64,000 nt of DNA from Thermodesulfobacteriota bacterium (lineage in GTDB: Bacteria; Desulfobacterota; Binatia; Bin18). A model generated the notes under the pieces. The model saw only the letters and a program-made list of their open reading frames with translations. It did no database searches and had not been told where the DNA came from. The DNA is taken from assembly GCA_964291405.2 (NCBI GenBank), contig OZ219926.1:2496001-2560000 (forward strand), in the 5' to 3' direction. A program made the position numbers and the translations under genes. This document shows, in pieces, positions 1-64,000 of this stretch (positions are counted from its first letter, which is position 1; every line of letters starts with the position of its first letter).

Positions 1-288
1 AATAACAATAAAATTGCGACTATACCGGCGTTCTCCTCGTCTTTGGAGGGCGAGAAATTCTCGGCGAACACGCAGACGTGCTGCTTTGGGAAATGTGTAT
101 CGGACCGTGCGAGTAGCTAGCGGCGCGCCGGCTTGAGCGGTGTCCGTACACTGAGGAGTTTGCGCCCTTTCGTGCGCCGCCTCTTGATAACCGCACGACC
201 CCCAGCTGTCCTCATCCGAACGAGAAACCCGTGCGTACGCTTTCGACTGGTATTGCTTGGTTGATAGGTCCTTTTCATCGATATTCAT
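1..288 (-). CDS. rnpA: Ribonuclease P protein component (5' part; runs off the window), apparently N-terminally extended over rpmH
   Basis: Manual translation ...[33 protein letters not shown] is a typical RnpA N-terminus, directly downstream of rpmH. The only ATG/GTG/TTG in this frame before the domain is ATG at 288. Confidence 0.85.
117..278 (-). CDS. rpmH: 50S ribosomal protein L34
   Basis: Manual translation [53 protein letters not shown] (53 aa, below the ORF-track cutoff). Confidence 0.97.
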
Positions 289-347
289 CCGTTCCTAGTG
301 TGCTGTGCTCAGTTAGCCATCCATATCACCATACCGCTCCCAAGATG

Positions 348-1373
348 TCAATTTTCTCCTGGTGGAAACTCGGCTTTGATCTGACGTGCCAACAGGTCTG
401 TGACCACCTGCATCGGCGGTTTACCAGAATAGACAAGCTCATACATCTGCTCCACAATAGGCATATCAACTCCCAGACGCTGGGCTAAATCCAGAATCGA
501 GCGGCAGTTCCGGATGCCCTCGGCAATCGTTGTCATGGTCCGCTGAATGGCCTCCAAGGACTCTCCTCTTCCGAGCCGAATACCGACAGTGCGGTTGCGG
601 CTGAGGTCACTCGTGCATGTAAGAATAAGGTCACCCATGCCAGAGAGGCCTGATAACGTTTGGGGATTTGCTCCCATCCGGGTTGCCAAACGGACAACTT
701 CAGCCATGCCACGCGTGATTAAGGCCGCCCGCGCGTTATAGCCATAGCCTAAGCCGTCACTCACTCCGACGGCCAAGGCAATCACATTCTTGACTGCACC
801 GCCAATCTCGGCCCCAATCATGTCCGTCGTTGTGTAGACGCGAAATGTCGGAGCCGCAAACAGTGTCTGGACTCTCTGGGCGATGGCGTGATCTTTCGCT
901 GCGACCGTTACTGCGGTTGGGAGTCCGCGTACGACTTCCGCGGCAAAGCTGGGACCTGAGAGCACGGCGATCTCGTGGGCGAACCGTGGGGGGAGGGCCT
1001 CGGTGAGCACCCCACTCATCGTTTGGAGAGAATCCTGCTCAATACCTTTACTTGTGCTCACTAGCAGCGGTGTTGTCGTCAACAAAGATCCTAGCGTTGA
1101 GGCAATGGAGCGGACGGCATGGGATGGAACGGCGATAACAAGGACCTCAGCGCCGATGACTGCTGCAGACAGCTCTGGGGTAAAGCAGAGCGTCTCCGGA
1201 AGCCGCACCCCAGGCAAATAGTCCGCATTCTCTCGTGTTCTTTCAATTTTTTGGGCTAAGACCTCACGCCTGACCCACACCTGAGCCTCATGTCCGACCG
1301 AGTCTAAGAGACACGCCAGGGCGGTTCCCCACCCGCCTCCGCCAATAACAGCAACACGCATATTACTAATCAC
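348..1373 (-). CDS. gpsA: NAD(P)H-dependent glycerol-3-phosphate dehydrogenase
   Basis: GGGGWGTALA Rossmann motif, LSGPSFAAEV, GGAVKNVIA, GDLILTCTSDLSRNR. Confidence 0.96.
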   Translation of the reverse strand: MISNMRVAVIGGGGWGTALACLLDSVGHEAQVWVRREVLAQKIERTRENADYLPGVRLPETLCFTPELSAAVIGAEVLVIAVPSHAVRSIASTLGSLLTTTPLLVSTSKGIEQDSLQTMSGVLTEALPPRFAHEIAVLSGPSFAAEVVRGLPTAVTVAAKDHAIAQRVQTLFAAPTFRVYTTTDMIGAEIGGAVKNVIALAVGVSDGLGYGYNARAALITRGMAEVVRLATRMGANPQTLSGLSGMGDLILTCTSDLSRNRTVGIRLGRGESLEAIQRTMTTIAEGIRNCRSILDLAQRLGVDMPIVEQMYELVYSGKPPMQVVTDLLARQIKAEFPPGEN

Positions 1374-1390
1374 ACCCTGCAGAGGGTTCT

Positions 1391-2209
1391 TTAATGTGGA
1401 CGCCAGCCGATGACGCTGAGCTGGCGACCGGCTTGCGCTCCTTCTCTTCGGTACGAGGTAAACTCATCTGGATGGCAGAATGTACAGGGTCCAACGCTGT
1501 GAATCTGCGTCTGCGGGACGCCAGCCTGAATCAACTGCATGCGGTTTAGCGCCCGCAGGTCGAGATAGCCCTTGTCTCCCTGCCGATTCCAGGTCGTAGG
1601 CCGTCCATCTCCCCAGCGTTCAAAGAGTGGCTCTCCTACCTCAGAGCCGACTTGATAACAGCATCCCCCAATTGACGGACCCAAGGCGACCCAGAGCTGG
1701 GTGGGGGAAACGTCCCATTGTTCGGCGCATATTTCGACTGCTCGGAGGGCGATTGCCTTCTGCGTACCTCTCCATCCAGCGTGAAGAGCGCCAAGAAGAG
1801 GAAGCGTGTCCAGCTTTTTGTATCTGTTGGAGGACACGTTTCCTCTTTCGCCCCTTTTGTGTGGGGCAACAAGGAGAAGCGGTACGCAATCCGCAGTCTT
1901 GATGCCAAGCAGCACGTTTTGCTCCGTTGTGAGCATCCCGTCTGCTTCTAACCCCGGTTTTGTTTCCCCTCCTTCAATATGCACGATGGTATTCCCATGA
2001 ACCTGTGTGAGGGTATGGAGTGGACAGTCCGGGGCGCCCAAAGAAGCGTCTAATGAAGCTGCTGTGAAGGATTTTGGTAAGCGGCGGGAAAAACCATGGA
2101 TCAGACCAGGAAACGCGCTCCACGCCTCGGCTCGAATCCAGAGCTCCCGCCTGGACGGTTCTTTTGGGTTTGGAGCCGATTTAGGCAGAACTCTTCCCTC
2201 CCTTCTCAA
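1391..2209 (-). CDS. pgeF: Peptidoglycan editing factor / polyphenol oxidase YfiH family (start uncertain: TTG 2209 or CTG 2188)
   Basis: QVHG, ADG, TADCVP, HAGWRG, GPSIGGCCYQVG, CTFC...SYRR motifs. Confidence 0.9.
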   Translation of the reverse strand: MRREGRVLPKSAPNPKEPSRRELWIRAEAWSAFPGLIHGFSRRLPKSFTAASLDASLGAPDCPLHTLTQVHGNTIVHIEGGETKPGLEADGMLTTEQNVLLGIKTADCVPLLLVAPHKRGERGNVSSNRYKKLDTLPLLGALHAGWRGTQKAIALRAVEICAEQWDVSPTQLWVALGPSIGGCCYQVGSEVGEPLFERWGDGRPTTWNRQGDKGYLDLRALNRMQLIQAGVPQTQIHSVGPCTFCHPDEFTSYRREGAQAGRQLSVIGWRPH

Positions 2210-3509
2210 TAAGGGCGAGCGTTTCAATCTGGTCTGTTTGCGGAAACATATCGAATGGCTGGACCCGTCCGACGGCATAGCCAGCGTCGGTAAAACGATC
2301 AAGGTCTCGGGCGAGCGTCCGGGGCGAACAGGAGATATAGAGCAGTTTGGGCGCGTTCACTCCTATGACCGAGGAAAACGCCTCGGGGCTCAGTCCTGTC
2401 CGAGGCGGGTTGAGCACAATCCTGTCGATGGATGGGAGGGTGATAGCGATCTCTTCTATCTTCTGCGCTGCATCACCATGAAAGAAACGGGTGTTGTGGT
2501 ATCCGTTACGCCGGGCATTTTCTTTTGCAACATTCACGGCCCGTTCATTTTCCTCAATCCCGACCACAAACTTGGTCTGCGAGGCACAATACAGGGCGAT
2601 AGGACCGATTCCGCAGTACACGTCAAGAACGATTTCTTGTCCGGTCATATTGCTCCACCGGACAGCGGTTTCGTAAATGCGCTTCGCCATAGGTGGATTG
2701 ACCTGAGAAAAAGTATCCACCGGGATACTGAGGCGGACATGCCCTATTTGTTCGAGTAAAGAGTCCCGACCCCGCAAGGGGCGGAAGCGTTTCCCCCAGA
2801 TCACATTGCCCGGCTGGTCGTTGATATTATGGACAATGCCACTCAAAAAGGGAAACCGTCGTTCAAGCTGACGGGTCAAGTCGTGCACCTGGGGGAAGTG
2901 CATATGCCGGGTGACCAGCAGCAGGAGCGCTTTCCGCTGCCAAAAACTATAGCGCAGGTCGATATAGCGGAGTTGGCCGGTATCGCGCGCTTCGTCATAG
3001 GGAATAATATGCAGCCGTTCTATCGCCTGTTTGAGAAAGGCGACGATGCGGTTGACTTCTTTGGGGTGGACGGGACAAGCCGAGATGTCAAAAACCTGAT
3101 GTGTTTCAGGGACATACAGACCGATCAGGGTTTGTCCCTTGGCGCTCTGCACGGCCAGCTTAACGCGGGAGCGGTAGCCAAACTTTTTGGGCGAAGCAAC
3201 AGGCAGGGGAATATTGATCGCCCTGAGCGACGGAAATACGGCAAACGCCTCCCGCACTATGGTTTGTTTTCTTTCAAGCTGTTGATCATAGGGAACGGAG
3301 ACGAAGGGGCAGCCGTAACAGTGGGGCGCATGCGGACAGGGCGGCTTCCAGTCAGGCTTGTCGCCTGAATGGCTGTTTGGGCGCGACAACCCTGAGTTCG
3401 CCTTCTTTTTTCTGTACTGATTGTCCGGCTTTGGGACTTGGCGGGGACGCTGAGAGCCGGCGTGTCTTTTTCGAGATGTGGACGGCCGCGAGGGTTTATG
3501 TTCGGACAC
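2181..3509 (-). CDS. rlmD: 23S rRNA m5U methyltransferase, RlmD/TrmA family
   Basis: CPHAPHCYGC Fe-S motif, FSQVN, DVYCGIG, LNPPRTG, YISCSPRTLARD, DMFPQT. Confidence 0.9.
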   Translation of the reverse strand: MSEHKPSRPSTSRKRHAGSQRPRQVPKPDNQYRKKKANSGLSRPNSHSGDKPDWKPPCPHAPHCYGCPFVSVPYDQQLERKQTIVREAFAVFPSLRAINIPLPVASPKKFGYRSRVKLAVQSAKGQTLIGLYVPETHQVFDISACPVHPKEVNRIVAFLKQAIERLHIIPYDEARDTGQLRYIDLRYSFWQRKALLLLVTRHMHFPQVHDLTRQLERRFPFLSGIVHNINDQPGNVIWGKRFRPLRGRDSLLEQIGHVRLSIPVDTFSQVNPPMAKRIYETAVRWSNMTGQEIVLDVYCGIGPIALYCASQTKFVVGIEENERAVNVAKENARRNGYHNTRFFHGDAAQKIEEIAITLPSIDRIVLNPPRTGLSPEAFSSVIGVNAPKLLYISCSPRTLARDLDRFTDAGYAVGRVQPFDMFPQTDQIETLALIEKGGKSSA

Positions 3510-3643
3510 CGTGGCAGACTACAAAGCCTGCTCCTGGGTGTCAACAGAATGAGGCCGGCAGGTGAGTACAGCGTGACCCGATAACACTCTGCCCGGTATC
3601 CTCTGTTATAGAGGGGTGGAGGGTCGTCAGGTGCCTTCGGAAT

Positions 3644-4099
3644 CTAGGGTCCTGAATAGTGCTGCCCTCTCGGTACACGGGAGCGTCGTGTACCGAGCAG
3701 GAATGCGTACAGTATCCAGGTCGGTCCGCTGATGACCAGAGCATAGATCGCGATTGCCACCGGGCCGAGCAGGCCCGCGAACAGAGACGCCACCGCAGTC
3801 ACAGGTGCCAGTACGGCGAAGGCGGTCCAGGCCGTACCCGGATGCCCAATCCGCCAGAGTTTGAAACAGGCCAGGGCGAGCGGTAGGCCGCAAGGTGCCG
3901 TCACGACTAATGAAAGCCAAGCAGATGGCTCCATGGGCCAAGGCATACCACGGACCGGGGCCGTCGCGGCGATACCGGCCGGCAGCCATAATAAGGCAAG
4001 CAGACCGAATGCAAGGCGGCGCGTTATCGTCGGCACGTATCCATGATACACCCCCGTCCGGCATTCGCCAGAAGGTTGATCTGTACGTTTTTGACCCAA
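3644..4099 (-). CDS. Hypothetical membrane protein
   Basis: About four hydrophobic segments; GGAG-like RBS; co-oriented with neighbours. Confidence 0.55.
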   Translation of the reverse strand: MGQKRTDQPSGECRTGVYHGYVPTITRRLAFGLLALLWLPAGIAATAPVRGMPWPMEPSAWLSLVVTAPCGLPLALACFKLWRIGHPGTAWTAFAVLAPVTAVASLFAGLLGPVAIAIYALVISGPTWILYAFLLGTRRSRVPRGQHYSGP

Positions 4100-4134
4100 A
4101 GGAGGGAAGGCATGTGAATTCTGAGCCGGCCCGC

Positions 4135-5223
4135 TCAGGAAGCCGACCGGTATAAATGCCCGACAATTTCGGCTGCACTCATAAACTCAAAGCGCGTTTT
4201 GCCAATATCCTCTAGACATACAAATTTGACTTTTCCGGCAGTGACCTTTTTGTCCGCTTCGATCCCTATCCGGAGATGCTCCTGTGCAAGATCCTGTGGG
4301 ATGTCTACTGGTAAGCCAGCCTGTTTGATAAGGCGTACAACACGGTCACGTACCGCCGGCCGACACAAGCCCCGTTGTTGAGACAGGTGGGTGGCGAAAA
4401 CCATACCTAGCGCGACCGCCTCACCATGTAAAAAGCTTTTGTAATTGGTGGCACTTTCAATCGCGTGTCCCATGGTGTGACCGAAATTGAGAATCGCTCG
4501 ATAATCCCCTTCCGTTTCGTCTTCTTCCACGACTAGGGCCTTGAGTTGACAGCATGTTTTGACCACTGAGGTCAGAAGAGCTGGATTGACGCTCAGGAGT
4601 ACTTTGAGTTCTTCTTCAAGCAACCCGAAGAGTTCCGGACTCAGAATAGCGCCATACTTGATGACTTCTGCTATCCCTGACACAAACTCACGCTTTGGGA
4701 GCGTTTTGAGGACGGCGACATCAATCAAGACCATACGGGGCTGGTAGAAGGCGCCGATCAGATTTTTCCCTGCCGGATGGTTGATGGCCGTCTTGCCGCC
4801 GACACTCGCGTCAACCTGAGCAAGGAGAGTGGTCGGGATTTGGATAAATGGAACTCCACGCCGGAAGGTTGCCGCCGCAAAGCCCGTGAGGTCTCCGATG
4901 ACCCCTCCCCCCAAGGCGATTAAAGGCGAACTGCGCTCAATACGCCCCTCAACGAGTTTGTCATACAGAAAGGTCAGCCAGGCCAAGTTTTTGTGTTCTT
5001 CGCCCGCAGGAATCTCAATCACCACCGGCTCGAATCCCTCAGCGGTGAGAATATTGGTCACCGGATTCCGGTAGTGTTTGCCAACATGGGAATCCGTTAT
5101 CACCCCGACTCGGCCAGTGAGGAAATTTTGCTGTCTGAGGAGTTGGCCTAACGTGCCGAGGATGTCTGATCCAATGTGGATAGGGTAGGATCGCGCCCCG
5201 AGATTCAGCGTGAGCGTATCCAT
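4135..5223 (-). CDS. aroB: 3-dehydroquinate synthase
   Basis: GGGVIGDLTGFAAATF, PTTLLAQVDASVGGKT, KNLIGAFYQP, LNFGHT..HAIE, HGEAV. Confidence 0.97.
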   Translation of the reverse strand: MDTLTLNLGARSYPIHIGSDILGTLGQLLRQQNFLTGRVGVITDSHVGKHYRNPVTNILTAEGFEPVVIEIPAGEEHKNLAWLTFLYDKLVEGRIERSSPLIALGGGVIGDLTGFAAATFRRGVPFIQIPTTLLAQVDASVGGKTAINHPAGKNLIGAFYQPRMVLIDVAVLKTLPKREFVSGIAEVIKYGAILSPELFGLLEEELKVLLSVNPALLTSVVKTCCQLKALVVEEDETEGDYRAILNFGHTMGHAIESATNYKSFLHGEAVALGMVFATHLSQQRGLCRPAVRDRVVRLIKQAGLPVDIPQDLAQEHLRIGIEADKKVTAGKVKFVCLEDIGKTRFEFMSAAEIVGHLYRSAS

Positions 5224-5233
5224 AGCGGCTTTT

Positions 5234-5767
5234 CTACACAGTCGAGTCTGCTTGGGTCAAGGCTGTCAGTGTAGCCTCTACAACCGCATCCGGGTCTAAG
5301 CCCGACGTATCAACAGTGATATCCGCGCGGGCGTAGGCTTCTGCTCTGTCTGCCAGTAGTTGTTGGATCTTTTCGAGCGGATTGGGCTCCTGTAGCAACG
5401 GACGAGTGGTATCACCTTTGACACGTTGGAGAATGACTTCGGGACGAGCGGTCAGACAAATGACCGGGCCGCTCGCTTTCATCGTTTTGGCGTTTTCTCT
5501 ATCCACAATGGCTCCGCCACCTGTGGCAATCACCCTCTCTTTTTCTTGACAGACGCGGGCTATGGTTTGTCGCTCTCGTTGACGAAAGGCTGCTTCTCCC
5601 TCAGTGGCGAAGATCTGAGCAATCGACATATCCGCTTCACGCTCAATACAGGCATCCGTGTCAACAAACCTGCGGCCGAGTCGCTTTGCTAGCCGTCTGG
5701 CGACCAGGCTTTTCCCTGTTCCCATAAAGCCAACAAAAATAATGTTGCGTCCACGCCAGGAGGACAT
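5234..5767 (-). CDS. aroK: Shikimate kinase
   Basis: GFMGTGKS P-loop, DTD, GEAAFR, ATGGG, RPLL. Confidence 0.96.
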   Translation of the reverse strand: MSSWRGRNIIFVGFMGTGKSLVARRLAKRLGRRFVDTDACIEREADMSIAQIFATEGEAAFRQRERQTIARVCQEKERVIATGGGAIVDRENAKTMKASGPVICLTARPEVILQRVKGDTTRPLLQEPNPLEKIQQLLADRAEAYARADITVDTSGLDPDAVVEATLTALTQADSTV

Positions 5768-6076
5768 TACAATGTCTTATACGTTCGAGCGTGCGACTTG
5801 TGTGCTAGCCAGGGAGCTTTGCCGTGGCCAACCAAAACCCCACCACCACTTTCATCGACAGCGACCTGAAGAGCGCCGACCTAAGCAGCCCATTCAGGGC
5901 GCTGTCCCACTAAGCAAAACTCCCTGGCCCTAGCGGCAATAAGGATTGCCGCCTTCACCACCACCCCACCCAAAACGTCGCCCTGTGTGTTGTCTATAAC
6001 GAGCCAGGGCGGAGAAGATTTTCTTGATGGAAGCTTGAGGCCGTCCTATAACCCTCCAATTTTACTGAGTTTTTTG

Positions 6077-6111
6077 TATAGGGGCGGACGGGGTATGCGC
6101 CCGCCCCTATA
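6077..6111. repeat. REP-like palindrome TATAGGGGCGGACG-GGGTATG-CGCCCGCCCCTATA
   Basis: Near-perfect 14-bp inverted repeat resembling (G)TAG-GGGCG...CGCCCC-TA REP elements. Confidence 0.6.
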
Positions 6112-6295
6112 TTCGTCTCTCCATTTCCACCACCACATCCACATCGTACCCCCACTGATAGAGACGCGCGAAGGCTCGAGGCCAACCTCGACAGCACCGC
6201 ACTACAACCTCAGTATGTTCATACCTGGCTTCCAAGCCTTCGAGTGTCCCTACCACTTCCAACACAGACTCTCCTTGTTCAGATCTTCGATGGGC

Positions 6296-6497
6296 GAGAA
6301 GCCTACAAGTCTGAGAACTCTCCCAACACGTCTTCCACACCGCTACCGCTGGGTTCCCAGGCTTCTAGGTTTTTCGATTTCCCCATCACTCACATCAACC
6401 ACAGCCTCCACAGCTTCGTTCTCATGTATGAGAAGCCCACAAGTCTAAGAACTCTCCCACTCCATCGCCGCTGGGTTCTCAGGCTTCTAGGTTTTTC
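6296..6497. repeat. Two direct copies of an imperfect ~25-bp-stem hairpin element (6296-6375 and 6430-6497)
   Basis: GAGAAGCCyACAAGTCTrAGAACTCTCCCA ... CCGCTGGGTTCyCAGGCTTCTAGGTTTTTCGATT occurs twice; the two halves are reverse-complementary. Confidence 0.85.
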
Positions 6498-6504
6498 GAT
6501 TCCA

Positions 6505-7197
6505 CTACCTCCACTCACTTACGGACGCGTTACACCAAAAAGGTTCATTCACACGAGATATCGAAGGAGTTTGGGCTAACTGCGTCAGATCTGCATTCTC
6601 GGCAATGAAAAGAATCTGGGCATCCCTGTGTTTCGAGCTGCCCGTTTTGGTTTTCCGACCAATACGGGCAGTCAGAATCGCCTCATTGGTGTCAACAGAA
6701 ACCGGAGGAGTCTCATCCAGTGCCAACTCGACAACGAGACGCATGCGGCCTGCCGAACTGCTCACTCGGATTTCCTCAATCTGAGGGTCTTCCGCAATAT
6801 ACTTTGCGACCTGAGGCGGCGCCTCAATTGAGTCGGTGACATCAATGGCAAGACGGCTCGGCGCGCTGAGGGGAAAGCAATGCAGGTTTTCCGGGGGGCG
6901 AGAGAAGCGAAACATGACGTTCCGTTGCTCAGCGTCCGTAATTACACGGATCTCGTGAAGCTGAAGTGGCTCAATATGCGCCCTTTTCGGAGTATAAGTC
7001 CTTTTCGGGAGACGTCCGAGGCGAAGCATGACAATGCGTTGCCCGGCATCCTGAATTGTCGGTTCGGGAGGAGGCAAGGTTGAAGGTCCTCCTCTCAAAC
7101 TCCGTGGCTGATGAGTGCAGGCCCCTGCACTCAGGCAGACCCATAACGGGACTGCTATTTTTATGGTGTGTCTGTCTAACAAGCTCCGCATCCTCAC
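6505..7197 (-). CDS. AMIN-domain lipoprotein resembling a PilQ N-terminus (no secretin domain)
   Basis: Lipobox-like LSAGAC; F.L..PSRLAIDV and IRVS....MRLVVEL AMIN signatures; sits upstream of aroKB, where pilQ is often found. Confidence 0.65.
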   Translation of the reverse strand: MRMRSLLDRHTIKIAVPLWVCLSAGACTHQPRSLRGGPSTLPPPEPTIQDAGQRIVMLRLGRLPKRTYTPKRAHIEPLQLHEIRVITDAEQRNVMFRFSRPPENLHCFPLSAPSRLAIDVTDSIEAPPQVAKYIAEDPQIEEIRVSSSAGRMRLVVELALDETPPVSVDTNEAILTARIGRKTKTGSSKHRDAQILFIAENADLTQLAQTPSISRVNEPFWCNASVSEWR

Positions 7198-7433
7198 TCT
7201 ATTTAGGACACTGCGTTCGTGATCTTGAGACGCGATCCCTGCCCACGAACCTCAACCATCTTGATTGAGCTTGAACCGATGTCGAGGCTGAGGTAGCCTT
7301 TATCCAATTCAAATGGAACTAGAGAAGTCAGGGGATTGGCAAGGCGTCCAAGAGTTTCGTTCAGGGTAGCCATGATAATCTTAATCTAAGTATTTCCAGC
7401 ACTTACTATGCAATACAAAAACTAATTTGTCAA

Positions 7434-9809
7434 ATGTTTGACGCGCAATGTTCCACGAATGCCTGCTTTGTTTCTGTCGCCCTTCCACTCCCCATTAGTC
7501 GAAGGAATGAATTGATTTATCGCGTTCCAGACACCCTTCTTTCGAGAGTCCAAGAGGGAGTTCGCGTCGTTGTTCCTGTAAGTAGCCGAAAAATAACAGG
7601 AATTATCGTTGGCCGATCCTCTCATCCTGGTGACATCCATTCTCAAAAGGTAAAGGATATTCTCGATATTATAGATGAAGTCCCTATTTTTACTCAAGGC
7701 ATAAAAAATATTTGGGAATGGCTAGCGCATTATTATTTTTCTTCGCCTGGAACGGCGTTGCAGACTATTCTTCCTCGGACAGTACGTCATCAGAGCACCG
7801 TGTTTGTTACATTGCCAAAAAAGAAAGGGCGCAGAAAAACGGCGGACACAGAGGAAGACGACCGGAGGCAGCAGCTTCTTGTTGGCCGTTTGAAAGGGGA
7901 CGAGAAAGAACTGCTGGCATACGTCACGGAAAAGAAAAGGGTGAGTGTCAAGACCGTGCAGCGGCGCTTCCCTCAGTTATCCATCAGAGACACGCTTCAA
8001 CACCTTGAATCACTAAATCTGATTCGTCTAGCGGAGTCTTTCCCCCGACCTCGGACTATCACTGAAGCCTCTGAATCGATAGCCGAGGTCGGGGCTTACA
8101 CCGAAGAGAGTGCTGATGATTCCGGGGACGATGACGAGCAGGCCCAGTGGGAAACGCTCGCTTTGACATCTGCCCAACAGAACGCGCAAAGCGAGGTGGA
8201 AAATGCCCTAAAAAAGGGAGAATTTCGCGTTTTTCTGCTGCACGGTGTCACCGGAAGCGGGAAAACCGAGATCTATCTCAGGGCAGCTCGCCATGTCGTG
8301 AGTCAAGACAAAAGCGCACTCTTCCTCGTCCCGGAGATCGCCCTAACCCAACAACTCGTCGCTCAGGTCCGACAGCGTTTTGGTAGGAGTGTTGCCGTCC
8401 TCCACAGCGCAATGACCGATAAAGAACGCTGGGACGAGTGGAAGCGGATTGCCCGTCGAGAAGTATCCGTTGTTGTTGGCGCACGCTCGGCGGTCTTCGC
8501 CCCCTTGGTGAATCTAGGCTTGATTATCGTAGATGAGGAACATGAAACGGCATACAAACAGGAAGATGGCATACGCTATAATGCGAGAGATATCGCTATT
8601 GTACGGGGTAAAATGTCGTCCTGTACTGTAATTTTAGGATCTGCGACTCCATCCCTGGAAAGTTATACCCATAGTCAAACGCAGCATTATACGGCCCTGA
8701 CTCTGCCAACTCGTGTGGCCGCGCGTCCATTACCCAAGGTTGAGATTATCGACCTCCGCCGGGAGGCTCGCTCAGGAAAAACCACCCCTATTTTTTCAAC
8801 CCGCCTACAACACGCGCTGCGGGTGAACTATCAAGCCGGCAAGCAAAGTGTCTTATTTCTGAATCGGCGCGGGTATGCGAATTACCTGCAATGTCGCCTG
8901 TGTGGCGAAACGCTCTCGTGCCCGCACTGTAGCGTCAGCCTGACGTTTCATCTCCGGCGAAAGATATTGTGCTGTCATTACTGTGGCTTTACCCGGCGTA
9001 GCATAGAGGTCTGCCCGAGCTGCAAAGAACCTGCGCTCGACGGGAGCGGAATCGGGACAGAGCAGGTCGAGGATGCCCTGAAACATCTGCTGCCTGAGGT
9101 CCGTATTGCCCGGCTGGACCGCGACACCGTGAAGCGTCGCGGAGCGCTTGATCGCGTGCTGCGGGCGTGGCGGGCGCATGAGTTCGACGTGTTAATCGGA
9201 ACGCAAATGGTCGCCAAGGGGCACGATGTCCCGGGCGTGACACTCGTTGGCGTGATTCTGGCCGATGTGACGCTCAACCGGCCGGACTTCCGGGCCGCGG
9301 AACGGACTTTTCAATTACTTACGCAAGTTGCGGGTCGGGCCGGACGTGGGCAAGACCTTGGAACCGTGATTATTCAGACGTATGCCCCGAGGCATTACAG
9401 CATACAATGCGCCGCCCGGCATGACTTCACCGGCTTTGCCGCTCAAGAGCAGCGCTATCGTAAACAGCTTGGCTATCCCCCCTTCACCCGTCTTATTAAT
9501 GTGCGCTTCGAGGGCCGAGACGGACAACAGGTCGAGGCGACGGCTTCCCTCTTTTTACAGAAGGTTGAACAGACCCGACAGGCCGAGGAATTTGCATCTT
9601 CCAGGGCCGCAGGCCTCCAGATACTGGGCCCCGCGCCTGCCCCTATTGAACGCATCAAGGGACGGGAGCGCTGGCAATTGCTGGTCAAGGGTCCCGACCG
9701 TCCACTGCTACACGCCCTCATAGACAAGGCGCACGACGCCTTTGTCCAGGCCAAGCCACCCCGCACCGTGCGAACAATCATTGATGTCGATCCGTATAGC
9801 GTGGTATAG
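7434..9809 (+). CDS. priA: Primosomal protein N' (replication restart helicase)
   Basis: GVTGSGKT, VPEIALT, DEEHE, GSATPSLES, LNRRGY, Cys-rich Zn motifs, GTQMVAKGHD, QVAGRAGR. Confidence 0.97.
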   Translation: MFDAQCSTNACFVSVALPLPISRRNELIYRVPDTLLSRVQEGVRVVVPVSSRKITGIIVGRSSHPGDIHSQKVKDILDIIDEVPIFTQGIKNIWEWLAHYYFSSPGTALQTILPRTVRHQSTVFVTLPKKKGRRKTADTEEDDRRQQLLVGRLKGDEKELLAYVTEKKRVSVKTVQRRFPQLSIRDTLQHLESLNLIRLAESFPRPRTITEASESIAEVGAYTEESADDSGDDDEQAQWETLALTSAQQNAQSEVENALKKGEFRVFLLHGVTGSGKTEIYLRAARHVVSQDKSALFLVPEIALTQQLVAQVRQRFGRSVAVLHSAMTDKERWDEWKRIARREVSVVVGARSAVFAPLVNLGLIIVDEEHETAYKQEDGIRYNARDIAIVRGKMSSCTVILGSATPSLESYTHSQTQHYTALTLPTRVAARPLPKVEIIDLRREARSGKTTPIFSTRLQHALRVNYQAGKQSVLFLNRRGYANYLQCRLCGETLSCPHCSVSLTFHLRRKILCCHYCGFTRRSIEVCPSCKEPALDGSGIGTEQVEDALKHLLPEVRIARLDRDTVKRRGALDRVLRAWRAHEFDVLIGTQMVAKGHDVPGVTLVGVILADVTLNRPDFRAAERTFQLLTQVAGRAGRGQDLGTVIIQTYAPRHYSIQCAARHDFTGFAAQEQRYRKQLGYPPFTRLINVRFEGRDGQQVEATASLFLQKVEQTRQAEEFASSRAAGLQILGPAPAPIERIKGRERWQLLVKGPDRPLLHALIDKAHDAFVQAKPPRTVRTIIDVDPYSVV

Positions 9810-9818
9810 AGAAAAGCC

Positions 9819-10364
9819 ATGATTCGCGAGATTTTAACCTTTCCGGACCCCCGCCTCAAAAAGGCGGCAAGCGAAGTCAAAAACATGGATGGGGGCTTGG
9901 CGACGCTGGTCGAGGATATGGTCCAGACCATGTATGCCGCCCCAGGTATCGGACTGGCGGCGACCCAGGTCGGCTCACAGGACCGCATTGTGGTCCTTGA
10001 TGTCAATCGTGAAGAAAAAGGCAAAGACCTGCTCAAGCTGGTGAACCCCAGAATTACGGCAAGAGAAGGCTCAATCGTCTGGGAAGAAGGGTGTCTCAGT
10101 GTGGTTGACTACACGGCCGAGGTCAAACGGGCCGCCAAGATCGAAGTGAAAGCCTGGACCCTGGACCAACAGGAGATCACTGTGCAGGCCGAAGAACTCT
10201 TGGCCGTCTGCCTCCAGCACGAACTCGACCACCTCTCGGGCAAGCTCTTTATCGATCGGATCAGTCGGCTCAAACGCGAACTCTACGCGCGGCGGGTCAA
10301 AAAATTGATCCGCGAAGGGCGGCCGCTCGAACGGAGCAAAAATCCGGAGTCTGCCGGAATCTGA
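9819..10364 (+). CDS. def: Peptide deformylase
   Basis: GIGLAATQVG, EGCLSV, QHELDHL. Confidence 0.97.
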   Translation: MIREILTFPDPRLKKAASEVKNMDGGLATLVEDMVQTMYAAPGIGLAATQVGSQDRIVVLDVNREEKGKDLLKLVNPRITAREGSIVWEEGCLSVVDYTAEVKRAAKIEVKAWTLDQQEITVQAEELLAVCLQHELDHLSGKLFIDRISRLKRELYARRVKKLIREGRPLERSKNPESAGI

Positions 10365-10425
10365 GTTCCCTTCACCCCTAACCCTTTATTCCCAGTCCCT
10401 CCCGCAAGCGAGGAACCCGTCCACG

Positions 10426-11400
10426 ATGTTCATACCGCTCTCCCCGTCCCTCCCGGCCCGGCCGTTACGGCTGGTCTTCATGGGGACGCCGGAGTTTGCC
10501 GTGCCGGCGCTCCAAGCCCTGCTTGAGAGCGAGGACACCGTGGTCGGGGTGATGTGTCAGCCGGACAAACCGGCCGGAAGACGGCTGGACCTGCACGCGC
10601 CACCCGTCAAGGACTGTGCCCACACCCATGCCGTGCCGGTCTTTCAGCCGCAAAAGATTCGCACGCCCGAGGCACTGGAACATCTCCACGGCTGGCGGCC
10701 CGACCTCATTGTTGTTGCCGCCTACGGCAAGATCCTGCCCAAGACGATTCTGGATCTGCCGGCCTTTGGCTGCATTAACATTCATGCCTCACTCCTCCCC
10801 AAATATCGTGGCGCCGCGCCCATGCAGTGGGCCATTGCCCAAGGCGAAACGCACTCGGGCGTCACCGTTATGCGGGTGAGCGAGGAGTTGGACGCCGGTG
10901 ATATTCTGCTTCAGAAGTCAGTCGCCCTGAAACCGGACGAAACGGGCGGCAGCCTCCACGACACCCTTGCGGTGCTTGGTGCACAGGCGCTGCTGGAAGC
11001 AATGACTCTGTTCAAACAGGGGAAACTCGTTGCAACGCCCCAAGATAAAGCGGCCGTTACCTACGCTCCGTTACTAAAAAAAGAGGACGGAGAGATCGAC
11101 TGGACCCATAGCGCGGTTAGCATCGAACGCCGCATTCGTGCCTTTCATCCCTGGCCGTCCTCCTTCACCTGGTTGGGAAACAAACGGCTGAAAATCCTGG
11201 CCGCGCGTCTGAGCACGGTCGAGGCTTCCGCCGCTCCCGGCACCATCCTCAACCGGCAAGACAAAGCGCTCACCGTTGCCACCGGCCAAGGCAGCCTCAC
11301 CCTTGACACCGTGCAACTCGAAGGCAAAAAGGCTATGCCCATAGCCGCCTTCCTCGCTGGCCACGACCTCAAGCCCGGCGACCGCCTCGGCCGTCGTTGA
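10426..11400 (+). CDS. fmt: Methionyl-tRNA formyltransferase
   Basis: FMGTPEFA, VVAAYGKIL, INIHASLLPKYRGAAP, LDAGDI. Confidence 0.97.
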   Translation: MFIPLSPSLPARPLRLVFMGTPEFAVPALQALLESEDTVVGVMCQPDKPAGRRLDLHAPPVKDCAHTHAVPVFQPQKIRTPEALEHLHGWRPDLIVVAAYGKILPKTILDLPAFGCINIHASLLPKYRGAAPMQWAIAQGETHSGVTVMRVSEELDAGDILLQKSVALKPDETGGSLHDTLAVLGAQALLEAMTLFKQGKLVATPQDKAAVTYAPLLKKEDGEIDWTHSAVSIERRIRAFHPWPSSFTWLGNKRLKILAARLSTVEASAAPGTILNRQDKALTVATGQGSLTLDTVQLEGKKAMPIAAFLAGHDLKPGDRLGRR

Positions 11401-11485
11401 TGGCCTGTTGCCTGTCTCAGAAAATTACGGCCAGCCTTGAGAGACTGCCCGAAGAGAAAGGCGTCCACTCTGTCACACATCAATA

Positions 11486-11524
11486 CATCAGAGGATTGAC
11501 ATCTGATGCGCTCTCTACGATCAT
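11486..11524 (+). promoter_or_regulatory. Putative autoregulated TA promoter: TTGACA (11496-11501) flanked by the inverted repeat CATCAGA/TCTGATG
   Basis: -35 consensus inside a palindromic operator; a -10-like GATCAT 17 nt downstream would put the TSS near the GTG at 11531 (leaderless). Confidence 0.5.
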
Positions 11525-11530
11525 CACGTT

Positions 11531-11761
11531 GTGAGAACGACCTTGGATATTGAAGCCCCCATCCTTCACGATCTGAAACGGCTCAAAGCGCGAGAGGGAA
11601 AGTCGCTGGGCCGACTCGTCTCTGACCTGTTGGCGCAAGCCTTAAACGCCCGTGCAGCGGTCAGCGCAGACACCCCTCGGCCCGTGTGGATCGTAAAACC
11701 GATGCGCGCCCGAATCGATCTCGCCGATAAAGAAGCCGTGCATCGTGCTTCGGACCAATAA
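11531..11761 (+). CDS. VapB-like ribbon-helix-helix antitoxin
   Basis: MRTTLDIEAPILHDLKRL...GKSLGRLVSDLLAQAL...MRARIDLADKEAV. Confidence 0.8.
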   Translation: MRTTLDIEAPILHDLKRLKAREGKSLGRLVSDLLAQALNARAAVSADTPRPVWIVKPMRARIDLADKEAVHRASDQ

Positions 11762-11766
11762 GCCAT

Positions 11767-11826
11767 ACCCATGACCGAGACTTTCGGAAATTCGATTTCC
11801 TCGAAGTCGTAGATCCGCTCGTGTGA
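11767..11826 (+). pseudogene. C-terminal remnant of a VapC (PIN) toxin
   Basis: THDRDFRKFDFLEVVDPLV* is a typical VapC C-terminus directly after the antitoxin; the rest of the gene is absent. Confidence 0.75.
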
Positions 11827-11905
11827 TATATTCCTTGGGCGTCGCTATTCCCGTCACGTCAAAGGGAGGATTAGGGGGGCGTTTCTCCCCAGCCACCCGA
11901 CAAGA

Positions 11906-11989
11906 CAAGGCAACCTCACCCTTGACCGCGTACAGCTCGAAGGCAAAAAAGCTATGCCCATCGCTGCTTTCCTCGCCGGGCACGACTTC
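11906..11989 (+). repeat. Diverged duplicate of the fmt 3' end (11287-11370)
   Basis: 72/84 identical by manual alignment; encodes QGNLTLDRVQLEGKKAMPIAAFLAGHDF. Confidence 0.9.
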
Positions 11990-12037
11990 TGCGGGCGAGG
12001 TGGTAGAGGGTGGAAACGCCGCCACGGGCATGCTGCT

Positions 12038-12976
12038 TCATGCTACGGCTCCTTCGCTTTTTCCGAGCAGCAGATAGCGCTCTTCGAATTTCGAGAGCCA
12101 GTCTCCCGTCAGTGGTCCCCATTTCGACACTACATCGTCCAGCTTGTGCGAAGAGAACGTTGTTTCGTCGTGCAAAAGGGCACGGTACTCGTCGATTATA
12201 CGGCAGCAACGCTTGTCGTCTGGATGGTATACGACTGCCAACCGGCCTTCTGTGTACTTCGAGCTGCCATGCTGAAGCAGAGCCCACGCGAGCAGATGGT
12301 CGCGCCAAAGCTGGTTGTGCGTTTTTCTGGAAACTTTGTCGTGCGCTTCTGATTTCCAGGGACTGTCCGGCGTCATCCACTGTCGATACGCCGGAGTGTC
12401 ATACTCTTTCTGAGAGAACGGCTCGGTCAGCTTAGTCTCGATTCCGACGAACCCAAACTTCCGGTCCTCTTTTTCGTACTCAATAAACGCATCGAACGCT
12501 GTGCGATCATCCAGATACTCGCCGGCAGGCTCTGGAGCCCACTCGAAGTGTACACTCGTCACTTGAGCGATGTGCTCCCCCCACAGGGCACGTGCCAGCC
12601 TAGTCGCGAGCTTCTGGTTGAGGGCGAGCTCGCCAAATAGGTTGAAGCACATTGGCTGACTCGACAGCATATTGCGCAGGAGCCGAAACTTTTCCACCAT
12701 TCCGCCCCCTTTGGCAATCCGTCGCTCTGCCAGCTCGAAAATCCCATGCGTCAAGAAATTGTGCCCGTCCTTTGCTGACGCCTCGGTCAGCATGTTCCCA
12801 TATAGAGATGTGTCTGATTCTTCGGGTCCGGTCCCGTATCGAACCTTGAGGACGTGAGCCCGGTACCAACTCTGATGCAGCCTCATCCTTCGTGTGAAGC
12901 TATCGTCGTTCGGCGATTGCGGACCCAACTCTCCACTACCGTCATTCGATCCTTTGGTGCCTTGTACAATACCCAA
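12038..12976 (-). CDS. PD-(D/E)XK putative restriction endonuclease, PGN_0703-like
   Basis: NMLSSQPMCFNLFG, DRTAFDA, GIETKLTE, NQLWRDHLL. Confidence 0.7.
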   Translation of the reverse strand: MGIVQGTKGSNDGSGELGPQSPNDDSFTRRMRLHQSWYRAHVLKVRYGTGPEESDTSLYGNMLTEASAKDGHNFLTHGIFELAERRIAKGGGMVEKFRLLRNMLSSQPMCFNLFGELALNQKLATRLARALWGEHIAQVTSVHFEWAPEPAGEYLDDRTAFDAFIEYEKEDRKFGFVGIETKLTEPFSQKEYDTPAYRQWMTPDSPWKSEAHDKVSRKTHNQLWRDHLLAWALLQHGSSKYTEGRLAVVYHPDDKRCCRIIDEYRALLHDETTFSSHKLDDVVSKWGPLTGDWLSKFEERYLLLGKSEGAVA

Positions 12977-12997
12977 ATCCGTTACCTCCCCAACTTT

Positions 12998-13156
12998 TTA
13001 ATAATCCGCAATTGCTGCGGCAGCGGCTTTCCGCCGCCGGTGGTCCGAGAACTTCTCCCCACCTTCCTTATCGGTGGGGAACCCATTGATCTTCCAATGT
13101 TTGCACATTTTGCAGTGCGAACGTCGGGAAATCGGTCGTTTTTTCTTGTAATTCAT
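12998..13156 (-). CDS. Small basic CxxC peptide, 52 aa
   Basis: MNYKKKRPISRRSHCKMCKHWKINGFPTDKEGGEKFSDHRRRKAAAAAIADY*; strong GGAGGGGGAG RBS; co-oriented with flanking genes. Confidence 0.6.
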   Translation of the reverse strand: MNYKKKRPISRRSHCKMCKHWKINGFPTDKEGGEKFSDHRRRKAAAAAIADY

Positions 13157-13178
13157 CTTACTCCCCCTCCCTTGGGCA

Positions 13179-13496
13179 CTACGCCTCTTTCCCCATCGCG
13201 GTCCCGGTGTCGATTTCCCCGTGCAAGTTATCCTCCGTTACCCCAGCCAAAAGATAGAGGTCACGAGCGATCTGCTTCCGAAGGTCGCTGAGTTCTTGTC
13301 TCACAGCGGCGGCAGACTGAGACAGTTTCCCCTCTCGTGCCAAGCGAGCACGGTAGTCTTGGGAAACTTGTTCCAGTATTTCTCGGGTGCTTGCATGGCT
13401 ATCCAGCCCTTCAACAATTAAGCTGTCCAGGAGGTCTTCCATCGGTCGGTGTTCCATACGCGCGGCTTGTACTGACAGGGAGGCATGGGAGTTCAT
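13179..13496 (-). CDS. Hypothetical antitoxin-like protein fused to a copy of the MazE C-terminus
   Basis: Last 23 aa (LAGVTEDNLHGEIDTGTAMGKEA) match the MazE tail at 14559-14633. Confidence 0.55.
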   Translation of the reverse strand: MNSHASLSVQAARMEHRPMEDLLDSLIVEGLDSHASTREILEQVSQDYRARLAREGKLSQSAAAVRQELSDLRKQIARDLYLLAGVTEDNLHGEIDTGTAMGKEA

Positions 13497-13525
13497 TAGG
13501 TTCGTCTCTACTCGGCGTAATTAGA

Positions 13526-14197
13526 CTAGCTTTTAATATGCAACAAAAGAACAAAACATTTGTATGGAAAGTACAACCACCATATGGACACGAACAAACT
13601 CAGAAGATTAAAAGAGTCGATAAGCGACAAAAAAGCTTCCCATGAGGGTAGTGTAGACACAAGCGTAAATATCACTGGCAGTCCAAAGAAGACTATCCAG
13701 AAAAACTGGACGTACTTAGGACTCTTCAGGTGGTCAATATTCGCTACATCCTGGTTGGTTTCTGAGTGAAAAATATCTATCCATCTCACACCTAGTTCTC
13801 GCGCCGCTCCTTCAGCGATGCGTTCTTTTATAACTGCACCTAATCCCAAAATTTCGTAATGCTCACGTATATAGAACAGCAGTGCCAGAGAACTGCTGAT
13901 CCAGATCCCTATTACCCAATACGAGACAGTGGGATTGGTGAACGGGGTAGCGAGGGAAATTGCTTTGTCTTGCTTGACGATATTGGAAGCCTCGATGATT
14001 TTCCACGGAGTAATGTGATTGAGGGGACTAAGCTGATCGTCGGCACCTAAATTCGCTTCCTTGAACGTTAGGGCCAGGACGGTTAGGAAACCAACTAATA
14101 CGAAGCGTTGTAGGGTCGAACGCCTTCTGATTTCCTCCTTGAGCGAAGAAAAATCGGCTAACAGGCAGTCGAGATATTTTTTTCCTTCGTCTTCCAT
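13526..14197 (-). CDS. Hypothetical multi-pass membrane protein (AT-rich)
   Basis: Several TM segments; GAGG RBS right after mazF; visibly lower GC than the core genes. Confidence 0.6.
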   Translation of the reverse strand: MEDEGKKYLDCLLADFSSLKEEIRRRSTLQRFVLVGFLTVLALTFKEANLGADDQLSPLNHITPWKIIEASNIVKQDKAISLATPFTNPTVSYWVIGIWISSSLALLFYIREHYEILGLGAVIKERIAEGAARELGVRWIDIFHSETNQDVANIDHLKSPKYVQFFWIVFFGLPVIFTLVSTLPSWEAFLSLIDSFNLLSLFVSIWWLYFPYKCFVLLLHIKS

Positions 14198-14203
14198 GAT
14201 GCC

Positions 14204-14565
14204 TCATACACCTCCGTCTTCCCACACCAAGAGCGTGTTGGCTTTCCGCAAAACCGAGTCTATAGTCGCCACGGGTAAAGGGCATATCAACGCCACATTT
14301 CTTGCCCGCCAATCCAGGCTTTTAACTTGGTCTGATAAAACAACGCCGCTTACCTTTAACCCGGCAGGAAGGGCGACCTCGAAAGGGTAGCCCTTCATCT
14401 GATTGGTGATTGGACAGAAGATCGCCAGTCCGGTCTTGGCGTTATACCCTCAGGTGAGAGTACGACCGCGGGGCGGTGTCCGGCTTGCTCGTGGCCTGCC
14501 TGGGGGTTGAAGTTCAACCATACGGCATCTCCGCGTTTTGGGATATATCTGACCGACCTTACCAT
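14204..14565 (-). pseudogene. mazF: MazF/PemK endoribonuclease toxin, frameshifted
   Basis: MVRSVRYIPKRGDAVWLNFNPQAGHEQAGHRPAVVLSPE then YNAKTGLAIFCPITNQMKGYPFEV in another frame; 362 nt, one base missing at the run 14447-14449. Confidence 0.88.
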
Positions 14566-14801
14566 GTCTCTTTACCTACTGCGGCACCGGTGTCGATTTC
14601 CCCGTGCAAGTTATCCTCCGTCACCCCGGCTAAGAGGTCGGCAAGCTTCAAATCGGGGTGTTTTACCGGGGTTATGACCAACTCCGTGCCACGCAGTGAG
14701 AATTTGACAGACGAGTGATTTGCCAGCCCGAGTTGGGCCGCTATGGGCTTAGGAATGCGCACGGCCAAGCTATTGCCCCATTTCTGTACGCGAGTCTCCA
14801 T
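14559..14801 (-). CDS. mazE: MazE (AbrB-family) antitoxin
   Basis: VQKWGNSLAVRIPK...LADLLAGVTEDNLHGEIDTG. Confidence 0.93.
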   Translation of the reverse strand: METRVQKWGNSLAVRIPKPIAAQLGLANHSSVKFSLRGTELVITPVKHPDLKLADLLAGVTEDNLHGEIDTGAAVGKETW

Positions 14802-14836
14802 ATCTGTAATTCCTCCTTCTTAGCGTAGAGACAATG

Positions 14837-14865
14837 AAGATACTAAGGGTATCGAAAACCGTCAA
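14837..14865 (-). promoter_or_regulatory. Sigma70-type promoter of mazEF with a palindromic operator
   Basis: TTGACG-17nt-TATCTT on the minus strand; GATAC-CCTTA-GTATC palindrome overlaps the -10. Confidence 0.55.
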
Positions 14866-14934
14866 GATGAATTGTTTCCACTGTTGACGGGCAGGCAGAG
14901 GATGTGAAAGACAAAAGCCGGAAGGAGAGCGACT

Positions 14935-15888
14935 ATGGCAAAACAATTCTCGATGGACGATGTCAAGGCACTGGCCGAGAAATACAAGAATTGGGGCAAA
15001 TGGGGACCCGACGATCAGATTGGTACCCTGAATTATATTACCCCGCAGAAACTCGTCGACGCCTCCCAGTTGGTCAAGCAGGGCAAGGTGATTTCCCTTG
15101 CCATCCCGTTTGATGACAAGGGTCCTCAGACCGGCTCGTTCGGACGCTTTAACCCGATCCACTTCATGCTCCAAGATGGGGGTGATATCAGCGTCGGCGC
15201 GCAGGACCATATCCCCAATCTTCAATACACGGACGACGCCGTGACCATGCCGCTCCAGTGCGCCACACAGTGGGACGCGCTGGCCCACATCCTGTACCAG
15301 GGCAAAATGTATAACGGCTATGCAGCCAGTGAAATCAACAGCACCGGCGCAAAGAAAAATGGCATGGAAAACGCGAAAGATAAAATCGCCACGCGCGGCG
15401 TGCTGCTCGATATTCCGCGCTACAAAGGAAAGCAGTGGCTCGACCCAGGCGAGGCTATTTATCCCGCGGACCTCGATGGGGCTGCGGAGATGGGCAAGGT
15501 CAGCGTGGGAACGGGTGATATTGTCCTGATTCGGACCGGCCAAATCGGTCAGGTTCGAGCCGAAGGTAGCTGGGGTGAATACAGCGGTGGCTCAGCCCCA
15601 GGACTCGGCGTGGATTGCGCCGCCTGGATTTGTGAAAAAGAAATTGCCGGCTATGCCACGGACACCTGGGGAACAGAGGTGATTCCCAATGAAACATCGG
15701 AAATCTTTCAGCCTCTACATATGATTCTCATTGTCCATGCCGGTGTGCTGGTCGGTGAGATCTTCGATCTGGAAGGGCTGGCCGATGATTGCGCCAACGA
15801 CGGCGTCTACGAGTGTATGTTTGTGGCTCCACCGCTGCCGATTACCGGTGCCGTCGGCTCGCCGATCAATCCGCAGGCCATAAAATAG
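14935..15888 (+). CDS. Cyclase-family metal-dependent hydrolase (KynB-like fold)
   Basis: NWGKWGPDDQIGTLN, TQWDALAH, RGVLLDI, GDIVLIRTG, GAVGSPINP. Confidence 0.88.
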   Translation: MAKQFSMDDVKALAEKYKNWGKWGPDDQIGTLNYITPQKLVDASQLVKQGKVISLAIPFDDKGPQTGSFGRFNPIHFMLQDGGDISVGAQDHIPNLQYTDDAVTMPLQCATQWDALAHILYQGKMYNGYAASEINSTGAKKNGMENAKDKIATRGVLLDIPRYKGKQWLDPGEAIYPADLDGAAEMGKVSVGTGDIVLIRTGQIGQVRAEGSWGEYSGGSAPGLGVDCAAWICEKEIAGYATDTWGTEVIPNETSEIFQPLHMILIVHAGVLVGEIFDLEGLADDCANDGVYECMFVAPPLPITGAVGSPINPQAIK

Positions 15889-15909
15889 GAATCAACCTGG
15901 AGAATTGTT

Positions 15910-16995
15910 ATGCCAGAAGTGGCTGATTTACACTCCCATCGTATCCAGGCCCAAGATGACCCGGTTGAACTGCTCTACGAGCGTGGGGTCACCGATGGCC
16001 TGCCCGTCGTACCGCCGACAGAAGAGCGTGTCACGCGGATGCTGGCGGCAACGAACCGCGACCCCCAGGAAATCATTGGCGAAATCGGCCCGAACTACGG
16101 CCGGGCCAGCGTCGAGAAGATTGCGATTAATGCGGTCATGGCCGGCTGCCACCCTTCGTATTTCCCGGTGGTGTTGGCCGGGGTTGAGGCCATGTGCGAA
16201 GAGCAGTTCTGCATCCACGGCATCAACGTCACGACCTTCTCGGCCACGCCCATGGCCATTATCAACGGACCCATTCGCCATGAGATCGGCGTCAACTGCG
16301 GCCATAACGCCCTTGGCCACGGCTTCCGGGCCAACGCCACCATAGGCCGGGCGCTGCGGCTGATTATCATCAATATCGGTGGGGCCAAGCCGCACGAGAT
16401 TACCAAGGCGACCATGGGCCATCCGGCACAGTACACATTTTGCGTGGGAGAGAATGAAGAAGACAGCCCGTGGGAGCCCCTCCACGTGGAAAAAGGTTAT
16501 ACCGCCGACCAAAATACGATTACCCTCTTTGGCGGTCACTCACCCATGCAGATCAACGACCACGCCAGCCGCAGCGCGGAACAATTGGCTCTGTCACTCG
16601 GCTGGACCATGTCAGCGCTGTGGAACCATAAAAACTACCCGCTGTTCTCCGATAGTGTTTTAGTAGTAGGCCCTGAACACGCCAAAACGTTTGCCCAAGA
16701 CGGCTGGTCCAAGAACGACCTACGTCAATTTCTGTACGAAAATATTCGGCGACCTTTGCGCGAACTCCGTCCGGGTGTCAACGGCGGCGAAGGTGTTGGA
16801 GTCAGCATGCTGCGCACGCCGAAGAAAGACCGCGAGCCCCCAACCGACGATACGCTCTTTCCAAAGTTCCCTAAAGCGGAGAATATTGTTATTATCGTGG
16901 CCGGTGGCACGGCCGGTCGATTTTCCGCCGCGGTCCAGGGTTGGGCCGGGTTTGACGCTGGCAGCCGGATTACAACTAAAGAGATAAAAGAATAA
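15910..16995 (+). CDS. Conserved protein of unknown function (TDGLPVVPPT family), usual partner of UGSC selenoproteins
   Basis: TDGLPVVPPT, INAVMAGC, RANATIGRALRL, ENEEDSPW motifs. Confidence 0.8.
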   Translation: MPEVADLHSHRIQAQDDPVELLYERGVTDGLPVVPPTEERVTRMLAATNRDPQEIIGEIGPNYGRASVEKIAINAVMAGCHPSYFPVVLAGVEAMCEEQFCIHGINVTTFSATPMAIINGPIRHEIGVNCGHNALGHGFRANATIGRALRLIIINIGGAKPHEITKATMGHPAQYTFCVGENEEDSPWEPLHVEKGYTADQNTITLFGGHSPMQINDHASRSAEQLALSLGWTMSALWNHKNYPLFSDSVLVVGPEHAKTFAQDGWSKNDLRQFLYENIRRPLRELRPGVNGGEGVGVSMLRTPKKDREPPTDDTLFPKFPKAENIVIIVAGGTAGRFSAAVQGWAGFDAGSRITTKEIKE

Positions 16996-17009
16996 AGAGG
17001 AGGTACGCT

Positions 17010-17555
17010 ATGGGCGAAATGTTACTCGATCCGACCGATACGGTCGAACGTTCGCAAAAAGACTTTGCGCCGCGACTCGACTCGCTATCCGGGACAACCA
17101 TCGGCTTGCTCGATATCAGCAAAGCAAAGGGCTCCTTTTTCCTCGATCGTGTCGAGGAGGTACTCCGCGAGCAGTATGGCGTCAAAGAGGTGTTGCGGCG
17201 CATGAAGCCGACGGTCACACGCCCGGCACCCGAGCCGATTCGGGTGGAGTTGCGCGAAAGGTGTGATGCCGTCATTGAAGCCCTCAGCGATTGAGGAGCC
17301 TGCATATCGTGCAGTTCGCACGATGTCATTCACTTTGAAGAAAACGGTATTCCAACGGCAAACGTGACCACCACGGAATTCATTGGTGCGGCCAACGCCC
17401 AGTGCTCCGCGCTGGGGATGGCGCAGTATCAGCCTATTCTGGTTACGCATCCTATTCAGCCCAAGACCGAGGCCGAAGTCAGAGTTTTGGCGGATCAGGT
17501 CATTGACCAGATCATCGGCAAGCTGCTCAAACACAAAGAGCAACAAGCGGCGTAG
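17010..17555 (+). CDS. UGSC-family selenoprotein (Sec at TGA 17292-17294)
   Basis: ORFs 17010-17294 and 17364-17555 are in one frame; read-through gives EALSD-U-GACISCSSHD...GIPT; SECIS-like hairpin at 17304-17326. Confidence 0.88.
17304..17326 (+). promoter_or_regulatory. Putative bacterial SECIS element
   Basis: ATATCGTGC-AGTTC-GCACGATGT, 9-bp stem; the loop starts 18 nt after the UGA with G at loop position 2. Confidence 0.6.
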
Positions 17556-17583
17556 ACTGCGCTCATCGAGCAACCACAAGAAA

Positions 17584-17614
17584 AAAGAGGCAGTCCAAGG
17601 TGGACTGCCTCTTT
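17584..17614. terminator. Bidirectional rho-independent terminator
   Basis: AAAGAGGCAGTCC-AAGGT-GGACTGCCTCTTT between convergent genes, with A/T tails. Confidence 0.85.
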
Positions 17615-17639
17615 GTGCATTTTATAAAGAAGGGTCTTG

Positions 17640-18131
17640 TTACGCTGCTTCCTTGAGTCGTGGCCGGACGATAATGGGGTGGCGTAACGCACGTCGTGGA
17701 ATTTCGACCGGTCGCTCGGCCTTCTGCTTGTTGAGGCCACGCCGAATATACTCGGGATCAATCCCGAGGACAGAGCAGATGTTCACAAATGAGAACGGCC
17801 ATTGATAGTCGTCCGTAAAAAACCACTGCTCCGCTTCCCGTGCGATACGATAATCACGAAAACGGGGCGTCCCAAACTGTTTCTGAAAGCACTCAATCGC
17901 GTCCTCCAGAACGGCCTGCATGAGCACAACTTCTCCGCGGCCGTGGTAGTGCTGACGTGGTGAGTTGTGGAACTGTTCGGGTAAAACGGCTGCCGGGACA
18001 ATAGCTTCCCGCTCCGCCAGCCTCCCCCGCTCAAAGAGAAAACGCCCCGCTTTTGCATCGAGGTCCGATGTTCCGTGAGAAGAAGCGGAATCGATTCCGC
18101 GTAAGTCAGTACCGGTAGATGCTGTTTTCAT
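17640..18131 (-). CDS. Conserved hypothetical protein (AVLEDA...WPFSF.NIC..LG.DP.YIR family)
   Basis: GGGAGG RBS before ATG 18131; motif recalled from a family expanded in Binatia-like genomes. Confidence 0.7.
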   Translation of the reverse strand: MKTASTGTDLRGIDSASSHGTSDLDAKAGRFLFERGRLAEREAIVPAAVLPEQFHNSPRQHYHGRGEVVLMQAVLEDAIECFQKQFGTPRFRDYRIAREAEQWFFTDDYQWPFSFVNICSVLGIDPEYIRRGLNKQKAERPVEIPRRALRHPIIVRPRLKEAA

Positions 18132-18376
18132 GTATCGATCCTCCCTGATTGCCCCTCTATCCCTTGCACAAATATTGATCCTCCCTGATTGCTTTCCTAT
18201 CCTTTGTACCCGTTGGCTTCTCATCTTCTTTCCTCTTCTTACTTTCGATAGACGGTTCGTATCTATAGAAATTCACGCTGTATGAATAATCCTCAGGCAT
18301 GCCTGCTCTTGATATCGAGCAGTTCTTGTGTGTACATCGGCACGTCTTGACTCACGCGGTAAGGAGCTTGACACGT

Positions 18377-18634
18377 ATGCCCACATACATCTCTTTTGCT
18401 GATAACGCGGAATGGATCGGCGCCGCTGGGGTTGGCCTATTGCTGGGGGCGTTTTTCCTCAATCTCTTTGGCTGGATGAAGACCGATTCCAGAGTCTACC
18501 AAGCGCTCAACGCCATTGGAGCTGGGATCGCCTGCTATGCCTCATATCTGATCGACTTCCTCCCCTTTGTTGTGCTGGAAGGAACCTGGAGCATGGTTGC
18601 TGTCAGTGCGTTTCTTCACAAACGAAAGTCGTGA
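18377..18634 (+). CDS. Small membrane protein, CBU_0592-like
   Basis: WIG..GV.LLL.AF, YQALN.IGA, PFVVLEGTW. Confidence 0.75.
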   Translation: MPTYISFADNAEWIGAAGVGLLLGAFFLNLFGWMKTDSRVYQALNAIGAGIACYASYLIDFLPFVVLEGTWSMVAVSAFLHKRKS

Positions 18635-18700
18635 ACACGCCCCCCTTCCTTGCGAAGCCCCGGACTCTTACTCTACCATTTGTACGAAAGAGAACTGCCT

Positions 18701-19444
18701 ATGGATGGAGGAACCGCTGTGAAGCGGAAACGAGCCACATCGCGTTTTGTTCGCAACACCTTCCTGACCGGACTGCTGATTCTTATTCCTCTGGTTGCAA
18801 CGTATTTATTGGTCGCCTTTTTGTTTGACCTCCTCAGCGGAGCGGGCGCGCCCATCATGCGGACCCTGTTTGGTCCGCTCCAGCAGCTTGAGAGCTTTTG
18901 GTGGCTGGAGCCGATTACACCTGTGGCCAACATTGCCTTGGCCCTGGCTATTATCTTTCTCTTGGGTCTGGTGGGAACGAACTTTATCGGACGACAGATT
19001 TTGGATGCCGTGAATACCTTAATCCTACGCCTGCCCCTTGTGAGCAGCGTTTATAGCGCGATCAAACAAATGGTAGAGACCTTTCAGGGACCGTCCGGCA
19101 GCTTTCAGCGCGTCGTCCTCCTCCAATATCCGCGCAAAGAGATGTGGGTGATGGGGCTGGTTGCCACGGAACGGGACGACACGCTGGGCCTCTCCTCTGC
19201 TGCGCAGCTCCTCTCCGTCTTTATTCCCACAACGCCAAATCCAACTTCTGGGTTTCTGGTTATGGTTCCACCGGAGGAGGTTGTTGAAGTCGATTATACC
19301 GTCGAAGAGGCGTTCACATTCATCGTCTCTTCCGGCATTGTTGGCCAGCCCTTCGTCCAGAAAGCACCGCTAAGTACTGACCTAGCGAGCGCGCCAGACT
19401 TGGGCGACGAAAAACAGGAGAGGGTTTACAGATGGACAAGATAG
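18701..19444 (+). CDS. DUF502 membrane protein
   Basis: FLTGLLILIPL, YSAIKQ, VFIPTTPNPTSG. Confidence 0.9.
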   Translation: MDGGTAVKRKRATSRFVRNTFLTGLLILIPLVATYLLVAFLFDLLSGAGAPIMRTLFGPLQQLESFWWLEPITPVANIALALAIIFLLGLVGTNFIGRQILDAVNTLILRLPLVSSVYSAIKQMVETFQGPSGSFQRVVLLQYPRKEMWVMGLVATERDDTLGLSSAAQLLSVFIPTTPNPTSGFLVMVPPEEVVEVDYTVEEAFTFIVSSGIVGQPFVQKAPLSTDLASAPDLGDEKQERVYRWTR

Positions 19445-20310
19445 TTATCAAAGCCTGTCTGAATGGTATGCGTGGTCGCGAGCAAAACCGGAACGTCCCG
19501 TGGACGCCCCAAGAAGTCGCGGCCGAGGCCAAGCGTTGTGCGGAGGCGGGCGCATCTATCGTTCATATCCATGCCCGCGCAAATGATGGTGGCATCAGCT
19601 ATGATCCCGAGTGGTATGCGGAAGCCGACCGCCTCATTCGGGAACAGACCGCTCTTATTATCAATCACACCACCGCGCGCCTGCCAGACGCGTCGATTGA
19701 TCAGGTGTTACGCTATCTCCGTGAAACGCCTGACCCGGTTGATATGATTTCCCTCAACACTGGGAGTATCGCTATCAATACGCCGCTGGTGAATGGCACC
19801 CGACAAACGATGGCGCTTCCGAACTCCTATGAGGATATTCGCCAGACCATTCTTGTGTGTCGCGAACGCGGCATAGTACCTGAGCCGACCGTCCTCGATA
19901 CGGGTTTTTTGTCCAATGTCGCCATGCTTGTCGAAGACGGCCTGCTGCCCGCTCCGCGCTATCTCCTGGTTGAGTTCTCAGGACGATTTGGTGCCGGCTT
20001 TCAGATCATGCCGGGCACGCCGCGAAGCTATGCCTATATAACGGACTGCGTCAAAGAGGTCTTTCCGAATGCCACCTGGATTGCCCACGGTATAGAGGAC
20101 AGCGTCTTCACCATTGCCAGTCTGGCGATTACCACCGGTGCACACGTCCGGGTGGGTTTCGAGGATCGGGCCACCCGTATTGATGGCTCTATAGCGAGCA
20201 GCAACGCCGACTACGTTTCGTGGGTGACCGAAGTCGCCCGGGCACACGGACGCGAACCAGCCACGCCTCAGGAAGCGCGGCAGATTCTTGGCGTGCCGCA
20301 CCATCCATAA
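19432..20310 (+). CDS. Beta-keto acid cleavage enzyme (BKACE/DUF849)
   Basis: CLNG...VPWTPQE, AGASIVHIHAR, GAHVRVGFED, ATPQEARQILG. Confidence 0.92.
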   Translation: MDKIVIKACLNGMRGREQNRNVPWTPQEVAAEAKRCAEAGASIVHIHARANDGGISYDPEWYAEADRLIREQTALIINHTTARLPDASIDQVLRYLRETPDPVDMISLNTGSIAINTPLVNGTRQTMALPNSYEDIRQTILVCRERGIVPEPTVLDTGFLSNVAMLVEDGLLPAPRYLLVEFSGRFGAGFQIMPGTPRSYAYITDCVKEVFPNATWIAHGIEDSVFTIASLAITTGAHVRVGFEDRATRIDGSIASSNADYVSWVTEVARAHGREPATPQEARQILGVPHHP

Positions 20311-20334
20311 GAAATCGCCCAGAAGGTAAAGCAT

Positions 20335-21132
20335 ATGACGACCCCGTATTATAAACAGCACTGGATTGAAATCGATGCGGCACGCCTGTCGGTCTATGAG
20401 TCTCTATTGCGCTACGAGCCGCGCATGGAGCCGCTACTTGTTCCGCTTGATCTCCAGGCCGGCCTGTCTGTGCTGGATGTCGGCTCCGGTCCCGGCTCGA
20501 CCACACTGGAACTGGGCCGACGGGTCGGTCCTACCGGAAGAGTCGTTGGCGTCGATATTAACGCGGAGTTTGTCGCGCGGGCCGGCGCGAAAGCTCTGGA
20601 GGCCGGTCTACCGCAGGTGAGCTTTCAACAGGCCGATTTTCCTCCCCTCCCTTTTGATTCTGGAACGTTTGATCGGGTCTTGTGCAAAAACGTCCTCGAA
20701 TACGTAGACTCTGCCCAGCAGACCGTCCAGGACATTGCGCGCGTCACTCGGCCGGGTGGAGTCATTGTGCTCATAGATAGTGACTGGGAGATGCTCGCCC
20801 TGGATGTGAGTGACGAGGCGTTACACGACCGCGTGCTCGCAGCGATCACAACCACAGCCATGCGCGAGCCGCGTATCGGACGCAAGCTGCGCCGGTTGTG
20901 TACCCTCGCCAAGCTCCAAGACATCAAGGCAAAGATATTCGCCAGCCCCGATGTCAAGGGGCACGCCATGCGTATGCTGGAGAACAACTGGTACCAGTAC
21001 GCCTGCGACTCGGGCAAAGTGACCCAGGCCCAGGCCGATGCCTGGCGGGAAGACGTTCGTTTACGATTGAAGAACGAAGAATATTGTTTCTGCTTGCCGC
21101 AGTTTGTGGTGTCCGCGCGCAAAGCGGTGTGA
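20335..21132 (+). CDS. Class I SAM-dependent methyltransferase
   Basis: VLDVGSGPG, VVGVD, LPFDSGTFD, RPGG. Confidence 0.9.
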   Translation: MTTPYYKQHWIEIDAARLSVYESLLRYEPRMEPLLVPLDLQAGLSVLDVGSGPGSTTLELGRRVGPTGRVVGVDINAEFVARAGAKALEAGLPQVSFQQADFPPLPFDSGTFDRVLCKNVLEYVDSAQQTVQDIARVTRPGGVIVLIDSDWEMLALDVSDEALHDRVLAAITTTAMREPRIGRKLRRLCTLAKLQDIKAKIFASPDVKGHAMRMLENNWYQYACDSGKVTQAQADAWREDVRLRLKNEEYCFCLPQFVVSARKAV

Positions 21133-21154
21133 CGGACAGACCAAGGGAGAAAGC

Positions 21155-21176
21155 GAGGTAGCCGGGATGCTACCTC
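21155..21176. terminator. Hairpin between convergent genes
   Basis: GAGGTAGC-CGGGAT-GCTACCTC. Confidence 0.5.
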
Positions 21177-21201
21177 AGACTTTCTGACTCAGCGGAACGT
21201 G

Positions 21202-22716
21202 TTATCGTTCTTGCCAGGGCATCTGCTCCTCAAAGGCATGACCGGCACGCAAGAGGGTGGCGTCATCAAAATGGCGTCCGGTCAGCATGAGGCCGACCGG
21301 CAGACCGTCAACCTTCCCACAGGGAACGGTGAGTGAAGGATGACCGGTCATATCAAATGGTGCCGTGTTGCCGAGCATATTCCAGCCGAATTGAAGCGAG
21401 TCGAGCGGTCCCATATTGGGAACATAGCGATGGGCCGTCATCGGCGTCGTGGGCATGACCAGGATGTCGAAGCGTTCGAGGACCTGATCGTATGCGGCCT
21501 GGAGGGCACGGCGTTGGTTTTGGGCCTTGGCGTACAAACGGCCATGATAGGCCTGGTTCAGATAACTGCCGACCAGGGTCACAAATTTGGCTTGATGGGG
21601 CAGGTCCTGGGCCTGGGCTTTGAGCGACTTGCCCAAGGTGTTCATCAGGCTTTCATTGTATAACCCCTTCCAATGATAGCCGACACCGTTGCCATACACC
21701 AAAGCCGTCATCCCTTCAGCAATTAAGGCCCAAGTAATTCCACCGGCTTCAAGATGGGCCGGAATAGAGACTTCTTCCGCCTGCGCCCCAAGGTCCTGCA
21801 AGGCGTTGACGGCCGCGTGGACCTTTGTGTCAACATCCGGCTGTGACACGGGGGTACCAAACCCTTCTTTGACGACACCCAAGCGAAGACCCTGGATGTT
21901 CTGACCCAAGACTTGCGTGTAGGGCTGTACCGGAACCTCGTATTGGCGGGGGTCGAGCGGGTCTTTTCCAGCAATGACCTCAAGCAGCAGGGCCGTGTCT
22001 GCCACAGTCTCCGCCATCGGACCGGTATGGTCGAAGGTGTTATCGATCCCGACGATCCCCGTGTACGGAACGAGGCTATGGGTCGGCTTAAGTCCCACGA
22101 CGCCGCACCAGGAGGCCGGAATACGAATGGAGCCCCCCTGGTCTCCGCCGATAGTCAGGTCAATGTCAGTATACGACAGGGCGGCACCCGAGCCGCCGGA
22201 CGAACCGCCAGCCATATGGTCGGGATTATGCTGATTGCGGGTCGGGCCATAGGCGCTGGTATGGCCACCACCCGAGAAGGCAAAATTGTCCATATTCAGG
22301 ATGGCGGTAATCTCGCCGCCAGCATCAAGGATGCGGGTGATAATAGTGGCATCAATGTCCGGCACATAGCCGCTCAGCACCAGGGAGGCACACGTCATGG
22401 GAATACCGGCAATACTCACGTTGTCCTTAATGCCGAGGCGCTTCCCGGCCAGCTTGCCCGAAGATGCACCCTTGATGGAACAGCGCCGGACTATGGCGTT
22501 GAGCGGGTCGTCCGCACGGCTCGGACGGCTACCGGGCTCGCGCTCACGATAGCTAATCTCCGGCAGGTTTGCCGGCGCTTGGTCGAGCGCGTCCAGGGCG
22601 GCAAACATATCCGGCAGCATGGCCTCATATGCCTCGGCCTCTTCCGCACTCAACTCGAAATGGTTGGCGTGAGCCAAACGGCGGAAATCGTCTCTGGTCG
22701 GTTTGCGCAGTGGCAT
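21202..22716 (-). CDS. Amidase-signature family amidase
   Basis: GIKDN, GGSSGGS, GGDQGGSIRIPASWCG, KPT; GGGAGG RBS before ATG 22716. Confidence 0.93.
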   Translation of the reverse strand: MPLRKPTRDDFRRLAHANHFELSAEEAEAYEAMLPDMFAALDALDQAPANLPEISYREREPGSRPSRADDPLNAIVRRCSIKGASSGKLAGKRLGIKDNVSIAGIPMTCASLVLSGYVPDIDATIITRILDAGGEITAILNMDNFAFSGGGHTSAYGPTRNQHNPDHMAGGSSGGSGAALSYTDIDLTIGGDQGGSIRIPASWCGVVGLKPTHSLVPYTGIVGIDNTFDHTGPMAETVADTALLLEVIAGKDPLDPRQYEVPVQPYTQVLGQNIQGLRLGVVKEGFGTPVSQPDVDTKVHAAVNALQDLGAQAEEVSIPAHLEAGGITWALIAEGMTALVYGNGVGYHWKGLYNESLMNTLGKSLKAQAQDLPHQAKFVTLVGSYLNQAYHGRLYAKAQNQRRALQAAYDQVLERFDILVMPTTPMTAHRYVPNMGPLDSLQFGWNMLGNTAPFDMTGHPSLTVPCGKVDGLPVGLMLTGRHFDDATLLRAGHAFEEQMPWQER

Positions 22717-22995
22717 ACTGTCCTCCCTTTCGCGATGTATTCTCTCCTCTGGACATGGCATACCTTTGCGGACTTTGTCCAGTGGAAACGCATGAATCTT
22801 AGCTGCTGAGTTCTCCTCGCTCGGCTTTAGAGAAGAAGCCATCTTAGAAACTTATACCATATAGATGGTCAAGTAGAATGTCAAAAAAACAAAATATCTG
22901 TGAAAAAATAGTTTGATATGTAAAAAAATTAAGTTTATATAATTACTTATAGATCTACTTGGCTGTCAAGTAATACGTCAAATAGCAAGTCAAAT

Positions 22996-24186
22996 ATGGA
23001 CTGGGAAAAATTTACTTTTGAGTATCGGCTCGACACCAACAATCTTTTTGGCAACCTTGTCTCAATTGAGGCTTTTAAGGAAGCCTCTCTGAACTTGGTG
23101 TTTCCGTCCGAATGGCAGCACCAACTCGACGGCTTGAATCGAATCCGTGCTGTTCGTGGGACTACGGCTATAGAAGGTAATCCGCTCTCCGAGGCAGAAG
23201 TTGCCCAACAAATGGAATACCTTGAGCAAGGGTCTAGTGATGATAGAAGGACCGCCACTAAAGAACAATTGCAGATCAGAAACGCTGGCGAGGCTCAGTC
23301 TTGGGTGAGAGAGCGGTTCCTTCCCGACAAACCACCAATTTGTTTGGAAGATATTTGTAAGCTTCACGAGATGGTTACGCGCGATTCGGATACCAGAAAC
23401 AACATACCAGGGAGATTTCGCACATTTCCGGTGACAGTCGGAACCGCGGATCTTGGCGGAGTCCATAGGGGTGCCCCCCATACGGACCTCCTCCGTCTAA
23501 TGGAAGAGTATGTTCGTTTTATCAATACGCGAAGGCTTGAAGAGACTCATCCAGTCATTCGAGCTCTGCTTGCTCATTTTTTCTTGGTTACGATTCATCC
23601 GTTTGGGGACGGAAACGGAAGGGTCTCCCGACTCGTCGAAGCCGGTTTGCTTTTTCAACTCGGATATAACGTCCACGGATTCTATGGATTGTCAAATTAC
23701 TTCTATCGGAACGTACAGGAATACATGGCCGTCCTCCAGAAAAGTCGGGAAAGCCAACCTTTTGACGTGACACCATTTATTCGCTTTGGCGTGGATGGCT
23801 TTGCGAGTGAGTTGAAAGGAATAAACAATTTCATCAAGGCTCGGATCAATCGGCTCGTATATCGAACAATGCTGACGCGTGCTTTCAATAAGAAGATGGG
23901 TGCACGACGACGACTCCTCAACCAAAGAGAATATGCTTTCCTCGACTTTCTGTTGAGTGAAACGGAGCCTTCAGATCCGTTCTCTGACACCCCTTCCCGA
24001 AGGATCACATTATCAGAGCTATTGGAGGCGAGTTATGTTCGTGCCGCGTATCAAAATGTCACCAAGCGAACTTTCCAGAGAGAACTGATAAGGCTAGGGG
24101 AACTTGAGTTTATTAGATTCACGAGGGATATGTCCGTACAGGATTGGATCGTAGAGTTGAATTTTGAAGCAATTTCAAAATACTAA
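22996..24186 (+). CDS. Fic-domain protein with C-terminal wHTH
   Basis: HPFGDGNGRVSR Fic motif; GTTAIEGN inhibitory-type motif. Confidence 0.92.
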   Translation: MDWEKFTFEYRLDTNNLFGNLVSIEAFKEASLNLVFPSEWQHQLDGLNRIRAVRGTTAIEGNPLSEAEVAQQMEYLEQGSSDDRRTATKEQLQIRNAGEAQSWVRERFLPDKPPICLEDICKLHEMVTRDSDTRNNIPGRFRTFPVTVGTADLGGVHRGAPHTDLLRLMEEYVRFINTRRLEETHPVIRALLAHFFLVTIHPFGDGNGRVSRLVEAGLLFQLGYNVHGFYGLSNYFYRNVQEYMAVLQKSRESQPFDVTPFIRFGVDGFASELKGINNFIKARINRLVYRTMLTRAFNKKMGARRRLLNQREYAFLDFLLSETEPSDPFSDTPSRRITLSELLEASYVRAAYQNVTKRTFQRELIRLGELEFIRFTRDMSVQDWIVELNFEAISKY

Positions 24187-24229
24187 ATAACTAGATTCAA
24201 CTCTCGCTGTATTCAAAAGGAGTCTTGCC

Positions 24230-25384
24230 ATGCCACTGTCCCACATCCGCGTGATTGACCTGACCCGAGCCCGTGCCGGACCGACCTGTGTGCGCCAGTT
24301 GGCCGATATGGGCGCTCAGGTGATAAAAATCGAGCAGCCCCAAGACGATGGCGAATGGGGCCGGCACGGCTTTGATTTTCAAAATCTGCACCGTAATAAG
24401 CGCTGCATGGTGCTCAATCTGAAGGACGAGCGTGGCAAGCGGATTCTGAAACAGCTCGTCAAAAAATCAGACGTGTTGGTGGAGAATTATCGGCCGAATG
24501 TCAAAAAACGTCTTGGTATAGACTACGAATCGCTCAGGCCGCTGAATCCGCGTCTCGTCTACGCCAGCATATCCGGTTTTGGACAGACCGGGCCATATAA
24601 AGATCGCCCTGGCTATGACCAGGTTGCCCAGGGAATGGGAGGGCTGATGAGCGTTACCGGGCAGCCCGGAGGCGGTCCGGTCCGTGCTGGGATTCCGGTG
24701 GCCGACCTGAGCGCCGGGCTGCTGGCCGCCCAGGGTATTTTGGTTGCCCTCCTCGAACGCGAACGGTCCGGCGAAGGCCAGTGGATCCACACCTCACTGC
24801 TGGAAGCCATGGTTGCCATGCTGGACTTTCAGGCCACGCGCTGGCTCATGGGTAAAGAAGTGCCGCCCCAGGCTGGCAATAATCATCCAACCGTGATTCC
24901 TACCGGAACCTTCAAGGTCAAGGACGGCCATATCAATATTGCTACCACCAACCACATGTGGAAGCGGCTGTGTGCAGTACTGGGTGATACCGCCCTGGCC
25001 GAAGACGAACGGTTTTCCTCTCCGGGCAGGCGCTCGAAAAACCGGGATGCGCTGACCCCCATTCTTGAAGAGAAACTCAAAGACCGCACTGTGGACGAAT
25101 GGATTGATACGCTGAATGCGGCTGGCATTCCGTGCGGCCCTATCCTGTCTATTGATAAGGTTTTTGACAATGAACAGGTCCGGCACCTTGGGCTCGCGCA
25201 TGCGGTTGAACACCCAGAGCTTGGGCCTATCCAGATTCTTGGCCTGCCGGTGACGCTGAGTCGGACCCCAGCCAGCATTCGCACGCCGACTGCGGAGAGA
25301 GGCCAGCATACGGACGAAATTTTGAGAGAGCTGGGGGTAGATGAGGCAGAGATCGGGCAGCTTCGCAAAGACGCGGTGATCTAA
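24230..25384 (+). CDS. Class III CoA-transferase (CaiB/BaiF)
   Basis: IRVIDLT, LADMGAQVIKIE, RNKR, ENYRP, SISGFGQTGPY, GYD. Confidence 0.93.
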   Translation: MPLSHIRVIDLTRARAGPTCVRQLADMGAQVIKIEQPQDDGEWGRHGFDFQNLHRNKRCMVLNLKDERGKRILKQLVKKSDVLVENYRPNVKKRLGIDYESLRPLNPRLVYASISGFGQTGPYKDRPGYDQVAQGMGGLMSVTGQPGGGPVRAGIPVADLSAGLLAAQGILVALLERERSGEGQWIHTSLLEAMVAMLDFQATRWLMGKEVPPQAGNNHPTVIPTGTFKVKDGHINIATTNHMWKRLCAVLGDTALAEDERFSSPGRRSKNRDALTPILEEKLKDRTVDEWIDTLNAAGIPCGPILSIDKVFDNEQVRHLGLAHAVEHPELGPIQILGLPVTLSRTPASIRTPTAERGQHTDEILRELGVDEAEIGQLRKDAVI

Positions 25385-25393
25385 TCCGTTGTC

Positions 25394-25633
25394 CTACTTA
25401 AAGGCGTGAAAGGTCAGGATGGTGAACGTCTCCCGCACGTGAGGGATCTTCTGGATCTGCTCGGTCACCAAATGTGACAGGTCTTCAAAGTCATCGACAT
25501 ATAACTTGACCAACAGGTCATAGGCTCCCGAGATGGAATACGCCTCAGAGAAGCTTTCCAAATCGGTCACCCGGTCTGCGACCTCGGCCAAGGTACCCGG
25601 TTCAACTTTCATCATTAAGAAGACAGCGCGCAT
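25394..25633 (-). CDS. Lrp/AsnC ligand-binding domain protein
   Basis: YSISGAYDLLVK...IQKIPHVRETFT. Confidence 0.85.
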   Translation of the reverse strand: MRAVFLMMKVEPGTLAEVADRVTDLESFSEAYSISGAYDLLVKLYVDDFEDLSHLVTEQIQKIPHVRETFTILTFHAFK

Positions 25634-25727
25634 AGCCTTTCTCCCGATAGTGGCCGTCGGTCATGAAAATTGTACCAGGCGAGGCCGCTGAACTACGCCC
25701 CGCCTGGATTCCTTCACACTCTTTGGC

Positions 25728-26159
25728 TTACTGCATGTCGCCCATCAGGTCGAAATGCACTGTGCGGTGTGCGAAAAGCCAGCGATCGCCTTGTTTGACA
25801 AGCCGGTCCTCATAACGACCGGCAATACCGTTGACTAACGCACTCTCGCCTTTGGAGCGGACCACGACGATATAGCTCTTTGCGGTCGCCTGTTCTCCAT
25901 CGACTTTGATGATTTCGTTCATCACACAATGCTTGAGCATGGGCGCACCGTCTTTCATCGCCATCCGACCGGGAACTGTATCAACAAAAGCCCGCAGTGC
26001 CTCTTTGCCCGTATGCACACCGGCGACCTCTCCACCGTCAAAGACGCCATCCTCAGTGAACAAATCGACCCACTGGTTAAACTCGCCACCATCAAAATGA
26101 TAGCAATAGTTTGCGATCGTCTCGTGAATCGCGTCCTTTTCTTCGAGTATAGATGCCAT
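25728..26159 (-). CDS. SnoaL/NTF2-like protein
   Basis: YCYHFD...WVDLFTEDG, GRYEDRLVKQGDRWLF. Confidence 0.85.
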   Translation of the reverse strand: MASILEEKDAIHETIANYCYHFDGGEFNQWVDLFTEDGVFDGGEVAGVHTGKEALRAFVDTVPGRMAMKDGAPMLKHCVMNEIIKVDGEQATAKSYIVVVRSKGESALVNGIAGRYEDRLVKQGDRWLFAHRTVHFDLMGDMQ

Positions 26160-26269
26160 AGCGCACCTCCTTCTGTTGTTTTATTCGTGTGTCTCGTCGG
26201 CTCTGGTCAGCTTCCGTCCCCAAAGAGTAGATGTGTCCATCCCGTCTCCAGTGAGCAAGCGGGACATGT

Positions 26270-26644
26270 TTACTCTCCGCAACGGTAGCGAATCCAGTAG
26301 TAATTCCTGACTATTTTGGCGTTCTGCTGAACGCCATCTTGCGCTTGGGTCTCATTTTCCTCGGAATTTTCTCCCTCATTGACCACCTGATAATTGGGAC
26401 AGTCGCTCTCGATGCTGGCCAATAATGTTGCTCTCACTTCTTCCTTGGGACGCCTCCCTAGCGGCTTCATGCCGTCCCAATTCAGTTCAAAGCGGGCAAA
26501 TTCCATACGCTTGGCCCGAATTGGCGCGTCGGTCGTGGATTTGGCACTCAAGAACGGCACTGAGAGCGTGGGGGTCTTTGTCGAGCCGCAGGCCAAGCTG
26601 AAAAGGATGCTTGCAGCAAGGACGGACCATATCAGTTTCTGCAT
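26270..26644 (-). CDS. Hypothetical lipoprotein
   Basis: Signal peptide with FSLAC lipobox. Confidence 0.6.
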   Translation of the reverse strand: MQKLIWSVLAASILFSLACGSTKTPTLSVPFLSAKSTTDAPIRAKRMEFARFELNWDGMKPLGRRPKEEVRATLLASIESDCPNYQVVNEGENSEENETQAQDGVQQNAKIVRNYYWIRYRCGE

Positions 26645-26810
26645 ACTACTTCTCTCTCGTTGTCCCGTATCGGCCTGCCTCACAAATCATCAACACTAGG
26701 ACAAAGAGCGTAGCATGCGCCGCTACCATTCTGCCAGCGTCTTCCGGGGCGCTATGTCCGGGTACCTTCTCCTCCCCTCTTTTTTATTATAGTGAGAGGG
26801 ACGACAGCCT

Positions 26811-27230
26811 ATGGAAGCAGCGCTCGAAGATCTCCTGAATCGACTGTTGGAAGCGGAACGCGCGGGTCATGCGCTTCTTGATACGTTGATACAGACCACT
26901 GCCGATTCAGGCCTCAAATCTTTATTTACCAGCTTCACCGAAGTTGAGGTCAGCGATGTATCGGTCCTGGAGGGACTCATCCGGCTTCACGGTGGAACGC
27001 CGTCCACGGCAACCGGGGATTTTGCGCAAAAAGTCCTCCAGATTGAGGACCTCCAGGGTCAGATTGACCTCCTGTCACGAGGCCAGGCGTGGGTCGCTCG
27101 CACGGTCGAACAAGCGCTCGATTTACAACCTCCTCCAGATATCGCAGCCTTTCTCAAGGAGATGGCAAATCGTCATCGACACAATGTGGAGTGGGCACGC
27201 GCGGAAGCCATACGGACCCTTGAGCCCTAA
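26811..27230 (+). CDS. Ferritin-like protein (DUF6306-like)
   Basis: LNRLLEAERAG, TGDF..K, RGQAWV, M...H..N. Confidence 0.7.
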   Translation: MEAALEDLLNRLLEAERAGHALLDTLIQTTADSGLKSLFTSFTEVEVSDVSVLEGLIRLHGGTPSTATGDFAQKVLQIEDLQGQIDLLSRGQAWVARTVEQALDLQPPPDIAAFLKEMANRHRHNVEWARAEAIRTLEP

Positions 27231-28335
27231 AACGACCCAGCGCCTGCCCCTCTTGCTAGGCAGCTTGGTTCTTGTCCAATTCCTGAGCATGGAGGCGACC
27301 ATTTCCCTGGATGCGGCCGTCTACCAATGGCTACAGTCGGCTCGGTCGTGTCATCTCGTCCACATCGGCATGCAGTGGAAAGACTCTCCCCTCTGGTATC
27401 TGATCTTGTTCGGCGGCCTGGGCGTCTGCGTACTCGGTCTGCAACGGCGTTGGACGGATATCGCTCACGCCTTGCTCATTGTCTTGAGCGGGGCTTTTCT
27501 CTCGGAATTGCTGAAAACCGGGCTGGACCGTGCCCGACCCAGCGCGCTGCCAGCGTGGCTCGTGGGTAATAGTTTTCCCAGCGGGCATGTAATCGGCGCG
27601 GTCCTCATCACTGGCACCCTGATTTTTTTCCTGTCTCGCAAAGATGTTCCTGTGTGGCTCAGGGTGTGGGGCAGTGGGATTGCGATCTGTCTCTCTGGTG
27701 TGATCATCTGGCAGCGGCTCTATCTTGGACATCACTGGGCGACTGATATCATTGGCAGCCTCCTCATTGCCGGTGCGCTGTTGAGTGTGGCCCTGCGCCC
27801 GCCTGCCTTCTTGCAGTCCGCCCGCCATGTCGTCTGCCTGGGCCTCATCTCCCTGCTCTGCTATCAAATGTTCTATTTTTTCCCGCAGACACGGGTGCTT
27901 CTGCCGTCTGTTCGGTCTCTTCAGACTGCCCCACTTGCCGCGTTCTCCTTTGGGGAAAACGCGCCACAGGGAGACCTCAGTGGGGACTGGGGCCGGCATA
28001 CCCAAGAGCCGATTGGTCCAATCTCCTGGGCTCGGCAGGGCGACGCCCGTATTACTCTGACCGTTCCGCAAGGAGAGGGAGCGGCCCTCCACGTTGTTGC
28101 CCGGCCATTTGTGAAATCAAAGGCATATACCTGCTTCCCGCTCGATATCATCGTGAACGGGCAGCTCGCCCAGCGCCTGCTCCTGTATAGAGGCTGGCGT
28201 GAATACCCCGTCCCTCTTCCGAACGGCTGGATTCATCCCGGGGACAATACCATTCTGTTCCGGACCGGAAAGGACTTCCCCATGGATGAAACGGACCGGC
28301 GGACCATAGCTTTCCACTCGGTGCAGCTTTTATAG
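27220..28335 (+). CDS. PAP2-family membrane phosphatase with a C-terminal soluble beta domain
   Basis: K....RARP, SFPSGH, RLYLGHHWATD. Confidence 0.85.
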   Translation: MSPKTTQRLPLLLGSLVLVQFLSMEATISLDAAVYQWLQSARSCHLVHIGMQWKDSPLWYLILFGGLGVCVLGLQRRWTDIAHALLIVLSGAFLSELLKTGLDRARPSALPAWLVGNSFPSGHVIGAVLITGTLIFFLSRKDVPVWLRVWGSGIAICLSGVIIWQRLYLGHHWATDIIGSLLIAGALLSVALRPPAFLQSARHVVCLGLISLLCYQMFYFFPQTRVLLPSVRSLQTAPLAAFSFGENAPQGDLSGDWGRHTQEPIGPISWARQGDARITLTVPQGEGAALHVVARPFVKSKAYTCFPLDIIVNGQLAQRLLLYRGWREYPVPLPNGWIHPGDNTILFRTGKDFPMDETDRRTIAFHSVQLL

Positions 28336-28364
28336 GAACGACAAGGAAATAGACGCCCTCAGTC

Positions 28365-28601
28365 TCAGTCGATCTCTCCAAACGGCGCCACGGCTTCTTC
28401 GAATTGCCTGAATTCATCCGCATCCCAGGCTCCGGCCAAGTGGCGAAGTCCGTTGCTGCGGCTTCCGCTCGGCGAGATGCCGAGAGCCTCCTGCATCAAG
28501 GACAGCACGGTCCGGTTCAGGGAGAGCCCCCGGCGGCGCCTTTCCGCATCGAGGGCTGAGGCCAACTCCGCCGGTATGTTACGGATGGTCATGGTCTTCA
28601 C
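28365..28601 (-). CDS. FitA-like ribbon-helix-helix antitoxin (orphan)
   Basis: MKTMTIRNIPAEL..AL..E....G.SLN; no toxin gene downstream. Confidence 0.75.
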   Translation of the reverse strand: MKTMTIRNIPAELASALDAERRRRGLSLNRTVLSLMQEALGISPSGSRSNGLRHLAGAWDADEFRQFEEAVAPFGEID

Positions 28602-28704
28602 CGGAGCCTCCTGCGAGCAGTCCAAAATGACAGTGCAGTTTAGTGCAGTCAACAAGATGTCCGAATGGGCAGTGATTCAGTTTCGAGAGGCCGGTCCTGA
28701 GCGT

Positions 28705-28787
28705 CCTTCGACTTCGCCCCTCCGGGGCTACGCTCAGGATGAGCGGCCGACCCGTTCACCCTGAGCGTAGCGGAGCGAAGTCGAAGG
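28705..28787. repeat. REP-like inverted pair
   Basis: CCTTCGACTTCGC...CTACGCTCAGGATGAGCGG / CCGTTCACCCTGAGCGTAG...GCGAAGTCGAAGG. Confidence 0.85.
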
Positions 28788-28925
28788 GTCCGGGATGAGG
28801 GAAAAATGCAAACTGAACCATTACCCTCGAACGAGAAAAATTCTTTTTGGTTTATCCGCTCGGAGACTCGTCCCTTGTGCGCTGCCAGACGAATACATAC
28901 AAGAGTATCGTGTGAAGGAATGCGC

Positions 28926-29311
28926 ATGTCTGCCGCTCCCACTGTCAAACCAAAAAACCTGACCGACTACTACGCCGCTCTCGAAGCCTACGAGAAGCAG
29001 GGTATAACGCACGAGGGGGCGCTGCGGTCCGCATTTCAGAATCTGCTGGCCGAAACCGGTCGGCGGACTGGCTGGACGCTTATTCCAGAATTGGCGAGCG
29101 GTTCCATCCGACCGGATGGAACGTTTCGGGATGAGTACTTTCTGAATCGGGGTTACTGGGAGGCCAAGGACACCGACGACAACCTTGAGGCCGAAATCCG
29201 GAAGAAAATCGACAAAGGCTACCCGCTCACCAACATCATCTTTGAAGACACCCAACGCGCTTACCTGTACCAGAACGGGCAGGTTGCCATGCAGGCCGAC
29301 CTGACCCAGCG
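28926..29311 (+). pseudogene. N-terminal fragment of a type ISP/IIG restriction-modification enzyme
   Basis: YY..L......HEGALRSAFQNLL, IRPDG, GYWEAKD, KGYPLTNIIFED; breaks off after about 128 aa. Confidence 0.8.
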
Positions 29312-29497
29312 CGTCTCCGCCGCCTGCAAGACTTGCTCACTGCCCAACGCCAACGGAACCTCGCCGAGGGCGAGCAACAGGAAGCGGCAAAGCTTGTTGA
29401 ACAGGAAGACCTGCTGACTCTTCGCAAATCGAAAGCGCTGTTACTCCTCAAGCAGCGAGGCGCTCTTACCCAGGACTTCCACGCCTCCGGCGTATAA
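29312..29497 (+). pseudogene. 3' half of the small helical gene usually found upstream of HNH nucleases
   Basis: RLQDLLTAQRQRNLAEGEQQEAAKLVEQEDLLTLRKSKALLLLKQRG...*; no start codon of its own. Confidence 0.55.
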
Positions 29498-29503
29498 GGT
29501 GGA

Positions 29504-29940
29504 ATGGCGTATATCCCTCTGCGTTACGCGAAGAGGTTGTTGAGCGGGCACAACATCGTTGTGAATACTGCAAGAGTCCAGAGTTGGTCACTGGTGGCCC
29601 TTTGCATATAGAACACATTTTCCCGGAAGCCCTTGGCGGTTTGACAATACCTGACAATCTGGCTTTATCCTGTGCTCGCTGCAATCTTCAGAAGGGCATG
29701 CGGACACATCATCGAGACCCGATCAGTGAACGTCTGGTACTCCTCTTCAATCCTCGTACTCAAAAATGGCTACGCCACTTCACTTGGAGGGGTAACGGGA
29801 CACACATTCAAGGGCGAACCCAAGTGGGACGAGCGACAGTGGATGCCCTTAATATGAATCATCCGACTATTGTCCGAGCACGTGGGATGTGGATGAGTCT
29901 GGGAATTCATCCTCCTTCTGAAGGGTCGGCTGAAAGATGA
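29504..29940 (+). pseudogene. HNH endonuclease, frameshifted near the start
   Basis: MAYI/PSALREEVVERAQHRCEYC...HIEHIFP...NLALSCARCN.QKG...LFNPR; ATG 29504 is one base out of frame (ATCCCT). Confidence 0.82.
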
Positions 29941-30260
29941 TTGATCTCCGCAGCCGAAACGCCCGCTATCCCGACCTCTCTCCTCACCAGCAGTATATGG
30001 TAATCGGGATTGAGGCCGATGCGTTTCGTATCCTCAATGATGAGGGGCGTCCGTATCTATATCCTGCTCGGCTCTTTGAAGTTGTCAATCCAAGCGAACC
30101 AGCCGATTGGGCCACCGAATTTGGGGAAGATGGCGAACGCTACGCCTATCCTCCACCGCTCAATGGTAGTGGCTTTTTCGAGGACTTCTTCGAGGCCGAC
30201 AAGGAAGCAGTCGCAACCTTCTGGCGCGTGCTGAAAGCGTCTTGCCGCGGCATGATGTAA
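29937..30260 (+). CDS. Conserved hypothetical protein
   Basis: ATGA overlap with the HNH stop; Y.VIGIEAD..RILNDEGRPYLYP...F. Confidence 0.6.
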   Translation: MIDLRSRNARYPDLSPHQQYMVIGIEADAFRILNDEGRPYLYPARLFEVVNPSEPADWATEFGEDGERYAYPPPLNGSGFFEDFFEADKEAVATFWRVLKASCRGMM

Positions 30261-30346
30261 GCCACAAAAGGCTAATGCTCTGGGTGACAATATCTTGTCT
30301 TGTCGGCCCCACTGGTGAGATTGATCTGCGAGGGTCAACCTGTCTT

Positions 30347-31492
30347 TCAGACTCCCTGCCGGGTTTCAGCTAACACCAGATCGACGACAGAACGCAGGGC
30401 CTCTTGCTCAGTGTCTCCTTCAAGGAGGCGCAAGCGGAAATGGTCAAGCTGCCGGTCGGCGCTGCTCCCGTAACGAATGATGGCCAGCGCGTGGCGCATC
30501 TCGTCTTCGCAGCCCAGGGCGTGAGCGTCATCGGCGAGGGTTTCGATCAGTTGAGTCGCGTAGTCCTGGATGTCCTGCCGTCCACCCCGGCCTGGGTCGC
30601 CGAGGAAGGCGAGCACACCGTAGCGCTGGGCGAGCCAGCGGTTCTCGGCAATGATCTCGGTGGGCGGTTCGGGGGGTAAACTTCCCTCCCGGTCCTGCCG
30701 CAACAGGTGGCGAATCAGCGCCGCGTAGAGGGCAGCAATGCATACGGCGTCGTCAATGAGTGGGCAGATGTCGCAGATGCGCATTTCCACGGTCGGGTAG
30801 GCTCGTGAGGGGCGGATGTCCCACCATAATTCGCTCGCGCTGGTGATAAACTCCATACGCTGGTAGTCGGCTATGAGCCGGTCGTACTCGGCCTGGGAAT
30901 ACAGTGGACCGGGCAGGCTGGTGCGCGGCAGAGCGCCGAACAGGTTGAGGCGGTAGGACTTGAAGCCGGTCTGGTGGCCTGAATTGAATGGCGATGAGGT
31001 GGACAGGGCGTGGAACAGCGGCAGGTAGCGCCGGAGCGCGGTCATGACCCGGATTCTCTCATCCGGGTCGCCAAAGCCGGCATGAATATGCATGCCGGCG
31101 ATGAGCCCACGTCGTATACTCTCCTGAAACGTGATCTCGAACCGCTCGTAGCGCTCCTTGGGCGTGGTCATCTGTGCCCGCCACTCTGCGAACGGATGGG
31201 TCGAGGCGGCCATGACCGTGGCTCCGTGTGCCTCCGCGGCCTCAATGACCAGCCGGCGAGTTTCGCACAGGGCGGCGCGCACCTCGGCCAGCGAGTGACA
31301 GACCTGGGTGTTGGTCTCGATCTGGGTTCGGAAAAGTTCGTGTACGACTTTGTGCGGTCCACTGTTGCGCTCGCAGGTCTCGAAAATGCCGGGGTCAGGA
31401 TCGGCCAGCAGGTCACGCGAGACGGGGTCTACGAGGAAGAATTCCTCCTCAACGCCCAGCGTGAGGTCGTCCCAGGTCTTATTGCTGCTCAT
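30347..31492 (-). CDS. Carboxylate-amine ligase, YbdK/GCS2 family
   Basis: TLGVEEE, ASTHPF, GMHIHAG, ALSTSSPF, WWDIRP, TVEMRICD. Confidence 0.92.
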   Translation of the reverse strand: MSSNKTWDDLTLGVEEEFFLVDPVSRDLLADPDPGIFETCERNSGPHKVVHELFRTQIETNTQVCHSLAEVRAALCETRRLVIEAAEAHGATVMAASTHPFAEWRAQMTTPKERYERFEITFQESIRRGLIAGMHIHAGFGDPDERIRVMTALRRYLPLFHALSTSSPFNSGHQTGFKSYRLNLFGALPRTSLPGPLYSQAEYDRLIADYQRMEFITSASELWWDIRPSRAYPTVEMRICDICPLIDDAVCIAALYAALIRHLLRQDREGSLPPEPPTEIIAENRWLAQRYGVLAFLGDPGRGGRQDIQDYATQLIETLADDAHALGCEDEMRHALAIIRYGSSADRQLDHFRLRLLEGDTEQEALRSVVDLVLAETRQGV

Positions 31493-31508
31493 ATCATTCC
31501 CCTGTTTT

Positions 31509-33170
31509 CTAATACCCCCCAAACCCCATATCGGTTGTGGCCTGGGCGTCCGGGTCGGTACAGACATTGACTAAGGCCGGCTTGCCGCTGGCAAACGCCC
31601 GTTCAATCGCGGCCTTGATGTCGGCTGGGTTCTCGACATACTCCCCGTAGCCGCCCAGCGCTTCGACCATTTTGTCATAGCGCTGATGGCCAAGCTCGCG
31701 ACCGACATTCTGCCGGCCCTGTTTGTCGCCGGCCGTCATATACCCGGTCTGGCGCGAGGTGAAACCGGCGTTGTTTGAGACCACGACGACGATAGGGATG
31801 TTATGTCGAATGGCCGAGTCCATCTCCATGCCATTCCAGCCGAAGGCGCCATCGCCGGACAGGACTAGGACGGGTTTGTCCGGCGCTGCCACCTTGGCCC
31901 CGATGCCGAACGGCACGCCTACGCCCATGCAACCGTGCGGGCCGGCATTGAGACTACCGCCGATGTCATACACAGGAATGGATTGGCGCGCAAAATTGAG
32001 GATTTCATGCCCGTCCACGACCAAAATGGTGTCGCGGCTGATCGTCTCGCGGACTTCCTTGCACAAGCGGAGCGGATGAACCGGGGTGGCGTCCGAGTGC
32101 AGCAGCGGAGCCGAGCGCTCCCTATTGGAGCGTTGTTTGGCTGCAAGCTGGGCAACCCAGGCGGTTTCCTGATTGGGGTCGAACTTGCCACCGGCCTCTT
32201 CCGTCAACTGCTGCAAAACGAGCTTGGCGTCACCGACAATGCCGACGGCCACCCCTCGATTATGACCAATGGCTCTACCATCCAGATTGACGTTGATAAA
32301 CTTTGCCGCGGGAGAAAAACGGGGGGCGCGGAGAAACGACAGCATGGAGTTTGCCCGCGCCCCAATGACCAGCACCACGTCAGCCTCGCGAAAGGCCATG
32401 GACCGAGCTGCGGGAAAGGCGCGATCATGATCTTCAGGAATGACGCCACGACCCTGCGGAGTGGTGAAAAAAGGAATGCCGGTGGACTCGACAAACCGTT
32501 GCAGTTCCGCGCTAGCCTCCGACCACAGGATACCGCTGCCGGTCACAATGAGGGGCTTCTCGGCCTGGGCCAGAAGCTCAATCGTCTGTTTGACCAGGGC
32601 CGGGTCTCCAGCCGGCCGACTTTCGATTCGATAGTTCTCCGGCCAGTAGACTTTCTCTTCGTCAACCTTATGCGCCAGCACATCGCCGGGCAGGTCGAGA
32701 TATACCGGGCCTTTCTTACCGTCCATGGCTTCCCGAAAGGCAATACTGACATATTCGGGCACCCGCTGGGCCATATCAATACGATACGCCGCCTTGACCA
32801 CGGGCTTCATCATGGCGACTTGGTCCATCTCCTGAAAGGCGTCAAGCGTGGTTGCCCGCATGGGAGCGGACCCGCCGATGGCAATAATCGGAGCGGAGTC
32901 CGCCCAGGCGTTGGCCAGTCCGGTCACGGCGTTGGCCGTGCCAGGACCGGACGGGGTGATACAGATGCCGGGCTTGCCCGTGACCCTGGCGTAGGCGTGG
33001 GCCATCATGGCCGCGGCCTGTTCATGGCGGACATAAATACCCTGCATGCCCAGGTCGAGACAGGCCGCCGCGGTGCCGCTGGTCGGCCCGCCCATCATGA
33101 AGAAAATGGTATCGACGTTTTCTCGCTTGAAACTCTGTGCAATCAATTCTTCCCCTCGAACTGTGCCCAT
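31509..33170 (-). CDS. TPP-dependent enzyme, oxalyl-CoA decarboxylase / 2-hydroxyacyl-CoA lyase-like
   Basis: VRHEQAA, SGPG, FQEMDQ, GCMGVGVPF, GDGAFG...NN TPP motif. Confidence 0.88.
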   Translation of the reverse strand: MGTVRGEELIAQSFKRENVDTIFFMMGGPTSGTAAACLDLGMQGIYVRHEQAAAMMAHAYARVTGKPGICITPSGPGTANAVTGLANAWADSAPIIAIGGSAPMRATTLDAFQEMDQVAMMKPVVKAAYRIDMAQRVPEYVSIAFREAMDGKKGPVYLDLPGDVLAHKVDEEKVYWPENYRIESRPAGDPALVKQTIELLAQAEKPLIVTGSGILWSEASAELQRFVESTGIPFFTTPQGRGVIPEDHDRAFPAARSMAFREADVVLVIGARANSMLSFLRAPRFSPAAKFINVNLDGRAIGHNRGVAVGIVGDAKLVLQQLTEEAGGKFDPNQETAWVAQLAAKQRSNRERSAPLLHSDATPVHPLRLCKEVRETISRDTILVVDGHEILNFARQSIPVYDIGGSLNAGPHGCMGVGVPFGIGAKVAAPDKPVLVLSGDGAFGWNGMEMDSAIRHNIPIVVVVSNNAGFTSRQTGYMTAGDKQGRQNVGRELGHQRYDKMVEALGGYGEYVENPADIKAAIERAFASGKPALVNVCTDPDAQATTDMGFGGY

Positions 33171-33235
33171 AGTGTTCCTCCTTATTTCTCCAGCTTCTCT
33201 GTTTCCTCTACCATATCCGCCCCAGCCAGGCGGGT

Positions 33236-35827
33236 TTAACCCCACTCGAAACCCGCCCGCAGATAATAGAACCCGCCGTTATACCCATACGGCGAGACGA
33301 CCGGGTATTTCATGCCATGGCGGCCGGCATACTTGTTTTTGGTCGGATATGTATCGAACAGGTTTTGCGCGCCAAGCGCCAGGGTCACGCCGCCGAACAC
33401 GCCGTTGAAAAAAGTATAGGACGCCTCCAGGTCGAGCAGGGCGCGCGCGTGGGCGTGGACAGGGTTTGTGGGTCTGAATATCGGGAAATCTTTGAAATCG
33501 TCGTAGTAATGGAGTCGGGTGAGCAACCGCCACGGTCCCCAGCTATGATCTGCGGTCAGCGTGAAGCGGAACTCTGGGTCGGTATTCTCAATCTGGGCGG
33601 CCCGCAGGTCATTGGTGATTTGCGGGTTACGCTTGTCGACCTTGGTATTATTCCAGTTACCGGCAAAGGTGAACATGGTAGAGCCGGCCCTGCCGTCGAG
33701 CCACTCCAGGGGGTAGGTCGCTACCACATCGAACCCCTGGGTCGTCGTGCCGAAGTCGTTGTTGAAGTAACTGACCTGGCCGCCCACAATGTCGATACCG
33801 GTGGCGGCCAAGGCGGCTTTATCCGCCTCGGTCAGGAGGAAATTCTGGCTTAACATAATCCGCCGGCGCACCTCCATATTATAGTAGTCGGCGGTGACAG
33901 ACAGGGCGCCGAGCGTGATGACCGCGCCGAGGCTGAAGCTGGTTGAGTGTTCGGGGCTCAGCGGCTTGCCCCCCTTCTGTTGGGCAATCGGATCGTTACC
34001 CGACAGCACATAGGTTAAGTTCAGTTCGCCGGTTTCGGCGTTGAGGCTCGATGTTATATTCCGATAGTTGGCCTGTCCGACAGTTGGCGCCCGAAAGTTC
34101 GTCCCGATGGAGCCGCGCAGTGCCAGGTAGTCGTCAAGCAGGCTCCAGCGGGCGGCCAGCTTGCCATTGAGAGATTCACCGATGCCTTTATGGTGCTCAA
34201 ACCGACCGGCGGCGGTGAGCAACACATCGGTCAGGACATCGGCCTCCAGGTCGAGATACGCGCCAAAACTGTCCCGGCTGGACTCGGTCGCCTCCGCGGG
34301 CGACGTGCCTGGGTGGCCGGAGACCGCGACCGCGAGGCCCTGTCGGGCCAGCATGTCGTCACGGAGATAGGAATTCGGCTCCCCGGTTCCGCTCTCAAAG
34401 GTTTCTTCACGGTACTCCAGGCCGAAAGCGACGTTCAGCGGAGAGGCGAACAGGCCGATGTCGAATGGCCGGGAGAGGTCCAGGTTGAATATCTTGTCCC
34501 GCTCCTCGTACCTGCGGGTTCTGTACTGGGTCGGAATCGCGGCCTTGAGGCTGATCAGATTCGGATTCACGCTGTTCCTGAGATAGGTGTCCATACCGTT
34601 CTGACCGAACCCGGCGCTCATATCGTAGTGCCAGCCGTCCAGCAGAGTGAGGGCGCTACGCAGACTCCCACGCAGACCGAAGGCGAGGCTCCAGTCGTTC
34701 ACCACACCCCGGAACCGGGGTGTGAACCCGCCCGGAAATGCCTGGGCCAGGGCGTAGCAGTCGTCCAGGCCCAGCAGCGGGGCGAGGGCGGCCGGGCCCT
34801 GCGTCACATAATCGCTCGCCGTGACCGTCGGGCAGTTGCCGGACCGCCCGTCCGCGGACAGGTCGGCGACCAGTAGTTCATCGCCCTGCGCGAACACGCC
34901 GGGAAAACTGGCCGGATTGCGCCAGTAGAACGTGTCTTCAATCTCGCGCTCCGCATAGTTACCGAAGGCATACAGCTGATGGTCGTCGCCGAGGTCCAGG
35001 CCGAGGTTGCCGAAGAATTTATAGTCATACTTCACGTCCGGGGCGCCCCAGGGCTGGGTCGCCGATCTGCGGATAAAGGCGTTGCCGTTCTCGATCATGC
35101 GGCGGGCATCGTCGCGCTGCACGCTGCGGTTGGTCGAATCCGCGTTGGTGAACTCAAAACTGAAGTTGGCAAAACCGGCCTCGGTCAGCGGCAGGCCGAT
35201 GTTGGCCGCGACATTCAGCCGGTCGCCGTCGCCGTGGTAGTGCTGCCCCAGATTGGTTTCCAGGCTGCCGCCCTCGGGCGCGTCGCGCAGCACGAAATTC
35301 AGCACCCCGGCCACTGCGTCAGAGCCATACTGCGCGCCGGCTCCGTCGCGCAGGACCTCCACTCGTTTGAGGGCGATGGACGGGATGGAGGCGATATCCG
35401 TCCCGTGCGAACCGCTCGCCAACCCATAACTCCAGCGGGTAATCGCGGAGGAGCGGTGTCGGCGTTTGCCGTTGACCAGCACCAGGGTCGAGTCCGGCGG
35501 CAGGCCGCGCAGCTTGGCCGGGCGGACCAGGGCGGCCTCGACACCGATACCATACTGAAAGACCTTGTAGGATGGGACGGTCGCGGACAACAGGTCGTTC
35601 ATATCCGTGCTGCCGTAGTGCTTGAGGCTGTCACCGTCAATCACGTCTACCGGCACAGGCGAATCCGCCGCGGAGCGGCCCGCCGAGCGGGAACCGACCA
35701 CCCGGATTTCTTCGAGTCCGACAACCTCCTCTTCCTGCTCAGCCTGCTGCGCCCCGGCCGGCGGCGAGCCTATCAAAACCAGGAGCGACACCAGGAGACC
35801 GCGTAGCGACTGTCCCGGTTTCCTCAT
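33236..35827 (-). CDS. TonB-dependent receptor
   Basis: Signal peptide, VVGSR, plug LRGL..TLVLVNGKR, VEVLRDGA..QYGSDAVAGVLN, aromatic C-terminus. Confidence 0.93.
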   Translation of the reverse strand: MRKPGQSLRGLLVSLLVLIGSPPAGAQQAEQEEEVVGLEEIRVVGSRSAGRSAADSPVPVDVIDGDSLKHYGSTDMNDLLSATVPSYKVFQYGIGVEAALVRPAKLRGLPPDSTLVLVNGKRRHRSSAITRWSYGLASGSHGTDIASIPSIALKRVEVLRDGAGAQYGSDAVAGVLNFVLRDAPEGGSLETNLGQHYHGDGDRLNVAANIGLPLTEAGFANFSFEFTNADSTNRSVQRDDARRMIENGNAFIRRSATQPWGAPDVKYDYKFFGNLGLDLGDDHQLYAFGNYAEREIEDTFYWRNPASFPGVFAQGDELLVADLSADGRSGNCPTVTASDYVTQGPAALAPLLGLDDCYALAQAFPGGFTPRFRGVVNDWSLAFGLRGSLRSALTLLDGWHYDMSAGFGQNGMDTYLRNSVNPNLISLKAAIPTQYRTRRYEERDKIFNLDLSRPFDIGLFASPLNVAFGLEYREETFESGTGEPNSYLRDDMLARQGLAVAVSGHPGTSPAEATESSRDSFGAYLDLEADVLTDVLLTAAGRFEHHKGIGESLNGKLAARWSLLDDYLALRGSIGTNFRAPTVGQANYRNITSSLNAETGELNLTYVLSGNDPIAQQKGGKPLSPEHSTSFSLGAVITLGALSVTADYYNMEVRRRIMLSQNFLLTEADKAALAATGIDIVGGQVSYFNNDFGTTTQGFDVVATYPLEWLDGRAGSTMFTFAGNWNNTKVDKRNPQITNDLRAAQIENTDPEFRFTLTADHSWGPWRLLTRLHYYDDFKDFPIFRPTNPVHAHARALLDLEASYTFFNGVFGGVTLALGAQNLFDTYPTKNKYAGRHGMKYPVVSPYGYNGGFYYLRAGFEWG

Positions 35828-35874
35828 ATACTTCTCTCACCCATTGACTGAGCCTGGTGCGTGAGCGCCAGGTC

Positions 35875-38562
35875 TCAGAATGAATACGACGCCCTGAAAT
35901 AGTAGAACCCACCATTGTACCCATATGGTGAGGCGACCGGATACTTCTGGCCATAGTCGCGGGCATACCGGTTTTTGGTCGGATAGGTGTCGAGCAGGTT
36001 GTCCACGCCGGCCGCAAACCCGAGACCGTTCTGAAACATATACGACGCTTCTATGTCGAGCAGCGCGCGGGCATGGGCGTAGATGGGCTGGGTATCAATA
36101 TCTTGATGCCGCTCGGTGAAATCGTCGTAGTAATGCAGCCGGGTGAGGAACCGCCACGGTCCCCAGGTGTGGTTCGCCATCAGCGAGAAACGGAATTCCG
36201 GCTCAAGCTCTTCCAACTGATGTTTGCGCAGAGAACCGATGACCTGCGAATTGATCGAATCGAGATTGATTTTGGTGTCGTTCCAGTTACCGGCGAAGGT
36301 CAACATGGTCGTGCCGATGCTGCCGCCGAACAGTTCCAGCGGATAGGTGGCCACCAGATCGATGCCTTGCGTATAGGTCTCAAACGCGTTGGCGAAGAAC
36401 TTGACGGTCCGTACGCCGCTGGCGTCAACGCCCTGGGCCGCTAGGGCGGCGACATCGTCAGCGGTGATGCTCTGCGAATCGGTCAGCCCGATCCGGTTTC
36501 TGATTTCTATGTTGTAATAGTCCAGGGTGACGGACAGGGCATCAATGGAGAGCACCGCGCCAACGGAAAAGGAGAAGGAGGTTTCTGGCGTGAGCGGCTT
36601 GGCCCCCTTGTATTGGGCAATCGGGTCGCTACCCGGCAGGGTCGGCTGTTCGACGAGGTTGCCGTCGGCATCCAGGCCGAAGGTGGTGTCCCGGTAGTTT
36701 GCCTGTCCCACGGTCGGCGCCCGAAAGCCCGTACCAAAGGAGCCGCGTACGGCCAGGTATTCTTCGAGCAGGTCCCAGCGACCGGCCAGCTTGCCGTCCA
36801 GGGACTCGCCGATGCCTTCATGATGCTCGAAGCGGCCCGCGGCGCTGAGCAACACCTGCTCGATGACGTTGGCTTCCAGGTCGATATACGCCCCGAAACT
36901 GCCCCGGTTGGCCTCCATCCCATGCTCGGGCCGGATGCCGGGATACGCGTTGGTGCCGATGTCGAAGCCCTGCTGGGCCAGACCGCGGCGGTTCGGATCC
37001 CGACTCCCACCCCCGCATTCTCCTTCGTCATCAACGCACCAGGCGTTTTGCTCGCCGGTTTCGATCTCGTAGTCTTCCTCCCGGTACTCCAGTCCGAAGG
37101 CGACGTTCAGCGGGGAATAGAACAGCCCGATGTCGAACGGCCGGGAGAGGTCCAGGTTGAATATCTTGTCCTGCTGCTGGTAAGCGCGCGAGAAAAATTC
37201 GGTCGGAATCCCCTCTCGGAGGCGGGCGAGTTGCGGGTTGACGCTATTCCAGACCACATAGGTCGTGCGGTGCTGGCCGAACACGGCGCTCATGTCGTAG
37301 TTCCAGCCGTCGAGCAGCGAAGAGGCGCTCTGCAACGTCCCGCGCAGGCCGAAGGCGATACCCCAGTCTTCCACGCCGCCGCGCAGCCGCGGGATAAACC
37401 CGCCCGGAAAGGTCTGGCCCAACCAGTGGCAATCCGCGCCCAGCCCGCTCACAGCGGCTTGGCCGTTTTCCAGATAATCGCGTCCGGTGATGTTTTTCGG
37501 ACAGCCGCCGCTTCTGCCGTCCGGCGACAGGTCGGCGATCAACAAGGGGTCGTCCAGGGACCAGCCGCCGCCCGGACCGCTCGGGTCCGTAAAGACCCCC
37601 GGACGCGCGTACGGGCTACGCCAGTACCATGAGTCATAAATCTCCCGTTCCGCCCAACTGCCGAAGGCGTAGGCGTGGTGATGGTCGCCGAGGTCGAGGC
37701 CGAAATTGCCGAAGAATTTATAGTCGTACGGTACGTCCGGCGCGCCCCAGACCTGCACCGCAGACCTGCGGACGTGCTCGTTGCCGCTGGCGATTGCCGC
37801 CAGCGCGTCGGTGCGCTGCACGCTGCGGTTGGTCGAGTCAGCGTTGGTGAACTCGAAGCTGAGGTTGGCAAACCCGGCGTCGGTCAGCGGCAAGCCGATG
37901 TTGGCCGCCGTGCTCACCTGGTCGCCGTCACCCTGATAATACTGGCCCCAGCGGGCTTCGACCGTCCCGCCCTCGGGCGCGTCGCGCAGCACAAAATTCA
38001 GCACACCGGCCACCGCGTCGGAGCCGTACTGCGCACCCGCGCCGTCGCGCAGCACTTCCACCCGTTTAAGCGCGATGGACGGGATCGAGCGAATGTCGGC
38101 GCCGTGTGCCCCTTGGGCCTGCCCAAAGGTGAAGATGCTGATCGCGGAGGAGCGATGGCGGCGTTTGCCGTTGACCAGCACCAGGGTCGAGTCCGGCGGC
38201 AGCCCGCGCATCTTGGCCGGGCGGACCAGCGCGTTGGCGTCGCCGATGGCGTGCTGGGTGACATTATAGGACGGGATGGTTGCGGCCAGCAGGTTGTTCA
38301 GGTCGCGGACGCCGTAATTCTTGAAGTTGTCACCGTCAATGATATCTACCGGTACGGGCGAATCCGCTGCGGAACGGCCCAACGCCCGGGAGCCGACCAC
38401 TCGGAGTGTTTCAAGTCCGAGGATGGGTTCTGCTTGCTCTCCTTCCTGCTCGACCTCCGGCGCACCGGCCTGTTCCGCGTCTTGTGCCGTGGCCAGCGGT
38501 GTACTCATCAAGACCACGAAGGACACCACGAGTCCGTATTGCCATCGCCCCAATTTCTTCAT
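35875..38562 (-). CDS. TonB-dependent receptor (tandem paralogue)
   Basis: Same motifs; ends FYYFRASYSF; GGAGGAG RBS before ATG 38562. Confidence 0.93.
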   Translation of the reverse strand: MKKLGRWQYGLVVSFVVLMSTPLATAQDAEQAGAPEVEQEGEQAEPILGLETLRVVGSRALGRSAADSPVPVDIIDGDNFKNYGVRDLNNLLAATIPSYNVTQHAIGDANALVRPAKMRGLPPDSTLVLVNGKRRHRSSAISIFTFGQAQGAHGADIRSIPSIALKRVEVLRDGAGAQYGSDAVAGVLNFVLRDAPEGGTVEARWGQYYQGDGDQVSTAANIGLPLTDAGFANLSFEFTNADSTNRSVQRTDALAAIASGNEHVRRSAVQVWGAPDVPYDYKFFGNFGLDLGDHHHAYAFGSWAEREIYDSWYWRSPYARPGVFTDPSGPGGGWSLDDPLLIADLSPDGRSGGCPKNITGRDYLENGQAAVSGLGADCHWLGQTFPGGFIPRLRGGVEDWGIAFGLRGTLQSASSLLDGWNYDMSAVFGQHRTTYVVWNSVNPQLARLREGIPTEFFSRAYQQQDKIFNLDLSRPFDIGLFYSPLNVAFGLEYREEDYEIETGEQNAWCVDDEGECGGGSRDPNRRGLAQQGFDIGTNAYPGIRPEHGMEANRGSFGAYIDLEANVIEQVLLSAAGRFEHHEGIGESLDGKLAGRWDLLEEYLAVRGSFGTGFRAPTVGQANYRDTTFGLDADGNLVEQPTLPGSDPIAQYKGAKPLTPETSFSFSVGAVLSIDALSVTLDYYNIEIRNRIGLTDSQSITADDVAALAAQGVDASGVRTVKFFANAFETYTQGIDLVATYPLELFGGSIGTTMLTFAGNWNDTKINLDSINSQVIGSLRKHQLEELEPEFRFSLMANHTWGPWRFLTRLHYYDDFTERHQDIDTQPIYAHARALLDIEASYMFQNGLGFAAGVDNLLDTYPTKNRYARDYGQKYPVASPYGYNGGFYYFRASYSF

Positions 38563-38581
38563 ACCGGCTCCTCCTCTCAGG

Positions 38582-38758
38582 TTTGGTCTCACGATTGACA
38601 TAAACCGTACGGTTCACGCCTTCTCGTAAGAACCGACAACCATGCCGCTCAAGATGGTGAACCAAGTCGCGGCGTTTCATTTGCTCGTGATAGACAATGG
38701 CTCACAGATAATCTCACGTCCTCGGATGGTCTCTATCCGCAAGAGTGCGATTTGCCTC
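38582..38758 (-). pseudogene. Degenerate hicB-hicA remnant
   Basis: HicB-like tail EANRTLAD/ETIRGREIICEPLSITSK* overlaps (ATGA) a HicA start MKRRDLVHHLERHGCRFLREG..TVYVNR, which is truncated. Confidence 0.72.
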
Positions 38759-38955
38759 TCCTATGTTGGTATATACATTCAGAATGCATATTTTCAAACA
38801 CGGCTATCAATTCTCCACTTATAAGGTCTCTCAAGGATATCTCGCACTGCGCGGATCTCCCGTCTATGCGTCATTCTGAATAGTTGCTTGCCCGCAGCAA
38901 GCGAAACCGTGTAAGACACAAACATACGAGATAACAGATCAAAAGGAGGAGCACG

Positions 38956-39717
38956 ATGGCAGGCGTATTAGCGGGAAAAATTGCGTTGATTACCGGAGCC
39001 GGTTCAGGGATCGGGCGCGCCTCTGCCCTCGCCTTTGCGCGGGAAGGTGCAACCGTGGTGGTCAGCGATATTATTGCCGACGGAGGCGAGGAGACTGTCC
39101 AACTCGTTAAGGCGGCGGGAGGAGAGGCCCGCTTTCTTCAAGTCGATGTCTCCCAAGCCGCTGAGGTTGAGGGGCTCATCACCCAGATCGTCGAAACGTA
39201 CGGACGCCTTGATTGCGCCTACAACAACGCGGGGATCGAAGGGGAAAACGTGTTGACCGCCGAAACCAGCGAAGAGGGCTGGGACCGTACCATGGCCATT
39301 AACCTCAAGGGCGTCTGGCTGTGCATGAAATATGAGATTCTTCAGATGCTCAAACAGGGCGGCGGTTCCATTGTGAACACCTCCTCGGCTTATGGCTTAG
39401 TGGGCGGCTACCGCCTACCGGCCTATATCGCCAGCAAGCATGGTGTGGTCGGGATTACGCGCTCGGCGGCGTTGGAATACGCGCAGAGCGGTATCCGCGT
39501 GAACTGCGTCTGTCCGGGCGCGATTGAGACGCCCATGGTCAGTCGGCTGACCGAGGGTCAGCCTGAGATGGCCGACAAGATCGCAGAGATGGAGCCGGTC
39601 GGTCGGATGGGTCAGCCGGGAGAAATCGCGGAAGCCGTGGTTTGGCTCAGCTCCGACGCAGCCTCCTTTGTGACCGGCCACACCATGTCGGCGGATGGCG
39701 GCTGGTTGGCCCAATAG
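38956..39717 (+). CDS. SDR oxidoreductase
   Basis: TGAGSGIG, NNAG, YIASKHG. Confidence 0.93.
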   Translation: MAGVLAGKIALITGAGSGIGRASALAFAREGATVVVSDIIADGGEETVQLVKAAGGEARFLQVDVSQAAEVEGLITQIVETYGRLDCAYNNAGIEGENVLTAETSEEGWDRTMAINLKGVWLCMKYEILQMLKQGGGSIVNTSSAYGLVGGYRLPAYIASKHGVVGITRSAALEYAQSGIRVNCVCPGAIETPMVSRLTEGQPEMADKIAEMEPVGRMGQPGEIAEAVVWLSSDAASFVTGHTMSADGGWLAQ

Positions 39718-39734
39718 GCCGCGCTGATCTCATC

Positions 39735-40181
39735 TCACCTCGTGACAGACTGGATTCTGAATGCTTTTCCTGATCGTCCAAGCATCCTCTTCCATCTCTC
39801 CATGTCTGTAACATTTTCGGTCACCAATGCGGCGTGCGCTCGCACCGCACACAGGGCAATTAAAATGTCATTAATATGATCCCGAGGTTCCACTTCTCCA
39901 TACTGCTGCTGATAGCGAGCAAGAAGCACCCCGCTTAAGATCCAGTCATCATGGTTCGGGGTCACCATATATCCTCGTCTTACGAACGCTTGGCTGATGC
40001 CATCGTAGTTCTTCTTATCGGCTCGTGTCCGCGCCCCCGCATAGAGTTCCTGCATGACTACCGAGCTCAAGCGTGCCCTGCCGCTGCGAAGCGCCCGTTG
40101 GAAGAGCGCTTCATCCGCTTCTCCCCGAATAATGGGAATTAACACGGAAGAGTCGAAGAGGAGAGCACGGCTCTGCGCCAC
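39735..40181 (-). CDS. VapC-type PIN-domain toxin
   Basis: LFDSSVLI, SSVVMQEL, NDILIA, LVTENVTD. Confidence 0.85.
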   Translation of the reverse strand: MAQSRALLFDSSVLIPIIRGEADEALFQRALRSGRARLSSVVMQELYAGARTRADKKNYDGISQAFVRRGYMVTPNHDDWILSGVLLARYQQQYGEVEPRDHINDILIALCAVRAHAALVTENVTDMERWKRMLGRSGKAFRIQSVTR

Positions 40182-40186
40182 GATCC

Positions 40187-40402
40187 CTACCCCTTCTTCG
40201 TACGCTTATAGGCATCCCGGAGGGTGCCCCGGTGACGGAGTTGTTGAATATGTTTCATGACCTCCTCTGCAAAAAGGCGGTCAGCAATAGCAATCCGGAT
40301 CGCCTCGGATTCGCTCTTTGCCTGTAATTGCTCGACAAGGCGCTGCACCTGATCCTCTTCCAGCATGACATTCTTACGGGTCAGCGGAACCGCTCGATTC
40401 AT
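40187..40402 (-). CDS. Cognate VapB-like antitoxin
   Basis: Small RHH-like protein (RKNVML...SESEAIR) directly upstream of the PIN gene; AGGAGG RBS. Confidence 0.75.
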   Translation of the reverse strand: MNRAVPLTRKNVMLEEDQVQRLVEQLQAKSESEAIRIAIADRLFAEEVMKHIQQLRHRGTLRDAYKRTKKG

Positions 40403-40508
40403 AGGCTCTACCTCCTACGTATAATTTTCTAATATATTACACACTCTGGAGATGAGCAAGCGGAGGTGTCAAGTGAGCGGGGTGTAACCTGACCCCCTCT
40501 ATCCTTTA

Positions 40509-41006
40509 TCAGATGGCATCCTCAACAGAGAAGTGAAACTGAATACGCCTACCGTCTCGGCCTTCCATCTCTCGCCCTTTTGGTGGTTCGCTCGTAACGG
40601 CTTCAAGGCACGATTCCCAGAATTGAACGGCGGCAGAGTTCTGAGCATAGACTTGCAACTCCCACTGCCCAGGAAACTGTTTCAAGATCGCACGGACTGC
40701 ACTCCGCCCAATGCCGAGGCGTCGACTCTCAGGCTTGATGTAGAACTCCGCGAGTTGATAGACGGCGGACTCTGTAGAGGCCGGATCTCGGATGAGGGCA
40801 AACCCTACGGAATGGCCTCCGTACTGAATGATGAATGCGTACCGACCGGACTCGGACCAATAGGCGTCGAGGTACGAGTAGGGGGCCGAGGTGATCGTAC
40901 CGCTGGGAACATCTCGATAGCTACCGAGTTCGAGCAAGTATTCGTCAAGGAGCGACTTTATCAGGTCTGCATCCGAACTGCCCGCTACCACGAGTTCAGT
41001 CTGCAT
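40509..41006 (-). CDS. GNAT acetyltransferase
   Basis: GFALI, EFYIKPESRRLGIG, N..A..FW. Confidence 0.88.
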   Translation of the reverse strand: MQTELVVAGSSDADLIKSLLDEYLLELGSYRDVPSGTITSAPYSYLDAYWSESGRYAFIIQYGGHSVGFALIRDPASTESAVYQLAEFYIKPESRRLGIGRSAVRAILKQFPGQWELQVYAQNSAAVQFWESCLEAVTSEPPKGREMEGRDGRRIQFHFSVEDAI

Positions 41007-41050
41007 ATAAGACAGAACTCCTACTTCCTTTGAATGGTTTTATGTCCCCC

Positions 41051-41464
41051 TCACCCAAACCGCACCACGGTCTCCGGGCTATGGGCTACGACCGAGACAA
41101 TCTGCCAGCGGTCGTCCGTCTTGCGCAGGGTGTAGGTTGCTCCTAATCGTTCCAGCTCTTCCCCGGCTTTGGTGTAGCGCACGGCAAGACCACTGAGGAG
41201 CGCGATCCGATCCGTCATCTCTTTGATCTGAATGTTCGTGACTTCGCTGCGCCCATAATTCCGGCCTTTGAGGTCCTGGATAATCTGCGCGAAGAGCTTT
41301 TCAATCTCCGCCTCGCTTGAAAGCAGGGTTACGCCTTGGTCTGCAATAAACAGACAAGGCGCGCGGTAGAACGGCACCATCGCCTTGGCCTCTCCCGAGT
41401 GAAACGTATCCAGATAGCTTGCGTAGAATTGTTGAATGTCCTCTTGTTGGTTTGTCATTGTCAT
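41051..41464 (-). CDS. NTF2-like protein (DUF6841-like)
   Basis: FY..Y...F, Y..P, RY...G, TYTLRKTDDRWQI. Confidence 0.7.
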   Translation of the reverse strand: MTMTNQQEDIQQFYASYLDTFHSGEAKAMVPFYRAPCLFIADQGVTLLSSEAEIEKLFAQIIQDLKGRNYGRSEVTNIQIKEMTDRIALLSGLAVRYTKAGEELERLGATYTLRKTDDRWQIVSVVAHSPETVVRFG

Positions 41465-41534
41465 AAGACTCCTTTCTGCGTGTAGTGTTGCACCCTTTAC
41501 CACCCGAACCGAGCCGGATACAAGCCAGAGCAGG

Positions 41535-42410
41535 ATGAAGCCGCCGCCGTTTGCCTACCACGCGCCGACGCAGCTTGACGAAGCGCTCGCTCTCCTGGAG
41601 CGCTATGGAGACGACGCAAAAGTATTGGCCGGCGGGCAGAGTCTGATGCCGCTACTGAATTTTCGGCTGAGCTATCCGTCCGCCCTGATCGATATCAACC
41701 GCGTGGCAGATTTATCGTATCTGCGGCAAGAGAACGGACAGGTCTGCATTGGCGCGTTGACCCGTCAGAGAACGATTGAGTTTTCGGAGCTGGTGCGCCG
41801 CCAGCTTCCGTTGCTGTATGAGGCAACCACGCTGGTCGGCCATCTGCCCATCCGCACCCGCGGCACCATCGGCGGTAGCCTGGCCCATGCCGACCCCGCG
41901 GCGGAGTATCCCACTGTTGCGCTGGTTTTAGACGCTGAACTGATCCTTCAGGGACCGAGCGGACAGCGAAGCATCTCTGCCGAAGAATTTTTCGTAAGCT
42001 ATCTGACAACCGCTCTCGCGTCGAACGAGGTCGTCACCGAAATCCGCTTTTCACCCACTCCGCCAACAAGCGGTTGGGCGTTCGAAGAAGTTGCCCGGCG
42101 GCACGGAGATTTCGCCCTCGTTGGCGTTGCTGGCGTGATTGATGCGGAGGGCGAGCAGTGTCGGACCGCGCGTCTGGCTGCCGCTGGAGTCGGGCCAACT
42201 CCAATTCGTCTGCGTGCCGCAGAGGATATCCTGGTGCAGGAGGGCGTGACTGAACAGGGCATTCAGCGGGCGGCAGCCAAGGCAGCCGAACTCGTTGAAC
42301 CCGATAGCGATATTCACGCCTCCACAGATTTTAGGCGTCATCTAACCGAGGTGCTGACCCGTCGGGCGATTCAGCGGGCACTCGAGCGCGGCCAGGAGCG
42401 CAGGGCATGA
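41535..42410 (+). CDS. Mo-hydroxylase FAD subunit (CoxM/CutM-like)
   Basis: MKPPPFAY, AGGQSL, IRTRGTIGGSLAHADP, RRHGDFA. Confidence 0.92.
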   Translation: MKPPPFAYHAPTQLDEALALLERYGDDAKVLAGGQSLMPLLNFRLSYPSALIDINRVADLSYLRQENGQVCIGALTRQRTIEFSELVRRQLPLLYEATTLVGHLPIRTRGTIGGSLAHADPAAEYPTVALVLDAELILQGPSGQRSISAEEFFVSYLTTALASNEVVTEIRFSPTPPTSGWAFEEVARRHGDFALVGVAGVIDAEGEQCRTARLAAAGVGPTPIRLRAAEDILVQEGVTEQGIQRAAAKAAELVEPDSDIHASTDFRRHLTEVLTRRAIQRALERGQERRA

Positions 42411-42949
42411 GCGAGCCGAACGAACACAGTCAGGCGAGACCGATCACACTCCGCGTAAACGGCACGGAGCACCGGGGGCAGGTGGAGCCGCGCAAACTGC
42501 TGGTCGATTTTCTGCGTGAAGACTTGGGCCTGACCGGCTCTCATGTCGGCTGTGAACACGGCATCTGCGGGGCGTGTACGATCCTCATCAATGGCGAAGC
42601 CGCCCGCTCGTGTCTAATGCTGGCCGTTCAGGCCGATGGCGCGGAACTGATGACCGTTGAGGGCTTGGCCCCTCAAGCGGGCGAGCCGCCCGCGCTCCCA
42701 GGAAAGACTGGCCAACTCCATCCCCTGCAAGCAGCCTTTTGGGAACACCACGGTCTTCAGTGCGGTTTCTGTACGCCGGGGATGCTCATGACTGCGTATG
42801 ATTTGCTCCAGACAAACGCGACGCCGAGCGAGGCAGAAATCCGCGCGGGCTTATCCGCGGTGCTGTGTCGCTGTACGGGCTATCAGGGGATTGTTGAGGC
42901 TGTTCAGGCCGCGGCAGAGACGCTTAAGTCACGCGGAGAGGGGCAATGA
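42407..42949 (+). CDS. Mo-hydroxylase 2Fe-2S subunit (CoxS-like)
   Basis: GCEHGICGACT, SCL, QCGFCTPG, CRCTGY. Confidence 0.94.
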   Translation: MSEPNEHSQARPITLRVNGTEHRGQVEPRKLLVDFLREDLGLTGSHVGCEHGICGACTILINGEAARSCLMLAVQADGAELMTVEGLAPQAGEPPALPGKTGQLHPLQAAFWEHHGLQCGFCTPGMLMTAYDLLQTNATPSEAEIRAGLSAVLCRCTGYQGIVEAVQAAAETLKSRGEGQ

Positions 42950-42968
42950 GGATGGAGCGGGACAGGAA

Positions 42969-43008
42969 ACCCACCCCGGCGCTACGCGCCACCCCTCCGA
43001 GGAGGGGA
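42969..43008. repeat. REP-like element between the coxS- and coxL-like genes
   Basis: ACCCACCCC-GGCGCTACGCGCC-ACCCCTCCGAGGAGGGGA double hairpin. Confidence 0.65.
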
Positions 43009-43030
43009 TGTGTTGGGCTGAGGGAGTAGC

Positions 43031-45397
43031 GTGGAAGAGTTGACGCCCAAATTCGTTGGTGCACGGGTGAAGCGACGGGAAGATCAACGTCTGCTGACCG
43101 GCCAGGGCGCGTATGTGGATGATCATCACCCGCCGGGTCTGCTCCATGCCGCCTTTCTGCGCAGTCCGTATGCGCACGCACGGATCACCCAACTCGATAT
43201 CTCAGCCGCCCAGACGCGTGAGGGCGTTGTCGCCGTCCTCACCAGCAAAGACCTTGTTCCGCTGGTCAAACCGGTTCGCGCCGCCTCAAAAATGCGGGAG
43301 TACAAGGAGACCAGCTTCCCACCCTTGGCCGTTGACAAGGTGCGGTATGTCGGCGAAGCGCTCGCCGTGGTCATTGCGGAAAATCGCTATCTCGCCGAAG
43401 ACGCCATTGAGTGGATTCGCGTTGAATACGACCCGCTGCCGACCGTGGCCAACGCACCGGACGCAGCCCAGCCGGATGCACCCCTGCTGCATGACGAAGC
43501 CGGGAGTAATGTCCTCTTGTCGCGCGAGTTTGCCCGAGGCGATGTAGATGCGGCACTCGCCGGTGCAGCAGTGCGGGTACGTGATCGGTTCCGGTTTCAG
43601 CGACACGCCACCGTGTGTATGGAAAATCGTGGCTGTCTGACTGACTACCATGCCGGTACGGAGGAGCTTACGCTGCGTTCCGCCACCCAATGTCCGGGCC
43701 TACTCCGGGATGCCTTGGCCGATCTGCTGGATATGCCCGAGCATTGTATTCGCGTGGTCGCCGCCGACGTGGGGGGCGGGTTCGGGGCCAAGTCTTCACT
43801 CTATCCCGAAGAGATTGTTCTGTGTGTGGTCGCCCGACTGCTGAAACGGCCGGTGAAATGGATCAGCGACCGACAGGAAGACCTCAAGACATCGACGCAG
43901 GCCTGGGATGAAATCGTGGATGCTGAACTGGGCCTTCAGGCTGACGGCACCATTATCGGTCTCAGAGCAGACGTGACAACGGATATTGGCGCGTACTCCA
44001 TTTATCCCTGGACGGCCACGGTTGAGCCGATCCAAACCATCAGCTTTCTGTCCGGCCCATACCGGATGCCGCACTATCGGGGACGCAATCGCGGGGTGGC
44101 CACGTGTAAGGCGCCGATGGGACCGTACCGTGGGGTGGGCCGTCCGATTACGACCTTTGTGCTGGAAAGTTTGATGGACCGGGCCGCGCGCCGGCTGGCC
44201 CTGGACCCGGCCGAACTGCGGCTCAAGAACTATATCCGGGCCGACGAATTTCCGTACAAAACGCCGTCCGGCCTTGTGTGGGATCAAGCCAGCCTGACCG
44301 AGTGCATGCAAAAGGCGCGGGACGTACTGGATTCTGACGCGACCGCACAGTGGCGCGTGCAGGCACGCGCCGCGGGGCGATGGGTCGGCGTTGGCTTTGC
44401 CACCTATATCGAACTGACCGGGGTAGGGTCGGCTATTCCCGTCTCACCGGGCATGCCGATTGCGACCGGAACCGAGGCCGCCTTCCTGCGCGTCGATCCG
44501 GCCGGGACCGTCATCGCCACCTTCAGCGTCGCCCCTCAGGGGCAGGGCCATGAGACCGCGCTGGCCCAGGTGGTGGCGGACGCGCTGGGCGTTTCCTTTG
44601 ACAGTGTTCGGGTGATCTGCGGCGACACCGCACTCGCGCCCCAAGGAACGGGAACCTATGCCAGCCGGAGCGCCGTGTTAGCCGGTGGCGCGGCCATACG
44701 GGCGGGTCAGGCGCTCAAGGAAAAGGCGCTGAAGATTGCCGGCCACATGATGGAGAGCAATCCGGCCGATCTGGATATTCGAGACAACCAGGTTTTCCTG
44801 CGTGACAAGCCGGAGCGCCGTCTGCCTTTTCGTGATGTCGCGAAGACGGCCTATGCCGGTCTGCGACGGCTGCCCAAAGACATGGAACCGGGGCTGGAGG
44901 TCACCCGCTTCTACGATCCGTTCTTTGGGACGGCTTCAAGCGCCACTCACGCTGCGGTCGTGGAGGTCGATACCGAGACGTACGCGGTCACAATCAAGCG
45001 CTATATTGTGGTTGAAGATTGCGGGCGTATCATTAACCCGCTGATCGTTGATGGCCAGGTCCGCGGCGGTGTGGCCCAGGGCATTGGGGCCGCTCTGTAT
45101 GAAGAAGTGGTGTACGACGACGAAGGTCAACTGCTGACCGGCTCGCTGATGGACTACCTCGTCCCAACCGCCTCCGAACTCCTGCCCATAGAAGTCCATC
45201 ACATTGAAACGCCCTCCCCGACTACGCTGGGCGGATTTCGCGGCATGGGAGAAGGCGGCACCATCGGTGCGCCGGCCGCGATTGCCAACGCGGTCTCCGA
45301 CGCCCTGGCTCACCTGGGCATAGAGATCAACGAGATTCCGATGACTCCGGAGAAATTGTTTCGGTTGGTGCGGGCGGCGGGGGCTGATGGGCGTTAG
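43031..45397 (+). CDS. Xanthine dehydrogenase-family molybdopterin subunit (CoxL-like)
   Basis: [54 protein letters not shown]. Confidence 0.93.
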
Positions 45398-45741
45398 TCT
45401 TCTTCCAAAGACCGCAGAAGCAGGTTGATACGCTCCGCCAACTCAGGGGCCTCATGAATGGCAACATCCCACACGATACCATAGTCTGTCCCGGTATAGT
45501 CATGAATGAGCCGGTCACGCATTCCCGCTATGCTTCTCCATGGAATATCTTGATCAAGGTCTCTAATATCTTGAGGGATCCGTTTAGCTGCTTCCCCAAT
45601 GATCTCCAGGCTTCGGACAAAGGCGCGTTTTGATTGTTCGTTATCGAGGAAGTCAGCAAAAGAGAGCTGATTCACATGCTCAATCAGAAACGCAGTTTCT
45701 TCGAGGATGTCGCGTAAGAGTTCAGTGACCAAGCGAGGCAT
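45394..45741 (-). CDS. HEPN (DUF86/HepT-like) ribonuclease toxin
   Basis: [24 protein letters not shown] (Rx4H motif). Confidence 0.9.
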
Positions 45742-46008
45742 AGCGAACTGTCGGTAGAATAATCTTCGCCTTTCGCTCCGAGAGCGCCTGATCTGTTACC
45801 AGGTCGATCTGTCGCTGTAGCGCCGTTTCTAGTATTTCGTATATGGCGTTGAAGTTTCTAAAAGTTCGCTGCGCCTCGTTCAACTCGACGTACACATCCA
45901 CATCGCTCTTCACGTCGGCCTCATCCCAAAGATCCCTATTTTTTTCACTCCATGAGCCCTGAGCGCTTCAGAATGGCTTTCAAGCAGTTCGATAATATCG
46001 TTGCCCAT
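45722..46008 (-). pseudogene. MntA-like minimal nucleotidyltransferase antitoxin, frameshifted by an internal deletion
   Basis: MGNDIIELL...HGVKKIGIFG then DEADVKSDVDV in another frame; the Ser of GS and the following residues are missing. Confidence 0.82.
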
Positions 46009-46058
46009 TGCCTTTCTTTCTAGCACAGCTCAACTCCCAGGAGGAATACAATACCGCA

Positions 46059-46817
46059 TTACGTCCTCGTATACGAAGCGCCATTCACATCGACAATTGT
46101 CCCGGTTGCAAAATTTGCTTCGCCTGAGGCGAGGAAGGCGACGATGGCAGCCACCTCTTCTGGCTTGCCCACTCGGCCGAGTGGGCTCTGTTGGCGGATG
46201 GCTTCACCGCGGGGACTGGCAAGAATGGATGCGGACATATCGGTTTCCACAAAGCCCGGCGCGACAACATACACAAAGATGTTATGCGGGGCGAAGGCCT
46301 GGGCCAGCGATTGGCTCATAGCGTTGAGGGCGGCCTTACTCGCCGCGTAGGCAGGCGCTTTTGGCGTTCCCCGAAAAGCGCCCCGTGAGGAGATATTCAC
46401 CATTTGCCCTCCGCCGTGTTCCGCCATATGCCGGGCGGCCCAGAACATCACATTGGCCGGGCCGACCAGGTTCGTATCAAGCGAACGCTGCCACACGTCG
46501 TTCCATACCTCGTAGTCAACCCGAAGCGGCGGCTGCCACTCGTTGATAGCGGCGTTGTTCACAACAATCTGGAGTCCGCCCATTTGGCTGAGCACGGCAG
46601 ACATCAGCGCCTCCACGGCCTGTGCGTCGGCAAGGTCGGCTTGAAAGATCTGATGAGGGCCGTCAGGCAGGGTCGCCAGGGTGTGCTCGGCCGCTTCCTG
46701 GTTTTGATTGTAATGAACGGCTATATGCGCCCCTTCTTGGGCCAGTTTGAGTGCAACGGCTCGACCGATACCCCGTGACGCGCCGGTCACGAGCGCCACT
46801 TTCTCTGCTAGGGCCAT
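46059..46817 (-). CDS. SDR oxidoreductase
   Basis: TGASRGIG, NNAA, YAASKAA. Confidence 0.92.
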   Translation of the reverse strand: MALAEKVALVTGASRGIGRAVALKLAQEGAHIAVHYNQNQEAAEHTLATLPDGPHQIFQADLADAQAVEALMSAVLSQMGGLQIVVNNAAINEWQPPLRVDYEVWNDVWQRSLDTNLVGPANVMFWAARHMAEHGGGQMVNISSRGAFRGTPKAPAYAASKAALNAMSQSLAQAFAPHNIFVYVVAPGFVETDMSASILASPRGEAIRQQSPLGRVGKPEEVAAIVAFLASGEANFATGTIVDVNGASYTRT

Positions 46818-46836
46818 ACGCCTCTCTCCTTCTATG

Positions 46837-47911
46837 CTAGGCGGCTTGTGCCTCACGCTCAGCCACCAGCGCCCGGATTCTCGGGATGAGCTCTTGGCCA
46901 AATTCCGTGACGTCATTAAACGGGTCAAATCCACGGATGAGCACGCCGCGCATGCCCAAGTCGTAATAGGCGGCGATGGATTCCGCGACTTGCTCAGGAG
47001 TCCCGACCAATGCAGTGGTATTACCGCTTGCCCCGGAGATCTTCACTAAGCCCATCCATAAGCGTTCGTCATAGACCTCTTGCTCGTCAGCCAACCGGGT
47101 CAGGCGACGGCTAAACTCGGCTTCGACTTTGAGCGGTAACTGGGGGCTAGATTCTTCTAAACGAGCCAGGACCCCACGCGCCTTGTCCCAGGCTGCTCCC
47201 TCAGTCGGCGCAATAATCGGCCGTAGAGACACATTAAAACGGGGCTGGCGGTTATACCGTGCCGCTTCTGCGGAGATACGGTCCATCATGGCTTTCAGCG
47301 AGGCGCGTGGCTCGCCAAAGAGGGCATACACATCAGCATGCCTGGCTCCAACCTGAATCGCAGCGTCGGAGGCCCCACCAAAATAGATGGGCACATGGGG
47401 CTGCTGGGCGGAGCGGACTTCAGAGAAAGCTTTCTTGACTGAATAATAGCGTCCCTCAAAGTTGAATGGCTTATCAGACGCCCACATCCGGCGCAGGATC
47501 TCCAGATATTCTTCTGTCCGGACATAGCGCTCGTCATGACTGAGCCAGTCACCGTCACGTTGTTGCTCAGCATCGGCTGTCCCCGAAATAATGTGTAGCC
47601 ACAGCCGTCCGCCTATCAGTGTATCGCACGTGGCGGCCAGTCCGCGTAGCGAGGGTCGGCATGACAAAGCCAGGACGGTGGGCGACCAGAAAGTTGAGCC
47701 GTTCGGTGTGGGCGGCAGCGTATTGGGCCACTTGAAAGCCTTCGGCAGAGGAGGACGTGTAGCCGACTAATACGGAGTCAAAACCGGCTTGCTCATGCGC
47801 CTGGGCAAAACGGCGTAGGTACTCCCGATCAATACCACCACCAATAACGTGTACCGTAGCCCCGCTAGCCGGTGGGGCCACACCGATCATGCCAAGGATA
47901 TTCATGGGCAT
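46837..47911 (-). pseudogene. LLM-class flavin monooxygenase (SsuD-like), frameshifted near 47640
   Basis: N-part (HEQAGFD, AHRPGF..PTLA) and C-part (GGRL..HIISG, DGD...HDERY, YFGGAS, LVGTPEQVA) are in different frames. Confidence 0.85.
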
Positions 47912-47921
47912 ACGACATCCT

Positions 47922-48175
47922 TTACATACTTTCCTTACGTTTCTGACGAATCAGATAGGTACACCGGCGCGTACCCGCCAGGATGTAGTCTGTTCGTTCG
48001 ACTGAAGCCGTTCTACCAAGTGCTTTTTGAAATACATCGAGTTCGGACTGACACAAGTCCTGACATTGTTGGGCGGTAGCACAAATCGGACAGTAGTTCT
48101 CTAATAAGAGAAAGATCCCGTCTTCATTCTGCTTCCAGTCTGCCATATAACCTTCGGCATCCCGAAGCACAGCCA
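47922..48175 (-). pseudogene. C-terminal half of a Cys-containing HTH metalloregulator; HTH missing
   Basis: LRDAEGYMA, LENYCPIC....C..LC.SEL..F, G..RC.Y; the 5' half is absent and a REP-like CCCTCTCCC..AGAGGG lies at about 48195-48215. Confidence 0.7.
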
Positions 48176-48296
48176 GCCACTTCCCTCCTGTTTCCCCTCT
48201 CCCTCAGGCAGAGGGCGATCTGTCCGTGTATTCTTCGATAGGACTCTTCCGGGTACTTAAGGGCGCTCAGGCCGTCCCTGGCGCTATCTTATGCTG

Positions 48297-49142
48297 TTAA
48301 TCGCGCTCAGCAACCCAACGGAGCATGGCCTGGAATTTCTCCGCTCCGTCCTTGAGTGAGGCTGCCACGTCGGTGAGGTCATCGTAGTAAGTCTTCTCTG
48401 AATTTTCTTCCAATGCAAGACCAGCCCGGTAGCTGTCGAGTGCTCCGCGTTCGAGCAGGTCCTTATAGCGTTTCACCATTACCGGATGGTTTTGTGACAT
48501 GAGACGCGCGATGTTCAAGCTCTCGCGGTCCAGTTCTTCGTTAGTCGCAAACACCTGTTGCACCAACCCCCAGTTAAAAGCGAGTTGAGCGTCTATCGGA
48601 TACGCTGCCATGGTCGCTAGCTTGGCGTTATTCATACCACAGACCTGGGTGAGCCGCTGCGAAATACGGCGTCCGGGATGTACCCCATATTTCGCGTGAT
48701 TGTCCATAAACACTGCACGCTCCGAGGCAAGTAAAACATCGCAACACAACGCGATCTCGAAGCCGCCCGTCACCGCTGGCCCATTGACTGCACCAATAAT
48801 TGGGAAAGGGCACTCCCACATCGCCCGAAACGGATCGCCAGCGGGAGTGATTCCCGCTTCCAGATATTCATCCAGCTTTCCAATATCGAGACCAACGGTA
48901 AACGCACGGCCCGCGGCACGTAAAATCACAGCGCGGACTCTGTCATTATTGGGGTCAGGGTTGCGCAAGGCTGTTATGCCGTCGAAAGCTTCTGCGATCG
49001 CGCGCATAAAACCGCTACTGAGTACATTAAATTCCTTAGGGTTATTCATTGTGACGACAAAGAGTCCCTCGCCTCCGTTCACTTCGTCTACGAGGACACT
49101 CTCGTTGTCGCCATAGCTGGCTATGCGTGTTTGATCTGTCAT
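48297..49142 (-). CDS. Enoyl-CoA hydratase/isomerase family
   Basis: AFTVGLDI, PIIGAVNGPAVTGGFEIAL.CD. Confidence 0.88.
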   Translation of the reverse strand: MTDQTRIASYGDNESVLVDEVNGGEGLFVVTMNNPKEFNVLSSGFMRAIAEAFDGITALRNPDPNNDRVRAVILRAAGRAFTVGLDIGKLDEYLEAGITPAGDPFRAMWECPFPIIGAVNGPAVTGGFEIALCCDVLLASERAVFMDNHAKYGVHPGRRISQRLTQVCGMNNAKLATMAAYPIDAQLAFNWGLVQQVFATNEELDRESLNIARLMSQNHPVMVKRYKDLLERGALDSYRAGLALEENSEKTYYDDLTDVAASLKDGAEKFQAMLRWVAERD

Positions 49143-49317
49143 TTCATCACCTCCCGCTTATTACAGATAATCGGCCCAAAGTTTTGGTCCTCGCGTATAA
49201 GTCTGAGTTGTAGAGAGAATCAGAAAGATGGAAAAGCCCACAATATATCGGACACCAACAGGGACATGAGTCGTTGCATACGGGTTAGACACATCCGAGG
49301 AGGCAGGCTATTTCATT

Positions 49318-49349
49318 GGGGGTTAGGGATTAGGGGTTGGGGATTCGGG
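49318..49349 (+). repeat. Heptameric G-rich tandem repeat (STRR-like; G-quadruplex pattern)
   Basis: GGGGGTTAGGGATTAGGGGTTGGGGATTCGGG. Confidence 0.7.
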
Positions 49350-49399
49350 TCCCTTGCTCAGACTGTTCCGCAACCAGTAAGCATGGAGAGGTGAACGGA

Positions 49400-52141
49400 G
49401 TGCCTGGATTCCTCATCATCAGCCTGATTCTCCTCCCGTTACTCGGCTCACTCGTGTCATGGCCGGAGCGGTGGCGCCAGCGTCTGGCGCCGGCCTATGC
49501 CCTGGTCCCGATTCTTCAACTGCTGATCGTCATCTCGCTCTGGGCAACGGTCCAGGCAGGGGAAGGGATTCAGTGCTCCTGGCCGTGGGCTCCGAGCCTG
49601 GGGCTGTATGTGAGTTTCAGTCTGGACGGCCTGAGCTGGCTCTTCACCGGTCTGATCTCAGGCGTGGGCGTATTTGTTTTCATCTATGCCGCGTTCTACA
49701 TGGCTGACGATCCCACGCTGTCCCGCCTCTACCGTTTCCTGCTCTTGTTCAACGCCGCCATGATGGGTGTTGTGCTGGCCGACAACCTGATCTTATTGCT
49801 AGTCTTCTGGGAATTGACGAGCGTCTCGTCGTTTCTGCTCATCGGGTTCCGCTCACATCGGGCTGCTGCCTGTGAAGGAGCGATCAAGGCGTTCGGTCTG
49901 ACGGCGATCGGCGGTCTGGTCATGCTGTTCGGCATTTTAGCCGTATATGCCGAGCATGGGACGTTCGAGCTGTCGGTCCTGCTGGCAAATTCCTCCTCCA
50001 TATCCACGGCAGCAGGGCTGTGCTTCTTGGTTGGTGCTTTCGCCAAGTCGGCCCAGTTTCCGTTCCACATCTGGTTGCCGTCGGCCATGGAGGCACCGAC
50101 CCCGGTGAGCGCCTATCTGCACGCCGCCACCATGGTCAAAGCCGGTCTCTATCTGATCGCTCGGCTGACGCCGTTATTTGCAGATGATCCAACCTGGTCC
50201 GCCACGGTGACCAGCGTGGGGACAGTCACCCTGGTGTGGGGCGGGGTGTTGGCCTGCAAGCAGGTCGATCTCAAAGCCCTGCTGGCCAACTCAACCGTGA
50301 GCCAATTGGGGTTGATCGTCCTCCTCCTCGGCCTGCAAACCGAAATCGCGCTCTTTGCGGCCGTCCTGCATATCCTCAACCATGCGGCGTTTAAGGGCGC
50401 GCTGTTTCTGACGGCCGGGACGGTCGAGCACGAAGCAGGGACACGCGACCTGCGCCGGCTCGGCGGCCTGCGTCCCCTCATGCCAACCTTAACGCTGGCG
50501 GCGACCTTGGCCTCACTGTCCATGGCCGGCCTGCCGCCCCTGGGCGGCTTCCTGAGTAAAGAATTATTCTATGAGGGCGTCCTCGAAGCGAACCTGCTCC
50601 TCACAACACTGGCCGTCACTGCCAGTTGTCTGACTTTTTTGTACTCTTTCATTTTCTTTCACGGGACATTTTTCGCCCCGGCCTCCCATCCGTCTGAGCA
50701 ACCGCATTCCTCCCCTCATGCTGAGCATCACTCTACACTTGGTCTGATTGCGCCAATTGTCGTTCTGAGCGGCTTGGCCGTGCTATTCGGGCTCGTTCCC
50801 GGTCTGGCTGAAGCCCTGGTGACGCCGGCTTTTCGTGTGATTCACGGGGCTCCACCTCAGCTTCATCTTGCCTTGTGGCACGGTCTGACTCCGGCTCTGG
50901 GGTTGAGTGTGCTGACGATTGTCCTGGGGGGCGGCGCCTTTTTGCTGCGGCAGCGTTTTCTTCAGGCTGCACGCGAGTACCGGGCTGCGTATTCGTTCAA
51001 CCGGGTGTACACCGACGGCCTGACCGGCTTCACTCATCTCTTCCATTGGACACGGGCGCTCTACATGACCGGCTCGGTGACCGACTATATCCGCTATCTC
51101 CTGGTCGCCCTCATCGTGGGGCTCAGCATTCCCTTGTGGAATTTCTTTGAGGAGATGGCTCTCCGGGTGGATATCGTCCGCCCGGAATACCATGAGCTTG
51201 GCTTGGCCGGACTGATGGCGGTCGCCGGTATCATGTGCTGCCGGACTCGCTCGCGGATTGTTCTCGTGCTGTCACTCGGTCTGGTCGGCTCGCTCATGTC
51301 GATCTTTTTTGTACTTTTCAGTGCGCCGGACCTGGCCTTAACGCAGATCTTGGTCGAAGCGGTCAGCCTCGTCCTGTTTCTCCTGGTTCTGCGCTACTTC
51401 TCGATGATCAGGCCGCAGCCATACGCCCCGCGCGCGCGCCTGCTTAATATCGGTATCAGTGTGGGCACGGGTCTCGTGGTGGGCCTGCTACTTTTTGCGG
51501 CGAATGTCGGTCCTTCCATCCCTTCCGTTATTCCGTCCTACTATCTGGCGAACAGTCATCTGTTGGCCGGCGGGTACAACGTGGTCAACGTGATTCTGGT
51601 TGATTTCCGTGGCTTTGATACCATGGGAGAGATTACGGTGTTCAGCGTTGCCGTCCTTGGCGTCCTCGCCCTGGTCGAGCTGGGCGTCCGTGGGCAGCAG
51701 CCCTTGGGCACTATGTTTATGGTGTCCTTCCCCTCGCCGATTCTTCAGTCGTTTGCCCGGCTCACCCTCCATCTGATGCTGGTCTTTGCCCTTTATCTGT
51801 TGCTACGCGGCCATAATGCGCCGGGGGGCGGATTTATCGCCGGTGTGCTCACCGCGGTGGCGATGACGTTTCAGATGATGGCTTTTCACGCGGAATCCTT
51901 CTCGCGCGAGATGCCCTGGAAGCCGCTCCAGGTAGTTGCGGTCGGGCTCCTGCTGGCCGCCGGCACGGGTCTTGGCTCTGTATTTATTGGCTATCCGTTT
52001 CTGACCAGCGCGATCGGCCATTATACTTTTCCGCTGCTCGGTGATGTTGAACTGGCCACCGCCATGGGTTTTGACATCGGGGTGTACCTGGTCGTGGTTG
52101 GCACCTCGCTGGGCATTATTCGGGCCATTGCTGAGGATTAA
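49400..52141 (+). CDS. mrpA: Mrp Na+(K+)/H+ antiporter fused subunit A+B
   Basis: [69 protein letters not shown] (B domain). Confidence 0.95.
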
Positions 52142-52144
52142 TCC

Positions 52145-52477
52145 GTGGAATTCGTAATTATCAGCGTGATCGGTGTCCTCTTTGGCTGCGGGACGTATTT
52201 GATCCTGCAGCGGCATTTATTACGGGTGGTCGTGGGCTTGTCCTTATACTCACACGCGGCCAATCTCGCGCTCATGATCTCGGGCGGTCTGAAGCGGGGC
52301 AATCCTCCTCTGCTCACGACCGAGGCACCGTACGTTGACCCACTCCCCCAGGCCCTCATTTTGACCGCGATTGTGATCAGCTTTGGTATGACGGCCTTTG
52401 CCACGGTCTTGGCCTTTCGGGTCAGACAGGTGTACGGATCGGATGCAGTGGACGAACTGGCGGGGGGAGAAGAGTGA
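52145..52477 (+). CDS. mrpC: Mrp antiporter subunit C
   Basis: DPLPQALILTAIVISFG. Confidence 0.95.
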   Translation: MEFVIISVIGVLFGCGTYLILQRHLLRVVVGLSLYSHAANLALMISGGLKRGNPPLLTTEAPYVDPLPQALILTAIVISFGMTAFATVLAFRVRQVYGSDAVDELAGGEE

Positions 52478-52511
52478 GGGGGCTCGGGGGAAACCTCCCC
52501 CGCAAAAAGAT

Positions 52512-54017
52512 ATGATACCGCCAGACCTGTTCGTCCTGTTTATTATTGGGCCGGTTGTCGCGGCAGCTCTTCTCGCTGCCTTTCATAAATGGGACATCTT
52601 TCAGCGCGGGGTGAGCCTCGCTGTCAGTCTGGGGCTGTGGGGGCTATCCGTCGTGGGCCTGCTCTCTCTGCTGCAAGAGGGCCAGCAGGGGATTGTCGTG
52701 CTGCGTATGGGTAACTGGGCCGCGCCCTACGGCATTATCCTGGTTGCCGACGTCCTGAGTATGACCATGGTCGTCCTGACCATGACAATTGGGGTGGCGG
52801 TGGTGATTTTCTCGCTGCGCACAGTAGAACAGGAGCACCAGGAGCATTTTTATTATCCCCTCTTCTTTATTCTCATTATGGGCGTGAACGGCTCCTTTCT
52901 CACCGGAGATTTGTTCAACCTGTTCGTCTTTTTTGAAATCCTGCTGATCGCGTCGTTTGCGCTCCTGGCCCTTGGCTCACAACCCGGCCAACTGCGAGAG
53001 ACGGTCAAATACGTGGTTATCAACCTGATCGCCTCGACCTTTTTTCTGATCAGTCTGTCGGTTCTGTACCGGACGATGGGCACGCTCAATATGGCGGACT
53101 TGGCCTATAAGATTCAGACAACGTCCGGGGAGTTGGACCCGACGCTGACTATCCTGGCTCTGATCTTTTTGTTTGTGTTCGGTACCAAGGCGGCCATCTT
53201 TCCGCTCTATTTTTGGCTGCCCGGCCCGTATTTCCAGCCCTCAGCGGGCTTGAGCGCATTCTTTGGCGGGATTCTGACCAAGGTCGGCGTGTATGCCATT
53301 TTCCGGACCTTTACGCTGATCTTCCGCCATAACCCGGCCCTGACCCATGAACTGCTGCTGATTCTGGCTGCCCTGACCATGCTCCTGGGCGTTTTTGGGG
53401 CGCTGTCCCAGACGGACATGAAGCGGATTTTGTCCTACCACATCATCAGTCAGATCGGCTATCTCATTCTGGGTATCGGCCTGTTGACGCCGCAGGCATT
53501 GGCCGGTGCCCTCTTTTATATGGTGCCCTACGTCCTGGCGAAGTCCTCTCTCTTCCTGATTGCCGGCGTCGTGCAGGCAGCAACCGGTACGACCCACCTC
53601 AAAGCGGTGGGGGGCCTGCAATCCCACTCCATACCCCTGAGCGTTCTCTTTTTGCTGGCGGCCCTGAGCCTTGCCGGCATTCCTCCGCTGGCTGGGTTTT
53701 TCAGTAAATTTATCGTGTTGCAGGCAGGGGTGGAAATTGGTCGTTACGGCTATGTGGGGATTGGGCTCCTGGGCGGCCTCCTGACGTTGGCCTCCATGCT
53801 CAAAATCTGGAACGGAGTCTTCTGGGGCGAAGAGATGGGCGACCGCCGGCCCGTATCACTCTGGCCCCTCTTCCCCGGTATTGTCCTGCTCGTCTTTTTT
53901 ATTGTTGGGATTGGGCTGTTTCCGGGTATACTGTACAGCGTAGCCCAGACCGCTGCGGCACAAGTCGCTGACCCGCGTGTGTATATTGCGGCCGTCCTGG
54001 GAGCGGACGTCTTTTGA
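52512..54017 (+). CDS. mrpD: Mrp antiporter subunit D
   Basis: GNWAAPYGI, FLTGDLFNLFVFFE, GTLNMADL, TKVGVY. Confidence 0.95.
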   Translation: MIPPDLFVLFIIGPVVAAALLAAFHKWDIFQRGVSLAVSLGLWGLSVVGLLSLLQEGQQGIVVLRMGNWAAPYGIILVADVLSMTMVVLTMTIGVAVVIFSLRTVEQEHQEHFYYPLFFILIMGVNGSFLTGDLFNLFVFFEILLIASFALLALGSQPGQLRETVKYVVINLIASTFFLISLSVLYRTMGTLNMADLAYKIQTTSGELDPTLTILALIFLFVFGTKAAIFPLYFWLPGPYFQPSAGLSAFFGGILTKVGVYAIFRTFTLIFRHNPALTHELLLILAALTMLLGVFGALSQTDMKRILSYHIISQIGYLILGIGLLTPQALAGALFYMVPYVLAKSSLFLIAGVVQAATGTTHLKAVGGLQSHSIPLSVLFLLAALSLAGIPPLAGFFSKFIVLQAGVEIGRYGYVGIGLLGGLLTLASMLKIWNGVFWGEEMGDRRPVSLWPLFPGIVLLVFFIVGIGLFPGILYSVAQTAAAQVADPRVYIAAVLGADVF

Positions 54018-54032
54018 GTGCGAGGTCTTCTT

Positions 54033-54512
54033 ATGGTGACTCGTTTTTTCTTTAACGTCATCCTGGCCCTTGCCTGGTGCCTGCTGCACGACGAGATATC
54101 CTTGCGTCAGTTCGTGATTGGCTTTCTGGTCGGCCTCTTGGCCATGCTGTTCTTCCCCCGCTCCTTTCACCAAGAGCGCCGCTATTTCCGCAAGGCCGCG
54201 CTGAGCGTACGCCTCGCTCTCTTCTTTACGAAGGAACTCCTGATTGCCAATTGGACCGTGGTCAGACAGGTCCTGGCGTTGAAGCTCGCCATACGGCCCG
54301 GCATTGTCGCCTACCCGCTGTCCTTGCAGAACGATGTCCTGATTACCTTGCTGGCGAATATGATTACCCTGACGCCGGGAACGCTGTCGGTCGAGGTGAG
54401 TCTAGATCGGCAGTTTTTATTTATTCACTTTCTCGATGTCGATGATGTGGAGGAAGAAATCCGCATCATTAAAGACGGCTTTGAACGCCATCTCCTGCTC
54501 ATTGCCCAATGA
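54033..54512 (+). CDS. mrpE: Mrp antiporter subunit E
   Basis: LLANMITLTPGT. Confidence 0.94.
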   Translation: MVTRFFFNVILALAWCLLHDEISLRQFVIGFLVGLLAMLFFPRSFHQERRYFRKAALSVRLALFFTKELLIANWTVVRQVLALKLAIRPGIVAYPLSLQNDVLITLLANMITLTPGTLSVEVSLDRQFLFIHFLDVDDVEEEIRIIKDGFERHLLLIAQ

Positions 54513-54811
54513 TTACGCCATTTGTTTCTGTCATCGTGCTGGTTGGTATCACGCTCTCGATCTTACTGAGTGCGTATCGTGCCCTGCGTGGTCCCACGAT
54601 TCCCGACCGGGTTGTGGCCCTGGATAATATTGCGATCAATCTGGTGGCCGCTATTATCGTTGTTTCGATTCGGGCTCAGAGTGCGATATATATCGACGTG
54701 GCCCTGGTTCTCGCCATTCTCTCATTTTTAGGGACAGTCGCGGCAGCCAAATATCTGCTGAGAGGAACGGTCATTGATGGAAGTCCCCTACATACTCGAC
54801 GTCCTGGTTAG
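54509..54811 (+). CDS. mrpF: Mrp antiporter subunit F
   Basis: GPTIPDRVVALD. Confidence 0.94.
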   Translation: MITPFVSVIVLVGITLSILLSAYRALRGPTIPDRVVALDNIAINLVAAIIVVSIRAQSAIYIDVALVLAILSFLGTVAAAKYLLRGTVIDGSPLHTRRPG

Positions 54812-55133
54812 CGTCCTCTTGCTGCTCGGCCTGTTTTTTCTCCTGACCGGGACCTTTGGCCTGTTACGGCTGAAAGATGTCTACACGCGCATGCACGCAA
54901 CGAGCAAGAGCACCACGTTTGGCGTGGCCGGGGTGGTCCTGGCCTCGCTGCTCTACCTGCGCTACCTGGGGCTCTCCTCGGGCCTGAAAGAGTCCCTGAT
55001 TGTTCTCTTTCTCTTTCTGACCGCCCCGGTTGGGGCGCATATGATCGCCCGAGCCGCCTACCGTGCCGGCGTTTCGTTGTGGCAGGGCGGCGTGGTGGAC
55101 GATTTCAAGAAATGGCTGGAGACAAACCGGTAG
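54777..55133 (+). CDS. mrpG: Mrp antiporter subunit G
   Basis: GLLRLKDVYTRMHATSK, TAPVGAH. Confidence 0.94.
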   Translation: MEVPYILDVLVSVLLLLGLFFLLTGTFGLLRLKDVYTRMHATSKSTTFGVAGVVLASLLYLRYLGLSSGLKESLIVLFLFLTAPVGAHMIARAAYRAGVSLWQGGVVDDFKKWLETNR

Positions 55134-55162
55134 AGTCCCGCCGCCGCCTTTTTTTCACTTAT

Positions 55163-56175
55163 TCAGTGGAGTCCGGGTATCACTTCTTTGGCGAAGAGTT
55201 CCATTGAGCGCTGGCTCTTGGCCGGGTCGAGGCCGGGCAGGTGCATGCCCAGGACAAGATGCGTGGTGCGCACTTCCTGGGTAAACCGCTCAATCTCCTG
55301 CCCGATTTCTTCCGGGGTACCGATCATGGGGCTGGCGAGCAAGCGCTCGGGATGCTCCCGCAACTCGGCTGGAGGCGGCAGTTGGCTGAACTGCTCAGCC
55401 CCAGGGAAATCCTTGGCCTCGGCCAGCCAACGACCATACCAACTCAGCATGTAGTGGAGATGATCCTGGGCTTCATCCCAGGCTTGATCGTGACTTGGGG
55501 CGGCATACGCCCAGCGCAACTGGGCAGCATGGTAATCCTTCGGGTCGCGCCCATGCCGGCGCAGCGCGGCATCGTACGCTTCCTGGACCGCTGAGGTTCC
55601 TCCGCCGAGAAAGTGACAGCCCAGACGCGCGGCCCGCTCGACCGCCTTTGGCGCGTTGGCACCGATCCACAAGGGCGGATGTGGGCTCTGGGCCGGTTTG
55701 GGCTGAAGGCGAATCTCTTTCAACTGGTAGTGCTTGCCCTCATAGGAGAAGGGATCCTGGGTCCAGATGCCCCGGATGACCTCAACTCCCTCCTCCATGC
55801 GCGAGCCGCGCTCCTTGCGCGGAATACCATAACCGGCAAACTCGACAGGGGCATACCCCTGTCCCAGCCCCAGGTCAAAGCGCCCTCCACGGTTGCCGCC
55901 GCGTCCTCAGCAACCCGCACGGCGTTGTGCAGGGGCAAGAGGATCAGAAATGTTCCAATACGCACCCGGCTCGTCATCGCGGACAGCGTCCCGGCAATCG
56001 GCAGCAGCGAGGGCGAGTAGCCGTCTTCAGCAAAGTGATGTTCCGTCAGCCAGATCGTGTCATAGCCGAGTTCCTCGGCCACCTGGGCCTGACGTAATTG
56101 CTCGGCATAGAATTGGGGAAACGGCTTGCGCCATTGGGGGGGATTCCGAAAGGGAAAGAGTAAACCGATATCCAT
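55163..56175 (-). pseudogene. LLM-class oxidoreductase, frameshifted by a short deletion near 55886
   Basis: WLTEHHFAEDGY...VRVAEDAAATV then GRFDLGLGQGY in another frame; the usual D.(I/L)S. residues are missing. Confidence 0.85.
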
Positions 56176-56204
56176 AACGCCCTCCTTGTTTTGAATACGG
56201 TTAT

Positions 56205-57320
56205 TCAGACTTCAATATTGTACAGCTTCGCCGCGGTGTCGTGCACAATCTTACGCCGGTCGGTTGCTGAGAGCTCATTGAACGTCTCATTAATAAAGTC
56301 CTGAGAACGCGGCCAGGTCGCGGCCGTATGTGGATAGTCCGACGACCACATGGCATTGTCCGGACCATAGATGTCAAGCGTCCGGATAAACAACGGCTCA
56401 TTAATAAAGGTCGCATACACCTGCCGCCGAACATAGTCGCTCGGCTTGAGGCTCAACTTCGCCGTCGTTCCCATAGATCCTAACCGCCCGTGTATGAGAT
56501 CCATACGCCACATAAAATACGACATCCAAGCGACGTCGTTCTCAGCCGAAACGATCTTGAGTTTGGGGAAACGCTCCAGGACACCGCCAAGGACAAAGAC
56601 CGCCAAGGACCGCTCGACCTCGTGGTACAGCGTGGTGGCCTGGAGGGCGAGGTTGCCGCTAAAGAAATCGACTCCGGTCCCCTTTCGGCCCGTCAGGATG
56701 TGCAGCGAGAGCGGCATGTTGAGATCTGATGCCGCCGCCCAGAAGGGATCATAGTCGGTATGGCTGTACGGCCGATCGTCCGGCGCCTCGGCCCAAATCA
56801 TCGCTCCTCTGACGCCTCTTTTGGCGCAGCGCTCAAGCTCTTTTACCCCGGCATCAATGTCTTCCAAGGTAATCAGTCCGAGTGGCAGCAGCCGTTTCGG
56901 ATCATGGCTGCAATACTCTGCCGACCAGTCATTATACGCGCGAAAACAGGAGAACCGCAGTTCTGCATCGTCCAGCATGTAGAGCGGCATCCCCATGGAG
57001 GTGTAGATCGCCTCGGCAACCACACCGTCACGGTCCTGGTCTTTCAGCCGGGCGGCTGGGTCCCATACACTGGCCGGGGCCTGATCCATGCCTTTTTTAT
57101 TATGTTCAGGGAGATCTTCTGACGGCACGCCCGCACCAAAAAACGCAGCCACTGGAAAGGGCGTAATATTCTCGCAGACAAAATACTCGCCCTCTTTCCC
57201 GTGGAGGTCTTTCACTGTATGCGGAGCCTTATCTCGAAACTTCTTATCGATCCGCTCCTGCCAGATGTTTATAGGTTCTACGAAATGTGAATCCGCCGAA
57301 ATGACACCATATTCCGCCAT
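56205..57320 (-). CDS. Amidohydrolase_2 family protein
   Basis: ISADSH, RAYNDW, SLH, GVLERFP, WSSDYPH. Confidence 0.92.
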   Translation of the reverse strand: MAEYGVISADSHFVEPINIWQERIDKKFRDKAPHTVKDLHGKEGEYFVCENITPFPVAAFFGAGVPSEDLPEHNKKGMDQAPASVWDPAARLKDQDRDGVVAEAIYTSMGMPLYMLDDAELRFSCFRAYNDWSAEYCSHDPKRLLPLGLITLEDIDAGVKELERCAKRGVRGAMIWAEAPDDRPYSHTDYDPFWAAASDLNMPLSLHILTGRKGTGVDFFSGNLALQATTLYHEVERSLAVFVLGGVLERFPKLKIVSAENDVAWMSYFMWRMDLIHGRLGSMGTTAKLSLKPSDYVRRQVYATFINEPLFIRTLDIYGPDNAMWSSDYPHTAATWPRSQDFINETFNELSATDRRKIVHDTAAKLYNIEV

Positions 57321-57438
57321 AAAACACCCTCCTTGTTTGGGACGGTTATTGGACAAAAACTCCCCGAGAACCTTCTGGTGCTGCTACGATACGGCGTCTT
57401 GCTCGATTTTTGCAAGAGATTTTTAGGAGCGTGTGTAC

Positions 57439-57472
57439 AAAAAAAGGGACAGTCCTCTCGAGCTGTCCCTTT
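57439..57472 (-). terminator. Rho-independent terminator after the CoA-transferase
   Basis: AAAGGGACAG...CTGTCCCTTT stem with a T7 tail on the minus strand. Confidence 0.8.
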
Positions 57473-57500
57473 CTGTGCGTGAAGAGAATTGGGTGAGGCA

Positions 57501-58691
57501 CTAGATCAGCCCAGCTTCTCGCATCGTCGCGATGGCTTCTTCGTCATAGCCGAGTTCCGCTAAGACCTCAGCACTATGCTCGCCGAGCAGGGGCGCAGGC
57601 CGTAGCGGAACATCCGAGGCCGCCAGCTTGATGGGATTGCCGGCCATGGTGTACGTGCCGCGCGTGGGATGATCGAGTTCGAGAATCATGTCCCGTGCGC
57701 GCAAATGGGGATCGTTCATGACTTCGCCCGTGTCCTGACACGCCCCGCACGGCACCCCGGCCTCGGCTAAAATCTGCATGACTTCCTGTTTCGGTTTGCT
57801 CGATGTCCATGCTTCGATAAAAGCATTCACTTCAGCGGCGTGCTCAACCCGGGCCTCGGGGGTGTGATAGCGTGGGTCGTCAATCAAGTCTTCCCGTTGT
57901 ATGGCGCACAGCAAGGGGTCCCACATCTGCTGCTGGGCAATAATGAACACATAGTCGTTGGGCCCGCCGGGATGGCAACGATACGTTGTGGCGGGGACAA
58001 ACCCGAGTTGATTGCCCGTGCGTTCAACCGGTTTTCCATTGCGCTGGTGGTCGCGCAGGCTGACCCGAACCAGATTCACCACCGCGTCCTGCATGGACAC
58101 TTCGACCTGTTGGCCGGCTCCCGTGGTGTGGCGCTGCATCAGGGCGGCCAGGATGCCGATGACGCAGTGCATACCGGTGCCCGAGTCTCCCACACACGAC
58201 CAGGTGACGGTGGGCGGATTGTCGGGAAAACCGGTTACGCTCATCGAGCCGCCCATCGCCTGGGCGACGGGTTCAAAACTCTTGAACGAGCTATACGGCC
58301 CAGACGAACCAAAACCTTTGATGCTGGCGTAGACCAGGCGCGGATTGAGCTGTTTGAGGCGGTCATAGCCAAACCCGAGCCGTTCCATCGTGCCGGGTCC
58401 GAAGTTCTCCAGCACGACATCTGCGGTTGCCACCAGTTTTTGAAAGGCCTGCTTGCCTTCCGGCTGTTTGAGGTCAAGCGCGAGGCTGCGCTTGTTGGCA
58501 TTGAAAAAAAGGAAGAAGAGACTGTCCGTCCCCGGCCGGTCATTCAGACTCACGCGGGCGATATCGCCCCGTCCGGGCGGCTCGACCTTGATCACGTCGG
58601 CCCCGAGCCAGGCTAAAATCTGGCCACACGACGGGCCAGCCTGATTATGGGTCAAGTCCAGCACCCGGATACCATCAAGCGCAGTGCTCAT
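57501..58691 (-). CDS. Class III CoA-transferase (formyl-CoA transferase-like)
   Basis: NQAGPSC.Q.LAWLGADVIKVE, NANKRS, GDSGTGMH. Confidence 0.9.
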   Translation of the reverse strand: MSTALDGIRVLDLTHNQAGPSCGQILAWLGADVIKVEPPGRGDIARVSLNDRPGTDSLFFLFFNANKRSLALDLKQPEGKQAFQKLVATADVVLENFGPGTMERLGFGYDRLKQLNPRLVYASIKGFGSSGPYSSFKSFEPVAQAMGGSMSVTGFPDNPPTVTWSCVGDSGTGMHCVIGILAALMQRHTTGAGQQVEVSMQDAVVNLVRVSLRDHQRNGKPVERTGNQLGFVPATTYRCHPGGPNDYVFIIAQQQMWDPLLCAIQREDLIDDPRYHTPEARVEHAAEVNAFIEAWTSSKPKQEVMQILAEAGVPCGACQDTGEVMNDPHLRARDMILELDHPTRGTYTMAGNPIKLAASDVPLRPAPLLGEHSAEVLAELGYDEEAIATMREAGLI

Positions 58692-58758
58692 TGTCTCACG
58701 CTCCCTTCCATAGTGTCACTCGCCTCTCCCCCGGTCTTGAGGGCCGCTTGGGGCCGCG

Positions 58759-59589
58759 TCAAAAATACCAGGCCAGAGTCAGCGACAGATTGACCTCGTC
58801 GTTATCGACCCGCACCGGCACAAAGACCCCTTCATCCTTCAGATTGAAAGAAACCCAGTCTTCGGCCAGATACCCGGTATAGCGCACCTCGCCCCGGAGG
58901 CCGAGCCGCGAGCCGAACATTTTTTCCAGTCCCGCGCCACTCGTCCACGCGGTAAAATTCTCGTTATGGGTATTGGCGCCGCTCGTGAACTCGTCGGGCT
59001 GGCACCACTCGATTTTGAGACAGCCGTGAAAACGGACGCGGAAGCGCGTCGCCACCCGGCGTACACCCGCCAGGGCGTATATGCTCGAATCGCCTATCAT
59101 CGTCTGAAGAAATTGCGGGCTGGTTCCCAGTTTGAAGGTCAGCCCGTAGCTGAAATTTTTGGCAAAGGACCAGTCGTCGGGCCAGCTCTCGCCCATCTGG
59201 TTGCGGCCCTCGGACTCGCCGATACCCTTGAGCCGCCCACGTGCGGACTCGCCGTGGAAGGCGATATCAAATTCGCTGTCCAGGAAGAGCCGCCCCTGGT
59301 CAAGCAGCGGCCAGCGATACCCGGCCAGCAAACCGAACCCATACCCGGTCGCGTCGGCGGAGTCGCGGTCGCGGTGCACCTTTCCGCTCTGGGAGGTCAT
59401 ATTGAGCGGGCTGGTATTGTCCACGGTCTTTCTGTACGAGGTGTCCAGCCATTCCGGGGTGCCGGTGATGCCCAGATAGAAGCGCCCCGAGTCGGCGAGG
59501 GCCGTAGCAACGGCGCTCGGGCTCGCCATGATGACACCCGCCAGCAGCATATATGAGAATTTTTTCCTCACTTTTGTCAACACCCCCAT
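58759..59589 (-). CDS. Outer-membrane beta-barrel protein
   Basis: Signal peptide, GRFYLG, G.LAGY, GAGLE, LRGEVRY, C-terminal LAWYF. Confidence 0.75.
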   Translation of the reverse strand: MGVLTKVRKKFSYMLLAGVIMASPSAVATALADSGRFYLGITGTPEWLDTSYRKTVDNTSPLNMTSQSGKVHRDRDSADATGYGFGLLAGYRWPLLDQGRLFLDSEFDIAFHGESARGRLKGIGESEGRNQMGESWPDDWSFAKNFSYGLTFKLGTSPQFLQTMIGDSSIYALAGVRRVATRFRVRFHGCLKIEWCQPDEFTSGANTHNENFTAWTSGAGLEKMFGSRLGLRGEVRYTGYLAEDWVSFNLKDEGVFVPVRVDNDEVNLSLTLAWYF

Positions 59590-59832
59590 ACCTCCCTCTC
59601 TATCCTCTGCCCAAAATGAGCAATTTCAATCATTTGGAACGTAAAATCACTCTTCTTACATTTTGGGCTTCTGCTGGACATTTCATAGAGAGTGTATAGC
59701 AGTTTGACACCTTATTCCGCGCGGTGCAAATCAGGAGGAGAGAGTGGGGCGTGTGGATTGTCGATATGGTATATAGTGGTGCTATGGTGCCGACAGCAAT
59801 GAATCATCGCCTATGAATCGGAGTGTATCCCC

Positions 59833-60077
59833 ATGCCTCGCCTGACCATCAGTTTAGCCGACCGGACACACCGGGCACTGAAGGAAGCTGCGGCCGGCAG
59901 AATCGTTCCATGGATTCAATCATCGAGGAAAGCCTGGAACTGAGAGGAATCCGACCCTACGACACCGCCAAGGAGATCGTCGCCAAGGCACGAGCGCAGT
60001 CTGGATTGAAAGCTCCCGACGCGATGGCCCTGGCAGTCGAGAAAACAAGACGTTTTCGTGACGAGCAATCGCGCTGA
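59833..60077 (+). pseudogene. CopG/RHH antitoxin-like gene, frameshifted and orphan
   Basis: MPRLTISLADRTHRALKEAAA then RQNRSMDSIIEESLELRGI in another frame (GCCGG, one C missing). Confidence 0.75.
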
Positions 60078-60364
60078 GCGGCGTCTCTGTGACTTCCCCT
60101 CGTGGTTTCGTGGATATGTTTTTGTCCCCCAAAGAAATCTGATCGGCTCTCCTCGTAGCCTCGCCTCCCCTTGAACGGAACGATAAAACGCATTCCTCCC
60201 GTTTGGTGGCTTACGCTTCACGAGCGATTTTAAGCCTTTATCCTATCTGTATTTTCTCTTTATCAAAAGAGTAACATCAGAATTTTTGCCAAAAAATCTA
60301 TTGCCAAAAATATCTTTGTCATTTATTGTGATGCTACACTAAAATCTCCACAGGAGATTCATAT

Positions 60365-61561
60365 ATGCGCAACATCACTGGACAGGCAGTCGTCGGTGAC
60401 GACCTCTATGGACGAGATTACGAATTGGACCGCCTCTGGGAAAAGCTGCAACAAGGCGAGCACATTCTGATGCTCGCCCCCAGGCGGGTGGGCAAGACCA
60501 GCTTGATGCTGGAACTCCGCCGCGCGCCCCGTGAGAATTGGGATGTTATCTATGTGGATGTTGAAAGTGGAGACGACCCGGCTGACTGCATAGCGGCTAT
60601 TATCGCTGCTCTGGCAGCCAATCCCCAATATCGAAGCCGTTTCGAGGCGATTCCATTCTCGAACGCTATCAAGGATGTCTTTGGACGCCTGTCCGCCAGT
60701 GTCGATACTGGAATATTACATGTCGAGCTCAAACAGGCGATTGGTCGTGAGTGGGAACACGCCGCAGACCAACTTACGGCGCGTCTGACGAGCCTGCCGA
60801 GCACTGGCAGCAATCTTCTGATCATCATTGATGAGCTGCCACTCCTCCTTTCGCAGATGCTGCAAGCTGAGGAGCGGAAACGTGACGCCGAACTGCTGCT
60901 GTCTCGGCTTCGGTCCTGGCGCCAAGCGCCGGAATTGCGCACCAAAGTCCGCACGCTTGTTGGCGGGTCAATCGGACTCGAAGGGGTTCTGAGGCGCATT
61001 GGCCTTTCGGGATTGATCAATGACCTCTCCCCGTTCCGCCTGGACTCGTGGGAGAGGCCGACCGCTGTCAAATTTCTGAAGGGCCTGGGCGGTGATTATA
61101 GTTTTCATCTCGACGAAGGAGCTATCGCGCATATCCTAGACCTGCTGCGGGACCCCGTCCCGTACCACGTGCAACTCTTCTTTGATGCACTCCGCTATGC
61201 TTGCCAAGGTCAGTCTTCCCGCGTTTCGTCGGAAGTGATTGAACGGTGTTTCGCGGAACGGCTGGCAGGAGCCAGTGGCACCGCCCATCTGGACCATTAC
61301 GCCGCACGCCTCGAAATTGCATTTGACGAGAACGAACACGAAGTGGCACTCGAAATCCTGAGCCGAGTCTGCCAGCGAGGGAACGGTTTGAATCTTGCGG
61401 AACTCGAAGACCTGCGACAGCAAAGCGAGCAAACGTTCCGGTCAGTGCTGCGCGATCTGGAGGCCGACGGTTACATAGAGTATGAAGACAGCCGTCTGAA
61501 ATTCTGCTCGAATCTCCTACGGGAATGGTGGCGGAAATACCACGGGAGTGTCGCGTCATGA
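60365..61561 (+). CDS. P-loop ATPase of STAND/archaeal-ATPase type with C-terminal wHTH
   Basis: YGR, Walker A APRRVGKTS, Walker B LIIIDE, GSIG, VPYHVQ, LEADGYI...LLREWW; AGGAG RBS. Confidence 0.85.
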   Translation: MRNITGQAVVGDDLYGRDYELDRLWEKLQQGEHILMLAPRRVGKTSLMLELRRAPRENWDVIYVDVESGDDPADCIAAIIAALAANPQYRSRFEAIPFSNAIKDVFGRLSASVDTGILHVELKQAIGREWEHAADQLTARLTSLPSTGSNLLIIIDELPLLLSQMLQAEERKRDAELLLSRLRSWRQAPELRTKVRTLVGGSIGLEGVLRRIGLSGLINDLSPFRLDSWERPTAVKFLKGLGGDYSFHLDEGAIAHILDLLRDPVPYHVQLFFDALRYACQGQSSRVSSEVIERCFAERLAGASGTAHLDHYAARLEIAFDENEHEVALEILSRVCQRGNGLNLAELEDLRQQSEQTFRSVLRDLEADGYIEYEDSRLKFCSNLLREWWRKYHGSVAS

Positions 61562-64000
61562 TCCGCCAGCGCCTTTACAACCCAGCCCAGTTGACCCCTG
61601 ACGAGTTGAAGGCATCGTTCGTCGCTCGTAAGGGAACCCTTGCAGAGATGATCCGTCTGATCCGCGAACAGCCGTGCGGACGGCCGTGTCAGCACATGAT
61701 GCTCATCGGCTCACGCGGAATGGGAAAGACCACCCTGGGGTTGCGGTTTCTGCACGCGGTTGAAGAATCGCCCGACCTTGCCGCAGATTGGCAACCCGTC
61801 CCGTTCTATGAGGAAAGCTACGGTGTCGGCAACTTGGCGGACTTCTGGCTTGCCGCCCTGCGCCATCTGACCCGCGCCACCGGGGATCCACGATGGGAGG
61901 AAAGAGCCGACGCCCTAGCCCAGGACGAAAGAGACACAGAGCGGCTTGCCGCGTATGCACTCGCAGCGCTCCTGGACTTTTGCCAGGCAAGCGGAAAACG
62001 ATTGATCCTGTTCGTCGAGAATCTCGATACTGTCTTCGAGCAGTTACACGACGAGCGTGAAGTTCACGCGCTACGCGCAAATCTGATTGAGCGTTCCGAT
62101 ATCCTACTGGTCGGATCGGCTAACGCCGTCTTTGAAGCCATTCAAGGCTATGGCAAACCGCTTTACGAGTTCTTCCGGCTCTTCATGCTCGAAGGTCTGG
62201 GGCAGGAAGAGACTCTCCAGATACTTAAAGTGCTTGCGGACCTTGAAGACAAGCCGGAAATTTTAGAAACCCTACGTCGTGAGAGCGGCCGACTGGAGAC
62301 CCTACGTCGGCTGACGGGCGGGAACCCGCGTCTGCTGGTTCTTGCCTGTCGGCTACTGATCGAATCGCCGCTCGGCTCTGCCTTTGAGGATCTGGAACGG
62401 CTCATCGACGAACAGACGCCTTATTTCAAAGCCCGGATTGAAGAATTACCGGTCCAATCCCGCAAAGTATTTCACTGTCTCGCGGAAGGATGGAAGCCGA
62501 TGCTGGCGAGGGAGGTTGCCGACGCCGCGAATCTAAACTCCTCGCACGCTAGCGCCCAACTCAAGCAACTTGTCGAAAAGGGCTATGCAAGAGAGATCCG
62601 GCTACAGGGAGCAAAGCGGATACGATATGAAGTCAGCGACCGGTTCTACAACATCTACTATCTGCTGCGTTTCTCGCGTGCAGGCCGGTACCGATTGGAG
62701 CGACTCGTCGCCTTCCTTCACGATCTTTTCGGCCCATCCGGAATGCGGATGATGTATCCGGCGACGCTGGAAGCATTGCGCGAGCACGGCTTGCCCACCT
62801 GGGAAGTATCCAATTGGCTCAGTATTTTGGCTGGCTACGTGGCCAGAGACAAAGACTTCAAAGGACGAGAGGATTGGCTACGCGAAGCGCTCAACCTTGC
62901 TAGTAACATGATCGGTCCACACGCACCCGTAATCGAGGAAATCAGCAAAACCTTTCCAAGTCAGGATTCATCGAGTCCAAGTAGCCTTATAGACTGGATA
63001 CAACGCGGTCACGCGCTGTTTAAAGACCGGCGTTTTGCGGACGCGGAAGCGGCGTACCGAAAGGCAACCGGAGAAATGCCGAATGACGCTACCGCATGGA
63101 CCGGGCTCGGCAAGGCACTGTTTGAACTGGGACGTTTCGAAGATGCGATAACTGCCCTTGGGCGGATACCTTTTGTCAATCCAAACGACTCGGTGTACTT
63201 GCGTGGTGTGACCGTTACGGCTCTCGGGACCAAAGCTGACGCTCTCACTGAATTGGGCCGACATGAAGAGGCTATCGCCATCTGGGAACGAATTACCGAG
63301 TATGTCCGTGTGAACGACCCAGCGGACCTGCGTCAGGGGGCTGCCTCAAGTCTCATATTCAAGGGTCTTGCTCTCACTGAATTGGGCCGACATGAAGAGG
63401 CTATCGCCATCTGGGAACGAATTACCGAGTATGTCCGTGTGAACGACCCAGCGGACCTGCGTCAGGGGGCTGCCTTGATTCTCATGACCAAAGGTTTTTC
63501 TCTCTCCGAGTTGGATCGACGTGACGAAGCTGTCACGGCCTGGGAGCAAGTTGCCGAATATGTCCGCCCAGATGACCCGATAGATCTGCGTCACGCGGCC
63601 GCCGTGGCGCTCGGCGCCAAGGGAAGCATTCTCTCCGAGTTGGAATGCTATGATGAAGCTATCACGGCCTGGGAGCAAGTTGCCGAATATGTCCGCCCGG
63701 ATGACCCGTCGGAACGACGCCAATTAATTGCGAGCGGGCTGACACGTGACAGTGGTCTCTTGTATATGGATGGGAGGTACAGAGAGGCGGAGGCCGCTTG
63801 CAGAAATGCGGCCAATATCGGGCCAACATACAGTGAAGTATGGCTCATCCTGGCGGAAACGATTCTTTGCCAGGGCGACGAAGAGCGTCTGCCGGAGGCC
63901 GAGGAGTGCGCCCGCCGCGCGGTGGAACTGGCACCGAAGGATCCGAGCGCCTTTCATACGCTCTCCGATGTCTTGGCTTGTCGCGGGCAATGGACAGAAG
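61558..64000 (+). CDS. STAND ATPase-wHTH-TPR protein (runs off the window)
   Basis: Missing from the ORF track because no stop falls in the window. MIRQRLYNP...FVAR, Walker A GSRGMGKT, Walker B variant LILFVEN, TGGNPR, wHTH ASAQLKQLVEKG, then TPRs; ATGA overlap with the upstream ATPase. Confidence 0.88.
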   Translation, partial: MIRQRLYNPAQLTPDELKASFVARKGTLAEMIRLIREQPCGRPCQHMMLIGSRGMGKTTLGLRFLHAVEESPDLAADWQPVPFYEESYGVGNLADFWLAALRHLTRATGDPRWEERADALAQDERDTERLAAYALAALLDFCQASGKRLILFVENLDTVFEQLHDEREVHALRANLIERSDILLVGSANAVFEAIQGYGKPLYEFFRLFMLEGLGQEETLQILKVLADLEDKPEILETLRRESGRLETLRRLTGGNPRLLVLACRLLIESPLGSAFEDLERLIDEQTPYFKARIEELPVQSRKVFHCLAEGWKPMLAREVADAANLNSSHASAQLKQLVEKGYAREIRLQGAKRIRYEVSDRFYNIYYLLRFSRAGRYRLERLVAFLHDLFGPSGMRMMYPATLEALREHGLPTWEVSNWLSILAGYVARDKDFKGREDWLREALNLASNMIGPHAPVIEEISKTFPSQDSSSPSSLIDWIQRGHALFKDRRFADAEAAYRKATGEMPNDATAWTGLGKALFELGRFEDAITALGRIPFVNPNDSVYLRGVTVTALGTKADALTELGRHEEAIAIWERITEYVRVNDPADLRQGAASSLIFKGLALTELGRHEEAIAIWERITEYVRVNDPADLRQGAALILMTKGFSLSELDRRDEAVTAWEQVAEYVRPDDPIDLRHAAAVALGAKGSILSELECYDEAITAWEQVAEYVRPDDPSERRQLIASGLTRDSGLLYMDGRYREAEAACRNAANIGPTYSEVWLILAETILCQGDEERLPEAEECARRAVELAPKDPSAFHTLSDVLACRGQWTE
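63241..63756 (+). repeat. Four 129-bp (43-aa) TPR-like tandem repeats
   Basis: Equivalent codons at 63244, 63373, 63502 and 63631; 63241-63346 and 63370-63475 are identical. Confidence 0.9.

Follow-up and report, generated by a model that had tools for sequence, protein, structure and literature searches.

The closest described arrangement to the one reported here is that of rnpA and rpmH in Thermus thermophilus (Feltens et al. 2003, PNAS, as represented in PMC9841429, bioRxiv 10.1101/520783 and PMC9945441). According to these accounts, rnpA encloses the whole of rpmH, which is encoded on the same strand and in another frame, and the RNase P protein (RnpA) is extended at its N-terminus. The two start codons are 4 nt apart, with that of rnpA upstream (AUGGAUG), a single GGAGG Shine-Dalgarno (SD) sequence serves both starts, and translation was demonstrated experimentally. 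The Thermus pair is called the sole described bacterial case in the text of PMC9841429 (2022) and of bioRxiv 10.1101/520783 (2019), and full-text literature searches gave no further report of a nested rpmH/rnpA pair. Two starts sharing one ribosome binding site and competing in two frames are also known from Escherichia coli, where PMC9841429 describes ambiguous start sites of the AUGUG and GUGUG type for pqiA, tamA and narQ; these starts overlap directly and the alternative products are short. For the same bacterium, proteomics cited in PMC9945441 gives about 130 L34 molecules per RnpA. The ordinary rpmH-rnpA operon joins the two genes by an NTGA overlap or a short spacer, with translational coupling.

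The locus studied here was found at the left edge of the window, the whole stretch of 64,000 nucleotides that was analysed (G000:C3:2496001-2560000), in the genome of a Candidatus Binatia bacterium that is 97.5% complete. Both genes are present in one copy in this genome; gpsA precedes them and yidD and yidC follow, giving an operon rpmH-rnpA-yidD-yidC. The following features were located, in window coordinates:

1-288, minus strand: 5' part of the rnpA open reading frame, which runs past the left window edge to G000:C3:2495761
1-93, minus strand: start of the Ribonuclease_P domain, with TTT CCC AAA at 93-85 as the FPK motif
94-116, minus strand: linker from rpmH to the RnpA domain, its codons belonging to the rnpA frame only
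117-278, minus strand: rpmH (ribosomal protein L34), 53 codons and the stop TAG at 119-117, inside the rnpA reading frame but in another frame
285-290, minus strand: GGATGA, core of a family-wide ACGGATGR, containing the rnpA ATG, 6 nt before the rpmH ATG
286-288, minus strand: proposed rnpA start codon ATG, 10 nt 5' of the rpmH ATG; with respect to rpmH it is in the -1 frame
293-296, minus strand: AGGA motif, present in the window and not conserved
295-297, minus strand: TAG in the rnpA frame just 5' of ATG 288, at which the frame is closed (counted from the rpmH ATG, it is open from -16)

An initial annotation of the window had described an RnpA frame open from ATG 288 through the whole of rpmH (278-117), and this frame indeed continues into a true RNase P protein domain. 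It spans 176 codons in the whole genome and matches the Pfam family Ribonuclease_P (PF00825) over profile positions 1-105 of 109 (E-value 7e-26, 92.4 bits, cut-off 22.3), the match in the genome search beginning at the TTT codon 93-91. The 96-amino-acid RnpA fragment contained in the window gave no Pfam match, because the window edge cuts the domain. rpmH thus lies wholly within a stop-free rnpA frame that starts upstream of it on the same strand, at an offset of 10 nt. Its product matches Ribosomal_L34 (PF00468) over all 44 positions of the model, 1-44 (E-value 6.8e-23, 80.8 bits, cut-off 25). At 53 amino acids this L34 is longer than the model; the C-terminal tail (window 117-146) is found throughout the class and is of one type in most Binatia. 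A frame check confirmed that the rnpA frame holds no further ATG, GTG or TTG between ATG 288 and the RnpA domain, as had been noted before, and the linker 94-116 likewise contains neither a canonical nor a conserved near-cognate start.

At a probability of about 0.78, we infer that rnpA of this bacterium starts at ATG 288 and is read through rpmH. The initial annotation had proposed such a dual-coding solution, with a 10-nt offset and in a lineage unrelated to Thermus, and the proposal gains support from conservation across the family, with translation from ATG 288 as its inferred part. As in Thermus, rpmH would be fully nested in rnpA on the same strand and in another frame, the rnpA start would lie just upstream of that of rpmH, and the RnpA would be N-terminally extended. 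The offset is 10 nt instead of the 4 nt given for Thermus, and since both are 1 modulo 3 the relative frame is the same. Whereas the Thermus starts are described as sharing one GGAGG, the window's family has no conserved SD sequence for both (an SD core is present in 13 of 46 genomes); the Binatia also belong to an unrelated phylum, and the rnpA ATG lies inside a possible SD-like element of rpmH. Translation has been shown experimentally in Thermus and is predicted from sequence here. Compared with the ordinary operon, the gene order and the -1 frame are the same, but the codon at the junction is CTA in the window and there is no start near it. The second product of the Binatia pair would be an essential protein, unlike the short alternative products described for pqiA, tamA and narQ. 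As far as we could find, the Binatia constitute a new, independent member of the Thermus-type arrangement, and their layout is apparently undescribed. An independent second lineage comprising dozens of genomes would make this layout a repeatable outcome of the NTGA-coupled operon in GC-rich genomes.

The significance of the open frame was assessed in the class Binatia, for which 159 genomes could be classified, i.e. 130 of 161 drawn genomes plus a further genome set (left out were G009, in which a contig end cuts rpmH, and G105, G124, G125 and G126). A canonical rnpA start at or just after the rpmH stop is the majority layout, present in 104 of the 159, and the NTGA overlap is its commonest form (ATG in 17, GTG in 12 and TTG in 8 of the 104 junction starts). 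Among the junction-start genomes outside the window's genus, 55 of 102 have the same frame free of stops inside rpmH, and so do 33 of the 63 controls in which rnpA is already in that frame. The probability of a stop-free rpmH frame in one genome is 0.17 from genome-wide codon use (a product of the codon-use figures made by hand) and 0.48 from the control frequencies. An open frame in a single genome is at chance level and therefore not evidence, and its significance on that basis was rejected. The signal above chance comes only from the comparison of related sequences.

Fifty-five genomes of the window's family were searched, all metagenome-assembled and uncultured, and 51 of them could be classified. 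The nested layout, with an upstream ATG, no junction start and an open frame, was found in 46 of the 51, distributed over eight genera. Alignment of the relatives, proposed earlier as a check, therefore showed the frame stop-free and the upstream ATG kept in each of these 46; stops in close relatives had been named as speaking against the dual-coding solution, and the nested-type genomes contain 0 stops in the frame. The ATG is at -10 in 45 genomes and at -13 in one, where a 3-nt insertion preserves the frame; in the first family set it was present in 27 of 27 distinct sequences. The same 27 sequences showed no conserved CTG or ATH codon (CTG, ATT, ATC, ATA) from +2 to +200, and the first conserved CTG lies within the domain, past the conserved FPK motif. 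A non-canonical start near the rpmH stop had also been listed as contrary evidence. At the rpmH stop, the rnpA frame reads CTA in 29 of the 46 genomes, including the window, TTA in 8, CTG in 7 and ATA in 2, a variation that does not fit a conserved non-canonical start. The stop-to-domain distance was 29 nt in 38 genomes, 23 nt in seven and 35 nt in one, in steps of 6 nt; linker length among the nested genomes thus varies only by multiples of 3. Identity between genera was 71% for rpmH DNA, 76% for the L34 frame and 58% for the RnpA domain, with 40% for the rnpA frame overlapping rpmH. The sequence of the extension therefore drifts, and quickly, with only its openness retained.

Over the sequences compared, family-wide selection can be shown to keep the rnpA frame free of stops. 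A stop in this frame requires a T at the third position of an rpmH codon, followed by AA, AG or GA. In the 43 distinct rpmH sequences of the family, T was found at 0 of 375 such risky codons and at 347 of the 1340 other codons that permit it. The junction-start controls have T at 65 of 809 risky codons and at 631 of 3205 other T-permitting codons, and the genome-wide effect of context on T is small (0.22 versus 0.25). The stop-free requirement extends to rpmH codon 7-8. In a tree test, each risky site was treated as a two-state process on the tree, with T frequencies taken from the controls. For the window's genus only (25 leaves), the probability that all leaves would be stop-free without constraint was 0.004 to 0.08 at control frequencies. 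For the family (46 leaves), scaling the branches to fourfold sites gave 4.6e-8, half that rate gave 1.5e-5, and unscaled branches gave about 1e-3; all these values are rough and model-based, the trees being built from 98 fourfold sites and about 500 nt, and the risky sites being those listed for the genus. In the third frame of rpmH, stops occur in 46 of 46 nested genomes.

Natural controls also come from within the family: one genus starts rnpA at the junction, and an insertion elsewhere carries a start with it. The only exceptions to the intact long frame among the 51 classified genomes are three genomes of genus g20 and two with the insertion, and all five carry a canonical start of their own adjoining the domain. 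In g20 this is a GTGA junction start. The rnpA frame has stops in 3 of 3 g20 genomes, where T occupies 7 of 25 risky codons and is no rarer there than at safe codons (24 of 100). The genus falls inside the family in a gene tree of about 500 nt, which would make its junction start a reversion, although we draw no order of events from so weak a tree. The second exception concerns two genomes of the window's own genus (G018 and G119), which share a palindromic insertion:

L022, about 1670-1730 (G018), and L045/L055 (G119): 53-nt insertion, located after the rpmH stop and before the RnpA domain

This insertion disrupts the long frame and supplies its own SD sequence, AAGAGGAAGC, followed by a GTG in frame with RnpA. 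It folds into a strong hairpin of 17 bp (-53.2 kcal/mol, z -5.6) in which the start is buried, and unwinding it might require ribosomes that arrive from the former ATG upstream. That the insertion is a multi-copy mobile element was considered and rejected: at up to 3 mismatches it occurs once in G018, once in G119 and nowhere in G000 or G011.

The region of initiation was compared across the same genomes. The initial annotation had placed one AGGA upstream of both starts, 4 nt from the rnpA ATG and 14 nt from that of rpmH; this spacing is correct in the window (296-293), but its role as a ribosome binding site common to both starts did not hold up, for a core AGGA, GGAG or GAGG within 14 nt 5' of the ATG was present in 13 of the 46 nested genomes and absent from 33. 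The ACGGATGR motif, on the other hand, was found upstream of rpmH in all genera of the family, g20 included. As g20 keeps both the motif and the ATG without needing them for rnpA, their conservation may serve rpmH, and GGATGA is a possible weak SD-like element for that gene. The frequent lack of an SD sequence at the ATG and the retention of the motif in g20 both count against a start of rnpA at ATG 288. The genome contains a 12-nt motif with CCTCC and then TTTCT, which we take to be the 3' end of its 16S rRNA. The leader (326-225) was less structured than 200 of 200 shuffled sequences (z +2.46).

Matching contigs covering window positions 78-391 were found in metatranscriptome libraries from sponge and coral (coded runs X1-X4). 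A contig of X2 covers 78-326, and so spans ATG 288, with zero differences over 249 nt; contigs of relatives in X1 and X4 cover 145-366 and 241-391. Such contigs do not fix the 5' end of a transcript, and RNA libraries can hold DNA. A promoter and terminator scan of positions 1-700 made no call on the minus strand. A promoter-like pattern of TTGACA, about 17 nt and a TGATGGATAG-like sequence is conserved upstream of rpmH in several families (L030, L087, L088, L097, L100, L106, L108 and L122). Its counterpart in the window (323-351, minus strand), with TTGACA at 351-346 and then GTGATATGGATGG, lies about 30 nt farther from rpmH and was not called by the consensus scan. In some relatives an A/T-rich hexamer directly 5' of CGGATG (TATAAT in L019) could be a -10 box, in which case the transcript would start at or after the upstream ATG. 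A search of positions 1-600 against Rfam gave only a sub-threshold snoRNA match (22.7 bits against a gathering score of 50), which was taken as chance.

Three other explanations were weighed against a start at ATG 288. RnpA synthesis could begin by termination-reinitiation on a non-canonical codon that coincides with the rpmH stop or is close to it, at the old NTGA site, with the long open frame being irrelevant. This is unlikely, although NTGA overlaps are the commonest junction in the class, the junction codon is CTG in seven and ATA in two of the 46 nested genomes, and four of the 159 class genomes lack any canonical start. The more frequent codons at this site, CTA as in the window and TTA, are each two changes from ATG and are unconserved, and no near-cognate codon is conserved between +2 and +200. 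Such a start would moreover leave unexplained why stop-creating T is absent from all 375 risky codons, why linkers preserve the frame and why stops appear in the genus with a junction GTG. It is still less probable that the open frame and the upstream ATG are coincidental or serve rpmH only, for instance as a short regulatory upstream reading frame or an SD-like element, RnpA being made by an unseen route. About half of the controls are open by chance and the ATG motif is kept in g20 despite a frame that closes early, both as this explanation would have it, but the openness of the frame across the whole family is improbable without constraint (1e-3 to 5e-8). Since there is one copy of RnpA, with an FPK motif that persists through synonymous changes, translation must in any case begin upstream of FPK.

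The third explanation, an early -1 shift by ribosomes from the rpmH ATG that would produce an L34-RnpA fusion, draws on the position of rnpA in the -1 frame with respect to rpmH. As the stop-free requirement reaches codon 7-8, the shift would have to fall within the first few codons (ATG AAA AGG), where visual inspection revealed no X XXY YYZ heptamer. An in-frame, invariant ATG with a stop just upstream of it is the simpler reading, and we regard a shift as very improbable.

If rnpA starts at ATG 288, translation would proceed from there through the 53 codons of rpmH and the 23-nt linker into the RNase P protein domain, and one stretch of mRNA would encode L34 and, in the other frame, a 66-residue extension of RnpA. 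Both start codons would lie inside one ribosome footprint on an apparently unstructured leader, the rnpA ATG being within GGATGA, the sole conserved purine-rich element 5' of the rpmH ATG, and initiation at either start would preclude the other. ATG 288, weak and mostly without an SD sequence, may thus yield little RnpA beside much L34. As to the origin of the arrangement, an ancestral NTGA overlap would already have placed rnpA in the -1 frame, and the junction start was then probably lost, in a lineage whose alternative frame chanced to be open.

Of 128 genomes outside the family, 15 combine an open frame with an upstream start and are without one at the junction. Two families stand out as candidates for further nested families. 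In family f14 (L203-L227), the upstream-only type accounts for 20 of 25 genomes, and its ATG stands, according to genus, at -34, at -37/-40 or at -49 to -64. In family f9 (L229-L258) this type was found in 19 of 28 published genomes, with TTG at -13 in 17 and GTG at -13 in one, and in six of the genomes this is the only start available, because the frame is closed by a stop 3 or 6 nt upstream. Tentatively, and at somewhat less than even odds, nesting may be both recurrent and reversible across the Binatia, having arisen in at least three families with different upstream starts and the same frame, and with reversion to a junction start leading to fast decay of the frame, as in g20. If true, the Binatia would offer a natural series for the birth, upkeep and loss of an essential overlapping gene pair, and a weak start within the ribosome binding site of a strong gene would set a very unequal ratio of two proteins.

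Other layouts were also encountered in the class. Eight genomes outside the family have a start inside rpmH, mostly a TTG at +124 in another frame. This TTG, in the +1 frame, occurs in L071, L136, L146, L152, L074, L135 and L144, from families f5, f13, f16 and f20. It would give an rpmH/rnpA overlap of 35 nt, and several of the rpmH genes concerned begin with GTG. Four of the 159 genomes (L085, L169 and L173 of f5, and L157 of f18) have no ATG, GTG or TTG in the open rnpA frame before the domain, which implies non-canonical initiation of rnpA somewhere in the class, unless these are assembly errors. In f5, a CTG takes the place of the F codon of the FPK motif in 6 of 6 genomes examined and might be a start.

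The predicted 66-residue N-terminal extension of RnpA, encoded across rpmH and the 23-nt linker, was modelled together with the domain using AlphaFold2 on an alignment of 27 sequences. Residues 1-64 had a pLDDT below 50 and no secondary structure, while the domain was modelled with helices and strands at a pLDDT of 70-89. The extension is mildly acidic, with a pI of 5.65 versus 12 for the domain. Because it has no conserved sequence and is predicted to be unstructured, the extension is most likely a tolerated by-product of the position of the start.

Where two genes overlap fully, gene callers are forced to pick between them. The exact L34 of this genome was absent from a collection of 15 billion proteins in which the overlapping 176-aa RnpA was present. 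The suggestion that gene callers always miss a nested L34 did not stand, since exact sequences were found for two of six nested and four of five control L34 proteins, a trend only. The exact RnpA belongs to a 28-member cluster in the public protein collection; the members listed are all 176 amino acids long and one is named ribonuclease P protein component, and the layout is therefore already implicit in existing annotations.
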